Positions 1 through 63,847 of a stretch of 63,847 nucleotides of DNA are shown here, piece after piece. Position numbers and translations under genes: made by a program. The notes beneath the pieces were generated by a model. That model made no database searches. It was not told the DNA's origin and saw only the letters and a list, made by a program, of their open reading frames with translations. Each line of letters opens with the position of its first letter. Position 1 is the stretch's first letter. Origin of the DNA: a virus (Duplodnaviria; Caudoviricetes); the IMG/VR virus record IMGVR_UViG_3300033145_001771, positions 1 to 63,847 of that record; one strand, given 5' to 3'.

Positions 1-40
1 GGGTACGACAAAAACCAAAAAGAATCTTGACGCATTGCTT
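1..40. repeat. Terminal direct repeat (assembly overlap), left copy
   Basis: GGGTACGACAAAAACCAAAAAGAATCTTGACGCATTGCTT at 1-40 is identical to 63808-63847, and an ORF reads through the join. Confidence 0.95.
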
Positions 41-1072
41 GGTGGTCCGCAATTTTCAACGAAGGGCAAAGAATACTCATATCGAGGCAAATTCTCTGGT
101 CGTGAAGATGCCGAATCGTTTGGAAGTCCAAGGGCGAGGACGCAGAGGGCACGAAATAAGACGTTAATCGACCCCAATATTCGTGGATTACGACAGGCAC
201 CAGAGCCAAGTGAAGATGGTGCTTTTCATCCAATAGGCAAGAACCCAGGGGATGTTTATTTAAGCCCCAAATATATCGGCACAGATGGACATTCTAACAG
301 ACAGGGGCTCCAGCGTGAATTATCGTATCACGAGCAGAGAGTTCACGAAGTTGTTCAAACACAGGTCGCAGATTATTTAAAGAGACACATCGGCAAAGCA
401 CACTACAAGGTTTTAGATGATGTATTCGGCAAGCATAGATGGCGACACTGGATAAGAAAAGATTATAGTGGTGCGTGTTTACCGTCGCCAGAGGATTGGT
501 GGAAGCTCAAAGAGATTCTCGGTTTTGATGATGAATTAGACGAGATGATGACCGAGACTGTTTTGGTTGATAACACGATTAAATTTTCAAATAAGGGACG
601 TAATCCTGGTGACTTCTGGGCGATTAACACACAGCCGTTTTCGGGTCTACACTTTGCCGTGTATCCTGAATCATTGGTCGAGAGAATTATCAAGAGTTCG
701 TGTCCGCAGTGGGTATGTAAGAAGTGCGGGAAGCCGAGGGTGAGGATAGTAAAGAGCCCATATAAGGGAGGAACACATCATGGAGGCAAGCGAGAAGGAA
801 AAAACATTGATGGTAATTTAGACCCCAAAGCTTGTATATATCAAGGAGTGACAATTGGATGGACAGATTGTGGTTGTGACGGATTTGACCCTGGCATCGT
901 CCTCGACCCCTTCGCAGGTGCATTCACGACTGCGAAGGTTGCGAGGGATTTAGGACGCAGTTCGATTTCTATCGAGATTCAGCCGAAGTATTTGGAGATT
1001 GGTAAGAAACGTCTGAGAATTGGAGAGCAGTTGGATACGGGTATTGTAGACTATGAAATTATACGGCTTTAA
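35..1072 (+). CDS. C-terminal part of N4/N6 DNA methyltransferase that starts at 62996 and crosses the circular junction
   Basis: NPGDFW, HFAVYPESLVERII and VLDPFAGAFTT (SAM-binding motif I); CxxC insert; in frame with 62996..63847 across the overlap. Confidence 0.9.
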   Translation: MLGGPQFSTKGKEYSYRGKFSGREDAESFGSPRARTQRARNKTLIDPNIRGLRQAPEPSEDGAFHPIGKNPGDVYLSPKYIGTDGHSNRQGLQRELSYHEQRVHEVVQTQVADYLKRHIGKAHYKVLDDVFGKHRWRHWIRKDYSGACLPSPEDWWKLKEILGFDDELDEMMTETVLVDNTIKFSNKGRNPGDFWAINTQPFSGLHFAVYPESLVERIIKSSCPQWVCKKCGKPRVRIVKSPYKGGTHHGGKREGKNIDGNLDPKACIYQGVTIGWTDCGCDGFDPGIVLDPFAGAFTTAKVARDLGRSSISIEIQPKYLEIGKKRLRIGEQLDTGIVDYEIIRL

Positions 1073-1143
1073 ACATATTCAAGAATTATTTGGAGCAAAG
1101 TATTTATAGTAAAAGTTACTTTGAACTATAAGAGGTAAACAAA

Positions 1144-1317
1144 ATGGTGTTTGGAACGTTAAAATTAACCGAAAGACAATTAGCAAATTTACGTGCATTC
1201 TTAGTGCATTCGACATTGGGATGGAAAGAGGTAAAGCCTGGAACATTCACTGCTACTAACGAAATGGATGAGATGCTTGAGAAAATATATAAATTAGAAG
1301 AAGATATGGAGGCGTAG
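1144..1317 (+). CDS. Hypothetical protein (57 aa)
   Basis: ATG after AAAGTATTTATA promoter-like box and GAGGT RBS; stop abuts the next ATG at 1318. Confidence 0.55.
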   Translation: MVFGTLKLTERQLANLRAFLVHSTLGWKEVKPGTFTATNEMDEMLEKIYKLEEDMEA

Positions 1318-1584
1318 ATGAAGATAGAGAGGAAAATGCCGTGCTTCAAATGCGAGCACAAATGTGCATTACCAGGAGACGCTCACATACAGTGCAGCAA
1401 TCCACCGGACAGGCAGGTTTTCGTTGATGAGGGGGGAGAGAAGGGAGCACAACAGGCAAAAGAAGTGATGGAGCAACTCAATGACAACGTCGTGATAAGG
1501 GTGGTCTGGCCCGGCAGCGGGATATTCCCGCTCTGTTACGATGGGCTAACTGTGCTGGACTGCTCTAATTTCAAGGAGTGCTAA
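1318..1584 (+). CDS. Cys-rich hypothetical phage protein
   Basis: CxxCxH...HIQC motif, RBS GGAGG. Confidence 0.6.
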   Translation: MKIERKMPCFKCEHKCALPGDAHIQCSNPPDRQVFVDEGGEKGAQQAKEVMEQLNDNVVIRVVWPGSGIFPLCYDGLTVLDCSNFKEC

Positions 1585-1653
1585 AGGTTGCGCGGGGCTG
1601 TCCCAAGTCGAGTAAGGTGTATCCTTACACAGATACACAGATGGCGGAATTTC

Positions 1654-1740
1654 GCATTACGAACGCTAAGACTACAGGGTATTAGGGGTTCTCGCTTTGG
1701 CAAACCCCGTTGAACCTGTAGTGGGCGAGATTCGTGATGT
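1654..1740 (+). ncRNA. Putative structured non-coding RNA (long nested hairpin)
   Basis: Stacked stems GCATTACGAA/TTCGTGATGT, CGCT/GGCG, ACTACAGG/CCTGTAGT, GGGGTT/AACCCC in a GC-richer intergenic gap; G-U pairs favour the + strand. Confidence 0.45.
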
Positions 1741-1774
1741 AAGATGTTGATGCAAATAAGAAATCTAATTAAAA

Positions 1775-1830
1775 CCAACAGATATATATACTATGAGAAC
1801 GACAATGACACGTGGAGGCATTAAAGAGAG
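1775..1830 (+). promoter_or_regulatory. Early-type archaeal promoter, family member
   Basis: TATATATACTATGA followed by TGGAGGCA, similar to 58385-58435, 55505-55546 and 12095-12140 (-). Confidence 0.5.
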
Positions 1831-1956
1831 GCTGAGATGGTAGAACAAGAATATGATATCTTTGTCAAAATGATGCCGATAAGGGAATACACCATCCAAA
1901 TGAAGATAAAAAGCATAGAAAAGGGAAAGCCGCATCTCGTGGAAGTCGGAGATAAT

Positions 1957-2011
1957 GTGGCGGTGGTGTAATGGTAACACTATGATGTGGGTTCAAGTCC
2001 TGCCCGCCACA
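1957..2011 (+). ncRNA. tRNA-like element lacking the anticodon arm
   Basis: Acceptor GTGGCGG/CCGCCAC, D arm GTGT-AATGGTA-ACAC, T arm GTGGG-TTCAAGT-CCTGC; only TATGAT between D and T arms. Confidence 0.65.
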
Positions 2012-2042
2012 CTCGAAATGAACTGTATGAGGAGAGGCTGAG

Positions 2043-2273
2043 ATGAAGTATCATAATGTATGTCCTCAATGCATTGGAGAGAGGGATAGAGAAGATGGAT
2101 GGAGATTCGTGTTCGCAAGCCCTTCACGTAAAGTCAGATGCGAAATATGTAAGCGAAAGGTTAGACATTATTTCAGAAAACCAATGAGAGGCGAGATGAC
2201 AAAAACATGGGTTGATGCTATAAAATACATGAATTATAAAGAACGTATTGGACTATATAAATGGAGAGGGTGA
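2043..2273 (+). CDS. Small Zn-finger-like hypothetical protein
   Basis: CPQC and CEIC motifs, RBS GGAGAGG. Confidence 0.6.
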   Translation: MKYHNVCPQCIGERDREDGWRFVFASPSRKVRCEICKRKVRHYFRKPMRGEMTKTWVDAIKYMNYKERIGLYKWRG

Positions 2274-3165
2274 GATGAGGAAGGACGAGGAAGTGGTGGC
2301 GATACTCGAATGCCCTCATTGCCACAAGGATGTGTGTCTCGTGATGAAGAAGTCCAAGGGGGCATAGAGATGGCGGGCATTAAACACAAAAAAGTAAAAC
2401 CATACTCGGTAGAGGGTTTTGAATCTTTTGCAAAATTTTGTGAAAGCGACGAAAAGATGAGTGGGAAGAATACAACAAAAAGAGGAGAGGTTGAAATGAA
2501 GATAGGAGAAGAAAAAGCATTCGGAATAGTGTGCGGATGGGACGAAGAATTGGCTATGAAAATCACGAAAGTCATAGCAGAGCATAGACGAAAGGAGAGG
2601 TTGAGAACATGAAAACCATTTGCCCGTACTGTTACAAAGTCGTGGTCGTTGGTCAACTACACTTATGTGGCGGTCAAGAGAGGAGAGGCTGAGATGAAGA
2701 AGAAATACCCAATCGTTCCGATAAAACATCCTTCACCAGATGACTTTGAGATTGGAAGGCGGAAAGTGCTTGGCTTAAAAAAGAAGAGTAAGGAGAGGTT
2801 GAGATGAAGGAATACATGTCTATACGCCCTGCTAAAGGAACATGTTGCCCAGAGATGAAAATAGTTGATGGAGTGTGTCAAGGATGTGGACACGTATATG
2901 AGGAGGGTTGAGTATGAGTAAAAGATGTATATGCAAACCATCGTGTGATTGTGGTTATCAACCATGGTAGAGACCGACATACGCAAAAAATTAAGGAGAG
3001 AATTGAGGAGTTGGACAAAAAAGAAAGAGCGTTTAGAAAGTATGTAACTGAAACTTTAGAATCTGGTAAACTAATTAATATAACATCGGATGAATTCAAC
3101 AGCACACTCCACGATATATATGTTGCTAGATATGAACTCAAAAAATTACTGAAGGATGGATAGTC

Positions 3166-3378
3166 ATGTCTGAGATTCTAACGAACATCAACGTCTTATG
3201 TCCTATATGCAAGTCAAAATTAAAAGTTAAATTTTATACATTTTATGACCATGATGGTGAAATTTCAGACGTTGAGATAGAACACAATTGCCCCAAAGGA
3301 TGCCTTTACGATGAGGGACAGATTAAGCAGATTGAAAGTGAAATTGATAAGCAATTAGGAGATATGGCTAAAGATTAA
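3166..3378 (+). CDS. Small Zn-ribbon hypothetical protein
   Basis: CPIC and CPKGC motifs. Confidence 0.55.
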   Translation: MSEILTNINVLCPICKSKLKVKFYTFYDHDGEISDVEIEHNCPKGCLYDEGQIKQIESEIDKQLGDMAKD

Positions 3379-3583
3379 ACTTTGGGTGTATCACATGAAC
3401 CAAATTTTTATCTGCTCAATCTGTTATAAGGAAAGGCAAGAGATAGTCATAAAAGAATCTGAAGATGAGATGAAGGAGCATATGCAGGAGGAACATAACA
3501 TATCGGATTACAAAAATGTTGAAGTTGGAATTAGATTGGGAGGGGGATTTGCAGCATGAGAGGAGAAGGACCGAATCTTACGA

Positions 3584-3952
3584 TTGTTTGTGATTGGTGC
3601 GGTTGTGTGTATAAAGGGCAAGTTAATGATATATGTCCAAATTGTTTTTACGAAGGAGAGAAACAGAATGAAATTTAAGTTGTTCAATAAGAGTAAGAGG
3701 AGAGAAGATTTGGAATATTTTAATGGAAATTTTTTAGTTATGGTTGCCTCTGCGGAAGGAAATCTTATTTTTGTTGGTGATAAAATAAGCTATATTACAT
3801 CTAATGGTGAATCTGGTTATTTGTTATCAAACAAAACAGGTGATATTTTTACATTCCCTTACGATAAAGTAATTTGTGTACAAAATTTGTCTGATAAAAC
3901 TTGGAAGAGATTGACAAGGGACAAATCTAAAAATAGCGCGGTATTTGGGTAA
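3584..3952 (+). CDS. Hypothetical protein (true start probably the ATG near 3668)
   Basis: Open frame; AGGAGAG RBS precedes MKFKLF. Confidence 0.5.
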   Translation: MFVIGAVVCIKGKLMIYVQIVFTKERNRMKFKLFNKSKRREDLEYFNGNFLVMVASAEGNLIFVGDKISYITSNGESGYLLSNKTGDIFTFPYDKVICVQNLSDKTWKRLTRDKSKNSAVFG

Positions 3953-4032
3953 TCAAAAATTATTAATAAAAAGGTTTAAATATTATCAGGTTCATATATA
4001 AAGGAGAGGTGAAATAAAAGGTTTGAGAGGAC

Positions 4033-4169
4033 TCCTTCAATCAGGCTAAAATGGCGTTACCGTGTAACTTGCCTCCCGCAAGCTTTTCTGAGTTCGCAAA
4101 TTATATGCTACATTGAAAATCACCCAGCGAACTGAAACACGGGATGGCTCTAGCATACTGGTTGAGGGG
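4033..4169 (+). ncRNA. Putative structured non-coding RNA (multi-stem, three-way junction)
   Basis: TCCTTCAATCAG/CTGGTTGAGGGG, GCTA/TAGC, CCGTGT/ACACGG, CTTGC/GCAAG and AGTTCGC/GCGAACT; TTTAAATA box upstream near 3975. Confidence 0.5.
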
Positions 4170-4617
4170 AAATAGAAGTGGTCAAAATGGTAACAATAAC
4201 AGAATGTGGAAATTGCGGATACAAGTTTATCCGAGAAGGAAAGTATACAGATGTTGGGTACTGTCCATACTGCAGCAGTAATTATCTAGTTGAGGGTATT
4301 AGGGTTAAAAAGTCAGCATGATAGGTTGTTATGAAGTTTTGTCAGTGTTTTTGTGTTTTTAATAAGATGAGAGTAAAGAGTTATAGACGAGATTAGACTG
4401 CCATATATAGTGATAATAATTAGAGGCTTTTATTGGGGGAATTGTGGATATGTGAGGTTGTGTGTGATTCTAAGAATAAAGGCGCAGGACTTTGTTTTGT
4501 GGTATAGAGGTTAAGTGAGTATTATAGTATATGGATTAAATAAATAGATGGAATTAAGTAGAGATAATAATACTGCAGCAATTTTAACTATCCCCTCTAT
4601 TTAACCCCCTTTGCGCT

Positions 4618-5184
4618 ATGCCTAAACTACTAAACCCGCCGGAAACAATACAGCGCCAAATCAAACAGGTAGTATATGAGCCACGCTGTAAAGTATGCAG
4701 CTCTCCAAATAGGGAAGACTATGAATCTCTGAGAATAACAGGCACCAGCCTCAATGAATTATCCAGGATTGCGCAGCGCGAGTATAACGAAAAGATAAGC
4801 GTTCCCTCCTTTATGGGCCATATGAAAAACCATATGGTCGTTATCGAAGGTATTTCTGAGGATGCGCTGAAATCAGAAAAAGACAGGCTGGATTTAGATG
4901 ATATTATAAAAAGCAATCTGGACTTGGAGCGCAAGCTTGTTGAGCAATTGGTTCAGGGGGATATCACAGAAGCAAGTATAGTTAATGCTACGAAAGCCTT
5001 GCTGACAGAGATAAGACTCACAATCGATATGCTATATAGACTGCGCACCGATAAGTTCAAATCAGAAGTTAATATGCAGGCGATTGTTCCAACTATTATA
5101 GAGTTAATTGAGGACGTTCCAAAAGACGTTAAGATACAGATGATTGAGAAACTTAAAAAGATGAAGCTGGTGAACGTAAGGTGA
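4618..5184 (+). CDS. Putative terminase small subunit
   Basis: N-terminal CKVC...HMKNH Zn/HTH region, helical C-terminus, located upstream of TerL. Confidence 0.55.
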   Translation: MPKLLNPPETIQRQIKQVVYEPRCKVCSSPNREDYESLRITGTSLNELSRIAQREYNEKISVPSFMGHMKNHMVVIEGISEDALKSEKDRLDLDDIIKSNLDLERKLVEQLVQGDITEASIVNATKALLTEIRLTIDMLYRLRTDKFKSEVNMQAIVPTIIELIEDVPKDVKIQMIEKLKKMKLVNVR

Positions 5185-5469
5185 TTCTATGAGCGCAGGT
5201 AGAAATTGGGAGCGCAGTTGGATTCTAATAAGTGCTTATGTCTTCTAATATGGAAAGTGCGCCGGGAAGGTATGTAGATAACAAGCAGGGTCTATGTATG
5301 GGAGGAGGAGCGCTGTATCTCCTAAGATGGAAATTGAATTGGATGTAGTTTGTATATAGGGTGAGGAGTTGGTTTTTTGGTTTGTCCCGTTTTGAAATTT
5401 TACTGGGTGGGGGTCTGATAAAATAGCTAAGTATACACTAAATATAACTATTAAATTTAACTTCAACCC

Positions 5470-5600
5470 CACTTTTACCCTTCTACCCCTAGGGTATAAG
5501 CATCCAAAATACCTGAGAAATACAACTACACGCCGACCCTCTTGGGTTAGGTGGTAAAATGAAAAAACCAGAAACACCCGATGCGCTCTTGGATTTCATA
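5470..5600 (+). repeat. Dispersed non-coding element, copy A
   Basis: TACCCCTAGGGTA palindrome, then CGCCGACCCTCTTGGG at about +50 and CCGATGCGCTCTTGGATT at about +90. Confidence 0.6.
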
Positions 5601-5856
5601 GAAAAACTAGGAAAATGTTTGTCAGGAAACCACACAATCTTTCTAAGTAAAAGACATTTCTGGGGAAAATACACAACATTTGATGAAACTAGCAGAAAAG
5701 CCTTAATCCAATCTCTAAACTTTTTCAAATTGATATGAAATACTGTAACATATGCAAAAGGAGAAAACATTGTCCATTTAAAGAGTTGATATTTTGTACA
5801 AACTTCATACCTGATTTGATTGAAATGTCAGGTAGAATTAAAAGGCCAGAGGAAAC

Positions 5857-6072
5857 ATGGTAAGGTTATCACTTACAACAATCAGACGCATAATGAAAGA
5901 TAATAGTGAGATAGGTGATATAAATCCTGATGCTGTTGTAGCGATGAGGGATATCTTAGAGGAGATAGTTAGCAGAATTGTGCCTCAAGCTAATTTATTG
6001 GCTCGACATGCAGGTAGAAAAAGACTATGGCCTGAAGATATCAAATTAGCATATAAACGGATGAAGTGGTAA
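5857..6072 (+). CDS. Archaeal histone (HMf-like)
   Basis: Aligns end to end with HMfB: IRRIMK, DA...ILEE, LARHAGRK..EDIKLA. Confidence 0.92.
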   Translation: MVRLSLTTIRRIMKDNSEIGDINPDAVVAMRDILEEIVSRIVPQANLLARHAGRKRLWPEDIKLAYKRMKW

Positions 6073-7394
6073 AATTGAGTCAATATAAAGAAGCAATCTT
6101 AGAAGCTTTAATGTTTGACAAATATAGAACTGACATAGATGCGTACACAAAGGAGAGGTTAAATATACCAAACCTATCGCCAGGCCAGTTGGAGTTTTTA
6201 AGGGATATGACCGACCTCAGCAATACAAAAGTTTTAATATGCTCGGCTAGAGGTGGTGGCAAGACATTCGCATCTGCAATAGTAGCCACCTGGTCTATTG
6301 ATATTTTGCCTTATTACTATAAAAAGCCATACGAAGTTACTGTATTGGCTGGAAGTTTTAAACAAGCAGAAATTCTTTATTCATACTGCAAGAAGTTCTT
6401 TACTAGAACAGCACTAGCGGACAAGGTTGATGGAGATGTTATGAAGACTAGAACTGTTCTAAAAGACGGCTCTCGGATAGATGTGCTAACAGCAAGTGAA
6501 AAACAGGTGAGAGGTCCACATCCCGATACTTTGTTAATTGATGAAGCATGTGAGGTACCAGATGATTTAATAAAAGCTGCTTTGCCTCAGGTATCTACAA
6601 GTTATCATGGACGTATAATCTTAACCAGTACGCCACATCACTACTTTAGCTATTTTGTTGATACATGGGAAAATGCTGAGAAACTTGGTTATAAAACATA
6701 TCAATGGAAAGCGGTTAGTTGTCCATGGATTGATAAAAAGAAAATTGAAGACGCTAAAAAGGAACTTGATAGCGAGACATTTAGAATTGAATGGGAAGGA
6801 TTGCCAACACCTTTAACAGGAACTGTATTTGATGGCGAAGATATCAAAAAGAGCATTATCGAATCACTTCCGTCCTTGACTGAAGACCCAATCTATATGG
6901 GCATTGACTGGGGGTTTGTGCATCCAACAGTTATAACTATCGTTCAAAACCAAGATGGCATATTTAGTGTTCTTCTGGCAGAGGAACATAAGCAAGCAAA
7001 GGCAACTGAACTAAGAGAACGAATCAAATCATTATATGATGAATATAATGTAGATAGAGTTTTTGCTGATATATCACATAAAGGAGAAAATCAACGGCTT
7101 GTAGATGATGGGTTAAATCTCGAAGAAGTTCCATTTACAAGTGAGAAAAGAATAATGGTTAGCAACCTAAAGTCTCTCTTTGAAAATAAGAAAATAAGAA
7201 TACCAAGTAGATTCATAGAATTGGTTAGACAGCTTGGGAAATACACATATATGACCACTCCCACTGGCAGGGTAACACTGTCCAAGGGTGATGATGATTT
7301 TGTAGATTCTCTGATGTTGGCTACAAAAGAGAGCAGGGTTATGCCCAATATATTTCATTATGCCACCATTAAAAGAGCAAGGAGGGGGATATGA
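6066..7394 (+). CDS. terL: Terminase large subunit
   Basis: Walker A ARGGGKT, Walker B LLIDEA, LTSTP, nuclease GIDWG and DDFVDSL. Confidence 0.95.
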   Translation: MVKLSQYKEAILEALMFDKYRTDIDAYTKERLNIPNLSPGQLEFLRDMTDLSNTKVLICSARGGGKTFASAIVATWSIDILPYYYKKPYEVTVLAGSFKQAEILYSYCKKFFTRTALADKVDGDVMKTRTVLKDGSRIDVLTASEKQVRGPHPDTLLIDEACEVPDDLIKAALPQVSTSYHGRIILTSTPHHYFSYFVDTWENAEKLGYKTYQWKAVSCPWIDKKKIEDAKKELDSETFRIEWEGLPTPLTGTVFDGEDIKKSIIESLPSLTEDPIYMGIDWGFVHPTVITIVQNQDGIFSVLLAEEHKQAKATELRERIKSLYDEYNVDRVFADISHKGENQRLVDDGLNLEEVPFTSEKRIMVSNLKSLFENKKIRIPSRFIELVRQLGKYTYMTTPTGRVTLSKGDDDFVDSLMLATKESRVMPNIFHYATIKRARRGI

Positions 7395-7594
7395 AGCACA
7401 GATACGACCTCAGAGACGAAAGAGTATGGCAATGTATATCAGAATTTCCTGGCTGGTTTACTGCAAAAGAAGCTTTTGAGCGTATGAACAAATATTGGAA
7501 GAAACATAAAGTAAAGTCTTCACGTTCTTTAGCCCAGATATTGCGCAGATTCGATTTAGAGCGAAAGGGAATGTATTATAGAGTTAAAAAATAA
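7391..7594 (+). CDS. Small basic wHTH-like protein
   Basis: FTAKEAFE...SRSLAQIL pattern; overlaps the TerL stop. Confidence 0.45.
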   Translation: MKHRYDLRDERVWQCISEFPGWFTAKEAFERMNKYWKKHKVKSSRSLAQILRRFDLERKGMYYRVKK

Positions 7595-7642
7595 CAAAAG
7601 TATTTAATAGTTGGTGTTATTAATATTATATAGTGAGGTAGA

Positions 7643-8974
7643 ATGTCTAGATTTGAAAAGTTATCAAATGCAGCAAGGTCAATTAGGCAAACAGTTTTGC
7701 CAAAGAAGGCGGCTGTTACATTTGAAGTTGCGAGCATTTCACCAAAAAGGATTTTAACAAAGAGCAGGCTTAAAAGAATCTCTCCAACTGATTTAGAGAG
7801 GTTATACCACTTAGATGGGTTGATATTTAACGGGATTAACTTAATTGTCCATTATACGGTTACAAACTTTAAAATAGAGTGTGATGACCCCAAATCAAAA
7901 GAAGTTATTGAGAATTTTGTTAAACAATCAAATCTGCACCTTAAGATGGAAGAGATAATCCGGCATGAATGTATATATGGAAACTTTTACGGTGAACTGA
8001 ATTATAATAAGCCAAAGTCTAACATTGTTGATATTACGGTGATGGACCCCAAGACCATAGATTTTAAACGTGATAGTAAGGGAGTTATAGAACTTATCGA
8101 TAACCGCATTCCAACAGGTTATGTGCAGAAAGTTGGTATAGATAAAAGAGAGTTTAAATTTGATGAGATAGCCCACTTTAGGTTATATACTGTAGCTGAT
8201 TCTTGGAACGGAATTGGTTTAATTGAACCACAATATAAAATTTGTTTGATTAAACTAAACTTGGAGGAGGCGTTGGGTGAATCAGCATGGAGATATTCTT
8301 CGCCTACAATATTAGCTCAGATAGGTGATGGCGAAAGAAGAGAGACATGGCCTACACCTGAAGCAATCCAAAACTTTAGCAAAGAGCTAAGGAATTTTGA
8401 TTATAAAACTGATTTGGTTGTTCCATACTTTTATAACATTAAGTTTTTACAGCCAGGGACTTTAACAAACATGCGTAATCATATGGAATACTTCATTAAT
8501 CTACAATGTGCAACGTTAGGCGTTCCAAGAGCTATTTTGCTAGGAGCTGCCGAAGGAGCGAATAGAGCGACTGTAGAGATACAAGCGAAACAGTTCGCAA
8601 AGAAAATCAAATCGATTCAAGCACATTTAGCACATGATATTGAAGAACAGATATTTAGACGTATAATTGAGTTGAGGGGGTTATCTGAAGTTCCCAGAAT
8701 AGTTTGGGATGAAATTGAAGCTGAAACATTAACAGAAAAAGCGGAAAGATATGGTTTGTATGCTAAGACGGGTCTGCTTACACCAGATGATAATATTGAA
8801 AAGGTAATAAGAGAGAGCGAAGGCTTGCCACCCAAAGAGGAGCTTAGGGAATTAGCTAAACTTGAAGATAATAGGTTCATAGATACAGAGGACCTAGACA
8901 AAAAGGTGGCATCTGAACTTGATAGAGTTTTTGGTAATATGAAGAGAAAAAGCCTGAATCTATTCAAGAAATGA
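7643..8974 (+). CDS. Portal protein
   Basis: Position after TerL; IYGNFY, EIAHFR, GIGLIE, LGVPRAILLG..ANRAT, IRESEGLP motifs. Confidence 0.9.
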   Translation: MSRFEKLSNAARSIRQTVLPKKAAVTFEVASISPKRILTKSRLKRISPTDLERLYHLDGLIFNGINLIVHYTVTNFKIECDDPKSKEVIENFVKQSNLHLKMEEIIRHECIYGNFYGELNYNKPKSNIVDITVMDPKTIDFKRDSKGVIELIDNRIPTGYVQKVGIDKREFKFDEIAHFRLYTVADSWNGIGLIEPQYKICLIKLNLEEALGESAWRYSSPTILAQIGDGERRETWPTPEAIQNFSKELRNFDYKTDLVVPYFYNIKFLQPGTLTNMRNHMEYFINLQCATLGVPRAILLGAAEGANRATVEIQAKQFAKKIKSIQAHLAHDIEEQIFRRIIELRGLSEVPRIVWDEIEAETLTEKAERYGLYAKTGLLTPDDNIEKVIRESEGLPPKEELRELAKLEDNRFIDTEDLDKKVASELDRVFGNMKRKSLNLFKK

Positions 8975-9552
8975 TATCTATATCCGATGTTAATGATTTA
9001 AGTTTTGACAAAGAACAGAAGCAATTCTATAAAGTGCTTCTTGGCTATATGTTGAAAGCATTTAAGAGAGGAGGCCAAAGAGCATTTGATGAATTTAAGC
9101 CTAAACAGACATTGCAAGAAATTACTGGGGTTTTTGAAATAGAGAAGGATGGAGAAGCAGAGCGATTTTTACAAACATATGCACTTAAACTAAGTGGAAG
9201 AGTTACAGATGAAATAGAGACGGAGGTTAAGACAGAGATTATGACAGGGTTGAACAAAGGAGAAAATATTAGCAAAATAGAGAAACGGATTCGGGATGTG
9301 TTTGATGCCACTAGGTATAGGGCTGAATTAATAGCAAGAACGGAAATGGCTAGAGCAGTCAACGTTGGTAGGCTTGAAGGTTATAAGAGAGCCGGAGTTG
9401 AGAAAGTTCAGTTTATTGTAGCGGGTGATGAGAGGACTTGTTTAGAGTGTATGGATTTAGAAAATCATGTGTTTAGAAGGGAGGAGGCACCAGATTTGCC
9501 AATCCACGCGAATTGCCGTTGTACTATAGTGCCTTACTTTGAGGAGAGATGA
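8971..9552 (+). CDS. Minor head protein (MuF/SPP1 gp7 family)
   Basis: RAELIARTE, DERTCLEC, PIHANCRC. Confidence 0.92.
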   Translation: MISISDVNDLSFDKEQKQFYKVLLGYMLKAFKRGGQRAFDEFKPKQTLQEITGVFEIEKDGEAERFLQTYALKLSGRVTDEIETEVKTEIMTGLNKGENISKIEKRIRDVFDATRYRAELIARTEMARAVNVGRLEGYKRAGVEKVQFIVAGDERTCLECMDLENHVFRREEAPDLPIHANCRCTIVPYFEER

Positions 9553-10991
9553 GAGGATTATATATTCAACCGCCTCATGGCAAGCTGGTTATAGAAGGAA
9601 AACAAATGGCTGTTGTATACTCTAGAAAGTATGATATCTTAGATGAGCCTATATACTTATGTTCAGGAGAATTCTGTTATGGTATTATTAAATTAACCAA
9701 CGTCAGAGAAATTAATTTAGAGGAATTTAAGGAACTTCAAGACAAACATAAGGTTACAGACGCAGAGCGTTTAAAGTGGTGGCCAGATGTAGAGACACTA
9801 TACCTTTATAATGTGTCAGTAATAAGTGTCTTTAACCCACCCAAGTTGTATAAACATGATTCTAATGTGCAAACCATGATTAAGGAAGTTGAATTCTTGG
9901 AAAAGGAGGAAACACTAATACGTAAAGGTCAAGATGTGTCCAAGATGGATACTAAAGAACTTTTATTTGACCATTCGATTTTACACGCTTGGGCTAAACA
10001 TAATTGGGCAAAGAAACCGGATGATTGGACGATAACAGAATGTGAGATACTTCACGATGAGATTGAAGCCGAGCTTAACAAGAGAGGCTATAATGTACAT
10101 TCGCCAATTCACAGACCACCACGAGAAATGTTAAAAGAACCAGATTTTTGGGAAGAGTATTGGGATTTAGAAGGACCAGAACGCCTTACGTTTATCTATG
10201 ATATGTCGGCAATAATACCAGAAGTTGTGGGTGACAGTGTCTTAGAGGTGGGATGTGGAGGAGGTAAAGCTCTTGAGATGTTTGCGATGTCTGGCTATAG
10301 AGCTGTGGGGATTGATAATAACGATGTGCCTCTCTATGTGTGTAAGAAAAAAGGATTAGAAGTATATAAGGGTGATGCACAGAATTTAGATTTTGATGAT
10401 AACTCGTTTGATACTGTCTTTTCAATGCACGTATTAGAGCATGTTGATGATGACAAGAAAGCGATTCAAGAGAGTTTGAGAGTTGCTAAATATAGAGCCA
10501 TACATCTCATTCCTTTGGGTAAACGGAAACCAAAGTCACATAAGAGGATATATAGCGAGAGCGATATAGAAAAGTTAGCCAAGGAAGCTATGGACGATGG
10601 AATTCCCTGCAAAATTAAGAAGACAGATGTTATAAACGATATAGTCTTGGTTTTGGTTAAGAATAAACATATTCAGTTGAAGAAAGAAGAGGTTATGCTG
10701 GACGATATACTTGATAGGTTTAAAGATTTCTCAGTATCATCTCCACACATCTTTATTGTTGGGAGTTCGGTTGAGCAAGGAAAGTTAGGCAATGATTTAG
10801 ATATTTTAATTAGACAGATAACCAGAGACCCAGTGATTGAGCTTAGGATTAGAAAAATGTTCCCGGATAATATAAGGTTACACTTTGTCTATGACCCAGT
10901 TGGCCCGCATGATGATTATGTTCCATTATACAATTGGGAATTCAAGAGAGTTAGAGATTCGAAAGTTGTTAAAATGAAAAAAGAAGATTAA
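9549..10991 (+). CDS. Multidomain protein: ASCH-like + class I SAM methyltransferase + PolBeta-superfamily nucleotidyltransferase
   Basis: GLYIQPPHGKLVIEGK (ASCH-like); VLEVGCGGG, GDAQNLDF, FDTVFSMHVLEHV (Methyltransf_11-like); IVGSS...NDLDILIR (GS/DxD). Confidence 0.7.
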   Translation: MRGLYIQPPHGKLVIEGKQMAVVYSRKYDILDEPIYLCSGEFCYGIIKLTNVREINLEEFKELQDKHKVTDAERLKWWPDVETLYLYNVSVISVFNPPKLYKHDSNVQTMIKEVEFLEKEETLIRKGQDVSKMDTKELLFDHSILHAWAKHNWAKKPDDWTITECEILHDEIEAELNKRGYNVHSPIHRPPREMLKEPDFWEEYWDLEGPERLTFIYDMSAIIPEVVGDSVLEVGCGGGKALEMFAMSGYRAVGIDNNDVPLYVCKKKGLEVYKGDAQNLDFDDNSFDTVFSMHVLEHVDDDKKAIQESLRVAKYRAIHLIPLGKRKPKSHKRIYSESDIEKLAKEAMDDGIPCKIKKTDVINDIVLVLVKNKHIQLKKEEVMLDDILDRFKDFSVSSPHIFIVGSSVEQGKLGNDLDILIRQITRDPVIELRIRKMFPDNIRLHFVYDPVGPHDDYVPLYNWEFKRVRDSKVVKMKKED

Positions 10992-11017
10992 AGTATTTCA
11001 CTTATCGGTATTCACCG

Positions 11018-11467
11018 TCATCCACTGCGTGTGCAACTGAGTGGTAATTCAACGCCGTATTTCTCTCTGATATTTTCTGCAAATTTCTTGCGGACTTTAT
11101 ACCCTGTCCACCTCACTGGGATGCCATTCTTTACAAGGATTTTAACTGTATTCTCTTCGCACCAGCGTTCTTTATTTCTTATTTTTCGTCTTCGTGAGAA
11201 TGGCATCCATGAATACTTATGATGTTGTAACTCATGCACCCAAATGTGTATGATTGATTCAATTGGTATATCTTTGCCTAATCTCATTACGATTCCTTCG
11301 CCGAATGGATAGTATGTGCCCCGGCCTACATTTGAATGTCTACCTTGATATGGTATGCACCGAACTCTCAGCTTTGCCGTTGAAACTCTCGATTTCTTTG
11401 CCCATTCTATAAGCAGTGCTCTCAGCTCTTCCGTTGGTATATGTGTTGTGTTTTCAATTATTCTCAT
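11018..11467 (-). CDS. HExxH zinc metalloprotease-like protein
   Basis: WVHELQH...EERWCE-like motif. Confidence 0.6.
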   Translation of the reverse strand: MRIIENTTHIPTEELRALLIEWAKKSRVSTAKLRVRCIPYQGRHSNVGRGTYYPFGEGIVMRLGKDIPIESIIHIWVHELQHHKYSWMPFSRRRKIRNKERWCEENTVKILVKNGIPVRWTGYKVRKKFAENIREKYGVELPLSCTRSG

Positions 11468-11473
11468 TCTTTT

Positions 11474-11959
11474 TCACCTCGTTAGTCTTTTTTGCAAGTC
11501 AGCCATTCTTGCATAAAATGATTTAGTGTGTGCCCCACATCGACTTCCAATATCTACATCATCATCAAGCCAATGTGTAAGCTCATGTATGAATGTTGGA
11601 ATAAAGTCTGCATGAGGAGAAATTGTAATGTCATATCGGTCTTTAGCGATTGCTCTGCAATAGAGTCCCAACAGCCCCTTTCTGAGTGGTTCTATTTTAA
11701 CTTCTGGATGTCCTACCATACCTCCACCAATACAATCGCATACTTTGTATAATTCTTGCGGGGACAGTGTTTGTCTTTCTCGTCCCGTTAAATGTGGACA
11801 GCTCCAAGCATCAAGATTGAGCTCTTTGACAAGTTCATTCGCTATTCGTACCTTCGACCTTTTCTGCTTCGCGTTTTGCAATTGCTTGAAGAGCATTCGT
11901 GTTTTCTTGCTACATTTGAGGGGCTGATTGAATTTTGTTCTGGTGATAGTTGATTTCAT
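11474..11959 (-). CDS. SprT-like zinc metalloprotease
   Basis: FIHELTH...HTKSFY motif. Confidence 0.65.
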   Translation of the reverse strand: MKSTITRTKFNQPLKCSKKTRMLFKQLQNAKQKRSKVRIANELVKELNLDAWSCPHLTGRERQTLSPQELYKVCDCIGGGMVGHPEVKIEPLRKGLLGLYCRAIAKDRYDITISPHADFIPTFIHELTHWLDDDVDIGSRCGAHTKSFYARMADLQKRLTR

Positions 11960-12094
11960 TTACTTCATCTCCTTAACTTCTATCGTTGTATGTTGACAAC
12001 ATGGACAAGTTACACTGTCCGCGCCATCGACTAGAAACTTTTCTATTCTCTCTGCAACCCAATTGCAATTTGTACACTCAAATTTCACCCTTAC

Positions 12095-12140
12095 TTACCT
12101 CCATAATTTTAGCATTCCACTCATGGTATATATAGCTTCT
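12095..12140 (-). promoter_or_regulatory. Early-type promoter driving the inverted cassette
   Basis: Reverse strand reads CTATATATACCATGA...TATGGAGGTAA, matching the family at 1775 and 58385. Confidence 0.5.
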
Positions 12141-12188
12141 GTATAGTAAAAGATATTTTAAACTTAATATAGTAATAGTAAATATGAG

Positions 12189-14972
12189 GTGTTAATTATA
12201 GTATCACCCTTCAGGTTTGTTAAGCCACAAAAGGCATCAAAATGGTGGTCAAGTAACGAAGTATTTACTTTAGAGGCACTTGCTGATATTGTACCGGAAG
12301 GACGTTACTTTGTATCTAAAAAGTTTGATGGATATAGAGCTCAGTTGCATAAGAAAGGTAAGAATATAAAGCTCTATACTTCTACCGGTCGTGATGTAAC
12401 CAAACGATTCCCTTCTCTTGTTAATGATGCTACTAAATTGATTGTTACGTCTGTAATTTTAGATGGCGAACTTGTAACATATAAAAATGAAAAACCTTTA
12501 CGCAGAACTGCCGTTGCTGATTTAGTAATGGGAAAGGATGAGCCAGATGATTCTGGTATTATATTCCACGTTTTTGATACCATTTACTTTGATGGCAAAG
12601 ATGTTCATAAATTGCCACTTTCTGAACGCATATCATTACTCCACAAACTTAACCAGACTAAGCACATTAGGAAACTTAGTTTTAGTTCTGATGTTAGCAA
12701 AAATGCAGAAGAGTATCTTGTATCTACAACAAATGATTTACTAAAAGCAGTTAAAAAAGTAAGTCGATTGGTAGGTTCGGAAGGTGCTATGGTGAAAAGC
12801 GCCGATGGTATATATGAGTTGGATGGTGAGACAAGAACGTGGTATAAGTTCAAAAAGACATTGCAGGTTGATGCTCTTGTTATTGATAAGAAGCTAATTT
12901 CAGGAGCTAAAGAAACATATCAATATAGTTGTGCCGTTGGTCCAATAACAAAAGAGCTAGCTAATAAGATAGGTGAAACAGCAGTAGTTTATAAAGGCAA
13001 GTTTTATATGAAAATTGGAAAAACATTTAATACTAACGTAAAAGCAAATGTAGGAGACATTATAACTGTTGATGTTCTAGAAATAAGAAAATGGGATGAT
13101 GCTACCTATACATGGATGATTCCAAGAGTAATAGATGTTAGGTTTGATAAAAAGAAGCCTGACCCTCTATCTGTTTTAGATAGAGTTGCTGAAGTAACTC
13201 CTAGAGAGCTATCAAAAGAATTTGTTTTTGATTTTTTACAAGAAGTGAAAATATCAAGATTTTTGCAGAGTAATTATTCGATTAAAACGCTAAAGCTAGA
13301 TATATTCAAACCACCTAAGAAAAAGAAAGCGAGATATGTTATGCAGTATCATGATAGGGGGAAGTCTAGGCACACAGACTTAAGATTAGAGTGGGATGGA
13401 TTTCTAGTTGGTTTAACTTTATTTGACCCCGGACGGATTGGTAAACCTCCCAAGTTGTCTAATAAGCCAGGAATGGATGGGAAGAAGATACAATGCATTT
13501 TCAAACCAAATCAACCTAAGACATGGTTAGACTTTGAAGGATATGTGCCACCAGGCCAGGTGGGAGCGACAGAGAGATTACCTGCCACATTTAAGATTAT
13601 AGATAAGGGTACATTTTTGATGGGCACACAAAAGTCTGATTTCTTAGAGTTCTTTTTATTTGGCAAGCGGTTTAATGGGAGATTTGTAGCTCGCAAAACC
13701 GATTTACCGCCGAGGGGAGAGCCAGGAGAAAGAATTGAAGAAAGGCCAGTCTGGTTATTCTGGAAGCCAAAAGACCAAAGACCATATGTTGGTGTTGATA
13801 ATCCTACAGAAGAACAGTATGTTAAGAGAGCAAAAGAGATTGGATTACCCAATGACTATATAAAAAAATATATACTTCAAAGATTAAATAAAGAATATAG
13901 TATGTCTGATATATATGAGCATCCTGTTGTGCAAGAATTGCTAACACAACTAAGCAATGTTGAAACTAGTGGTAACACACTTCAAAAAACAATGAAAAAT
14001 CATTGTGGGAAGACATTTGTTACTTTATCACTTCCAATAACAAAATATGAAGAGCTAGATAAATCTGATTTTCCATTAGTTGTTGAAGGCATTGCCATTA
14101 GAGAAGGAAAAATGAATGGTGTTTATTATGATGCCAATGAACTTGAAAAGGGATATGATTCTTTGAAAGGGAGATTGATTAAGATTGACCACAGCGATTC
14201 AGTTCGAGACCACATCGGAAGGGTTCTAGATGTTTCATGGAATGATAAACTAAAACAGATTGAGTTTACTGGCGGAATATGTGACCCCGACATCATAAAT
14301 AAAATTAAACACAAGCTAGTTGAGGGTGTTAGTGTTGGAGTCTTTATTGATGAAGAGTCGACAGATAGAGGTCCATCAGCAAAAAACTTAGAATTTGTTG
14401 AAGTTAGTTTGGTGGAGGACCCCGCATGTCCAGGTTGTATGATTAAATTATCAGCAGTGCCGGGGGATACTAATGAAAAGATTTTATTAAGCTCAAAATA
14501 TAATAACAGTAAGGAGGTGAATTCCTCAATGGCAAAAGAAAAGAAAATTGCAGAAGAAGAGGCTGTGAAGGAAGAAACTCCAACCTCAGAAGAGATAGTG
14601 AAAGAGCCCTCGACGGAAGAAGAAGTCAAAACTACTGAAGATGTGACGGAGGCAGAAGCTCCTGCAGAGGGACAAAAATATCCAGCACCCTATCCTCATA
14701 CTCACCCCGAGCTAGAGGAAGCAATTAAGAAATTAACTGCAAGGGTTGATGCGCTTGAAAAGAAGATATCCGAGATGAGTGCGTCTGAGAATGAAGAGTC
14801 TAATGTGGAGCTTGAAAAGACCGATGAAATAGAAGAAATTAAAAATGAGCTTAAACAGCTTAAAGAAGAAATTAGCAAACCTGTCGTAAAAGCTATCAAA
14901 TCTGAGGAAGATGGTTTAGAAGATAAAGATTTTGCAAGGTTGGCACGTGATTATTTAAAGAGGAGACAATAA
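12189..14972 (+). CDS. Polyprotein: ATP-dependent DNA ligase + LigD 3'-phosphoesterase + prohead protease + scaffold
   Basis: Ligase motifs KFDG, LDGEL, FHVFD, EGAMVK, WYKFK, PRVIDVRFDK; PE motif QYHDRGKSRHTDLRLE...WLDFEG...DKGT; protease-like IDH, GVSVG, EVSLVEDPA; acidic coiled-coil tail; directly upstream of the capsid gene. Confidence 0.85.
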   Translation: MLIIVSPFRFVKPQKASKWWSSNEVFTLEALADIVPEGRYFVSKKFDGYRAQLHKKGKNIKLYTSTGRDVTKRFPSLVNDATKLIVTSVILDGELVTYKNEKPLRRTAVADLVMGKDEPDDSGIIFHVFDTIYFDGKDVHKLPLSERISLLHKLNQTKHIRKLSFSSDVSKNAEEYLVSTTNDLLKAVKKVSRLVGSEGAMVKSADGIYELDGETRTWYKFKKTLQVDALVIDKKLISGAKETYQYSCAVGPITKELANKIGETAVVYKGKFYMKIGKTFNTNVKANVGDIITVDVLEIRKWDDATYTWMIPRVIDVRFDKKKPDPLSVLDRVAEVTPRELSKEFVFDFLQEVKISRFLQSNYSIKTLKLDIFKPPKKKKARYVMQYHDRGKSRHTDLRLEWDGFLVGLTLFDPGRIGKPPKLSNKPGMDGKKIQCIFKPNQPKTWLDFEGYVPPGQVGATERLPATFKIIDKGTFLMGTQKSDFLEFFLFGKRFNGRFVARKTDLPPRGEPGERIEERPVWLFWKPKDQRPYVGVDNPTEEQYVKRAKEIGLPNDYIKKYILQRLNKEYSMSDIYEHPVVQELLTQLSNVETSGNTLQKTMKNHCGKTFVTLSLPITKYEELDKSDFPLVVEGIAIREGKMNGVYYDANELEKGYDSLKGRLIKIDHSDSVRDHIGRVLDVSWNDKLKQIEFTGGICDPDIINKIKHKLVEGVSVGVFIDEESTDRGPSAKNLEFVEVSLVEDPACPGCMIKLSAVPGDTNEKILLSSKYNNSKEVNSSMAKEKKIAEEEAVKEETPTSEEIVKEPSTEEEVKTTEDVTEAEAPAEGQKYPAPYPHTHPELEEAIKKLTARVDALEKKISEMSASENEESNVELEKTDEIEEIKNELKQLKEEISKPVVKAIKSEEDGLEDKDFARLARDYLKRRQ
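14529..14972 (+). CDS. Internal in-frame start for stand-alone scaffold protein
   Basis: GGAGGTGA at 14513-14520 before ATG GCA AAA, with an AT-rich promoter-like AAAGATTTTATTAA near 14477. Confidence 0.6.
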   Translation: MAKEKKIAEEEAVKEETPTSEEIVKEPSTEEEVKTTEDVTEAEAPAEGQKYPAPYPHTHPELEEAIKKLTARVDALEKKISEMSASENEESNVELEKTDEIEEIKNELKQLKEEISKPVVKAIKSEEDGLEDKDFARLARDYLKRRQ

Positions 14973-14973
14973 T

Positions 14974-15861
14974 ATGAAAAAATTAGAAGAGTTGGCTGAT
15001 ACTACAACCACAGAAGTTGATGCTGTAATCCCTGAAATATGGTCTGACGAAGTTGAAGCTGCAGCTCAGGCTAGGAGAGTAGCTAGAAACTTTGTAAAAG
15101 TTAATGAAGATTTGAAGAATGGTCCTGGTGATATCATTCATATACCCAAAACCGGCAAAATAAATGCTGTTGCTCTGACAGAAGGTACAGATATCACTCC
15201 AACAGCTCTTGAGTATTCGACTCTAGATTTAACACCTGCTCCTGTAGGTGCTGGAGTTAGAGTTACAAGAGAGGCTGTTGAAGAGGCTAGATTGGATATT
15301 TTGAGAGATGCTACCGAGCAACTAGGCGAAGCACTGGCACAAAAAGAGGACCAGGATATTCTTGAAGCGCTGGCTGGTGCTACTGGTGCAGTTTTATACG
15401 GTGGTGCTAAGAGCTCATCGGCAGAACTGGTGCTTGGGGATGTTCTAACTACAGACCTGATTGCGAGTGGTGTAACTGAAGTTCGTTCTGATAATTACAA
15501 CCCAGATGTCATATTTATTGCACCTGAACAAGAGAGAGCTTTGCTAAAAGATTCTCAGTTCGTTGATGCATCTAAGTATGGCGCAAATGAGGTTGTGCAG
15601 AACGGAGAAATCGGTAAGTATCTGGGTATGAAGGTCATTGTAACTACAAACCTACCAAAGGTGACTGATGGAGCAGCAGGACACAAATGTTTGATATTTG
15701 ATAGTAAACATGCTGGTGCGATAGCTATCAAGCGTGATGCTACTATTGATACAGACTATGAAGTTCTGAAGAGGAGCCATCTGCTTGTAGGTACAATGAA
15801 ATATGACGCAGGCAGACTCAACGATTCTGCAATTTGTGTGTTGGTCGTATCAGACGCATAG
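14974..15861 (+). CDS. Major capsid protein (HK97 fold)
   Basis: IPEIWS, GDIIHIP, LTEG, LA.KED, GEIGKYLGMKV; position after the scaffold. Confidence 0.92.
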   Translation: MKKLEELADTTTTEVDAVIPEIWSDEVEAAAQARRVARNFVKVNEDLKNGPGDIIHIPKTGKINAVALTEGTDITPTALEYSTLDLTPAPVGAGVRVTREAVEEARLDILRDATEQLGEALAQKEDQDILEALAGATGAVLYGGAKSSSAELVLGDVLTTDLIASGVTEVRSDNYNPDVIFIAPEQERALLKDSQFVDASKYGANEVVQNGEIGKYLGMKVIVTTNLPKVTDGAAGHKCLIFDSKHAGAIAIKRDATIDTDYEVLKRSHLLVGTMKYDAGRLNDSAICVLVVSDA

Positions 15862-15896
15862 ACAAGTCAATCAGTAAATCTGTACTTTGAGAATCC

Positions 15897-15941
15897 ATGT
15901 GGTATGTGGTAGTTTAAACTCTTTGTTACCATATATCACAT
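15897..15941 (+). terminator. Stem-loop after capsid gene (terminator or mRNA stabiliser)
   Basis: ATGTGGTATGTGGTAG pairs with TTACCATATATCACAT, including G-U pairs. Confidence 0.45.
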
Positions 15942-15951
15942 AAATATTTTT

Positions 15952-16191
15952 ATGACAGAAAATGAGTGGATGCAAGACGAACTGCAGTATTTGAGGGAGA
16001 GGATAGATAAACTATCGAATGATACCTCTCATATATACTCTGATATAGCCAAGTTGAAGACTTCTATGGAGCTTCAGCAAATGAATCTTAAACATATTTG
16101 TAAGGAAGTTAAGTCAACTAAGAACTATTTGATGATTTTGCTGATTACAATAATCGGTTCGATGATTACAGGTATTTATGTGATTGTCTGA
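15952..16191 (+). CDS. Coiled-coil protein with C-terminal transmembrane helix (holin/XhlA-like)
   Basis: Heptad region followed by LMILLITIIGSMITGIYVIV. Confidence 0.55.
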   Translation: MTENEWMQDELQYLRERIDKLSNDTSHIYSDIAKLKTSMELQQMNLKHICKEVKSTKNYLMILLITIIGSMITGIYVIV

Positions 16192-16200
16192 GGGAAATAA

Positions 16201-16647
16201 ATGACAAAAGAAAATATTCACGTAAAAGGTAAGGTTTCGCTCACACTTCGGAATGCATTTGATGAAATCGTTGAAGTGAGAGATGCTGAAAACTTAATTA
16301 CGAACGCTGGCTTTGATTTCATTTGCGATGTAATGGGAAACCCAACCCAACCCAATGATATGGGTTGGATTGCGGTTGGTTCTGGTGTTACACCTGCAAA
16401 TGTTACAGATACTGCCTTAGAACACGAACTAGGCAGGGTTGCAAACACATACAGCCATACACCAGGAACTAAAACATACACAGCATCTGGAACTTTTGCT
16501 TCAGGAGTTGCGACTGGACCCATCACTGAAGCAGGTTTGGTAAATGCATCTACCGGCGGCACGCTTCTTAACAGGCAGACCTTTGATGTGATTAACAAGG
16601 GAGCAAACGACTCCTTAGAAGTCAAGTGGACACTGACCTTATCGTAA
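16201..16647 (+). CDS. Virion structural protein (fibre/attachment-associated)
   Basis: NLITNAG, IAVGSG..PA..DTAL..EL, ITEAGL..A, INK..DSL.V.W motifs typical of tail-associated proteins. Confidence 0.65.
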   Translation: MTKENIHVKGKVSLTLRNAFDEIVEVRDAENLITNAGFDFICDVMGNPTQPNDMGWIAVGSGVTPANVTDTALEHELGRVANTYSHTPGTKTYTASGTFASGVATGPITEAGLVNASTGGTLLNRQTFDVINKGANDSLEVKWTLTLS

Positions 16648-16696
16648 CGTTGAACATATTATAAACTATTTTTTCTATTTTTTTATTCGAGGGTAG

Positions 16697-18676
16697 ATGT
16701 GGAAAACAAAATATAGCCCATCCCAGGAAATTTTAAGTCTTAGGAGCTATTCTACAAAACATTTCGAATTAGGTAACGGTAAGCGGGTTGCTATTCTTAC
16801 GGGGTTACTTCACGCTTGGGACGGGCAAAAATTTATAGAATTACCTCCTATACCACAAATAGAAGGTAAACTTTTAGATAAACCGAAAAAATTACACAAA
16901 GTTTTAGACGTTCCCTATTGGGCTTCCTGTGAAGTTCAAGATGGGGGTAGAACGATTCTTATTAGAGATAAGAATAATGTTACCATATGGAAGCATAGTA
17001 ATGTTGCAGTTTATGATGCTGATATTGACCCATATATCAGAGATGAAGAGAATGAAATAATCAGAATTGATAAAAATAAGGTAGTTCCTTCAAAATTTGT
17101 TGTTAAAGGAAACGAAGTTTTCTTGGAAGTTCCCAAGGGGTTAAAATATCCGCTTAAGGTTGACCCAATTGTAGAAATCGGGCAGGGGACGGCGGATGAT
17201 TCGATTTTGCTTCATGCGCTTCCTGACACAAATTATGGTGATAGAGAATATATCCGCACAGTGCCCTATAGTGGTGACCCAGACCGAAGTATAATTAGGT
17301 TTGACTTATCGCCTCTGCCAGCAGGCTCTACTATCACAGATGCGAAATTATATTTATATTGTTGGACTGTGAATGGAAATTGGATAGATAGTGTTCATAG
17401 AGTTAATCATACTACTCCAAACTACGAAACGGATTGGGTAGAACTCGAAGTAACGTGGAATGATTATAAGTCTGGGACTGCTTGGGGGACTGCTGGTGGC
17501 GATTTCAATGCAACTGCGACTGATAGTCTTCTAATTAGTTCAACTGGTTGGAAATATTGGGATGTGACATCTGACTGCGATGCACGTGAAGAAAGAAGCT
17601 GGATTATCAAATCGCCAGAAGATGCCGAGGCGGGATTCTATCACTATTTCCGTTCCAAAGAATATACAGACGACACATCCCTCCGACCGTATTTGGAGGT
17701 TACGTATGAAGTAGGCGGGCAAGTATATACTAAAGAACTTTCAGATACAATCGGACCAGTTAGTGACTTAATTTCAAAGATTAGTGAAAAGATACCAATC
17801 ACAGAAACATTAAACATTGTAGATAGCGTTTCAACAGCCCAACAGATTATAAGAACCTTAACTGAATCACTCACCGTTTCTGATAAAGCGGTGACTGTTA
17901 AGCAGTTCATTAGAAATTTCCAAGAATCGTTGACAATATCTGACGCTAAAGAGACTGTAGGTCATTTTATAAGAACTTTACAGGAGTCAATAAGTATAGT
18001 TGATGCTAAAGAACTTGTTTCTCGGTTTGTAAGAGAGTTAGGAGAAACTGTTGATGTATCTGATAAAGTAGAAACTGCTACCCAATACATAAGAGCATTG
18101 GGTGAATCAATAAACGTATCCGACACTAAAGAATTTGTTTCACAGTTTGTAAGAGACCTACAGGAGAGTCTCAGTGTATCTGACAAAATAGAGACAATTA
18201 GTCAGTTTGTAAAGAGGCTTCAAGAGTCATTTGGTATTTCTGACAAAGTTCAAGTTAGCAGCAGGTTTGTAAGAACCTTACAAGAATCCATTAGTATAAG
18301 TGATGCAAAAGAAATATTTAGCAGATTTATGAAAACGTTACAAGAATCATTTGATGTATCAGATACTGTAGAAACTATTCGGGGGTTTTCGAGAAGCCTA
18401 CAAGAAACACTTGCGGTATCTGACAAAGTGGAGTCTGTCCGCATATTTATAAGAGAATTCCGAGAATCGATTACAGTTTCTGACACACTAACATTTGTCG
18501 GCATAGTTAAATTAATCCGAGTTTCAATTGACATTCTAAAGACAAAGATTGGGATTCTATTCAAGAAGTTAAGTTTGTCGATTAAAGTCGCTTATCCAAC
18601 AATTGATGTAAATATTTTAAAGAGTAAAGTGGAAACTATTATAAAGAAAACAAAAGTAGAGGTTAGTATCGAATGA
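16697..18676 (+). CDS. Adhesin-like virion protein with DNRLRE/CBM96-like domain and 19-aa tandem repeats
   Basis: RSIIRFDLS, ITDAKLYLY, VTW, WDVT, FRSKE..RPYLEVTY; C-terminal repeats ESxxVSDxxExxxxFIRxLQ. Confidence 0.7.
   Translation: MWKTKYSPSQEILSLRSYSTKHFELGNGKRVAILTGLLHAWDGQKFIELPPIPQIEGKLLDKPKKLHKVLDVPYWASCEVQDGGRTILIRDKNNVTIWKHSNVAVYDADIDPYIRDEENEIIRIDKNKVVPSKFVVKGNEVFLEVPKGLKYPLKVDPIVEIGQGTADDSILLHALPDTNYGDREYIRTVPYSGDPDRSIIRFDLSPLPAGSTITDAKLYLYCWTVNGNWIDSVHRVNHTTPNYETDWVELEVTWNDYKSGTAWGTAGGDFNATATDSLLISSTGWKYWDVTSDCDAREERSWIIKSPEDAEAGFYHYFRSKEYTDDTSLRPYLEVTYEVGGQVYTKELSDTIGPVSDLISKISEKIPITETLNIVDSVSTAQQIIRTLTESLTVSDKAVTVKQFIRNFQESLTISDAKETVGHFIRTLQESISIVDAKELVSRFVRELGETVDVSDKVETATQYIRALGESINVSDTKEFVSQFVRDLQESLSVSDKIETISQFVKRLQESFGISDKVQVSSRFVRTLQESISISDAKEIFSRFMKTLQESFDVSDTVETIRGFSRSLQETLAVSDKVESVRIFIREFRESITVSDTLTFVGIVKLIRVSIDILKTKIGILFKKLSLSIKVAYPTIDVNILKSKVETIIKKTKVEVSIE
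17730..18500 (+). repeat. Degenerate 57-bp (19-aa) coding tandem repeat, about 13 units
   Basis: Recurring gaatca/gagtca...gtatctga...tttgtaaga units. Confidence 0.75.
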
Positions 18677-18969
18677 TAGAAAAAATCGAAGCGGGAGAGA
18701 CTATCCGCATAAAAGGTACATTTAAAGATATTAATGGCACATTAACTGACCCTTCAAATGCAACATGCACGATTAAGGATAGCACAGACACTATAAAGGT
18801 GGACGCAGAAAGCATGACAAAGGAGAGCACAGGGGTTTGGTATTATGATTACACTGTTCCAGCTGATGGACCGACTGGAACTTGGCTTGTAACTTTAACT
18901 GGAACGCTTGGAACGTTTACAGCGAAAAATGTGGAAGCCTTTGATGTTGAAATTACAACAAATGCCTAG
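18673..18969 (+). CDS. Small Ig-like virion protein
   Basis: GTLTDP, STGVWYYDY, GTW motifs. Confidence 0.55.
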   Translation: MIEKIEAGETIRIKGTFKDINGTLTDPSNATCTIKDSTDTIKVDAESMTKESTGVWYYDYTVPADGPTGTWLVTLTGTLGTFTAKNVEAFDVEITTNA

Positions 18970-18977
18970 GTGAGAAA

Positions 18978-19640
18978 ATGACATATACTACATCATTTAA
19001 AGTGCGGCAAATTTCTGGTTTAACAGAAGATGAACTTGCTGATTCTGTTCTTGATAGCCTGATAGAATATGCTGAAGCGGAAGTTCAAAGACAAATCAAT
19101 GTCCGTGCTGTAGATGAAGATTTAAATCCAAACCTAGATGGCACTGGCATTGATGGAGAAAATAAAACTTTTTATACAAAACATTTTCCTATCGCTGATG
19201 TGAATAAAGATTCGGTTGTAGATTCAAATGACATTACGGTTTATGTTTGGGATGATGAGCAAGATGAAAATACAAAAACAGTTGTAGGTGTGGACAGTGT
19301 TACGGCGGATTCAGGCAGAATAGTTTTAACTACAGCACCTTCAAGCGATAGTGAAAGAATATCAGCAGACTATAGTTATCATTTGAACCCAATCGATTAT
19401 TCCCTAGTATCAAAGGCTTGTGATTATTTAACAGCTTATTTATGCGTGTTGAGAAAACACGATATAATGCCTGTTTCATATACGTTAGGTAGGAGTCTAA
19501 AAGTTCAAAAAACCAAGATTGGCGAAAGATTATATCAGCAATATTTAGTTTATCTTAATATGCTCCGTCCAGTCGCTTCTAAAGTCGTTCATGGGACTGA
19601 CATCGTTCAGGCACGGACACATATAAGTTATGAGATGTAA
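18978..19640 (+). CDS. Putative head-tail adaptor
   Basis: YTT...VRQISGL, LIEYAEAEV pattern; position. Confidence 0.55.
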   Translation: MTYTTSFKVRQISGLTEDELADSVLDSLIEYAEAEVQRQINVRAVDEDLNPNLDGTGIDGENKTFYTKHFPIADVNKDSVVDSNDITVYVWDDEQDENTKTVVGVDSVTADSGRIVLTTAPSSDSERISADYSYHLNPIDYSLVSKACDYLTAYLCVLRKHDIMPVSYTLGRSLKVQKTKIGERLYQQYLVYLNMLRPVASKVVHGTDIVQARTHISYEM

Positions 19641-19652
19641 TTCAGAAAAAAA

Positions 19653-20009
19653 ATGAAATACGATTTACAGCACATTTTAAAAGAAGCTGGAGAGTCTGTA
19701 ATTCATTTAACCTATACCGAATACACAGACCCCATCACTGGCGATGTTATTTCGACCCCAAGCAGTGGAACTACCATTACCGCTTGGATTGAAGATATTT
19801 CCGAAACCGATAGGCTTTCAATACCTGGTGAACAGATAGCTGGAGATGCAACCGCTGTTATAGATGCTGATACTGATATTTCAAAGGGGGATAGGCTGCT
19901 TGTAGCTTCTGGACAAGTAGATGAACGGGAATATGAAGTTGTTGATGATATGGTTTTCAGATATGGCGGAGCAAAAGTCTATAAGACATTAACGCTGAGG
20001 AAAGTATGA
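19653..20009 (+). CDS. Putative head closure (stopper) protein
   Basis: Position; beta-rich with KGD...YEV. Confidence 0.5.
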   Translation: MKYDLQHILKEAGESVIHLTYTEYTDPITGDVISTPSSGTTITAWIEDISETDRLSIPGEQIAGDATAVIDADTDISKGDRLLVASGQVDEREYEVVDDMVFRYGGAKVYKTLTLRKV

Positions 20010-20440
20010 TACGAATGCGAGTGGTTGGAGATAAAGCAGTTAGGAAAAAGTTATTAACTGCTGGACCTAAAGTAATTACTGCTGTGGACAAAGCAGTCCA
20101 AAAAGGAGCTTTAATGATAGAAGCACAGGCGGTAAGGAATGCGCCAGTAGATACGGGTAGATTAAGAAAAGGTATAAGAGCATCTAGAATAGGTCCAATG
20201 GCATATCAAGTCGGAGTTAGTCGTGATGAAGTTCCATATGCCGAAGTTGTAGAATTTGGTTCATCTAGCCATTCAATTGAAAGCCCTGTTTTTCTTAGAG
20301 GTAAAATTAGAGATTGGAGATACATAAAATCACACCCAGGAACCTCACCACAGCCGTTTTTAAGGCCTGCATTTGATTCCGAGAAAAACAAGGTTAAAGC
20401 AATGATTGAAGCCGCAATACAAACCGCACTAAAAACTTAA
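20006..20440 (+). CDS. HK97 gp10-like tail completion protein
   Basis: APVDTGRLR, YAEVVEFG, PQPFLRPAF. Confidence 0.88.
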   Translation: MIRMRVVGDKAVRKKLLTAGPKVITAVDKAVQKGALMIEAQAVRNAPVDTGRLRKGIRASRIGPMAYQVGVSRDEVPYAEVVEFGSSSHSIESPVFLRGKIRDWRYIKSHPGTSPQPFLRPAFDSEKNKVKAMIEAAIQTALKT

Positions 20441-20620
20441 AAGTGTGTTTTTCTTACATTCTTACCCTTTTACCCTTGGGGTTAGAGCATAAAAATAGGG
20501 ATAAACGCCATTACCCCATCGCTTCTCTTGGGTATGAATCAATATCTTTTAAAAGTAACTTTCACGGCGATGCACTTGGGTTTTGGTTGTTATCTCAATT
20601 TCCCTTGACCAAACAAAACT
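20441..20620 (+). repeat. Dispersed non-coding element, copy B
   Basis: TTTACCCTTGGGGTTA...ATAAACGCCATTACCCCATCGCTTCTCTTGGG...GAATCAATA...GCGATGCACTTGGG; colinear with the reverse complement of 29430-29615. Confidence 0.8.
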
Positions 20621-20693
20621 GTCCTTTGAATTAGGAACATTAAAAATATAAACTTCACATTATATAATGAGTAATGAACCAAGAGAGGTTTAA

Positions 20694-22073
20694 ATGATAA
20701 CTGAAGCAACTAAAGGGATAGTTATACTGCTAAGAAACAACGTAACAGACCCAAAAGATAGGGGCACCACCACTACTGAAACCTTTTCTGGGAACGGCAC
20801 AACCAAAACTTTTACTTTATCCAATAAACAGTTAAAAAACGTTATTGATGTGGATGTAACGGGTGAAACCCTAACATACACAGTTCATTATGATAATCCA
20901 GCTAACAGCAGTGATTATCCTTCTATAACTTTTACCACTGCGCCAAAATCAGGCATCGATAATATTTCTATCGAATACCACTATGGTGCCACGTGGATTT
21001 ATCCATCGTTTCCAAGACTTGATGCTACTATGCCAAGAATATCGCTCAGAGTTTTATCGTGTGTGTTTGATGAGCATGCTATCGGCAGTTATATAACAAA
21101 TACAGCGAAAGGCTCGCTATATATTACAAGATTCCAGATTGATGTGTGGGTTAAAGACAAAGAGATACTGGAAATTGACGGAACCAAATATTCTGGGGGA
21201 AAGCTTCTTGATAAGCTAAGTGATGATGTTCTCGATACAATTTTTGATAATAGGAGATGGCTTAAACGTAACTATAACATTTTAGATATAAGGCTGACAA
21301 ATTCACGACCCTGGCCATATGATGAAGAGCACCAGCTCTTTAGACAGACACTTGATTTTGAGCTATTATGTGAAGAGGAATCCGACCTTGCAACCGAACT
21401 CCACTCCACATTATTTGGTGGCCCAGGTTATTCTCATACCGATTTAAGAGATAAAGAAGTTAATGGGGTTATTGACCACGATTTGAGCAATATCAGCCAA
21501 GGCATTGGAAATATCGGCGATGGCACTAATTATGCACAGTTCTCAGATACTGGGCAGTTTACTGCATCTGGGGATGCTCGTTGGTATAACCACTTCAGAA
21601 TAGACCCTGAAAGATTTAGATTACCCGCTGAAAATGCTCCTTCGTATGGCTTAAAGGGTGTATTTCCAACCCTTGACTTCAATAGAAATACCGAAGAATC
21701 AGCATATCTTTCTGATTATGTTCCATACCGAAAGGATGAATTGTCAAATATTGGAATTGATATTAGTTGGACAAGCGAAACAGCAACAGGTGCTGTCGTT
21801 TGGGGTGTCGAATATTTATCAATTGCTGAAGGTGAGATTGTGGAGGGGGCAACAACAACGGTAACTCAAGTTGGACATTGCAACGAAGCAGGTAAGTTTA
21901 ACCGCACAGTGTTTGAGACAGATATTAGTGCTGCAAATATAGCAAGTGATGAAGATATTGCTTTACGCCTATTTAGAAAAGCAGATGATGATGCTGATAC
22001 TTTAAACGAAGATGCGAGATTGGTTGGTGTCCATCTCCTTTTCATTTCAAACAAGTTTGGTAAACCACTATAG
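20694..22073 (+). CDS. Putative tail terminator fused to a C-terminal beta-rich domain
   Basis: MPRISL, FQIDVW, RQTLDFEL (terminator-like) followed by an extra ~220 aa domain. Confidence 0.5.
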   Translation: MITEATKGIVILLRNNVTDPKDRGTTTTETFSGNGTTKTFTLSNKQLKNVIDVDVTGETLTYTVHYDNPANSSDYPSITFTTAPKSGIDNISIEYHYGATWIYPSFPRLDATMPRISLRVLSCVFDEHAIGSYITNTAKGSLYITRFQIDVWVKDKEILEIDGTKYSGGKLLDKLSDDVLDTIFDNRRWLKRNYNILDIRLTNSRPWPYDEEHQLFRQTLDFELLCEEESDLATELHSTLFGGPGYSHTDLRDKEVNGVIDHDLSNISQGIGNIGDGTNYAQFSDTGQFTASGDARWYNHFRIDPERFRLPAENAPSYGLKGVFPTLDFNRNTEESAYLSDYVPYRKDELSNIGIDISWTSETATGAVVWGVEYLSIAEGEIVEGATTTVTQVGHCNEAGKFNRTVFETDISAANIASDEDIALRLFRKADDDADTLNEDARLVGVHLLFISNKFGKPL

Positions 22074-22081
22074 GAGGATAA

Positions 22082-22360
22082 ATGACAAACATAGTAAAAG
22101 ATAGAGCAGTAAAAAACATTAACCGGTCAATCGAAGTCGGTAATATCAAAGATGCAAAGCATTTAATTGACGCATATGACAGTTTGAACTTGCTAACTAA
22201 AAAGGAGAAGCAAGAATTTGCTGAGAAGATTCGAAAGTTTGAACCGACTTATGGATTATCAGTGAGCACAACGATTTCATCGACAGGTTGGGTTAAACCT
22301 GTTGAAAGTATAGATGTTGAGCAAAAACCAAAAAGGAAATCCAAAAGGAGAATAAAATAA
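22082..22360 (+). CDS. Hypothetical protein
   Basis: AGGAGGA RBS; basic C-terminus. Confidence 0.55.
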   Translation: MTNIVKDRAVKNINRSIEVGNIKDAKHLIDAYDSLNLLTKKEKQEFAEKIRKFEPTYGLSVSTTISSTGWVKPVESIDVEQKPKRKSKRRIK

Positions 22361-22378
22361 ACTAAGAGGTGATAGAAA

Positions 22379-22768
22379 TTGACATCTTACAGAGGATTTG
22401 AAGGGATTGTGAAAATTGACGACAATGTTGTCGCATTGGCTCAAGGTTTAACTATAGACATTGATACAGGTGTTGAGGCGGTTTACGTTGTGGGAAAAAG
22501 AGACCCAGCACGGCTTAAGGAAGGACAAAGAAGCTATTCAGGAAGTATTGAAAGGTTATATTCAGACGATACGTTATTTGATAAACTAACAACTGCATCT
22601 GGAACACAGACTGAGTATACAATTTCTGGTGTTGTAACAGATGGAACTACTACAAGAAGCTTAGAAGTTAAGGGTGTTAAATTCAATGCTTGGAGCTGGG
22701 ATATGCCGAGAGATGACTTTGTTACTGAGTCTGCAGACTTTGTGGCGACGGGAGTCGTTTACAGTTAG
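22379..22768 (+). CDS. Tail tube protein 1
   Basis: Beta-rich; SGSIERL, VTESADFVA; paralog of the next gene. Confidence 0.65.
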   Translation: MTSYRGFEGIVKIDDNVVALAQGLTIDIDTGVEAVYVVGKRDPARLKEGQRSYSGSIERLYSDDTLFDKLTTASGTQTEYTISGVVTDGTTTRSLEVKGVKFNAWSWDMPRDDFVTESADFVATGVVYS

Positions 22769-22779
22769 GAGTGATATAA

Positions 22780-23181
22780 ATGAGTTATACCTTTAAGGGA
22801 TTCGAAGGAGAATTGAAGGAAGGCAGTTCGGGCAGTGAAACTACAGTTGCACTTGTGAAAGGTGTATCATTTACAATCAGCGGAGGCACTGAACCTGTTA
22901 GAGCCATTGGTTCAAGAACGCCATCTGAGTTTAAGCAGGGACCACAAGAAATTACTGGAACTATAGACAAGATGCATTTTGATAACAGGTTCATTACTAA
23001 TGTAAATTCAGACTATCCATCAGAGATGAGCTTGGTTATCAAAGCTACGAGCGATGCAGGAGACACCTTCACTGTTACGTTAGGCGGTGTTGTGTTTCCA
23101 GAGTTATCTTTCGATATGCCTGCAGAAGACTACGTAACTGAATCGGTTAGTTTTGAGGCAAAGACACTATCGTACAGCTAA
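22780..23181 (+). CDS. Tail tube protein 2
   Basis: KGFEG, ITGTIDK, VTESVSFEA; similar to 22379. Confidence 0.65.
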   Translation: MSYTFKGFEGELKEGSSGSETTVALVKGVSFTISGGTEPVRAIGSRTPSEFKQGPQEITGTIDKMHFDNRFITNVNSDYPSEMSLVIKATSDAGDTFTVTLGGVVFPELSFDMPAEDYVTESVSFEAKTLSYS

Positions 23182-23215
23182 ATTAATCAAATAAAATCCA
23201 AGGGAGGATGATTAA

Positions 23216-23569
23216 ATGAAAGAATACTCGTTAGCTGATGTAGTTTCAGAGCTACAAGATGTAGAATATGAGATGCCATTTGAGGGTCAAGATGGGCCAG
23301 GGGTAATTAAGTTTAAAATCAAACCACTGTCATATGGTGTATTGAAAATTTTGATGAGGAAGTCTGGCGGGGATGAGCTATCAGCAGCAGATGAAATTGT
23401 TAAAAGGTCTGTTGTTGAGCTTGTAAAAGATGCAGACGGAAACATCAAAGAAATACCCGTTACAGCAGATACACTTGACAAGTTGCCTCCTGGCATCGTA
23501 ACAGCTCTGGCTACAAAAGTAAATGAAGTTTCGGGATTTGGAGTTGAACTTTCTGAAATAAAAAAATAG
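23216..23569 (+). CDS. Tail assembly chaperone (short form)
   Basis: Between tail tube and tape measure; ends in slippery A AAA AAA just before TAG. Confidence 0.75.
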   Translation: MKEYSLADVVSELQDVEYEMPFEGQDGPGVIKFKIKPLSYGVLKILMRKSGGDELSAADEIVKRSVVELVKDADGNIKEIPVTADTLDKLPPGIVTALATKVNEVSGFGVELSEIKK

Positions 23570-23739
23570 CAAACTCGGATGAGGGGCAGGTTGTCTATAC
23601 CTTATGCAGGGAATTTGGCTATCGCCCAGATGAGATTGGAAAGATGAGTCAGCTCCAAATAAATTTTCTTTTAGCCGGACTTCAGAGGGAAGCAAAACAA
23701 ATCAAAAGAGAAATGAAAAGTATCAAACGAATGAGGTGA
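23560..23739 (+). CDS. -1 frameshift extension of the tail assembly chaperone
   Basis: The -1 frame reads IANSDEGQVVYTLCREFGYRPDEIGKMS...MR and stops 4 nt before the tape measure ATG. Confidence 0.7.
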   Translation, partial: KKIANSDEGQVVYTLCREFGYRPDEIGKMSQLQINFLLAGLQREAKQIKREMKSIKRMR

Positions 23740-23743
23740 AGTA

Positions 23744-25798
23744 ATGGTAGGGATAGCTGGCATTGCCGGAATGCAAATCATCATCAGCGCGGTTGACCGA
23801 GCTACTGGTACAATGACTCGCATCGGTGCTCAAGCTAATGCAATGGCTCACCAAGTCGAAGGTGCTAATAAGCGAATGCTTCTCTCTACTAAACAGATGG
23901 GAATGGCATTCACAGCAGTCGGAGCTGGGGCTGCAATTGCTACCGGTCTTGCTGTAAAATCTGCTATGTCGTTTGAATCTGAAATGACTGACGCATTGAT
24001 GATGTTTGGTAAGGTGAGTGCTGATACACGAGCAGAAATGGAAAAAGTAGCTATTTCATGCTCAAGAGATTTAGGCATACCTGCCGCTCAATCTGCTAAG
24101 GCGTTCTATTATCTTGGGAGTGCTGGCTTGGATACAACAACCGCCATAGGAACACTTCCAGCTGTTCTCAAATTTGCCCGGGTTGGTTTAATTGATACAG
24201 CAGATGCGGCCGAGATGACTATGACAGCTATGAAAGTGTTTGGATATGAAGCGAAAGATTCAACGAGAATTACAGACATATTTATGGAGGGTGTTCGAAA
24301 TGCACAAATAACAACAGCTGAACTATCTGAGTCATTTAAATATGTTGCTCCAGTAGCAAAACAATTAGGGATGTCTCTTGAAGAAACTACTGCTGTGATA
24401 GGGATGTTGGGGGATGCAGGTATCCGCGGCTCGATGGCTGGTACCTCATTAAGAAGAGCTTTATTGAATTTGGCAGCACCGACGGCACAACAAAAAGAAA
24501 TGCTAGATAAATTAGGAGTTAGAGTTACTGATGCAAGTGGCAAGTTTGTCGGAATGGCAAGTGTTCTTGACCAGCTAAATGAAGCAACGAGAGGTATGGG
24601 AGAAACAGAAAAAGCAGCGGCTATGAAGGTTCTATTTGGAGCAAGAGCTGTAGCAGGGATGTCTGCGATTATGGAAATGGGGGGAGATAGACTAAAAGAC
24701 TACACTGCCAAGTTAAAAGATTCAAGCGCTACATCCGAGATGCTGGCAGACAAGAAGAAAGATTTAAGATTCCAAATTGAGCAACTAAAGGCAGAGTTTG
24801 GAGCACTGGCAATCGAACTTGGAACTGTTTTAATTCCAATTCTTAAGGATACACTTATCCCAGCAATAAGAAAAGTCGTTGAATGGTTTAGCGGACTAAG
24901 TCCAACGATGAAGAAAGTAATAGCAATCGGAGGACTTTTAACTGCTGCGATTGGTTTAATTGTTGGTCCACTTTTACTATTAGCAAGTCCAATAAGCGTA
25001 GTAATCGGATTGCTTATAAAATTGGCTTCCACGTTTTATCTTCTCACTGGTCCAATTGGATTAATTGTTTTAGCAATTGGTGGTTTAGCAGTCGCTTGGA
25101 AAATGAACCTATTTGGAATTCAAGACAAAACAAAAGCGGTCATAGATAAGATAAAGGGACTTTTTGAGAAATGGAAAAAGATTATCTTTTCAATGTCGGG
25201 GCCATTTGGATTATTAAAAGAGGCTTGGGATAGAAATCTATTCGATATTCAAGGAAAGACAAAATGGTTTGTTGATAAAATATTATCAATTATCCAGCCC
25301 TTAATTGATGGAATCAAATGGCTTGCTGAAGTTACTGGAATTTGGAAAGAGCAGGTTGATGCGGTAAGTGAGTCACACGAGGAATTAGCAAAAACAACAA
25401 AAGCTGCAAATGATGAAATCGTCAGGTCAAATGAGTTAGCATCCAAATCTTATGAAAAATTGACTGAAGCTATGCCAGGCGCACCGGCAAAAGCTTGGGG
25501 CAAGTATTTCACCATGAAGTATACTCTTGGTGGAAGAGAATATACGATTGCTGGAACATCTCAAGCAGCAGTTCTTGAAGCACTAAAAGCAAAAGGACCC
25601 GGCGTTAAAGCTATAAGAATTCCGTCTGCACAAGAAGGTGGTTTAGTTACTAAAGGTGGTCTAGTACAAGTTCATCCTGATGAATTAATTATCCCACGCA
25701 AATTACGAGAAAGACCTACTACAATCATTCAAAACATAACGGTTAGAACTGATGAGCAAGCCAGAATATTACGTCTCAATCCCAATGCTTGGTGGTAG
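23744..25798 (+). CDS. Tape measure protein (TP901 family)
   Basis: FESEM, LGSAGL, ESFKYVAPVA, GSMAGTSLR, LFGARA. Confidence 0.92.
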   Translation: MVGIAGIAGMQIIISAVDRATGTMTRIGAQANAMAHQVEGANKRMLLSTKQMGMAFTAVGAGAAIATGLAVKSAMSFESEMTDALMMFGKVSADTRAEMEKVAISCSRDLGIPAAQSAKAFYYLGSAGLDTTTAIGTLPAVLKFARVGLIDTADAAEMTMTAMKVFGYEAKDSTRITDIFMEGVRNAQITTAELSESFKYVAPVAKQLGMSLEETTAVIGMLGDAGIRGSMAGTSLRRALLNLAAPTAQQKEMLDKLGVRVTDASGKFVGMASVLDQLNEATRGMGETEKAAAMKVLFGARAVAGMSAIMEMGGDRLKDYTAKLKDSSATSEMLADKKKDLRFQIEQLKAEFGALAIELGTVLIPILKDTLIPAIRKVVEWFSGLSPTMKKVIAIGGLLTAAIGLIVGPLLLLASPISVVIGLLIKLASTFYLLTGPIGLIVLAIGGLAVAWKMNLFGIQDKTKAVIDKIKGLFEKWKKIIFSMSGPFGLLKEAWDRNLFDIQGKTKWFVDKILSIIQPLIDGIKWLAEVTGIWKEQVDAVSESHEELAKTTKAANDEIVRSNELASKSYEKLTEAMPGAPAKAWGKYFTMKYTLGGREYTIAGTSQAAVLEALKAKGPGVKAIRIPSAQEGGLVTKGGLVQVHPDELIIPRKLRERPTTIIQNITVRTDEQARILRLNPNAWW

Positions 25799-27564
25799 AG
25801 TTGCGATTTGGAAACAGAGATTCTTATAATAACGACCTAAAGATTTTATCAACAGAACCTTCGGGCGCAGTCAATATTGATACTGACGCTGGTTTAATTC
25901 GGTTAAATGATGGTTTTACGTCTGGAACTGTTTATTCCACTAATTTATTGCCTTCTAATGCTAGAATAGATTCTTTTTCTTATGATGAGGGATTTGATGA
26001 TTACTCAAGTATCGAATCTCAAAGTGGAATCGTTATCGGGAATTCTATGGCTACTGTAGAAGGCCCAAAGCGAAAGAAGATTACAATCACAGAAAGGTCG
26101 GGGAATACACTAACTGATTATCAAGTTAAAATTCCGGTTGCTTATGAAGATGATATGAAACCCGACTTTTCTGATTTAAGGTTTTATGATGCATCGGGGA
26201 CTCTACCTTATTGGATTGAGGATTATACAGCAGGAAGTTCTGGAAATGTTTGGGTTAAAGTCCCGTTAATTCCAGCAAATACTTCGGTTGATATCTACAT
26301 GGGATATGGGAATCCATCGGCGACGAGTGCGAGCGATGGGGATGCGACGTTTGAGTTCTTTGATGACTTCGATGATGCTTCGATTGATTCATCTAAATGG
26401 GATACTGGGGGCACACCATCTGAAAGTGGTGGTATTCTTACAATTGATGATGGTGGAGATTGTATTAGAGGCAAGACAAATTTCACATTTAAAGCGTTGA
26501 GGGCGAGGGCGAATACTGTATCTGGTTATACCGCTTTTGGTTTCATAAATGTTGATACCGCAGATGGAAATCAACTAAAACCTTTTGAGATGATTTATGG
26601 GTTTTCGACATCAACTAAGACTTACAGCGGGACTACAACCAATTCCGAATCTACCGACGTAGGAGATTATATGAACGCCTATCACATCTATGACATCAAT
26701 TGGAGAAGTGGAGAGGCGAAGTTTTACATTGATGGTTCACTTGTGGATACAGATACAACGTATGTATCAGCAAGTGCTATACCAGTAGGATTTTCTATAT
26801 ATTCACCCAATTCAGGTGTTGGTTATCTCGATTGGATTCTCGTCCGCAAATATGCCTCCCCAGAACCAGATGTTGTGGTAGCTGAGGAGGAAAATACACC
26901 AACATCATATCTAACTGGAAATCTTAATGAATCATTAGCTAATCTTAGAAAAACATTTAATTATAACGCAAAAGCACCACTAACTGGAGATTACTTATTT
27001 GCAGCATATTCCGAAGATAATACTAATTGGTATTCCTCGTCTGGATATGTCAATACATGGGATGCTTTAGCTTCTGGCTCGGATTCAATTGATATCTCAG
27101 GACTTGGATTCTCTAATCCATTCTATTACAAAATTAAAATAGAACCACCAAGTGGTGATGCATTATTATATGATGTCTCAACTGATTATGAAGAATCGGT
27201 ATCACCTCCATCGGGTTGCAAGTTCAATTTCTCAGAAGATGCAGAAACATGGTCAAACGACTATGAAGTAACAGCGAGCGGCGCTGGCTCTATTGATTTA
27301 GGTGGAGCAAACTGTGACGATGTATTTTATTACCGGGCAACCCTCTGGGGTGACAACGATGTAAAGTTAAAAGAAATTACAGCAAACTATGATTTAGATG
27401 TCTCTAAACCCTGTGTAAAGGTCGAAATCTGGGATAAAAACGACGTTAAAAGAACATCACCTTATGAGCTTGAAGTTGAATCTGTTTCTGTTACCAATAC
27501 ATTGACTTCAAAGGTCGATACGTTTGAGATTGTTTTGCGTAATGATAGTGGAAAATATCAATAA
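25789..27564 (+). CDS. Tail/baseplate protein with DUF2341-like and lectin-like domains (probably N-terminal part of a split gene)
   Basis: DFSDLRFYD, LPYWIE, WVKVP, YGNP, FDDF, VRKY..PEP. Confidence 0.75.
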   Translation: MVVELRFGNRDSYNNDLKILSTEPSGAVNIDTDAGLIRLNDGFTSGTVYSTNLLPSNARIDSFSYDEGFDDYSSIESQSGIVIGNSMATVEGPKRKKITITERSGNTLTDYQVKIPVAYEDDMKPDFSDLRFYDASGTLPYWIEDYTAGSSGNVWVKVPLIPANTSVDIYMGYGNPSATSASDGDATFEFFDDFDDASIDSSKWDTGGTPSESGGILTIDDGGDCIRGKTNFTFKALRARANTVSGYTAFGFINVDTADGNQLKPFEMIYGFSTSTKTYSGTTTNSESTDVGDYMNAYHIYDINWRSGEAKFYIDGSLVDTDTTYVSASAIPVGFSIYSPNSGVGYLDWILVRKYASPEPDVVVAEEENTPTSYLTGNLNESLANLRKTFNYNAKAPLTGDYLFAAYSEDNTNWYSSSGYVNTWDALASGSDSIDISGLGFSNPFYYKIKIEPPSGDALLYDVSTDYEESVSPPSGCKFNFSEDAETWSNDYEVTASGAGSIDLGGANCDDVFYYRATLWGDNDVKLKEITANYDLDVSKPCVKVEIWDKNDVKRTSPYELEVESVSVTNTLTSKVDTFEIVLRNDSGKYQ

Positions 27565-29413
27565 AGATGTCAAAATTTATTTCGGATATAATAATCAATA
27601 CACCCAAAAAATTTATGGGTTTATTGACCGAATTCGTTTCAGGAGAAGTTCATATGCAAATGAGCAATGCATTTTGGAAGGCAGGAGCTACGAAGCAAAA
27701 CTATACTTCAGAAGGCTGTCTAATGAATCCCATCGCTCATATTCTGAGAAAGGAGCAGGAGAAATCGTAATTGACTTGATGGATACTTATCTTCCAACTG
27801 CTGAAAGTGGAATTACTACAGAAAATGTTATACCCGGAGGATTGCAAGACGATGTTACCCAAACTGAAAATAACACAGCAAAAGAGATTTATCAGAAAAA
27901 TACAGAAGAGATACTAAACTGGTCTTTTGAAACTAATGACCCACCCAGCAATTGGAGTTATACAAGCGAGGGTGGTACTACAAGCTTTACTCGGTCAGAC
28001 CAGCATACCACAGATGGAAGTTATACCGGAAGATTATATGCTTTAGCTAATCCTGATACCAATGCAGGTGCCTATATTACACAAAATGTAGACTTCACAA
28101 ACATCGATAAGTTAATTTTTGATGTATATCTTAGTGGATATAGTGATGGTGCGGCAGCAGCTTATGTATACATCGATTCAGATTTAGTTTGGTCAAAACA
28201 ACTTCCAGGACCTGCACCCCCATATTCCACCCCCCAAGAGCAGCCATATAACAATGTTGAAATTGATTGCTCCAGTTATACCGGAACAAAAACCCTTAAG
28301 CTAAGAGTTTGGGCAAAACAATCCACGCTCTATAGTCTAGCTGCATTTTGGGATAACTTCCGAACTTATAGAGCTGACCAAGGGAGCAACATAGCATGCG
28401 GTCAGACATTCACTACTGGCTCTGATGTCCAAAACATTAGCAGAATTAAGTTCTTGGTTAGCAAAAATAATTATACAGGTTCGAATCCACTGACTTGTAA
28501 AATCTATACCGACTCTTCAAAAGGAACTCTCTTAGGAACAGCTACAAATGCTGAAATCCCCCCAAGCAAAGACTGGATTGATTTCCACTTTAATCCAATA
28601 GTTGCGGTTACACCAAATACCCAATATTATGTAGAACTAACTCCGCCACTTGATGCACGTGAAAGCCCAGATGGCAAAATATTGTTTTATTATCAAAACA
28701 CTGATGTATTATCAGGTGGCAATTTCTACACAATAGAAGACGAAACAGCAACTTCTCAATCATCATATGATGCAGCAATTAAAACATCATTTATACTGAA
28801 TTACATTGAATCAATTTCATTTGCTAAAAATGAAACTGTGTTTGATGCAGTGGAGAAGCTTTCTAAATATTATGATTTCGATTGGTATATTGATTTTAAT
28901 AAAGACTTAAACTTTTTCCCAAAAGAAACGAAGGCTAGCAACTTCTTATTCAATGAATCAGATTCAATTCAATCAGCAGAGATTCAAGAAGATGGATTTT
29001 ATATCCGAAATACTATTGATGTCGAAGGTTCTGGAAGTGTATCTTATAGCACGAATGATTCCAGCTCTCAAACTATTTATAACCAAAGAGATTTATATGT
29101 CAAAGATGTTTCAATAGATAGTAACACATATGCTTCTGGGGTTGCTGAAAGTCTGCTTGCAGATTGGAAAACTACCCGAAAGAGTGGCAAAATAACAACG
29201 GTGGGGCTGCCAGAGCTCAATGTAGGTGAAATCATTTGGGTTGAGATTCCAAACTCAAGTGTGAACGGTGAATATACGGTTGCCGAATTAAGAACTACGT
29301 TTGTTGCGCCTAATATATTTGAATCTGAGATAACGCTAAATGAAGTGCTTCCTGAGTCTTGGGAGTATTTGGATAAATTAAAGAAAAGAACAGACGTACT
29401 GGAGATTTATTAA
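27524..29413 (+). CDS. Tail/baseplate hub-like protein with carbohydrate-binding-like inserts
   Basis: Hub-like segments (IYGFID, DWYID..KDLNFF, VGEIIWV) flanking SFE...W...DN CBM-like domains. Confidence 0.6.
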   Translation: MRLFCVMIVENINKDVKIYFGYNNQYTQKIYGFIDRIRFRRSSYANEQCILEGRSYEAKLYFRRLSNESHRSYSEKGAGEIVIDLMDTYLPTAESGITTENVIPGGLQDDVTQTENNTAKEIYQKNTEEILNWSFETNDPPSNWSYTSEGGTTSFTRSDQHTTDGSYTGRLYALANPDTNAGAYITQNVDFTNIDKLIFDVYLSGYSDGAAAAYVYIDSDLVWSKQLPGPAPPYSTPQEQPYNNVEIDCSSYTGTKTLKLRVWAKQSTLYSLAAFWDNFRTYRADQGSNIACGQTFTTGSDVQNISRIKFLVSKNNYTGSNPLTCKIYTDSSKGTLLGTATNAEIPPSKDWIDFHFNPIVAVTPNTQYYVELTPPLDARESPDGKILFYYQNTDVLSGGNFYTIEDETATSQSSYDAAIKTSFILNYIESISFAKNETVFDAVEKLSKYYDFDWYIDFNKDLNFFPKETKASNFLFNESDSIQSAEIQEDGFYIRNTIDVEGSGSVSYSTNDSSSQTIYNQRDLYVKDVSIDSNTYASGVAESLLADWKTTRKSGKITTVGLPELNVGEIIWVEIPNSSVNGEYTVAELRTTFVAPNIFESEITLNEVLPESWEYLDKLKKRTDVLEIY

Positions 29414-29429
29414 TCAAGCCTGATATCTT

Positions 29430-29615
29430 ATCAATTTTTTTGTTAGGTGAAGGAAATAACCTTCAACACCCAAAAACCGAGAGCATCGCTGGGAAGTTCT
29501 TATTTCAAAGGTATTGATTCCCACCCGAGAGCGTCGATGGGGTAATGTCGTTTATACCCATTTTTATACCTTAACCCCTATATGTTAAAGGTAGAAAATA
29601 GCAAAAAACCACATT
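29430..29615 (-). repeat. Dispersed non-coding element, copy C
   Basis: Reverse complement reads GGGGTTAAGGTATAAAAATGGGTATAAACGACATTACCCCATCGACGCTCTCGGG..GAATCAATA...GCGATGCTCTCGG; lies at the convergence of the two main operons. Confidence 0.8.
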
Positions 29616-29616
29616 T

Positions 29617-30729
29617 TTAACTGTATGCTTCTAATCTTTTAACAGCAATCTTAGCTGCATTCTCCCATGTCCATTTGTTTTTCATATCTTTACCTGCCTG
29701 GATGCCTTTTTTCTTTACATCGTCTGGATTTTCATATACATCTCTCATAATTTCTCTTAGATGCATAGTTGATGGGATTGCTATTTCTTGATTATAGTAG
29801 TCTAGACAAAAACTACTCGCTAATCTCATAGAAACTTTTTCCAATCCTATGATATCGATTAGATATCCATTTCTATCATTGATAAAGTCAGTTTGCCCAC
29901 CCCAATTGGTCATAATAGCAGGTAACCCACACGCCATAGCTTCTGAAGCAGGCAGACACCACGATTCTCCTCTGGAAGGTAAAACAAAACAATCTGCTGT
30001 GTTATAGAGGTGAGCCATTTCCATATCTGTTAGTTTTCTGTGAACTAGCTGGACATCAGGAAGATGTGTATCTCTAACTTTAAGTATAGTATTACTGATA
30101 AGTTGATTTACTACCATTCTATCGTAATTTGTATCTGAAAATAGATATGATTTGATTATAAGGGTTATGTCATCTTCATCTGTAAATTCAGAAACGTATG
30201 CTTTTAATAACTCACCCCACCCCTTTCTGAACATAAACTGGCCAACAGCTATAAATGCAAATTCCTTTCTTTTAAGGTTTAATGGAGTTAGGTTTGGTTT
30301 AAATATATTAGTATCTACTCCATGAGGAACAATATGCAATTTATCTTTAGATACCCCGCCTCTAGCGAAAGTTTCTACGTTAAATTTACAAGGAATCCAA
30401 ATCTCATCCATTTGATTGCAGTATGCTGTCCAAACAGGTGGCAATGAGTTAGTCTCAAAAACACATTGACCTATAGTAGGTTTTTCATGATATATTCTAA
30501 ACCGCTGGGGGGTTACACAATTAACTTCCACGTCCCCTGCACCAAAGCCTTTCGCCATTAACTCATATAATCTTGGTTGTGTTATAATTTTAGTTACGTC
30601 TACAGAGCCCTCTTTTACTCGGATGTCAACACCTAACTTATCAAGAGCAAGCGCAAAATTACGCCCAACGCTTGCGTAGCCAGACCAATCTCCAATCGGC
30701 GCAAAATAATCTACTGAAACCATTTTCAC
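29617..30729 (-). CDS. Glycosyltransferase family 4 (GT-B)
   Basis: SGYA, HGVD, RKG, FVLPSRGESWCLPASEAMACG. Confidence 0.9.
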   Translation of the reverse strand: MKMVSVDYFAPIGDWSGYASVGRNFALALDKLGVDIRVKEGSVDVTKIITQPRLYELMAKGFGAGDVEVNCVTPQRFRIYHEKPTIGQCVFETNSLPPVWTAYCNQMDEIWIPCKFNVETFARGGVSKDKLHIVPHGVDTNIFKPNLTPLNLKRKEFAFIAVGQFMFRKGWGELLKAYVSEFTDEDDITLIIKSYLFSDTNYDRMVVNQLISNTILKVRDTHLPDVQLVHRKLTDMEMAHLYNTADCFVLPSRGESWCLPASEAMACGLPAIMTNWGGQTDFINDRNGYLIDIIGLEKVSMRLASSFCLDYYNQEIAIPSTMHLREIMRDVYENPDDVKKKGIQAGKDMKNKWTWENAAKIAVKRLEAYS

Positions 30730-31037
30730 CTCTTTAATCCTTCCAATTCTTTCTCAGTTGTAAATGGTAATAGTTTTGCCTTATTTTTACCAACGTAGAA
30801 TGCTCTGCATTTAAAGTTATAGTATACATGGAACGGATTAAGCTTTTCACCACTATATATTGGTCCTTCAACCTTTATTGATTCCTTGATTATTCGATAT
30901 CCTTTTGCTGTTACTTTCGTTAAAAATCTTTCTTTATGTGCTTCAATCGATTCGCTAAACGAGCCAGTATTTACCAAATCTTGATGCACATCCTTATTTA
31001 TTGCTATACTCCAGCCAAATAGCTTAATCTTTCTCAT
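30726..31037 (-). CDS. Hypothetical protein
   Basis: Overlapping start/stop within the operon. Confidence 0.55.
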   Translation of the reverse strand: MRKIKLFGWSIAINKDVHQDLVNTGSFSESIEAHKERFLTKVTAKGYRIIKESIKVEGPIYSGEKLNPFHVYYNFKCRAFYVGKNKAKLLPFTTEKELEGLKR

Positions 31038-31914
31038 GTTCCTCTAAAATTTCATCTAACGATATTACATTATTCCCTATTGAGATTAGCTTACCACCAT
31101 CTTGTTTAAGTCCTTTTGGCTTCTGTTCGGGGTGTAGATATTCAAAATAATACGTCCAAAACGCTCTTCTTTCCACGCAATAGGTATCGTTTCTCCACTC
31201 TTTAATCCATTCTTTAATGCTGTCTGGCAAGGTCCCTTCTTTCATTCTCCTATGAAGTTCTTTCCAAGATGTAATGTTGTTAACAAGCGCACACATCTCT
31301 CTAAAATCTTCCCATATTTTAGACCTTTCTTCTATCCTCTCGCCAGTCCTCCAATAATAATTACAATATTGTCTGAACCATTTCTCTGGAGTTTTTATAT
31401 GATAAAACAGAAATGGAGCTTTACTTCCCTTAAGGTTTGCACACATTTTTTGATGTGTGGGCCGTATGTAATGCATCCCTTTTTGGTATTTATAAAAAAG
31501 TTCTTTTTCCCATTCCGGAACACTATGCAAAATTATTTCTTTTTTATCAGTTTTTAATATGTCCAAGCATTTGAATGAAACGATATTATAATTCTTCCCA
31601 TCATCAGAATCTTTGATGATTTGTCTTAAGTTTTGTCCTAATTGTTTTGATATAATTTCATCTGGGTCTAACTCCAATACCCACTCGCCTTCTTTAACTT
31701 GTTGGAGAGCATAATTCTTTTGATTAGATAGGTTTTCATCCCATTTTTTGAGATATGCTTCGATGCCACAACGCAACATCCAAGTTAAGAACTCATCTGA
31801 AATAGAATCATCATGAACAACGACCGCCCGGTCAACATAAGGAAATGCTCTATCAAAACACCTTTTAAAGATATCTTCATCCTCCCTGTATAGAGTCGTT
31901 ATAAGTGTAATCAT
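31024..31914 (-). CDS. Glycosyltransferase family 2-like (GT-A)
   Basis: W.ENLS.QKN, WVLELDPDE; paralog of 37711. Confidence 0.8.
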   Translation of the reverse strand: MITLITTLYREDEDIFKRCFDRAFPYVDRAVVVHDDSISDEFLTWMLRCGIEAYLKKWDENLSNQKNYALQQVKEGEWVLELDPDEIISKQLGQNLRQIIKDSDDGKNYNIVSFKCLDILKTDKKEIILHSVPEWEKELFYKYQKGMHYIRPTHQKMCANLKGSKAPFLFYHIKTPEKWFRQYCNYYWRTGERIEERSKIWEDFREMCALVNNITSWKELHRRMKEGTLPDSIKEWIKEWRNDTYCVERRAFWTYYFEYLHPEQKPKGLKQDGGKLISIGNNVISLDEILEEHEKD

Positions 31915-32074
31915 TTAAACTTGCTCCCTGATAGTGATAGCTTCCCCCGTCTGCCGTTAAATCTCCACCTTATATAGTCTTTAGTATTGCAATGCATAGA
32001 CATATCACAACTACCGCACCTATCTTTAAGTTCTTCCACCGAATATCTTTTCCGTTCTTTGATGCAATAAAACT

Positions 32075-32836
32075 TCATATAAATCCTCTCGTTGCCGCTC
32101 GCACATCATTTGATATTTCATTAAGTCTATTATTAACTATTTCCCAGTCTATTTCTGAATATGGTTTATCTAGCTCGCCTCGAATCTCTTCGACGTGCCT
32201 TTGAGTAAATATATTAAGATTAAATATCTTTCTTGCCATTGGTTTTTGTAAATGTAGTATCGGGTACGTAGAGCAACTATTAATGGAATTTCCCTGGTCA
32301 ATTAATTTATCTGTTCGTTTATCGTAAACTCTGTTATGGACGTATCCTTTCCAATAACAAACTGACTTTCTGAGAAGTCTAACTTGATAATCAGGATAAT
32401 TATATCTGTCAGGTAAATTAATTCTCGGGAATCTAAATGCGTCTAACAGTGGCTCTTGTTGGTTTCCTTTCCATATTAGCTCTTTCATATTGTTTAAGAA
32501 GTTCACATCAAATAGCTCATCAGCATCAATATGTAGAACCCATTCTGTTGGAGCAATTTCGTGTAAAAGATTTCGTTCTCCAGCTTGATTTTCAGCAAAT
32601 TTAGAGTTGTCTTCTCGTTCAATTAATTTATAAATGTCAAATTCTGATAATATTTCTTTAGTCTTATCTGTGCTTCCTTCATCAATAATAACGATATGTT
32701 GTAGATACGGTTGATGCCATTTTAAGCAGTTTTCGATATAGCTCTCTTCATTTCTGATAACGAGGCATCCGGTTATATCGAATTTATTCATAGTGGATAT
32801 CCCCCGGTTATATATTCTAAGGGTTTCATCAAACAA
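32075..32836 (-). CDS. Glycosyltransferase family 2
   Basis: RNEE, IDEGSTDKT, WVLHIDADE, YPDYQVRL. Confidence 0.88.
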   Translation of the reverse strand: MFDETLRIYNRGISTMNKFDITGCLVIRNEESYIENCLKWHQPYLQHIVIIDEGSTDKTKEILSEFDIYKLIEREDNSKFAENQAGERNLLHEIAPTEWVLHIDADELFDVNFLNNMKELIWKGNQQEPLLDAFRFPRINLPDRYNYPDYQVRLLRKSVCYWKGYVHNRVYDKRTDKLIDQGNSINSCSTYPILHLQKPMARKIFNLNIFTQRHVEEIRGELDKPYSEIDWEIVNNRLNEISNDVRAATRGFI

Positions 32837-33696
32837 GCTAAGGGAGGGATATTAATTAAATCGGTACATTCTCTGATGTTAATGCTCCCAATTTCTTTCA
32901 TATGGCTTTCAGCTTCTTGTAATGCCATTGATAACATTTCTGAATCTTGCAATTTTCTCCCTTCTTTTTGGTTAACTGGATGCTCATTAATAATGTTTTG
33001 ACTCCAAATATGATAATACGCTCTCCTAAAGAAAAAGTCTTTCTTATCTCTTTCTGATATGTTTTCTGGAACTATTCTTCGAAAGTGAGCGGATTGAATT
33101 CCATCACAGGGAGTTTGAACTGCGCCTATTATTGCTCCCTGCCCACCATAACGCACATCCAGATGTGCTTTATAGAATTTTACTCCGTCGTCAAAGGGGT
33201 TTCGGTTTTGGTATCCATCATTGATATGATAGACATCGCCAATAAAATCAGGCATTTGCCAAAACTGATATCCTCTACTATCACACAATGTCAATACCCT
33301 TAAATCTTTAACTGTTGGATAAAGAACTTGGTCACTATCAAATTTCAATATCCAATCGGCTCCACGTTCGTGTGCTATTTGAGTTGCTATCGATAAATTT
33401 CGTGCTCTTAATTCTGATGTTTTATTGTTAATTTGTGGGGGTGCAATATCCCAAGATGGCTTTATTTCAATAATCTTATTGTCTTTATCGATTTGCCTAA
33501 GCACTGCTGATTCCCGTTTCAACATAGCATCATCTCTTCGGGGATAAACCACATCATCAAGTCCACCATTCACAACAACAATTTCATCAACACAATTATA
33601 CACGGAGGAAATACAATACTCAAGCCAGTATGATGGATAACTTCCAACCGCCGTAATTCCTGTTATTTTCATAGCGGTGGCATCTCCTTCTTCCAT
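32788..33696 (-). CDS. Glycosyltransferase family 2-like
   Basis: VDEIVVVNG, RN, DWILKFDSDQ. Confidence 0.7.
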   Translation of the reverse strand: MEEGDATAMKITGITAVGSYPSYWLEYCISSVYNCVDEIVVVNGGLDDVVYPRRDDAMLKRESAVLRQIDKDNKIIEIKPSWDIAPPQINNKTSELRARNLSIATQIAHERGADWILKFDSDQVLYPTVKDLRVLTLCDSRGYQFWQMPDFIGDVYHINDGYQNRNPFDDGVKFYKAHLDVRYGGQGAIIGAVQTPCDGIQSAHFRRIVPENISERDKKDFFFRRAYYHIWSQNIINEHPVNQKEGRKLQDSEMLSMALQEAESHMKEIGSINIRECTDLINIPPLACLMKPLEYITGGYPL

Positions 33697-34128
33697 CCTT
33701 CTTTTACTCCGATGGTACTATCATCGATAGTAACTTTCAAGTCTATCTTTGCATCGAAACACATTGGATTGAAATCAAGTTCGTCAAACTGTTTTAGAAT
33801 ATCTTCCTTTGTTTCTGTTAATACTTTTAAAATGTTTTGTTTTAATAGTAAAACTTCATCTTCTTCAGTCATTCCAATTCCTCCTCATTTATGTTAAAGA
33901 AATTTTTAATCCATTTCACAACAGATTCTTCTTGTTCAGATGATAGAACATAATCATTCATCAATATTCCCGTTTTAGTTATTTTTCTTATCCATTTGAT
34001 TGCCACATGCCGTAATTCTAAAATATCAGCACCATATGAACAGCAAGTATGTCCTTTTTCACCGTGAGGGGGGTTGCTCTTGGGTGGACCTATCATTTGT
34101 GTTCTTATATCCTTCAAAGTTTTAAGTG

Positions 34129-34695
34129 TCATTCCTTCCACCATATCCCCGTGCCTATATCATATACCACGCATTCTTTGTGGCCAACCAAACTTTCAAA
34201 AAACTTTCCTGCTTCTTGCATTTCACCTTCATAACGACCTTCTTTTGGAAATTGTCCAATTTTAATATCATGGACCCCAACAAGCCCGCCTTTTCTAACG
34301 AACTTTGAATAATTTTCAAAATCTATTTCTATTTTACTTTTATCTGCATCAATAAACAAAAAGTCTATTTTACGACCATTTAATATTTGTTCCAATCTTT
34401 TAATAGTGTTTGGGTCATAAGATGAACCCAAAATAAATCGAACATCCTTTTTGTTATTTTTATAATTCCAACTGATTCGTTTTACTTCATCAATTCCAAC
34501 TACTAGCCCTTCATCGTCTATTAATTCTTCCCAAAACTTCAACGACCCACCTTCATCGACACCAATTTCTACAATAGTGTGGGGTTTAAGTTCTTCGACT
34601 TTATTTACAAGCCAGAAAAATTCTTTTTTGTCTTGACCGACATGCTCAAGAGAATCGTAAATTTCGTCGAATCTTTTTCTATTCATATTTTCCAT
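34129..34695 (-). CDS. Class I SAM methyltransferase (Methyltransf_24-like)
   Basis: VEIGVDEGGS, DFLFIDAD, GGLVGVHD. Confidence 0.85.
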   Translation of the reverse strand: MENMNRKRFDEIYDSLEHVGQDKKEFFWLVNKVEELKPHTIVEIGVDEGGSLKFWEELIDDEGLVVGIDEVKRISWNYKNNKKDVRFILGSSYDPNTIKRLEQILNGRKIDFLFIDADKSKIEIDFENYSKFVRKGGLVGVHDIKIGQFPKEGRYEGEMQEAGKFFESLVGHKECVVYDIGTGIWWKE

Positions 34696-35392
34696 TCAAC
34701 TCCTTTTAAATTCCAACCTCTAATCGCTATATCATGTGGTCTTTGAATTATATTTTTGCTCTTCTTGAAATTACTTGTTATAAAACTTAACATTGTCTGC
34801 GGTGCAGGAACATCACTTGCTGCAGAAACTACATGAGGCGGCAAATTATGGTCACTAACGATAAAACTTTACCGACCAAGGTATCTAAATATAACAATGC
34901 TTCTTTTCGTTTTCCGCCTCCCTGTGGAGAATAAAATGGAAAGTGGCACTCGTATAAATGTAAATATGCAAAATAACTATTCTCTGATTTATTCTCTAAG
35001 AAATACTCAATGATTTCTTTTGAATGCATTTGTTCTGGTGTTTGAATCCACTCCATATTAAGTTTACGTTGTTCATCATCAATCCATGGGAATATCAACT
35101 CGGTTACCCACCCATTGCCACTTAGATAAAACTGCTTCTCAGTCAATTCCCTCATGCATGTCATAAAGAAGGGATTTGACCATTGCTTTTGGATTTCTCT
35201 ATGAAAGCACATTGGGATTTGGCAGACTGGTAACATACCTCCAAGCAGTGCTCCTGCGGATGGCCTACTCCCAAGACCAAACGAAACTGCTGGATGCGGA
35301 TTTAACCTCATAATATTTGGTGGTTGAGCCTCTTGAATGTAATTATAGTCCATTGCTTCTAACACAATAATTATACGTTTAATTTCACCCAT
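34683..35392 (-). pseudogene. Alkaline phosphatase/sulfatase superfamily protein, frameshifted near 34865
   Basis: IIVLEAM, SRPSAGALLGG, FAYLHLYECHFPF, LYLD; the conserved IVSDH and the C-terminus lie in another frame. Confidence 0.6.
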
Positions 35393-35436
35393 TGTTGCTC
35401 CTATAAGTTAATAACCATCCTTATATTTAAATATTA

Positions 35437-36642
35437 TTACCAATGTTTAAACTCCGCCTCTATTTCGTTTCTTGCATTTAACAGTTCCTTCGATGTTAAA
35501 TGGGATGTCGATATTGTTGGAATATAATGACCTGGTATTCCCTTGAAAAATGTCGGGTTTGAGAATTTGATATCATATTTATTTGGATTTTTAAATATAT
35601 CGGAGGCTTTATATACTTGTAGTAGTGATACATCAATATCGTCAGGCTGAGCGGTTTCAATCCATTTTTTAGTTTTTTCTATTGTTTCTTTCGATTCTCC
35701 AGGCAAACCGACAATTAAGAATGCTTTCAATCGAATTCCATATTTATGACACATCCTCACAGCCTCAGTATTTTGCTCTACTGAGGTTTTTTTATTAATA
35801 TTATTTAAAATTTGTTGTGAACCACTCTCTACTCCCATGCCAACTTCAACGCATCCTGACTCTGCCATCATTTTTATAATGTCTTCAGTTATAATATTGG
35901 CACGGATAAAACATCGCCAAATCATATTTAATTTTTTGAGGCCTGCACATATTTCTTTTAATCTGTCTTTCTTTAGAATAAAGATATCATCATAGAACAT
36001 AATTCCACCATAACCATATTTGTTCTTTAACTCTTCCACTTCTGCTAATACATTTTTCGCTGAACGAAACCTTACCCCCTTCAAAAAGCGGCAGCAAAAA
36101 GCACATGAATAAGGACATCCCCGGCTTGTAATCATGTTTGTTGCTTCAACGCCGTCTATTTCGTAATGATATTTTTTAATATCAATTGCATCTCTGTCTG
36201 GAAAAGGTAGTTCATCGAGGTTTTTAATTTCGTCTGGATATATGATTATATTTTTTCCACGTCTATTCTTAATAACATTATATGTTGCTTCTTCACCATC
36301 TCCAACAACAGTCAAATCAAATCCATCGTATTGGGATTGAAAGGGATAACAAGAAGCGTGTGGTCCCCCAATCATGACATAGCTTTCTGGGTTTATCATT
36401 TTAATTAGATTTAATATATCTTTCGCTGCAGAATATTGTGGTGTTGTTGCAGTAATTCCATATATATCAGAGCCAGAAAGCTTCGGTTGTTTATCAATAT
36501 TTAAATCTATAACTCTAACTTTGATTCCTTTTGATTTGAGATATGCCGAAACATACAGCAATCCCAAAGACGGAAAGGTCAAAGGATTTAAGAGGAAGTT
36601 TGCAGGAGGATTAATTAGTGTTATATCAAATACTGGAGGCAT
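35437..36642 (-). CDS. Cobalamin-binding radical SAM protein (class B methyltransferase-like)
   Basis: LGLLYVSAYL, GGPHA, GDGE, SRGCPYSCAFC, GVESGSQ, GLPGE. Confidence 0.92.
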   Translation of the reverse strand: MPPVFDITLINPPANFLLNPLTFPSLGLLYVSAYLKSKGIKVRVIDLNIDKQPKLSGSDIYGITATTPQYSAAKDILNLIKMINPESYVMIGGPHASCYPFQSQYDGFDLTVVGDGEEATYNVIKNRRGKNIIIYPDEIKNLDELPFPDRDAIDIKKYHYEIDGVEATNMITSRGCPYSCAFCCRFLKGVRFRSAKNVLAEVEELKNKYGYGGIMFYDDIFILKKDRLKEICAGLKKLNMIWRCFIRANIITEDIIKMMAESGCVEVGMGVESGSQQILNNINKKTSVEQNTEAVRMCHKYGIRLKAFLIVGLPGESKETIEKTKKWIETAQPDDIDVSLLQVYKASDIFKNPNKYDIKFSNPTFFKGIPGHYIPTISTSHLTSKELLNARNEIEAEFKHW

Positions 36643-37325
36643 ACCATCTCCCCTTTTAATTTTTCTCTAAAATATTTATCTGCCCTACGAAGATGCCTGA
36701 TATTTCCAACATCAAGCCATAACTCATTTGTAATATAAGCACATATTTTTTCTCCTGCATCGAGCATTTTTGGAATTACGTTAGTCGCTATGTCTTCACC
36801 GTATTTAAAATAAGATATCACCTGTGGTTCTAAAACAGCAATCGCTGTCCAAGCAGGTTGGCCGATTACGGGTTTCTCTCTCATTTTAATAATTTCATCA
36901 CCTTTTACATCTGCAAGACCGATTTCCAATGGCACTTGAGTTGTCAAAGCTAAGGTAGCTGCGGCTTCTCGTGCTTTATGGAAATTAACCATACCTTCAT
37001 AATATATCTCTGTTAAATCATCCCCATAACGTAGAATAAACGTATCGTCAATGAATCTCTTTGCGCATAGCACTTCTCCTACTGTCCCTATCGGCTCTTC
37101 ACTAACGCTATATGTTAAATCAATGTCTCTAAATTCATGTCTATAGCTTAGTTCATCCTTCTTATTTATGCATAAAACAATATCATCAAATCCTTGGTCA
37201 ATAGCATCTTCAATTATCCAACGGACACAAGGCTTACCTGCAATATGAACTAAACATTTTGGAATTATATCGGTATAAGGAGATAGGCGTGTACCTTTAC
37301 CCCCCGCAAGGATAAAGAGCTTCAT
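36621..37325 (-). CDS. Sugar-phosphate nucleotidyltransferase
   Basis: ILAGGKGTRL, PK, GT, YGD, EKP, WLDVG. Confidence 0.92.
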   Translation of the reverse strand: MKLFILAGGKGTRLSPYTDIIPKCLVHIAGKPCVRWIIEDAIDQGFDDIVLCINKKDELSYRHEFRDIDLTYSVSEEPIGTVGEVLCAKRFIDDTFILRYGDDLTEIYYEGMVNFHKAREAAATLALTTQVPLEIGLADVKGDEIIKMREKPVIGQPAWTAIAVLEPQVISYFKYGEDIATNVIPKMLDAGEKICAYITNELWLDVGNIRHLRRADKYFREKLKGEMVCLQYLI

Positions 37326-37706
37326 TTACCCACCACCATACTTCAATCGAAGCAGTGCATTCGTAAGAGCAAAAACTATAATTTGCTCGTTCATCTTCAA
37401 GAAGTTTTCAATGGTTGGATTTAATTCTCGAACACATTCTCTCCACATCAAATTACGCCTCCAAAATAACGCGTGTAATAATTCATGTAATAATCTTCTT
37501 TCATCAGAAGCATATATAACAGCGTATCTTTCACTTCTAAATTCTATCCTGCTTTGGGTAAAATCCTTTATTGCTATAACTTTGAATCCCCAATCACATA
37601 GCCCCAATCGATGTTGCCACTCATCAGTTAAGTTTTCTATTTGCTTTTGAGTGAGCCTTTTTTCAGGAATGACAAGCCACTTGGGTCTTTTTATTTTTTC
37701 TTTCAT
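37326..37706 (-). CDS. HExxH-motif hypothetical protein
   Basis: WQHRLGLCDW, LLHELLH. Confidence 0.55.
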   Translation of the reverse strand: MKEKIKRPKWLVIPEKRLTQKQIENLTDEWQHRLGLCDWGFKVIAIKDFTQSRIEFRSERYAVIYASDERRLLHELLHALFWRRNLMWRECVRELNPTIENFLKMNEQIIVFALTNALLRLKYGGG

Positions 37707-37710
37707 TTAC

Positions 37711-38526
37711 TTATCTATAATGGTGCAAAATTGGAGCGTATGGTTTTCGGGCACTCTTCTGGGTGGTAAAAGGTGAAATAGTAGTGGAACTAATAATAAA
37801 CTCCTTCAATTCATGCGGTATGTTCCCCTCTCTTAAGATTTTACGCATCTCAGGCCATTTGACATCGATACCTAATTCGTGAAGTAATTTCTTATATTTA
37901 ACCCAGTGTGGATTCTTGGTACCTAAGTTTGGACCACCACCATTAACATGAAAGTTTCGTGCTCCTCGTTCAATTACATCTAAAGGTGTTTTGATGTGAT
38001 AGTAACAAGCACTCCTCGGTGCTTTAATGAACTTTCTCTGTCCCAATAATGTTTCATGCGGAGTGCCAATAAACCGAGTTTCTTTATTCTTTTTGACCAT
38101 CAGGGTCTTATACCACTCTGTAGCTCTTACTATATCAACAGAAACATTTAATTTATCCAAGCTTTTAACCATCACGTCTACTGCATTAAATTGAATCGCA
38201 TCCGCACCGACTGATTCACATTGCTGGATAAAATTTCTCAATTCTTTACGTGCCTGCCAATCCAGATATTCATCGGGGTCAAGCCATACAACCCAGTCTC
38301 CTACATTTATCAAATTGATATAGTGGTTGCGATATTCTGAAAAATTATCAGTCCATGGAAACTCATGCAATCCAACACCAATGTTAGACATCCATTTTAT
38401 AAATTTATTTGAGAGTGTCCCATCATGTATAAGCACGACTCTATCAACATAGTCTTTCATTTGTTCAACATTTAACCGAGTCTGCTCTTCACGCTCACCG
38501 AATGTGCATTGACAAAAAGTTAGCAT
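37711..38526 (-). CDS. Glycosyltransferase family 2-like, with a C-terminal frameshift/deletion
   Basis: WTDNFSEYRN, WLDPDE, HE; the paralog-matching tail YYFTFYHPEECPK is in another frame. Confidence 0.75.
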   Translation of the reverse strand: MLTFCQCTFGEREEQTRLNVEQMKDYVDRVVLIHDGTLSNKFIKWMSNIGVGLHEFPWTDNFSEYRNHYINLINVGDWVVWLDPDEYLDWQARKELRNFIQQCESVGADAIQFNAVDVMVKSLDKLNVSVDIVRATEWYKTLMVKKNKETRFIGTPHETLLGQRKFIKAPRSACYYHIKTPLDVIERGARNFHVNGGGPNLGTKNPHWVKYKKLLHELGIDVKWPEMRKILREGNIPHELKEFIISSTTISPFTTQKSARKPYAPILHHYR

Positions 38527-38737
38527 TTTTCTACCTCCAGATAATAAAAATACGTTCCACTAAAAAAAGCAGGAACAACCAGAGTTAATAATCTAATATC
38601 CTGGCAGGAAAAAATCATTGTGACACAACTCACGAAAAAAATTGACAGCAAACCAAACGATTTTATGCAATACCATAGACTGCTCCAATTTTCTTTTTCC
38701 GTCAATATATTAAATAACCACTTCCAATATCCCATTT

Positions 38738-38926
38738 TCAAATCTCCCTATAATGTTTACCCTTTATTGGGTTTTTAATCTCATGAAATATTCGGATATG
38801 AATCTGACATTTATGTAAATGAACAAACATTTTTCCACACTTATCAACGAGGCATTCAAATCTATACGCATACTGGCCTGGGGTTCTTAGCATTGCCGTT
38901 TCCGAATCATTTTGATTTAGCTTCAT
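38738..38926 (-). CDS. C2H2 zinc-finger protein
   Basis: FECLVDKCGKMF...HIRIFH. Confidence 0.55.
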   Translation of the reverse strand: MKLNQNDSETAMLRTPGQYAYRFECLVDKCGKMFVHLHKCQIHIRIFHEIKNPIKGKHYREI

Positions 38927-39298
38927 GTTCGCTCCTCCCTCTATACCAAAGTATGATAGATATTGTATCTAGAGGATTACCATCTTCCCACGCACTTGTA
39001 ATAAAAACTTCATCGCATTTTGTTAATCTTTTTATTGTATTAATACTTTCGTCTGTAACGAATAATGCATCAAAGTAATAACTGACGTTCCCGACTTCTC
39101 TGCCATCAGTCAATTTTTCAATCAGACCCACATCAGCCAATACATCTAATAACTCCTTCATATCAACTTCCGATATCGATTATTTTATCTCCATAGTCTC
39201 TATACTTTACTCCTTTATAAATCCATATCTTATTGGGCTTACAAATTGAGCATGGGCCACAGCAGCGATACGATGAAAGGCATACTTCGGTTTTTATT

Positions 39299-40261
39299 TT
39301 ATTCATATTTTACAACTCCTCTCTCTCGATAGTTTTTGAACGCATTTATCGTTAGGCGTAACCCATCTTCAAGTGAGTGTTTAGGATACCACCCAAGCTC
39401 TCCCCCAATCTTACTTGCAAAATGTTCGCCCAAGTATTGTCTGTTAATTTCTTTTAAATTTTTGTTGCGTTTAACATATCTCGGTTTAACGGGATTTCCC
39501 ATTAAGTCTAAAATTTTTAGCACCAAATCTTCCTGATTGATTACTTGACCCGAGCCAATATTCCAAATTTCACCATCTGAACGTAATGTTAATAGTGCAT
39601 CTATCAGGTCGCGAATAAAAATATATTCTCGTTTGCTTTTATCGGGTCCGATTTCATCGAATATAATTGGGCGTCTGCCGTTTAATATCGTTTGTATGAC
39701 ATTTGGAATTATTCGTCGGTTCAAGTCAAAGCCATAGATGTTACAAGGCCGTGCAACAGATATATTCATATCATATGTGTGAGCATATGATACTGCAATC
39801 GAATCAACACAAATTTTAGAGGTTTCGTATGGACCTGTTGGCTTTAATCTATCAGACTCCTCGGCTCCTTCCGTCTCTCCATATACCTTGTCCGTAGACA
39901 TTACAACAATTTTTGCATGCATATCCACAACCCGACATGCTTCAAGGAGAGCCAATGTCCCATTAACATTAATATCATACGTTGGAATCGGTGCCTTAAG
40001 AGCTTTACTTACAATGCTTTGTGCAGCCAAATGAAAAATGGTATCTATCTCATAATCAGTTAATACTCTTTCATGTAATTTTTGATTTCGGACATCTCCT
40101 CGAATCGATATAATTTTATCTTCAATATCCAATATTTTAAGCATCGAGTTTGGTTTGATATCATGAACTAATCCAATTACATTTTTACCTTCACCCAGCA
40201 AACGCTTAGCCAAGTGCGAGCCAACAAATCCAGAAATTCCGGTCAAGTATATATTCTTCAT
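39299..40261 (-). CDS. NDP-sugar epimerase/dehydratase (extended SDR)
   Basis: TGISGFVG, HLAAQ, STDKVYG, YETSK, NIYG. Confidence 0.92.
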   Translation of the reverse strand: MKNIYLTGISGFVGSHLAKRLLGEGKNVIGLVHDIKPNSMLKILDIEDKIISIRGDVRNQKLHERVLTDYEIDTIFHLAAQSIVSKALKAPIPTYDINVNGTLALLEACRVVDMHAKIVVMSTDKVYGETEGAEESDRLKPTGPYETSKICVDSIAVSYAHTYDMNISVARPCNIYGFDLNRRIIPNVIQTILNGRRPIIFDEIGPDKSKREYIFIRDLIDALLTLRSDGEIWNIGSGQVINQEDLVLKILDLMGNPVKPRYVKRNKNLKEINRQYLGEHFASKIGGELGWYPKHSLEDGLRLTINAFKNYRERGVVKYE

Positions 40262-40646
40262 TCAACGACTCCTTATATAACACTTAATTATAGTAATTAA
40301 TGCTAAAAATATCCAAACCACAATAAGGTTTATGAGAATGTAAGCAATCGTAGATTTTTGTAATAACATATAGACAAACGCTAAAAGAGAAGTGCAAAAA
40401 GCGAACCACAAAAAATACACAGTATCAATTTCTCTCATTTGTTCTTTGTCTCCTCAAAAATCCACTTTAAATCCAGTTTCGCTATCCACTCACCAAATGA
40501 AGAAATATAAAAATCAGTATCTTTGCTCGAAGCATTAAATATCTCTTCCATATTGAAAATATCACGTTGAAATTCTGGAAGTTGTTCTCCGTCTTTATCA
40601 AAAGCTAATACTACTCCATTTGTAAACATAATCACTTTGTTTATTT

Positions 40647-41012
40647 TCATTCGTCTCCCTCTAACAATTCAGGATTCTCATAGATGTTGCCGACGACTTC
40701 AAAGGGCGCTAAAAGATAAAATGGCTCCCCCCTGTCACCCACATTCGGATTCATCGCATGAAACTCAGATGAAACTATCCCAACAAAGAATTTAACTGGT
40801 GCAACCTTATTCTGCCAATTCTTTAATATATCCCCTTCGTAAATCTCCTTCCCATTCTTGTCTTTGAGTCCCGTGTATTGCATTAATATTATCCTACTAG
40901 ATTTTTGTATGTCTTTAATCGCTTCGTTAATTGGAAGGCTGGGGAGATATAACCATTCTTGAACCCAGTCTTTTTCAACGGTATCCCACGCCCTCAATTT
41001 AATCTCTCTCAT
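40647..41012 (-). CDS. YopX family protein
   Basis: MREIKLRAWD, QYTGLKDKNGKEIYEGDI, VGNIYENPELL. Confidence 0.9.
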   Translation of the reverse strand: MREIKLRAWDTVEKDWVQEWLYLPSLPINEAIKDIQKSSRIILMQYTGLKDKNGKEIYEGDILKNWQNKVAPVKFFVGIVSSEFHAMNPNVGDRGEPFYLLAPFEVVGNIYENPELLEGDE

Positions 41013-41380
41013 TTGTTCTCCTTTTTTATGGCAAGAAATTAGGATTTACTAAATCTGGGTCCGGTCTAATTACCGTAGAAAGTTCCTCTTTAACACACTT
41101 ATCGATTTCAAGCACTTGGTCAGTTATCTGACATAGCCAAATAGGACATTTCCCAATGCGCCAAAATTCTTTTTTGAACTGGCAGTCATCACATTTTTCA
41201 TAACTCATCTGAGTTGGCACATCTGTAATCGTAATATTTTTCTCTTTATCATAAAATCGGTGTTCGTCTTCCTTGAGTTTAATATTTTTATTAATTAGTG
41301 TCAATTGTCGTTGTCTTTCTTTAAATAGTGCTCTACAAATATCTTCTCGAGTATCTACATTTTTAATTGTTATTTCCATT

Positions 41381-41677
41381 TTACCATCTCAATAATCCTG
41401 TGAAAGTCATTATCCCACCTGGAATCTTTGAGTGTTTGTTGTTCCCTGCAAGAATGTGGCCAATCTCATGTAATATTAGCCTATGCAAATCTTCCTTATT
41501 AAAGAAAAATGCGCCTTTGTTGATATAGATTTCCCTTTTTTTAAGCTTAACATACCCTCGCACCCAATGACCATACCAGATATCATCAAGCCACGGCGCA
41601 TTATCATGGAATTCTTTGTCCGATTGATAGATAATTTTAACCTCTAATTTTTCTACATACGTCATCTTATTCTCCAT
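41381..41677 (-). CDS. Small metzincin-like metallopeptidase
   Basis: LHEIGHILAG..HS...IM. Confidence 0.6.
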   Translation of the reverse strand: MENKMTYVEKLEVKIIYQSDKEFHDNAPWLDDIWYGHWVRGYVKLKKREIYINKGAFFFNKEDLHRLILHEIGHILAGNNKHSKIPGGIMTFTGLLRW

Positions 41678-41907
41678 GCCTTTTTACAGTCTGTACATTG
41701 CAGTACGTTATGAGAGAATGGAGAAATTAGTATACAAAGTATTCCACCTAGAATCACACCAGCTCCTAAAGGGGGAATGATAAGCAACACCGCTCCAATA
41801 CAAATTATGATGAATCCCATTGTTATGAAGAACGCCGTTCCTCGCTTTTCAACTCTATTTGAACCACACCGTGGACAACGTTCCCAATCTTTAGACACAA
41901 TCCTCAC
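41662..41907 (-). CDS. Zn-ribbon membrane protein
   Basis: CPRC, two TM helices, CTDC. Confidence 0.6.
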   Translation of the reverse strand: MRIVSKDWERCPRCGSNRVEKRGTAFFITMGFIIICIGAVLLIIPPLGAGVILGGILCILISPFSHNVLQCTDCKKAWRIR

Positions 41908-42413
41908 GCTCCTCTAATTTTTTCAATTATCGACTCTATAACGAATGGAGCAGCTACACCCATTGAGAACGCAGATTTGGGGTCGCTTCCCATAAAATGA
42001 CCAACTGCTGCCGCGACTATAACACTGCCGAGAACGCCTAAATAGACATATGTTCTCATTACACCATCTTCGGTCTCTACAACTTCAACGTTGGGAAGCA
42101 AAATACCCAAATCCCCTTCAAGGATGCTATTGACTATCATTTAATTATCACCTCCAAATTCATACATATCCCTGCCTACAAAGAATCCGATAATTGTTGA
42201 TACAGCCAATGCGATTGTTTCATACCATGTCCATCCCCATACAATGTCCATGCCTCTACTCAATGCTAAAATATCATTGGTTACACATGCCAATGCCATC
42301 ATAACCCATGTAGCTACAAATAATTTTCTGCTATACGCACAAACAACTCCATGCAAAGCACCAAGCAAGAAGTACAACATACAACACGACGCCAAATCTA
42401 TCATATTCCTCAC
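41904..42413 (-). CDS. Two small membrane proteins (41904-42140 and 42141-42413)
   Basis: Hydrophobic helices; tightly coupled ORFs. Confidence 0.5.
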
Positions 42414-42535
42414 CTATCCACTAGATAATAGCAATTTAACAACCTCAATATAATATCCTCATACGTTTCTCCCTTTTTACCAAGTTTGTTCAGTTTATCC
42501 TTTGTTGATTTGCTAATCGCAATTGTAGTTTTCAT
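42410..42535 (-). CDS. Ribbon-helix-helix DNA-binding protein (41 aa, not in the ORF track)
   Basis: MKTTIAISKSTKDKLNKLGKKGETYEDIILRLL; GGTGG RBS and TATA upstream. Confidence 0.7.
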   Translation of the reverse strand: MKTTIAISKSTKDKLNKLGKKGETYEDIILRLLNCYYLVDR

Positions 42536-42575
42536 CTATACCACCTATTATCCTTATAGTATTTATATGTATTGG

Positions 42576-43841
42576 TTATCGGTCTTCTGGGGGCACATAT
42601 AAAGTATCTGTTGGTTTTAGTTGCTCATAAACGTTATTCAATAACTCAACCCATTTAGGTATTATGGCTTTATCCCAGTCTAAATTCTTGACAACCCAAT
42701 CTCTCGACTTTCTGCCATACATCTTTAATTTCTTCCTATCTTGATATGCTTCTTCTAAACACTCAGCCAAATGATTGATATCACATAGTGCTCTGCGGAT
42801 GTTGTATTTTGAATAGTAATAATATGTGTCTATGTCAACTAACCAACCGTGCCCTTTAACCAATTCTTTAGGTGCTGAGTATCCTGTTACTGTATTAGGC
42901 ACACCACAAGACATTGTTTCTGCAATCGGCAATCCAAATCCTTCTCCCCCAGTTGATAACGCATGGACATCAAAGATGTTGTATAGCTTTACAAGCTCGG
43001 CAACAGAACAACCAAACAGGAAATTGGTTTGTAAGGGAGAGAAGCAACACTTGTCTTGTATTCTAAACCTGAATCTAAGTTCTTCCAGCCCTTGTGCGGT
43101 TGGATACGGGTCGGCAGGGTCAGAGTGTATCAACAGAAACACATCGTCTTTATCGAGAGCAAACATTGAGAATGCTCGCATTAACCTGTCAAACCTTTTC
43201 CTCTCTGTGTTCCTACCCACACATCCTACTATAAATTTCCCCGATATATCATGACCTGATGCTTGCTTAATTTTTTCTGCTATTTCACGTTTAGCATTAT
43301 CTTTTTCTCTTTTTGAAAATGGATAATAAACATTGGTGTTCACGCCGTGATATATCATTTGAGGCTTCTCTATACCCAAATCAAACATCGCTTTCTGACC
43401 AAACTTCGACATAGCAACCGCAACATCCATTTTACTTAAAATTGGCTTAAATCCCAGATGCAATGGGTCACCATCAACTGTTGTATAGCCGACCCAAGGG
43501 CATGTCTTCATCCGAAGTATATGACCAACCATCCAAGGGTCATGTAGTGTTACTAATATATCAGGCTTTAGCTGCTCAAGATACATAGGAGTTATATTCC
43601 TTGCAATAGGGGAGCCATCGGTGGGGAGCATTGTCATTCCATAGTATAAAAGTGGTTGACCTCTATGTTGTAAGCCTAAATGCAAACATTCAAATCCTTG
43701 GGTAGACAAACGTGATAGAACTTCCCTAGTAACCGTTCCAAACCCTGTCGGCGTATTCGCAGAATCTGAAATCCAAAATATTCTCATTTTACCAGCTTCC
43801 AAATTACAACTATCAAACCTATTGCAAAAGCTTTCAACCAA
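42576..43841 (-). CDS. Glycosyltransferase family 4 (probable start at MRIFWISD)
   Basis: PTGFG, HGV, RNTERK, GEGFGLPIAE. Confidence 0.9.
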   Translation of the reverse strand: MVESFCNRFDSCNLEAGKMRIFWISDSANTPTGFGTVTREVLSRLSTQGFECLHLGLQHRGQPLLYYGMTMLPTDGSPIARNITPMYLEQLKPDILVTLHDPWMVGHILRMKTCPWVGYTTVDGDPLHLGFKPILSKMDVAVAMSKFGQKAMFDLGIEKPQMIYHGVNTNVYYPFSKREKDNAKREIAEKIKQASGHDISGKFIVGCVGRNTERKRFDRLMRAFSMFALDKDDVFLLIHSDPADPYPTAQGLEELRFRFRIQDKCCFSPLQTNFLFGCSVAELVKLYNIFDVHALSTGGEGFGLPIAETMSCGVPNTVTGYSAPKELVKGHGWLVDIDTYYYYSKYNIRRALCDINHLAECLEEAYQDRKKLKMYGRKSRDWVVKNLDWDKAIIPKWVELLNNVYEQLKPTDTLYVPPEDR

Positions 43842-43977
43842 CTGAAGCTCATAATTTCAAGTACACCCAAAGCCCAAAGTATTAAACTCCCAGAAACCAT
43901 TATAAGAGTTCCGAAGAATATCATTACTAACATGCTGATAACTGCAATTATCCCAATAATTTCTAATAAATCTGACA

Positions 43978-44304
43978 TTATTCCCCACCCTTTGTTAGAA
44001 CAAGCTCTATCGTCACTACAGGTCTATCTTGTCCTCTTTCATCTTTAAATATCTCAGAGCCTGTTATTGCTTTTACCTTCAAATTTGGCATAAAGCTCCT
44101 CTTTAGCATTTCAGATATTCCTATAGCTTTTGATACCTTGCTTCCACGAGCCCTTATTCTGACTTTAGACAATCCTTCATTAAAACAGAAAATCGCCCTG
44201 GAAACATAAGACAAGGCAGGCTTATCACCAACATAAATTACATCTTTCTCAAGCTCGGGTTTTTTCACAGGCTCTTCTTTTTTCTGTTCTTTCTTATCTG
44301 TCAT
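43978..44304 (-). CDS. albA: Alba chromatin protein
   Basis: VIYVGDKPALSYV, RARGSKVSKA, GSE, TIELVL align with Alba; start reassigned to MTDKK. Confidence 0.88.
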   Translation of the reverse strand: MTDKKEQKKEEPVKKPELEKDVIYVGDKPALSYVSRAIFCFNEGLSKVRIRARGSKVSKAIGISEMLKRSFMPNLKVKAITGSEIFKDERGQDRPVVTIELVLTKGGE

Positions 44305-44305
44305 A

Positions 44306-45298
44306 TTATTTTTCCTCCTTATATTTATCACATCCAACGCATATACCTTTACTTTTCAACCAAGCACAAGTACAATAATTGTATTTATTAACAATATTCC
44401 TAATCTGGTATTTTGTAACCGATGGATTAAAATCTCTCCACTTTAGTTGTTTTATAAACAGATATATACTCTTCTTTAATAAACTTTTCGTTTGTTTATC
44501 CATATGGTTTATGTTTTTACCCAATCTATATAAATCAGAGAGATACACTACTAAAGCGAACCTTTCCAGGTGAGTAGGATTTTCTTTTAATAGAATATGC
44601 TTGATACAATCATCAAATTCTTCTACTGGCACACCAAAAATATCTCCATATAACTTTATATCAGCAGCATCTTGAATTTCTATATTACTATTAGCCAAAC
44701 GTGTATCAAATCTAGAAATGTCAAGTAGTTTATTTCCAATAACCTCAATACAATTTCCTTGTTTTTGTGCTAGCTTCAATATATCTGAATAAGGGAAATG
44801 TATTTGCTTGTGTTTGAGTGGTATGCAAAACCTACCCTTTAAATTAAATGTGTTTGGAATTCTAGTAAGTCTTGATATATCACCAACAACATGTGTGTCT
44901 ATATGTAAATTTAGTTTCTTAATTAAATCTGTCTGTGCATTGTATACTGTATTCTTTTTATTAGTTAAATTGTTGTTTCCAGTCAGTATATAGATATGGA
45001 ATCCTTCTCCAGAAAAGATAACTGAATGTGATATATTCCTGTCTTCACAATAGCTATGCAACCTCAACATCTCTTCATAGAAGCAATCAGAATATTGTTT
45101 ATCAAAATCAAAAAACAGCTTATCGATAATTGCAGAATTATAGTTCACTTCTCCCATTGTATCTGTAAAGGAATAGACAGATGTGTAGCAGTTGATTTTA
45201 CCGTTGTATAGGTTTATAAGCTTAAGAAATTCTTTTATATCATAGACAACTCTGCGTCTCAGCCCAAACTCACGTGGAAACTTTTTAAATAACGTCAT
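44306..45298 (-). CDS. Archaeo-eukaryotic primase, PriS fused to a PriL/PriX-like C-terminal domain
   Basis: FFDFD, FSGEGFH, RIPNT; then CIKHIL...HLERFALV...CAWLKSKGIC..C. Confidence 0.85.
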   Translation of the reverse strand: MTLFKKFPREFGLRRRVVYDIKEFLKLINLYNGKINCYTSVYSFTDTMGEVNYNSAIIDKLFFDFDKQYSDCFYEEMLRLHSYCEDRNISHSVIFSGEGFHIYILTGNNNLTNKKNTVYNAQTDLIKKLNLHIDTHVVGDISRLTRIPNTFNLKGRFCIPLKHKQIHFPYSDILKLAQKQGNCIEVIGNKLLDISRFDTRLANSNIEIQDAADIKLYGDIFGVPVEEFDDCIKHILLKENPTHLERFALVVYLSDLYRLGKNINHMDKQTKSLLKKSIYLFIKQLKWRDFNPSVTKYQIRNIVNKYNYCTCAWLKSKGICVGCDKYKEEK

Positions 45299-47601
45299 CC
45301 AAACCCCTCAAATGTCATTTGTCCAATAGCTTCATCCCACGAAATGCCAGCTACCTTTAAAATTTTCTCCACCTTCGCTTTAATTACTTTACCAACAATT
45401 GTATCATAATCGGGTACAAAGCCACTCGCTGTGTCATTATCTTCAATCGCAATAACGTCTGTTGGTGGCAAATGTGATGGAACCTTTGATACATATAACC
45501 TTTTCGGTTTATCTAAAGGTTGGAAATTGGTACCCAAATACGCATTGGAATATTTTGCAGCCCGAACTTGGATTGACTGGGTTTTATAGCTGTCAAATGC
45601 TTTAGTTATTCTGCTCGGGATTGCAAGGTCTATTGGCTGATATCCGCCATTTTTGATGTTATATATATAGGATTTAAGTTTTTGGATTATCTTAGATTTG
45701 TCTGTTTTATCCAGAACCATCTGGATTATTTCACGTTGTACTATCTGAGAAACTGTAGCTGAATCCGAGCGTTTGGATTCCAACCCCACTATATGTAAAT
45801 CATCCATTTTCTGTTCATTTGCCCAGACCAATTTGCCACCATATCGCTTCTTAGTTAATAAGATAACTATTGTGTATAGTTTTTCAAACTTAATATGGAA
45901 CAGGTGCTCTTTTATATTAAACCGCTTAGCAAATTCATTATACCTTGTATTTAAGTTCTTTTCAATGTGTTTAGATATTTGAATCATCTCATCAACATCA
46001 TTTGTATTTAACAAGATAAACAATGAATCAGTATCTCCATAAATGACCTTAAACCCCATCTCTTCAACTTGCTCCTTGCTAAATTTCAAAAGCTCCCTTC
46101 CTACGAATGTGATTGATGCAGCAACTTTAGGATTAAATAACCTAGCTCTATTAAACGCAGTATAACCATAGATGCTATTAATGATAAACTTCATTGCATA
46201 GCATTGATTATCGTATTTCTTAAACTCACCTTTATCTTTTGCCGATAACATCAATCTCCTTTTTTCTTCTCTTAACGCAAGCAAGTTATCTAAGATTTGA
46301 GGCAAAATCCCACGTGGGTTTGATTTATATCTATACTTTCCTACTATAATATCACCATCATCACAGATTGTATCGGGTGAAATGTTTAGGGACTTTATAA
46401 TCATCGGATATGAGCTCTTTAAATCTAAAACTGCTACTGAATCATATATTCCTGGGGTTGGCTCATAAACAACCGCTGCTTGTATATATGTTTGCTTGTA
46501 CCTCTTTAGAGAAGGCAATATCAATTTATTATGGCACTGACGTAAAAGTAATATATCGTTTAATACACTTGGCATCAACACATCATCAAAACTGGCTCCA
46601 ACAATCTTGCGGATTTCATCATAAAATTCTGTAATAATACCCACTTTTTTATCAATATCAACAACCAAACTCACATCATTCTTATTATATGTGGCCACCA
46701 ACATTGGATTCTCTCTCCAAACTGTTGTTATATCATCCTTTAACTCAATTTTACTCCTACCTAATTCAAGATTTGCAATGTAGTCAAGTTTATAGCTAAC
46801 CAGTTGTTTCTCATGTAATTTAATATATGAATATAATAAATCGAAGACGCTCCTTCCACTTATAACAGCCTCATTTTTATTTACAAAACACTTATTTAAT
46901 GGAGATAGAGTGCCTGGGTTCAGTTTCAACTTTTTCAATCTGGTGATTAGATAAGGCAAATCAAACTTGGATACATTCCAGCCTGTAATTATATCAAAAT
47001 CAAAAGAAGCGAAGTCTGAAGCGAATGCTTTAAGAAGCTCTCTCTCAGTTTCGAATGTTTTAACATTCCAATTAATATCTTTTAATTCACCTAATACATA
47101 ACTATAATATTGGCTTGTATAATTATCATAAAAACAAATTGCTATAACCGGATATTTTGCATCCAATACATCAGGCACCTTCTTTTCAAGTGATGCCACT
47201 TCAATATCTAAATAACACAATCTGAGATTGTTTTCCACATCATCAACTGGCAGCAGCTTGCCATTTTCAATTAAAACACCACACTTAATTTGATTATCAA
47301 TTAGAAACCTCCTCACAAATGGAATATCTGCCTCATAATGTCTATCACTCTGTTCTCTGAGCCTGCTAACATCTGCTGGTTTCGATACAGTTATTTTATA
47401 TACTTCTTTACCATCGAATGTAGGAACGTCACTTTTTTCTATTTTAATTACAGCATCATCTTGAATTCGGTTTGTTGAATAGAAATAAGGTCGGAAGCCA
47501 CCAACCTTAATGGTTCTCCTCTTCTTATCTGCATCGCGACCAAATAAATAAATGCTATTATTTTTGCTTACATACTCCACCCTGTTTACAGCTATCTCCA
47601 T
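45295..47601 (-). CDS. polB: Family B DNA polymerase
   Basis: DIE, GWN..FD, YNKND, DLKSSYP, KFIINSIYG, YGDTDS, KKRY. Confidence 0.96.
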   Translation of the reverse strand: MEIAVNRVEYVSKNNSIYLFGRDADKKRRTIKVGGFRPYFYSTNRIQDDAVIKIEKSDVPTFDGKEVYKITVSKPADVSRLREQSDRHYEADIPFVRRFLIDNQIKCGVLIENGKLLPVDDVENNLRLCYLDIEVASLEKKVPDVLDAKYPVIAICFYDNYTSQYYSYVLGELKDINWNVKTFETERELLKAFASDFASFDFDIITGWNVSKFDLPYLITRLKKLKLNPGTLSPLNKCFVNKNEAVISGRSVFDLLYSYIKLHEKQLVSYKLDYIANLELGRSKIELKDDITTVWRENPMLVATYNKNDVSLVVDIDKKVGIITEFYDEIRKIVGASFDDVLMPSVLNDILLLRQCHNKLILPSLKRYKQTYIQAAVVYEPTPGIYDSVAVLDLKSSYPMIIKSLNISPDTICDDGDIIVGKYRYKSNPRGILPQILDNLLALREEKRRLMLSAKDKGEFKKYDNQCYAMKFIINSIYGYTAFNRARLFNPKVAASITFVGRELLKFSKEQVEEMGFKVIYGDTDSLFILLNTNDVDEMIQISKHIEKNLNTRYNEFAKRFNIKEHLFHIKFEKLYTIVILLTKKRYGGKLVWANEQKMDDLHIVGLESKRSDSATVSQIVQREIIQMVLDKTDKSKIIQKLKSYIYNIKNGGYQPIDLAIPSRITKAFDSYKTQSIQVRAAKYSNAYLGTNFQPLDKPKRLYVSKVPSHLPPTDVIAIEDNDTASGFVPDYDTIVGKVIKAKVEKILKVAGISWDEAIGQMTFEGFG

Positions 47602-47699
47602 CGTTTATCCCTCTTTTATTTATAGTATAAATACTTTTCAATCAGCAGGTTGAATTGTTATTCGACCGAACTCAAAATATTTAACTTCAATGACAAAAT

Positions 47700-47832
47700 C
47701 CAATATATGCGGTATGATTTTCAATTTAGACCTACTTTTTACTAATCCAAGAGAGTCGGCGGTATGATGTCGTTTTTTGGTATTTCCATACTTTAACCCC
47801 AAGGGTAAAGACACCCAAAACCTACAAAAACG
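47700..47832 (-). repeat. Dispersed non-coding element, copy D
   Basis: Reverse complement reads CTTTACCCTTGGGGTTAAAG...AAAACGACATCATACCGCCGACTCTCTTGGATT; the 16-nt core is identical to copy B. Confidence 0.7.
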
Positions 47833-48330
47833 CTATTTTTCAATCGCTTTGATAAAGTCTTGAACATATATAAAGTCTATCCCAGCATTTAATGCAGCTT
47901 GTTCATCAATATCGTTATCGCCAATAAAAAGACACTTCCGATATTTTTCTTTTATTATCAAGAGACCATTTGGGTCTGGCTTGGGGGTTATCACATCTAC
48001 TGCTACTATTATATCAAATGTGGAATCGAATCCGAACTTCTGCAATACATTTTGTATAACTTCTTCACTATTATTGCTACAAAGAGCTAATGGTTGGTTT
48101 TGGTTTTCCTTAATAAATTGACATATTTTTATATTTGGTTTTACTTGAGAAATGTCAAAGCGGTCTTTTTCCAGCTGATAAATAACCTTCTTTTTAATTT
48201 TTGGATTCACAAAGACAAATTCATCCATAGTATAACCAAGATTGTGAATATAACTTTCACTATCCAAGTTCAATTCAAAAATAGTACCATCAAAATCGAA
48301 TATTAAAATATCATAACCAGTGATATTCAA
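47833..48330 (-). CDS. HAD-family phosphatase
   Basis: FDFDGT, SN, KPDP, GDNDID. Confidence 0.9.
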   Translation of the reverse strand: MNITGYDILIFDFDGTIFELNLDSESYIHNLGYTMDEFVFVNPKIKKKVIYQLEKDRFDISQVKPNIKICQFIKENQNQPLALCSNNSEEVIQNVLQKFGFDSTFDIIVAVDVITPKPDPNGLLIIKEKYRKCLFIGDNDIDEQAALNAGIDFIYVQDFIKAIEK

Positions 48331-48332
48331 TT

Positions 48333-48992
48333 TTAAACACCCTTTTTATTTGAACTCCATATGTGCTTATGCAACCGAATAAATGCCACATCCAATCTAT
48401 TCTCTAGTATATAATTAGCTATATCTTTATAATCTATCTTTCCAAAACACGGAGAGAAGTAAACTCTTGCTTTTGTTGTATATCTATTTAACACATCTAC
48501 TGCCCAATCCATATCTTCTATAGAGGTAATCACAAACTTGAGGTCATCGTTTCTTGTCAATAGCTCTAAATTCTCAAACAACATTTTATCACTCATCCCA
48601 CTGCCTGGAGTTTTCATATCCAACACAACCCTCACATTTCTATGCCGTGGAATATAGCTTATATCTATACTTCCATTCTCTTCTATATCTACCTCATAAC
48701 CCAATTCAACCAGTTCATTGACTAACTCTCTAACAGATTCTTTTTGAAGCCCTGGGTTGCCACCTGTTATTTCTACAAGCCTGTATGGGCTATAGATTTG
48801 TATGTAATCAATGATGTTGTAAATGCTTACTCCTTTGCCTGATTCGAAGTCTCTGGCATATTTAGTATCACAATAAGTACAACCGCCCCAAGAGGAGGCT
48901 AGGTTGCAACCCGCTGTTCTAATAAATATAGTGGGCCTTCCCGCGTTCCTAGCCTCTCCCTGGATTGATAAGAAAATCTCGGCAATCTTCAT
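48333..48992 (-). CDS. queE: 7-carboxy-7-deazaguanine synthase (radical SAM)
   Basis: EIFLSIQGE, FIRTAGCNL...CTYCDT, ITGG, LHKHIW. Confidence 0.85.
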   Translation of the reverse strand: MKIAEIFLSIQGEARNAGRPTIFIRTAGCNLASSWGGCTYCDTKYARDFESGKGVSIYNIIDYIQIYSPYRLVEITGGNPGLQKESVRELVNELVELGYEVDIEENGSIDISYIPRHRNVRVVLDMKTPGSGMSDKMLFENLELLTRNDDLKFVITSIEDMDWAVDVLNRYTTKARVYFSPCFGKIDYKDIANYILENRLDVAFIRLHKHIWSSNKKGV

Positions 48993-49141
48993 TTTATCAC
49001 ACGGGCCTTACCGCTAAGGTCGGCTGCCGATTCTCTTTATAGATTCGTTTGGCTCTAGGTCATGCTGGTTCCAGAGTATATATACTATCTGCTCTAAATC
49101 TCTGATACGCTGCTCCATTTCTCTTATCCATACATCCATAT

Positions 49142-49492
49142 CTACACCTCCAAATATGTGCTACTGCACTCAGGTGATTCACAGACTGTTACCCCTACAA
49201 TTTCAACATCGAGCTCACGATGCCTGAGTTCCTTCTTTAACTCGTCATATATATACTTGCTGAGATTTTCTGCGGTGGGATTCTTAATTATAGCGTTTAG
49301 ACCTTGATGGTCGAGTCTATTTATTATGTCTTTGATTATTGTAAAGTCCACAAGCATACCATCCTTTAGTTTATCACCGTTTACTGTGACTATAATCTCC
49401 CACCTGTGACCATGAACTCTTCCACATTTGCCATCATATCCGGGCAACCAATGTGCTGCATCGATATATGCTTTGACTTCATTCGCCCACAT
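49142..49492 (-). CDS. queD: 6-carboxy-5,6,7,8-tetrahydropterin synthase
   Basis: AAH, CGRVHGH, DF, LDH, PTAEN. Confidence 0.92.
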   Translation of the reverse strand: MWANEVKAYIDAAHWLPGYDGKCGRVHGHRWEIIVTVNGDKLKDGMLVDFTIIKDIINRLDHQGLNAIIKNPTAENLSKYIYDELKKELRHRELDVEIVGVTVCESPECSSTYLEV

Positions 49493-50567
49493 TTTCTTTA
49501 TCTCCTAAATCTATTGATATGTCTGTTTCAGTTACAGGTTTAAGGTCTAAGTTTATCTTAAATTCTGGAATTGCCCAAATCCCATACACATTCATCATTA
49601 TATTACCTGGCTCATCGGTTGGTTCACCGGCTTCGTAGTCGTAACCTCTGCCCCTATTGGTCTGGCCTATAACCAACACTCTACTGTCTTCTCCAAAGTC
49701 TATTGGTAAAGATTCTGGAATCCAACACACAATCCCTCGAACTGGCCTCCCAAACTTGTCTTCAAATCCCAAAGACGAATCCCCAAGGAGAATCATCCTA
49801 TTTCCAGTTACTTGATTTGGCTCTAAATTCATTGTAATCACATCTCCTTCAGTAATTGTGATTCTATTTCTGTCTGCTTTATGCTGTTCATGATAGTCGT
49901 CAAGTTTGTCTATTGTAACGTAATGGTGAGATTTGAATACACTCTGCATATCTATATCTTTGCCCGTTGGAGTAAACTTAGTAGCTGATACCGCTGTTAA
50001 TTCTAAATCGCCCACCCCACTCTGAGTCTTGTCATTTGCTCTAAATGTACATTCTTGATAAAGTGGCACTTGCAGTCTCTCTGCCACTTCACCGAATGCT
50101 GTCATTTTATAAAACCGTGTACTATTATCAATAAAAACAACGCCATATATATGCCTTATAAACGACTTATCATCTTCACTAAATGGTTTGCCAAAACTTG
50201 GATTTGGCTTCCCACGTACTTTTTCCCTTGTATCTAAAGGAATCCCTTTTGCATTTGTCAGTCCTTGAACGATAGCGTTTTCAGCGTTTGTTTCAAATAT
50301 TTTCTTTGCAAATCGCTTTTTTATTTCAATTAAATCAACCAACCCCGAATCTCCTAAGTTCACACCAGTAAAGTGACTTGCTCTCGAAGATAGCCCCCTT
50401 CTATACTTATTATATAATCTAGAAAGTGCTCTGCTATCTATCTGTTCTTTTGTTAAGTTTGGGTGTATATTTTGTTCATCCTTCAACAAAGCATCGTATT
50501 CGGCTTCAAGGTCTTTTACCGAAACGCCTAGCTTTTTAGACCAATCTGAGAAAATATTTTTGCTCAT
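49479..50567 (-). CDS. Putative RPA/SSB-like OB-fold protein
   Basis: N-terminal helical domain, OB-like beta segments, acidic tail; replication context. Confidence 0.45.
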   Translation of the reverse strand: MSKNIFSDWSKKLGVSVKDLEAEYDALLKDEQNIHPNLTKEQIDSRALSRLYNKYRRGLSSRASHFTGVNLGDSGLVDLIEIKKRFAKKIFETNAENAIVQGLTNAKGIPLDTREKVRGKPNPSFGKPFSEDDKSFIRHIYGVVFIDNSTRFYKMTAFGEVAERLQVPLYQECTFRANDKTQSGVGDLELTAVSATKFTPTGKDIDMQSVFKSHHYVTIDKLDDYHEQHKADRNRITITEGDVITMNLEPNQVTGNRMILLGDSSLGFEDKFGRPVRGIVCWIPESLPIDFGEDSRVLVIGQTNRGRGYDYEAGEPTDEPGNIMMNVYGIWAIPEFKINLDLKPVTETDISIDLGDKENVGE

Positions 50568-50701
50568 CTTTAACCTCCTTCACATTTAAGAACCTATCCA
50601 CCCTATAATCCCACTCATATTTAAGCCTTTCGTTTGCGCTTGGCATAAAGCTTTTATATGATAAGGATAATAGGATACCCCAAAGATTAAGGAGGCAGTA
50701 T

Positions 50702-51595
50702 ATGGATATAAAAATTGCAACCCACCACGATGCTGATGGTATAACGTCGGCGTTCTTATTTATAAAGACACTGAATGAAGGGTATGAGATTATATATCCA
50801 GATATATTTGGGGATGTAAATGATGTTGATGTGGTGTTAGATATGGCTCCAATCAATCCCAAATTCAAGGGGACGGTATATGACCACCATCCCCAGCACA
50901 TGGATAACCATTCATATAAATTGATATGGGATGCAGTACCGACATCATTAATTATATACAGACAATTAAAGGATAAAATACCCAAGGAAGAATGTTGGAA
51001 AACAGTCGTTGGTTTAGTGGGAGATGCACAACCAGAGCTTACCCCTCCTGAGATATGGAAGTCTTGTCCAAGCTTGTTAGATATGGAACTAATTACGTCT
51101 GAATATAAGAATCAATTATCAACGTTCCAAATACCTAAATATAAACTATTATCAAGTCCAGTTAATGCAGCCTGTCGATTAGGATTTCCTGACATTGCTC
51201 TAAAATCTCTGATAAAAGCAACAAAGCCAGATGATATCCTCCACGACGAAACTCTTCTCTCGGCCAAGGCTAAGCTGAAGGGTATAATGTCAGGCGTCAT
51301 AAAGAATACTAATCCCATCGATTTAGGGCATATCGTTCTATGGATATATGATTCATCTGCACGGCTATCTGGATGGTTGGCCACACGGATAGAACAATCC
51401 ACTCATAAAACAGCAGTCGTTGTAAATAAATCCACAGGAAGTATGAGTATCAGAGGAGATTTAGCTCTATTGGTAGTTGAAAAATTAAACAAATCTGGGA
51501 TTCCTGCTGGGGGGCACCCGGGATTTAGTGGGGGCAATATATCTAAAGACCAAATTGGCCAACTTCCTAACATACTAAGGAACATATTAAGATGA
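50702..51595 (+). CDS. DHH-family phosphoesterase (RecJ/GAN-like)
   Basis: HHDADG, LD, DHH, GD, SIR, GGH. Confidence 0.88.
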   Translation: MDIKIATHHDADGITSAFLFIKTLNEGYEIIYPDIFGDVNDVDVVLDMAPINPKFKGTVYDHHPQHMDNHSYKLIWDAVPTSLIIYRQLKDKIPKEECWKTVVGLVGDAQPELTPPEIWKSCPSLLDMELITSEYKNQLSTFQIPKYKLLSSPVNAACRLGFPDIALKSLIKATKPDDILHDETLLSAKAKLKGIMSGVIKNTNPIDLGHIVLWIYDSSARLSGWLATRIEQSTHKTAVVVNKSTGSMSIRGDLALLVVEKLNKSGIPAGGHPGFSGGNISKDQIGQLPNILRNILR

Positions 51596-51879
51596 ATTTA
51601 GAGTGGATATTCGATAAGAAAAGAACAACTCCAGATAGACTTGAAAAGAGTAAGCATCTCAGCATATCTGAGTTAATTAAAACAAAAGATGATGTCTATT
51701 ATGGGTTTGTAGAAGGGAAAAGCTCCACTCATTCACCATCAATAGATATAAATAATCAAACTTGTATCTGTACTTGTGAAGATAGTTTATTCAACAATGT
51801 AGTATGCAAACATTTATTATGTTTGATTAGAAAAATCATTGGTGAAGAAGAGTTTAAAAAATACACAGAGGTGATATAA
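51592..51879 (+). CDS. SWIM zinc-finger protein
   Basis: CTCED...CKH. Confidence 0.8.
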   Translation: MNLEWIFDKKRTTPDRLEKSKHLSISELIKTKDDVYYGFVEGKSSTHSPSIDINNQTCICTCEDSLFNNVVCKHLLCLIRKIIGEEEFKKYTEVI

Positions 51880-51880
51880 A

Positions 51881-52695
51881 ATGGCATTTTTGTCAACTGG
51901 TTGTAGTTCAATAGACAAGTTATTCCCAAGTGACCCAGAGAGCACACAAGCAGGCGGGCTACCATCAAAAACAGTAAGTGGAATATTTGGACCACCCGAT
52001 TTAGGCAAAACTTGGTTTGGAGTTCAATGTGCAGTTATGAGCAACAGAGAAGAGAAGGTTGGTGGTCTGAATGCTCCAGCCCTAATTATAGAAACAGAAG
52101 GAATGTTTGGAAGAGAAGAAGCACTAGAAAGGATTGTAGGATATTATAAGAAAAGATGGTCTATTGAAAAGGATATAACAATTGATATTCATCCAGCAAG
52201 AGACCTTTATTCTTTAATGTCCCTATTTGGGTATAGCTTTAATTTAGAAACGAGTGGAAAAGCCAAAATCTCAACAAAAATAACTGGAATAGAAAAGACA
52301 AAAATTACAAGTGCGTTGTCCTTGATAGTTTCACAAATCCTGTCAAAGTCACAATTCCAAGCGAAACACAAAATCTACCTGCAAGGTCTATAGTTGAAAA
52401 TTCTTTGTTTGCTAGAATACAAGCTATTGCCGAAGCTTTTGACATAGTGATATTTATGACGCACCACGTAAGCACCAATCCAATCAACTTTTATGATACA
52501 GGCAGACCGTGGGGTGGCCCCATTCTAATGTATAACACGAAGTACCTCTTACAATTACTTCCAGCAACAAAACCAATCAGAGATAGATACGGAAGTAGAG
52601 CAAGAAGAATTGTGCGATATAGATATCCAGGCTTAGAGCAGGAAATGATACCTGTTATCCTTGAGAAAGACTATGGGTACAAGGATGCAGAATAA
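51881..52695 (+). pseudogene. RadA/RadB-like recombinase ATPase, frameshifted near 52295
   Basis: STGCSSIDKL, GG, Walker A GPPDLGKT, IETEG; Walker B VVLDSF and PWGG lie in the frame of 52405..52695. Confidence 0.8.
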
Positions 52696-53641
52696 TATAG
52701 TAGGTATAGATGAAGTAGGAAGAAGTAGTGTTTGCGGTCCCCTTGTCATTGCTGGGCTGAAATTAAAAAGTGGTCAAGAATCCTATCTACATCAACTTGG
52801 AGTAAAAGATAGTAAATTACTTCCAAATAAAGAGATAGACAAACTATCGCCTCAAATTATATCAATTGGTGACTTAATATATGTCTCAATAATAGAGCCA
52901 GAACAAATTGATAGTTTTAGAGACAAAGGACAATCATTGAATGATATAGAAACAAAAATTATAGCTGATATTATCCAAGCAATTGGCAACGATGCTAAAG
53001 TTTATATAGATTCCCTTCATCCAACAAAAGCATTTCTGAGTAAATTATCCAAAATGGTTGATATATCAAACGTTTATGCAAGTTATAATGCTGATGTCAA
53101 TATACCAGTAGTTTCAGCTGCTTCTATTATAGCTAAAAATCACAGAAATGTAGAACTAAAGATATTGGAAAAAGAATATGGTAGGATATGTGATGGATGT
53201 TTTCCCGATTATCATACCCAACAATTGATTCTAAACACTTATCCAAAAAAGTTACCATTTGTAAGATATTCATGGAGCCCAGTTAAAAAATTAATTAAAA
53301 GTTTTGATATTGGATTCCAAGATGATAAGGACTGGAAAAAGTTCTTTAGTCCTTACTATATATCTAAGATATCAAAACACTTAAAGAAATGGAATAATGA
53401 TAATATTAAGACCAGAGTAGAGGTTACTAAATGTCGTAATAGAGCTAGTTTAGTATCATACATAAGTATAAATACTATGAACAACATAAAGAGGAAGAAA
53501 ATACAATATAATATAAATACTAATCTAAATAATAGCTTTACTATTGATAATATAATAACTACTCATATTTTTACTAACTTTAGTTCTATAAAGAAGGGGT
53601 TTATAGAGAGACATCAACGAAAGATAGAGAGATATATATGA
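52685..53641 (+). CDS. rnhB: Ribonuclease HII with a low-complexity C-terminal extension
   Basis: GIDEVGR..GP, KDSK, IDS, AD...VSAASIIAK. Confidence 0.88.
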   Translation: MQNNIVGIDEVGRSSVCGPLVIAGLKLKSGQESYLHQLGVKDSKLLPNKEIDKLSPQIISIGDLIYVSIIEPEQIDSFRDKGQSLNDIETKIIADIIQAIGNDAKVYIDSLHPTKAFLSKLSKMVDISNVYASYNADVNIPVVSAASIIAKNHRNVELKILEKEYGRICDGCFPDYHTQQLILNTYPKKLPFVRYSWSPVKKLIKSFDIGFQDDKDWKKFFSPYYISKISKHLKKWNNDNIKTRVEVTKCRNRASLVSYISINTMNNIKRKKIQYNINTNLNNSFTIDNIITTHIFTNFSSIKKGFIERHQRKIERYI

Positions 53642-54282
53642 AGCCAGATAAACCACTAAATGTATTAGTTGATGTCCATGAGCCAACCCATATATATGAT
53701 GGCCTTAATAAATTTTGTAATTGTAAAAGAACATCACTTGAAGTTGGAGATATAGTTTATAACAGTATAGCAATTGAAAGAAAAAGCTATTCTGATTTTA
53801 TATCATCTATTTTAAATAAAAGGATTTGGAATCAAATTATTAATATGAAAAACAACTACAAGGATTGTTATCTAATCATTTCAGGCAACCGAAATGCAGC
53901 ACTTTTGAGATATAAACACCCACAACGGTTGGTCAACATGCTTTTAGGTACAATAGCAGCCATTTGTTATATGGGTGTCCATGTTCTATTTGTTGAAAAT
54001 GATGATGAGCTATGTTACTTATCAGAAAGGCTGTTTAGGAAGTCAATAACCCCTGGAACAAGACCACAGCAAATTACAAAGAAGAAGGAGAGTATAGAGG
54101 AGATTAGGGAGGATATGATATCTTTAATTCCAAACGTAGGGCTATCCAAAGCAAAACGTATATTAAGTAAATATCCCACTATTTTAGATGTCGCATCTTT
54201 ATCTAAGGAGGAATTATCAAGTATTGAAGGCATTGGTAAAAAGATATCGGAAAATGTTGTTAAAGTAATGAGAGGTGAATAG
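53638..54282 (+). CDS. ERCC4/XPF-family nuclease with HhH motifs
   Basis: VDVHE, LEVGD, IERKSYSDF, IPNVG, IEGIG. Confidence 0.9.
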   Translation: MKPDKPLNVLVDVHEPTHIYDGLNKFCNCKRTSLEVGDIVYNSIAIERKSYSDFISSILNKRIWNQIINMKNNYKDCYLIISGNRNAALLRYKHPQRLVNMLLGTIAAICYMGVHVLFVENDDELCYLSERLFRKSITPGTRPQQITKKKESIEEIREDMISLIPNVGLSKAKRILSKYPTILDVASLSKEELSSIEGIGKKISENVVKVMRGE

Positions 54283-55494
54283 ATGGCAGGAAAACCTTGG
54301 ACTCCTAAGGAGGTTAAAATTTTGAAAGAGAATATAAATAAATCAATAAAAGAGTTGATGAAACTGCTTCCGGGCAGAACAGAAGATTCTATAGTGAAAA
54401 AGAAAAATAGGATAGACAGCTTCAAAGATGATTGGTCTAAAGCTGAAGAAGAGATTCTCAGAAGGTTATATCCAAATACAGATAAATTTGAAATTGCAAA
54501 GTTATTATCCAATAGAACACCAGAGGCAATTGTAAAAAAGGCTAATCGTATGAAGTTACGGAAAAATAAAGTTAAGAAAGATAAACCAGAGGATGTTTTG
54601 GATATCTTGAGACAGACAAGAACTCCTATAGCTGCATCCAACATCGCATTAGCATTATCCATACCTAAATGGAAATTAATTGAGAATATTCAGATGTTAG
54701 AAAAAATGGGATATGAAATCAAAAAAGTAGTGCATGGTAATGAGACCTACTATGTACTTGCTAGATACGGAGATTTAGACACAAAAAGAATTTATAAAGA
54801 AGTTGGTTCAGTAAACACGCCGCTTTTGGCTTCAAGCGATTGGCATATAGGCAGCAGGGGCTTTTCAGAACTTGCATTCAAACAACTTGTAGAGGATGTA
54901 AAGAAATATAACATCAAGGATGTTTTGGTTGCAGGAGATGTGATTCAAGGCAAGGGAGTTCATGCACGAGAAGCCCTTGATTTATTAGTTATGAATATTG
55001 ATGACCAGGTTGATTTAGCTGTTCAGTATTTGAGCATGTTTCCAAAAGATGTAACTATACACCTGACCCATGGCGGCCATGAAGAGCACCTGATGGGCAG
55101 CGTTCGAGTAGGATATAATGCGCTTAGGCATATAGCATCAAGGGTTGACAACTGTATCTATTATGGATATGGTGCGAGGCTATCTCTTAACAATAAGTAT
55201 TCTTTAATTATGATGCACACATCGGGGGGATTGCCATACGCAACTTCATACAAGGCAGAACGGATTGATGATTCTTTAGTTGAAAGAGCAGATGTTTCAG
55301 TTTTTGGACATAGACATCAATTATTTACGATTGCCAAACCACCAGGCCGGCTATTAATTGAAGGTGGCACACTTCAAAGAGAGAATTCGTTTATTACCTG
55401 GAAAGGTGGAACAGCGCAGATAGGTTGGAGTATATTAAAAGAATACAATTCTGAAATGTCGGATGTGGTTTTGCGTAGGCCAAAGGTTTATTAG
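54283..55494 (+). CDS. Calcineurin-like metallophosphoesterase with Myb-like repeats and HTH
   Basis: WTPKE/WSKAEE repeats; SDWH, AGD, GGHE, GHRH. Confidence 0.8.
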   Translation: MAGKPWTPKEVKILKENINKSIKELMKLLPGRTEDSIVKKKNRIDSFKDDWSKAEEEILRRLYPNTDKFEIAKLLSNRTPEAIVKKANRMKLRKNKVKKDKPEDVLDILRQTRTPIAASNIALALSIPKWKLIENIQMLEKMGYEIKKVVHGNETYYVLARYGDLDTKRIYKEVGSVNTPLLASSDWHIGSRGFSELAFKQLVEDVKKYNIKDVLVAGDVIQGKGVHAREALDLLVMNIDDQVDLAVQYLSMFPKDVTIHLTHGGHEEHLMGSVRVGYNALRHIASRVDNCIYYGYGARLSLNNKYSLIMMHTSGGLPYATSYKAERIDDSLVERADVSVFGHRHQLFTIAKPPGRLLIEGGTLQRENSFITWKGGTAQIGWSILKEYNSEMSDVVLRRPKVY

Positions 55495-55504
55495 TTAAAA
55501 AGAA

Positions 55505-55546
55505 TATTTTTTTATAACGTCTATTAATAATATGGAGGTAACAAAA
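55505..55546 (+). promoter_or_regulatory. Promoter with 30-bp segment duplicated at 58405-58434
   Basis: ACGTCTATTAATA(A/G)TATGGAGG(T/C)AACAAAA after a TATA box. Confidence 0.6.
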
Positions 55547-55743
55547 GATGGGAATTTGGGTGGAAAGAAACCAAAAAAGAAGATGGTATCCAACCTGTGA
55601 ATGTCCCGTTTGTGCAAAAGTGGGTGGGTGTGGTTCGAGGATAACAGTGGCAACGAGGAGACATAATAATATTTGTTCATATTGTCGAAGGCAATGTATA
55701 AAGGAGTAGAATAACAGCACAAAAGTGCGAGGTGAAATGAAAG

Positions 55744-56076
55744 ATGATAGAAAAGATTGTCATTACTGATAATAAAAAATCTAAATGCCAGAAAATACCA
55801 GTTCGGTTAAATCACATCTATATCCACGCCCCAGATAAAATAGAAGTGGAATTAGAAAGAAAAGATGTCGATGGCAAAGTTCATATTCCTTTTACCCCAG
55901 CATTTATTACACTTTTAGTTGAAAAGCTGGATGAGATAGTGAGAGAAGAGATACGAGAACAAGAGTTTATATGTGAACGGTGTGGAAGAAAAGGGAAGCT
56001 TAGAACAATGCAATCACGTAAAAGTTTGCTTATATGTCCCCATTGCTACCAAGAAACTGAGGAGGATAGACCATGA
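55744..56076 (+). CDS. Zn-ribbon hypothetical protein
   Basis: CERC and CPHC. Confidence 0.55.
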   Translation: MIEKIVITDNKKSKCQKIPVRLNHIYIHAPDKIEVELERKDVDGKVHIPFTPAFITLLVEKLDEIVREEIREQEFICERCGRKGKLRTMQSRKSLLICPHCYQETEEDRP

Positions 56077-56344
56077 AAAATAAAGTTAGAGTGACATTAG
56101 TAAAAGGCAAGTCATTTGTATCAGAGATAGTTAGTGATAGCAAAGGAAATATGATATCCAAACGCACGCAGACAATGACAGGGATTCTTACCAGAGGGAA
56201 TGATGGAATGCACCACTTACATAGGAATTCCAAGGGATATTATGTCATTGACCCCACCAATATCAAATCTATAACAGAACTTAAGCACTAGCTTTTACAA
56301 TAATTTAAAATAGTAAGAGGCATATAAGATGTCTGGGGATTTTA

Positions 56345-58063
56345 TTGCACGAAATCGAAGAATATCTATCAAAGTCGTGTAGTCACATAAACTCAAATGC
56401 AAACATTTCCTACTCGTTTAGTGGTTTAAAAAGCTACCTGGCAGGCACTTTTTTAGCACGTGATATATTAAAACATAGCCCTGCGGGAGACTTGCATCGT
56501 AAGGGTAGTTTATATATCCATGATTTGGATAACTGGTTCGCACCATATTGTTTTGGTGCTGATTTGGGCACATTAATCTCAAAAGGAATTATTAATCCCG
56601 CAGGAGTATCATCCAAACCTGCTAAACATTTTGATGTAGTGATAGACCACATGATTAATTTCATCTACACTTCACAAACTGAATTCGCTGGTGCGCAGGC
56701 ATTCTCCCACATTGATGTTCTTTTAGCTCCTTTTGCTCGGTATGATGGACTAAGTTATAGACAGATAAAACAAAACATACAAAGACTAATTTATTCATTT
56801 AATTTCCCTCTAAGGTCTAGTTTCCAATGTCCATTCGTGAATCTGTCTTTTGATTTCAGAGTTCCAGAAACATTAGCAGACCAGAACGTTCTCTACAATG
56901 GTGAAGAGCAGAATGATACTTATGGTGAATTCCAGGAAGAAGTTGAGTTGATTAATAAAGCATTCCTTGAAGTGATGATAGAAGGAGATAAAACTAATCA
57001 ACCTTTCCCCTTCCCGATTCCAACATATAATATGACAAAGGATTTCGACTGGGATAGTGAGAATGCTAATTTGTTGTTTGAACTTACCGCTAAATATGGA
57101 TTGCCATACTTTATGAATTTGATAGGGTCGGGTATTCCAGAGAACTCAACAACTGCGATGTGTTGTAGGTTACAGCTTGATTTGACACAACTCCCACAAA
57201 GACGGGGTCTTTGGAACTTCTACCCAAATACCGGGAGCATCGGTGTTGTAACCCTCAATATGTCTCAATTGGGGTATCTATCAAAGAATGAAGAAGACTA
57301 TTACGAAAGATTGGACTTCTTATTAGATAAAGCTAAAGGGCAATTAGTGGAGAAGCGTAGACGAGTTAATGAATTATTCTCGAATGATTTATTACCATTT
57401 GTTAAAAATTATATATGTGGTTTTGACACATTTTTCAATACGATAGGTCTTGTTGGCATGAATGAAAGCTGCGTAAACTTATTTGGAGTCCCTATTACTG
57501 ATTGTCAGTCTTTTGTTGAAGATGTGTTAAGTTATATACGCCAGAAAACATTGGATTTCCAAAAAGAGACCGGTCAATTGTTTAATTTTGAAGCCACACC
57601 AGCAGAATCTGCAGCGCATAAACTAGCAGTAATTGACAGAAAGAGGTTTGGTGATAAAATCTATACCCAAGGAAATGGAACGCCATACTATACCAATAGT
57701 TCAAATGTCCCCGTTGATTTTGATTTAGATTTAATATCGAGGTTAGAGATAGAAGAAAGATTTCAACAATATTATACAGGTGGTTCTATATTTCACTTGT
57801 TCCACGGACAACATATGGACAGAGAGCAATCCAAATTTTTGGTGAAGAACATCTGTACAAATACAAAGTTGCCTTATATTGACATCACACCCACATATTC
57901 AATCTGCGATAGCTGTGGAATAATATATGGGGTTCATTATACATGTCCAAAGTGCAACGCTCAAACGAAAGTATATTCAAGAATCACTGGATACTATCGA
58001 CCCACATACAAGTGGAACCCAGGTAAACGCCAGGAATTTGAAGATAGAAAGATGTTGTTGTAG
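56345..58063 (+). CDS. nrdD: Anaerobic (class III) ribonucleotide reductase, no ATP cone
   Basis: YIHDLD, GAQ, PFPFPIPT, MCCRL, EATPAE, YSRITGY (glycyl radical site). Confidence 0.93.
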   Translation: MHEIEEYLSKSCSHINSNANISYSFSGLKSYLAGTFLARDILKHSPAGDLHRKGSLYIHDLDNWFAPYCFGADLGTLISKGIINPAGVSSKPAKHFDVVIDHMINFIYTSQTEFAGAQAFSHIDVLLAPFARYDGLSYRQIKQNIQRLIYSFNFPLRSSFQCPFVNLSFDFRVPETLADQNVLYNGEEQNDTYGEFQEEVELINKAFLEVMIEGDKTNQPFPFPIPTYNMTKDFDWDSENANLLFELTAKYGLPYFMNLIGSGIPENSTTAMCCRLQLDLTQLPQRRGLWNFYPNTGSIGVVTLNMSQLGYLSKNEEDYYERLDFLLDKAKGQLVEKRRRVNELFSNDLLPFVKNYICGFDTFFNTIGLVGMNESCVNLFGVPITDCQSFVEDVLSYIRQKTLDFQKETGQLFNFEATPAESAAHKLAVIDRKRFGDKIYTQGNGTPYYTNSSNVPVDFDLDLISRLEIEERFQQYYTGGSIFHLFHGQHMDREQSKFLVKNICTNTKLPYIDITPTYSICDSCGIIYGVHYTCPKCNAQTKVYSRITGYYRPTYKWNPGKRQEFEDRKMLL

Positions 58064-58109
58064 TCTCTACTACCTTTATTTTTAATACATTTTTATATGA
58101 GCTAATGTA

Positions 58110-58245
58110 TATACCCATTTTTGGTGTGTAACCCCAAGGTGTAATAGCAATTTTTGTATAAAAACGCCATCGCCCCACTGCTCCTCTGCGTTTATAGTTT
58201 CATTCAAATTTAGACCATAATCTTGCCGATGCTCTTGGATTATCG
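58110..58245 (+). repeat. Dispersed non-coding element, copy E
   Basis: TAACCCCAAGGTGTA...AAAACGCCATCGCCCCACTGCTCCTCTG...GCCGATGCTCTTGGATT with the same spacing as copy B. Confidence 0.6.
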
Positions 58246-58384
58246 TAGATTTCTTGTTATATCTTTTGTCCACTCAAAACCAAAAGTATTTAAAGAACAA
58301 GCGTATAAATTCAGCATGTGGTGGATGAAGCGGATTACAAAATAGAGGTAATCTTTGATTGACACTTTAGAAGCACTAAACAAC

Positions 58385-58440
58385 CGATAAGTATATATAC
58401 TATGACGTCTATTAATAGTATGGAGGCAACAAAAAGAGGT
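58385..58440 (+). promoter_or_regulatory. Early-type promoter
   Basis: GTATATATACTATGACGTCTATTAATAGTATGGAGGCAAC. Confidence 0.55.
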
Positions 58441-59057
58441 GAAAATGAAAATGACAGACAAAATAGTCAGCAGATGTCGTTATTGTGGCGCATTCAGTAC
58501 GATGAACGAGGAGACACACTATGAGGGGTGTAAAATCATAGGATTAGCAAAGGGCACCCCTCACGAAGAAAGGATACGGGTCATTAAAACAGATGGTAAA
58601 GAGTGTCATTTATCAATAAGGGGCGATGAATGGAAACCTGGGATATTGAGGTATTAGCATGGTGAAGAGGTGAGTGAACACCGCCAACGGGGCGCGGTCA
58701 AGTTTCCCCATAGAAAATAAAGAGGCGAAATGAAATGGACGAGAAAACACGAAAGAGAATAGAAGACATCAATGCTACTGCTTACGCACTTTCAAACAAA
58801 ATACAAGACCTTCAAATAGACGAAGGAATCGATATGCGAGTTGAAATCATTGAGTATCTCAAGGAGAAATTAGAGGTGAAATGAAAGATGAGAGTAAGAA
58901 TAGAATGTAAATATTGTGGCTTTGTTATAAACCCTGACATTCTAAACCCTCAAAGATTCAAGTTGGTATATTGCCATAATTGTAAAAGATGTTTCAAAGT
59001 AAAAATGATAAATAAAAAGTTTAGGAAATATGAATTAAAAAAAGAGGTGAAATAGAG

Positions 59058-59501
59058 ATGGTTAAAGAGATTATGTATTTCGAAATCTATGCAGATACAA
59101 GATGCAAGTCTCCTCGTTGGGTAGCTTATTGGCTCGGTAGAGATGATTGTCACATTATGGATTGGCGTGGATGTAACTTTAGAAGAATTAAAATTAAGAA
59201 CCAACCAAAATTTGATTCATATTGGGAAGCACATGCTTGGGCTTCGAATAAACTTATGGAGAGAGAGAAAAGAGGAAAAGAGCGGATTAAACGAATTGAG
59301 GAGAACGGTGGGAGAACATTGGGATATCAAGGATTTACTGTCGAGGGCACGGGCACGCATATTGGTGAAAGAAATGAATTCGACCCCCGACAAATCGATA
59401 ACGATGACTTTAGGGTTAGGGGGGGCAGAGAGTTTACACAAGAAGAGTGGGACAATCTAAAAGAGGAATATCGAGAATGGAAGCGTACTGGAGGATATTA
59501 A
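59058..59501 (+). CDS. Hypothetical protein
   Basis: GAGGTGA RBS; open frame. Confidence 0.55.
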   Translation: MVKEIMYFEIYADTRCKSPRWVAYWLGRDDCHIMDWRGCNFRRIKIKNQPKFDSYWEAHAWASNKLMEREKRGKERIKRIEENGGRTLGYQGFTVEGTGTHIGERNEFDPRQIDNDDFRVRGGREFTQEEWDNLKEEYREWKRTGGY

Positions 59502-60263
59502 GGAGCCACTAACATGAAGAAATGGCAAAAGTATGTTGGAAGATTTAAAGGGCAGGTCACAGGCAGAATATCTGAATTTGTATTGTTTGCTCAAAGTGAG
59601 CAAGCTGCAAAAAAGCATCTCAAAAGATATGAAAGCGAATATTGGAAATTAATTGATGTGAGGAAATGCGAATGAGCTTTGAATATCCATTTGACTGTTT
59701 CAAGAAGTGCCCGGATGCAAGTATATATCAGATTTCAGCATGTTATTATGGAAATAATGAGAAATGTCCAAAAGAGTGCAAACAATATCTATAAATATAA
59801 TGTCATATAATAATAGAACGGGGGTTTGGAGATGGAGTCTTTGTGTGAAAAATGTGCTCACAACGAAGTGTGCATCAGGAAGCCAAACTTGACACTGCAA
59901 AAGGTACATAAAATGAAAGTGATAGTAGTAGAGTGTGGAACATACATGGAGAAATGAGATGGCGTATATCCAACATGGCAAGTCGCATGTGATTCTAGTC
60001 ACATCAGGAGAAGTTATTGGTCATGGGTATTTGAACAAAGATAAATATGGAAATTCTTATTTAACTCTTTATCTAAAAGCTGATAGAAGTGTGCTTAAGA
60101 TTAATGTATTTGAACGCAAGCATATGAAAGGTAAAGTGTTTCAGAACCCAAGCAAATAAACTTGAGTTGGTCACAATGATAATTCCAGAATGGAGATTGT
60201 ATTATTGGAAATGCAAACGGTGTAACAGCTTTAACAGCCCTATTAATAGATTTTGTAAAAGAT

Positions 60264-61619
60264 GTGGTCAGAGGCGGTAGAATGAATAAGAGTTTTGATT
60301 CTTTAATTAACAAGTGTCATTTCTGTGATTGTTTGGAAGGTATGAAAAAATTGCCAGATGAATCCATTGATGCGATTGTCACCGACCCCCCATATGGCCT
60401 AAGCCCAACAGACCATTGGCGGTGTGGTATGACAAAAACAGCTACAAAAGGATTTATGGGTAAAACGTGGGATGTTCTACCTTCAATAGAAATTTGGCAA
60501 GAGTGCCTTCGTGCTTTGAAATCTGGAGCATTTGCTTTTATAATGAGTTCGCCAAGGCTGGATTGTTTGAGTCAAACAGCTTATAAGCTACAAAAGACAG
60601 GGTTTGATATTAGCTTTACTCCTATCTTTTGGGCTTATGCAAGTGGGTTCCCAAAAGCATTAAACATTTCAAAGGCAGTGGATAAGAGGTTTGGGGTTGA
60701 AAGAACTAGAGTTCCAGCAACGGGAAATCTTCACAATTCTAAAGTATCCCATGGTTGGTCAGAAAGAGAATATTCTGGAGATATGGCAGATACAACCCCA
60801 ATAACTCCCCAAGCCAAAGCTCTTGATGGTTCATATGCTGGCTTTCAGCCCAAACCTTCAGTTGAGGTGATTATAGTTGCTATGAAACCTTTGTCTGAGA
60901 AAACATTTGTTGACCAAGCACTTAAAAACAGAAAAGGAATCACTTGGCTGGATGATGGAAGGATTCCTTATAAGGATGAAAGTGCTTGGTGGAGAATTCA
61001 AAAAGAGGGATGTTGGATTGCTCACAATATATATGGAGATAGAAAAAGATTGTTGAAACAATATGGAAATCAGCAAGGGCGTTTCCCTGCCAACCTTTTA
61101 GCAAGTGATAATATATTGGACAATGAAATAGCAAAAGAGAGTTCAAGCTTAAGTTCAATTGATAATGATGTTACCTATGACTATGAAGATTTGGCTTTGT
61201 TTTCCAGATATTTTGACCTTGACAGATGGTTTAGAGAGCGAATCAAACTATTGCCTAAGTCAGTTCAAAAAACATTTCCATTTTTGATTGTACCGAAGCC
61301 AAGCAAAAAAGAAAAAAGACTAAGAATCATATCAAGACCAAAGGATAAACCATTTCACCATTATACAACAGAACAAAATAAATTATCAGGTATTTTCCAT
61401 CCTACTGTTAAACCACTTAAGCTTATGCACTATTTAATAACTATTGGCTCACGTGAAGGGGATATAATTTTAGACCCATTTATGGGTAGTGGGACAACTG
61501 CTCTGGCCGCCCAACATCTTAATCGAAAATGGATTGGATTTGAAATTAATAAGGAATATCAATCAATTATCAAAGCTCGTTTAGCACAAAAGAGTATAAG
61601 GCAATGGTGTAATGATTAG
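60264..61619 (+). CDS. N6/N4 DNA methyltransferase (beta class)
   Basis: TDPPY, GFPK, GRFPAN, HPTVKP, DPFMGSGTT. Confidence 0.92.
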   Translation: MVRGGRMNKSFDSLINKCHFCDCLEGMKKLPDESIDAIVTDPPYGLSPTDHWRCGMTKTATKGFMGKTWDVLPSIEIWQECLRALKSGAFAFIMSSPRLDCLSQTAYKLQKTGFDISFTPIFWAYASGFPKALNISKAVDKRFGVERTRVPATGNLHNSKVSHGWSEREYSGDMADTTPITPQAKALDGSYAGFQPKPSVEVIIVAMKPLSEKTFVDQALKNRKGITWLDDGRIPYKDESAWWRIQKEGCWIAHNIYGDRKRLLKQYGNQQGRFPANLLASDNILDNEIAKESSSLSSIDNDVTYDYEDLALFSRYFDLDRWFRERIKLLPKSVQKTFPFLIVPKPSKKEKRLRIISRPKDKPFHHYTTEQNKLSGIFHPTVKPLKLMHYLITIGSREGDIILDPFMGSGTTALAAQHLNRKWIGFEINKEYQSIIKARLAQKSIRQWCND

Positions 61620-62999
61620 ATGGGAGTGATGAATATGCACCATAAAATAATCATTGGCGACTGCATTGAAGTTGTGAAGACCTTGCCGAACAACTCGATT
61701 GATTCAGTCGTTACTGACCCGCCATATGAATTAGGATTTATGGGCAAGCATTGGGATTCAACAGGCATTGCTTACAACCTCGATATGTGGAAAGAAGTTT
61801 ATCGCCTTCTAAAGCCCGGCGGACATCTCTTATCCTTCGGCGGAACTCGAACATATCACAGGATGGCATCAGCAGTTGAAGACGCTGGCTTTGAAATTAG
61901 AGATATGATTCTTTGGATTCATGGACAAGGATTTCCAAAATCGCTGGATGTGAGCAAGGCGATTGATAAGATGATGGAGTATGCTGAAAGGCGTGGTTAT
62001 TTGGATACGCCAACCGGCGGGCTTCATGGAGGGAGCGGCTTTACTGTTGGTAGATTTACAGGAAGACAATTAAAACCAGAACCATATTCTCCCGAAGCAA
62101 AAACATGGAACGGCTGGGGCACGGCACTAAAACCCGCCTGTGAGCCGATTGTGATGGCACGAAAGCCGTTGGGCGAGAAGACGGTCGCCGAGAACGTCTT
62201 GAAGTATGGGACGGGTGCGATTGATGTTGATGGGGGGAGGATTGGAGTAGAAATCATTCCAGCACAAGAAAGGGGTAATGCCATTAATGTTTCATTTCAA
62301 AGTGGTGGTTTTACTCAAGAGCATCAAGGTCGCTTCCCTTCCAACGTCATCATCGACGAGGTTGCGGCGGAGATGTTGGATGGGCAGAGTGGGGTAAGCG
62401 TTACAAGACCCCATGACGGAGATGGAAAGTTATTAGACACTCGCCAAGTGGGGTGGGGATTCAAGCGATTACCATGTGATATTTCGGACTCTGGCGGTGC
62501 CTCCCGCTTCTTCTACGTCGCAAAAGCATCGGCGAAAGAACGCTGGTTCGTGTGCAAGGTCTGTGGCGATGCATACAACGACAGGTCGAAGCACGAAAAA
62601 CACTCGATGCACTGCGATGATTGTGGGGTGGATTTCCAACCGTCGTTTACGTTGGGCACCGCTCTATGTGTGGCAGAAACAGGAGATACAAGAATACCAA
62701 AAAATCCTACCATTCACGATGACCACAACACGCACTCCAACCTAATCGGACACCCGACGCAGAAACCGCTCAAACTCATCGAATACCTTGTTAAATTGGT
62801 CACGCCACCAGATGGCACAGTTTTAGACCCGTTCTTGGGGAGTGGTACGTTGACGGTGGCGGCAAGAAACTTAGGTTTTAATTCTATCGGCATCGAGCAG
62901 GACGATACGTGGATTCCCGTTTATAGACGTCGGTTAAGGTTGAACGAGCAACTCCCAACAGGCGATGTAACGTATGAAATTGTGAGGTTCCAAGAATGA
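61620..62999 (+). CDS. N6/N4 DNA methyltransferase (beta class) with Zn-finger insert
   Basis: TDPPY, GFPKS, GRFPSN, CKVC/CDDC, HPTQKP, DPFLGSGT. Confidence 0.92.
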   Translation: MGVMNMHHKIIIGDCIEVVKTLPNNSIDSVVTDPPYELGFMGKHWDSTGIAYNLDMWKEVYRLLKPGGHLLSFGGTRTYHRMASAVEDAGFEIRDMILWIHGQGFPKSLDVSKAIDKMMEYAERRGYLDTPTGGLHGGSGFTVGRFTGRQLKPEPYSPEAKTWNGWGTALKPACEPIVMARKPLGEKTVAENVLKYGTGAIDVDGGRIGVEIIPAQERGNAINVSFQSGGFTQEHQGRFPSNVIIDEVAAEMLDGQSGVSVTRPHDGDGKLLDTRQVGWGFKRLPCDISDSGGASRFFYVAKASAKERWFVCKVCGDAYNDRSKHEKHSMHCDDCGVDFQPSFTLGTALCVAETGDTRIPKNPTIHDDHNTHSNLIGHPTQKPLKLIEYLVKLVTPPDGTVLDPFLGSGTLTVAARNLGFNSIGIEQDDTWIPVYRRRLRLNEQLPTGDVTYEIVRFQE

Positions 63000-63847
63000 C
63001 ACATCATCGCATCATCATCGGAAACTGCATCGAGGCGATGAAGACGATACCAGATGAAAGCGTCAATCTGGTGGTAACGTCGCCTCCGTACTGGGGCCTG
63101 CGAACGTATGGCGAAGAGGCAGTAACGATTTGGGGTGGTGACCCAGACTGCGAGCACGTGTGGAGAGAAGAGAAGGTGACTCTCGCTCACGAGAATCGCA
63201 ACTTCCAGAAGGGTACACAAGAATCGGTTCACGGCAAGAAGGGAACGACATACATCAAAAAGTTCGATGATAAATCATCGGGATTCTGCCAGAAGTGCGG
63301 TGCTTGGCGAGGACAACTGGGGTTAGAACCCACATGGCAGATGTATGTTGACCACCTCGTTGAGGTGTCCAGAGAGATAAAGAGGGTGCTCAGAAAGGAT
63401 GGTTCGTATTATTTGAATTTGGGGGATACGTATGCTGGGAGTGGAAAGGGAAGTTATGGCCCACCAGACCCAAAATATCCACAAGGACGGCCAGGTGGTG
63501 ATTGGATTCCGCCGCACAGAGCCAAAAGTCACCCAGTTGATAAAGTTACTGTTTCAAAACAAAAACTCCTCATTCCGTATCGGGTTGCGATTGCGTTGCA
63601 GGAGGATGGCTGGATTTGTCGCAATGATATTACATGGTACAAGCCAAACTCGATGCCGTCGAGCGTGAGGGATAGGTTGACGACCACAACCGAGAGGATT
63701 TTTCACTTCGTTAAGAGTCGGCGGTATTTTTACGATTTGGATGCGATACGGGTGCCACATAAAACGTCTATTGAAGATTTAGAGCGAAGGATAAACGCAG
63801 ATAGATTGGGTACGACAAAAACCAAAAAGAATCTTGACGCATTGCTT
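62996..63847 (+). CDS. N4/N6 DNA methyltransferase, N-terminal part (continues at 41..1072)
   Basis: MTHHRIIIGNC, VTSPPYWGLR, GQLGLE, LNLGDTY, WYKPNSMP, YFYDLDAIR; ATG overlaps the previous TGA. Confidence 0.9.
   Translation, partial: MTHHRIIIGNCIEAMKTIPDESVNLVVTSPPYWGLRTYGEEAVTIWGGDPDCEHVWREEKVTLAHENRNFQKGTQESVHGKKGTTYIKKFDDKSSGFCQKCGAWRGQLGLEPTWQMYVDHLVEVSREIKRVLRKDGSYYLNLGDTYAGSGKGSYGPPDPKYPQGRPGGDWIPPHRAKSHPVDKVTVSKQKLLIPYRVAIALQEDGWICRNDITWYKPNSMPSSVRDRLTTTTERIFHFVKSRRYFYDLDAIRVPHKTSIEDLERRINADRLGTTKTKKNLDALL
63808..63847. repeat. Terminal direct repeat (assembly overlap), right copy
   Basis: Identical to 1-40. Confidence 0.95.

Follow-up and report, generated by a model that had tools for sequence, protein, structure and literature searches.

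The gene directly upstream of the large terminase gene (terL) in this tailed-virus genome encodes a true HMf-type histone. As read from its sequence, the viral histone keeps the R-D clamp, and the R-T pair of the DNA-contacting loops is replaced by a D-R pair. By comparison with related loci, its gene is the last of a private, lineage-specific three-gene insertion in the translationally coupled slot before terL. A captured, long-diverged histone is the best reading of its origin. With a probability of roughly 0.55, we consider that this captured HMf-type histone coats the replicated viral DNA or competes with the host histones late, with an altered grip on the DNA.

Virus genome and likely host

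The window, that is, the whole stretch of DNA that was analysed, is a virus record of 63,847 bp with direct terminal repeats (DTR) and a completeness of 100% (CheckV); the two ends of the record have an exact 40-bp repeat in common. The head and tail genes encode TerL, a portal protein, a MuF-like protein, an HK97-type capsid protein and a tape measure protein (Table 1). The replication genes encode a family-B polymerase (PolB), an ATP-dependent ligase, RNase HII and an ERCC4/XPF-HhH nuclease, and an anaerobic ribonucleotide reductase (NrdD) and several DNA methylases are also encoded. The best named GenBank relatives of TerL are those of an Altiarchaeum virus (25.6% identical, E 3e-16) and of Halogranum tailed virus 1 (HGTV-1, 26.1%), and some other TerL relatives carry bacterial MAG labels. 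The nearest TerL relatives, P0015 and P0016, are 49% and 50% identical, respectively. Judging from these sequences, an archaeal host is likely because of the type of the histone, the best named TerL matches and the set of XPF, RNase HII and PolB genes. The cellular histones most similar to it (40-49% identity) come from many archaeal phyla, with Hadarchaeota, Altiarchaeales, Methanobacteriota and Bathyarchaeia among the groups represented. Searches of 61 genomes of the Altiarchaeales phylum showed no related provirus, the TerL search giving one match with an identity of 27%.

Several further features were observed in the genome. An Rfam tRNA match (42.9 bits) at positions 1957-2011 (+) covers 55 nt only, is not called by ARAGORN and may represent part of a tRNA or an unusual tRNA-like element. 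Adjoining the polymerase region are genes for a PTPS/QueD-like and a radical-SAM protein. Three to four N6/N4 DNA methylase genes are present, one of them spanning the record ends, and the virus may heavily modify its own DNA; the positions of these methylase, PTPS/QueD-like and radical-SAM genes are 48333-49492 (-), 60264-63847 and 2-1072 (+). A 927-aa ORF at 12189-14972 (+) with an N-terminal ATP-dependent DNA ligase domain lies directly 5' of the major capsid gene, which is an odd site for a ligase.

Table 1. Packaging, head and tail genes of the virus and the elements of the insertion upstream of terL
Feature	Position	Strand	Description and evidence
TerS-like gene, 188 aa	4618..5184	+	CxxC...HxxxH knuckle, HTH-like N-domain, long helical hairpin
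Non-coding spacer, 374 bp	5185..5558		5' end of the insertion; AT-rich TATA-like stretches at ~5430-5470
orf59, small protein	5559..5738	+	First cassette gene; GGTGG SD-like motif upstream; no family match
orf42, small Cys-rich protein	5735..5863	+	CxxC-x5-C-x7-C; ATGA overlap with orf59; ATGGTAA overlap with the histone gene (5857-5863)
Variant HMf-type histone, 71 aa	5857..6072	+	Pfam, phmmer, AF2 model, Foldseek
Large terminase subunit TerL, 442 aa	6066..7394	+	Terminase_6C E 6.3e-9; Terminase_6N E 2.1e-6; PHROG 2 E 4e-38
Portal protein, Mu-type, head-packaging operon	7643..8974	+	Pfam Portal_Mu E 1.2e-15
MuF-like gene, after portal	8971-9552		E 3.3e-20
HK97-type capsid protein (MCP)	14974-15861
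Tape measure	23744-25798

Identity and fold of the viral histone

The histone ORF begins with an ATG codon, and a GAGG Shine-Dalgarno-like motif is located 5 nt upstream. The protein matches the Pfam families CBFD_NFYB_HMF (PF00808, E 5.9e-12, 46.1 bits with a cut-off of 21.4) and Histone (PF00125, E 8e-11). Its best solved relatives in phmmer searches are HMfB (1a7w, E 1.1e-8) and HMfA (E 2.8e-8), both alignments covering residues 4-70; the HMfB match lies well inside the limit of 1e-5 by which Liu et al. (2025) recognise HMfA/B-like histones on Caudoviricetes genomes of IMG/VR. The alignment with HMfB contains a single one-residue gap, which is located in L1, the viral L1 being longer by one residue.

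The AF2 model of the histone has a pLDDT of 95.1 and consists of helices at residues 6-16, 24-51 and 59-70. It has the archaeal nucleosomal fold, α1-L1-α2-L2-α3 within ~65-70 aa, including a full-length α3. Structural comparisons with Foldseek showed that the closest structure is HMfB (1a7w), with TM-scores of 0.87/0.90, an r.m.s.d. of 1.2 Å over 68 columns and 41% identity, and that the second match is the HMfB-DNA structure (5t5k). The HMf-like histone that the initial annotation had placed here is thus borne out by the Pfam match, by phmmer and by the confidence and Foldseek scores of the model.

Residue changes in the L1 and L2 loops

Comparison of the two loops with those of HMfB showed that E18/R19/V20/S21 of L1 (ERVS) correspond to G20/D21/I22/N23 (GDIN) in the viral histone and that R52/K53/T54/I55/K56 of L2 (RKTIK) correspond to R54/K55/R56/L57/W58 (RKRLW). 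Among the DNA-contact residues, R19 is changed to D21, T54 to R56 and K56 to W58. The residues of the four-helix bundle that would connect two dimers (L46/H49/D59/L62) are kept in the aligned sequence as L48/H51/D61/L64. The R-D clamp (R52-D59) is kept as R54-D61, and both of its columns are near-invariant among the gathered singlets. The loop substitutions with the reading of the R19/T54 pair as D/R, as well as the retention of the tetramer and clamp residues, had been claimed from the sequence before, and they are exact in the HMfB alignment. R10/R11, K14 and K55 are kept, and the net charge counted from the sequence is about +5.

A 2026 survey (PMC13260811) counts four features as signatures of all histones, namely the RKTV motif, the RV motif of L1, the R-T pair and the R-D clamp. 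It describes the L1 arginine as entering the minor groove, where it is steadied by the L2 threonine. The viral histone departs from these signatures in both loops. In L2, the RKTV motif reads R54-K55-R56-L57, with the threonine changed to arginine, and in L1 the RV motif and the arginine of the RT pair read D21-I22.

These changes are rare. We compared 144 singlet histones, a sample that leans to canonical sequences, as 120 of them were gathered as top matches of a consensus profile. Of these, 141 have R19 and 142 have T54, and tryptophan at position 56 is unique to the viral histone. The only other T54R singlet among the 144 is P0050, a protein of 73 aa from a 1241-bp contig, which has RKR in L2 and has also lost the L1 arginine (SPGAFTP). 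With the query left out, the L1 arginine is lost in 1/1 sequences with the L2 arginine gained and in 1/142 of the others, an association that is suggestive at most. The pattern in P0050 hints at a compensatory pair. A DNA pattern for the altered loop, HAGRKR-x4-D[IV], which overlooks variants such as HANRKR, gave matches in 0/329 genomes of the Methanosphaera stadtmanae phylum and in 0/61 genomes of the Altiarchaeales phylum (HAGRKR in total 0/390 archaeal genomes). The canonical HAGRKT version of the pattern gave 187 matches, distributed over 61/61 genomes of the Altiarchaeales phylum. The prospect raised with the initial annotation, that the same substitutions might be common in cellular histones, is contradicted by these counts.

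The insertion between the TerS-like gene and terL

In all 11 of the nearest related loci for which sequence upstream of terL is available (TerL identities of 33-43%), a TerS-like gene abuts terL, its stop codon being located between -32 and +12 nt from the terL start. The abutting ORFs have 176-213 residues and are homologous to the TerS-like gene of the present virus (blastp E 8e-17 to 9e-5). Here, 881 bp separate the stop of the TerS-like gene (5184) from the start of terL (6066), and the interval is filled by the spacer, orf59, orf42 and the histone gene. None of these three genes has a homologue in the 11 relative loci. As the nearest relatives hold the conserved TerS-like gene in that slot, the histone gene was acquired here by insertion. 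Searches with orf59 gave no match in Pfam, PHROG or Atlas, and those with orf42 gave none in Pfam or PHROG and only unnamed clusters in Atlas.

The TerS-like gene is so called on its position and predicted architecture. Across its family, the C-x2-C...H-x3-H motif is invariant or nearly so, and searches of Pfam and PHROG gave no match. The AF2 model has a pLDDT of 73.8 overall and of 84-97 in the N-domain. The top 10 Foldseek matches of the model in the PDB are all small terminases of G20c/P74-26, though weak ones (E 0.45-1.5), and the VIA matches are generic helical hairpins with Z-scores of 7-9, among which values of 7.1-7.6 are not discriminating. Replacement of TerS by the histone was also considered and is ruled out by the conserved TerS-like gene upstream; whereas TerS has an N-terminal HTH DNA-binding domain with a helical oligomerisation core and is conserved next to terL, the viral protein shows a histone fold and is missing from 80/80 TerL-related loci.

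The genes of the insertion are connected by a chain of overlapping stop and start codons (Table 1), which ends with GTGGTAA between the histone gene and terL. This last overlap is 7 nt long if terL starts at GTG 6066, and its form matches that of the junction between orf42 and the histone gene. If terL starts instead at TTG 6075, which is preceded by an AGTGGT motif, the two genes would be separated by 2 nt. ATG 6111 is unlikely as the start because the TerL homologues carry 13 or more residues before the conserved YR motif. Thus, the overlap of the histone end with the TerL start, as initially described, holds with the GTG start but not with the TTG start.

The spacer contains the only two copies of GAGCGCAG in the genome (5191 and 5210), which are 19 nt apart and located just after the TerS-like stop. 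The GAGCGCAG pair covers 5191-5217, and a near-copy, GGAGCGCTG, follows 98 nt farther along, at 5307-5315. Two copies of GAGCGCAG anywhere are reached in 4/100 shuffles. The repeat could be a candidate protein-binding (pac or operator) repeat. Examined as RNA, the spacer matches no Rfam family and has a fold z-score of +0.45, indicating no special structure. A look-up of sequencing runs for positions 4600-7400 gave none, RNA data included.

Histones and terminases in other viruses

A total of 80 viral loci with TerL relatives were collected, 79 of which have a TerL ORF; 68 of these 79 have at least 700 nt upstream. A histone profile search of all their ORFs found a histone in 0/80 loci. When TerL and the histone were each used as a single query against viral contigs, no relative was obtained, and a tblastn search with the histone against 50,697 GenBank phage records gave no match at E<=0.01. 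A metagenome scan with the alignment of the query, P0041 and P0047 gave 168 pattern matches, 0 of which were confirmed. In some TerL relatives, the ORF is 754-798 aa long (L006 2142-4406, L010 1831-4227 and L012/L013 4881-7193) and matches the present TerL in two blocks, which suggests that these ORFs carry a large insert, perhaps an intein.

Two histone-alignment scans of viral contigs yielded 11 further loci (L082-L091 and L173), a set that is incomplete because the patterns were built around the RKT/RKR motif of L2. Their histones are HMf-type singlets of 63-83 aa. All of them keep RKT in L2, partly by selection, as the scan patterns centred on RKT/RKR. The arginine aligned with HMfB R19 is kept in 9/12 histones on the 11 loci; it is a lysine in L082_5001 and a proline in L089 and L090. 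A search of viral contigs for an RKR-type histone by DNA pattern gave one match, which is out of frame inside a 494-aa ORF and is no histone.

To establish the contexts of these histones, ORFs were mapped and 20 selected ones, mostly of ~300 aa or more, were searched against Pfam. In L085, TerL is followed by a 477-aa ORF and then by the histone. L082 has two tandem HMf-type histones (4726-4977 and 5001-5204; the first matches PF00808 with E 2.6e-18) located 3.1 kb upstream of TerL. The histone of L086 lies on the opposite strand within the head module (protease and capsid). The histones of L088 and L090 are near ribonucleotide reductases, and that of L089 is near a SNF2 helicase. In L173 (1274-1680), the viral contig whose histone is closest to the query in the tree, a 4-nt overlap links the histone gene with a gene for a ribbon-helix-helix (CopG) protein, and the surroundings resemble a regulatory region. 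Among the ORFs scanned in L083, L084, L087 and L091, there is no packaging gene. In 0/11 of these loci does the histone abut terL on its upstream side.

A conserved linkage of the histone to terL, by which the initial annotation could be tested, is therefore contradicted by both the TerL-related loci (0/80) and the other viral histone loci (0/11). The proposed coupling of the histone to the terminase stands in the sense that the gene lies directly before terL in the same operon, but not as a conserved functional link. By comparison with these loci, a functional coupling is not supported, and the reading as a terminase-coupled gene is supported in part. The predicted complex of a histone dimer with TerL scored 0.15, against a mark of 0.32, which speaks neither for nor against a contact.

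Divergence and origin

The histone forms a singleton cluster at a 90% identity threshold, the best relatives having 44-49% identity to it. In an exhaustive HMMER search of 1.84 billion representatives, only 29 proteins reached E<=1e-3, and apart from the histone itself no protein reached E<=1e-10. In quick maximum-likelihood trees, the end branch of the histone has a length of 0.68-0.81 vs. a median of 0.16-0.17. The tree alignment has 73 columns and resolves little. It groups the histone with L173 from a viral contig and with the metagenomic P0047, P0041 and P0179 (SH-aLRT 94.7, just below the 95 mark), so that this clade is tentative. These four relatives share the RK-x-L-[YMW] form of L2 with the query but keep R19 and T54. 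The viral label requires 11 changes for 13 rows, suggesting many separate captures. The histone gene has a GC content of 0.37 and a GC3 of 0.29, compared with a GC content of 0.375 for the genome and a GC3 of 0.305 for terL. Because these values equal those of the genome and terL, the histone gene is a long resident, neither a recent arrival nor a host contamination.

Proposed function of the viral histone

In the reading that we favor, the histone would be made late and in step with TerL through translational coupling, as suggested by the position of its gene, the overlapping junctions and the SD-like motifs. The kept core, clamp and bundle residues would allow ordinary histone-fold dimers and probably tetramers to form. 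DNA would probably still be bound, considering the positive net charge, R10/R11, K14, K55 and the new R56. By homology to R19 and T54 of HMfB, D21 and R56 from different chains are expected to lie side by side, and the minor-groove 'sprocket' arginine may therefore come from L2 (R56), where it would be held by D21 of the partner's L1. This predicted rewiring is based on the HMfB R19/T54 homology and on one other natural sequence, P0050. Alternatively, the placement of D21 by the DNA backbone together with a D21-R56 salt bridge could abolish the DNA contact of the L1L2 site, which would make the protein a weak binder or a non-binder.

The histone would most likely coat replicated viral DNA or compete with the host histones, with an altered and probably weaker grip during packaging. 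Its tie to terL would be one of timing and operon position, with no conserved physical partnership and without replacing TerS. A terminase-packaged head takes naked DNA; the histone should therefore act in the cell and not in the capsid. The roles put forward in the initial annotation, namely to remodel or cap host hypernucleosomes, to mark the pac region or to serve as a packaging cofactor, are putative.

A poison or capping subunit would also fit the loss of the DNA-gripping RT pair from a protein that retains L48/H51/D61/L64 and the R-D clamp. Such a subunit would heterodimerise or co-polymerise with the host histones and weaken or end hypernucleosomes late, thereby opening host or viral chromatin. 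The L1 loop, longer by one residue than in most relatives, and the long branch, which suggests changed constraints, point in the same direction. We consider such a role unlikely. With an identity of 40-49% to any cellular histone, specific mixed dimers are less certain, and the positive net charge together with R56 favours a protein that still binds DNA over a pure poison.

A somewhat fainter prospect is that the captured histone is dedicated to handling DNA late, for packaging in a host that has histones of its own. It would bend or wrap pac for the TerS-like/TerL complex, as IHF does for lambda, or take the place of tightly gripping host histones on concatemers, which would let the motor strip it off. 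Either would involve a re-engineered L1L2 site in which the minor-groove arginine, R56, is positioned by the L1 aspartate. If true, evolution would have arrived at a second solution besides the near-universal histone R-T pair.

Slimmer again are the chances of a packaging cofactor that bends or wraps pac/cos DNA for the assembly of the TerS-like protein with TerL, in the way that host IHF/HU act at the cos site of phage lambda, or that contacts the terminase directly. Consistent with it, the gene occupies the translationally coupled slot before terL that belongs to TerS in 11/11 relatives, and the GAGCGCAG pair is located just after the TerS-like gene. Moreover, TerL is within 3.2 kb in 2/11 of the other viral histone loci (L085 and L082), and the L086 histone lies inside the head module. 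However, the linkage is conserved neither in the 80 TerL-related loci nor by abutment in the 11 other histone loci, and a terL no farther than 3.2 kb away for 3/12 viral histones is, by a rough estimate, not clearly above chance. The conserved TerS-like gene also leaves no DNA-recognition role vacant.

Least probable is a moron-like passenger cassette drifting after capture, with the D/R changes as decay of DNA binding, which the singleton with its long branch, the loss of two near-universal DNA-contact signatures and the absence of the insertion from all relatives would suit, but against which stand the intact ORF, the kept hydrophobic core, R-D clamp and interface residues, the very confident AF2 model, the fully ameliorated codon composition, the preserved SD motif and coupled junctions, and the recurrence in P0050 of L1-Arg loss with L2-Arg gain, which looks compensatory and not random.

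How tailed viruses package DNA that is histone-wrapped in the host cell is an open question in archaeal virology. A virus histone that would be expressed in step with the terminase, its assembly surfaces predicted to be intact and the R-T DNA-contact pair inverted, offers a concrete candidate. Together with P0050, the D21/R56 pair is a natural experiment on whether the other loop can supply the sprocket arginine. Should its DNA binding prove to be that of an ordinary HMf histone, the gene would be one more captured from a host.

Comparison with known systems

The viral histone closely resembles HMfB and HMfA of Methanothermus fervidus (1a7w, 1b67 and 5t5k) in fold, length and the full-length α3, with TM-scores of 0.87-0.90 and identities of 39-42%. 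It has L46/H49/D59/L62, the R52-D59 clamp, R10, K13 and K53 of HMfB in common. It differs from HMfB in having Asp for R19, Arg for T54, Trp for K56 and one additional residue in L1, and in the location of its gene inside a virus packaging operon.

Compared with TerS, the viral protein is likewise a small, putatively DNA-binding protein coded right before terL and coupled to it. Unlike TerS, it has a histone fold with no HTH and oligomerisation ring, a separate TerS-like gene is present in the same genome, and the protein is absent in the relatives.

The best structural matches of the viral histone in BFVD are the histones of Marseilleviridae and Medusavirus (TM-scores of 0.67-0.80, E 2e-3 to 2e-2). 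Those histones are reported (PMC8357426) to differ from the present one in being eukaryote-like doublets or full sets and in packaging the genome as nucleosomes in virions.

The passages seen of Schwab et al. (2024) describe only 'phage histones' with a truncated α3, and those of Talbert et al. (2022) and Irwin & Richards (2024) contain none on tailed or archaeal viruses. In the main texts of the literature searched, no paper was found that pairs a histone with a terminase in archaeal tailed viruses or that reports the D-R pair; supplements may list this record. For Caudoviricetes genomes of IMG/VR, histone-fold proteins of the HMf-like kind have already been described (Liu et al. 2025, hLife, PMC13681535). 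The histones described there are, like the present one, singlets on IMG/VR tailed-virus genomes and are thought to have been acquired from hosts. The text of that study has 0 occurrences of terminase and mentions no change in the RT pair. Thus, HMf-like histones of viruses are known, whereas the D/R variant and the position before terL are unusual.
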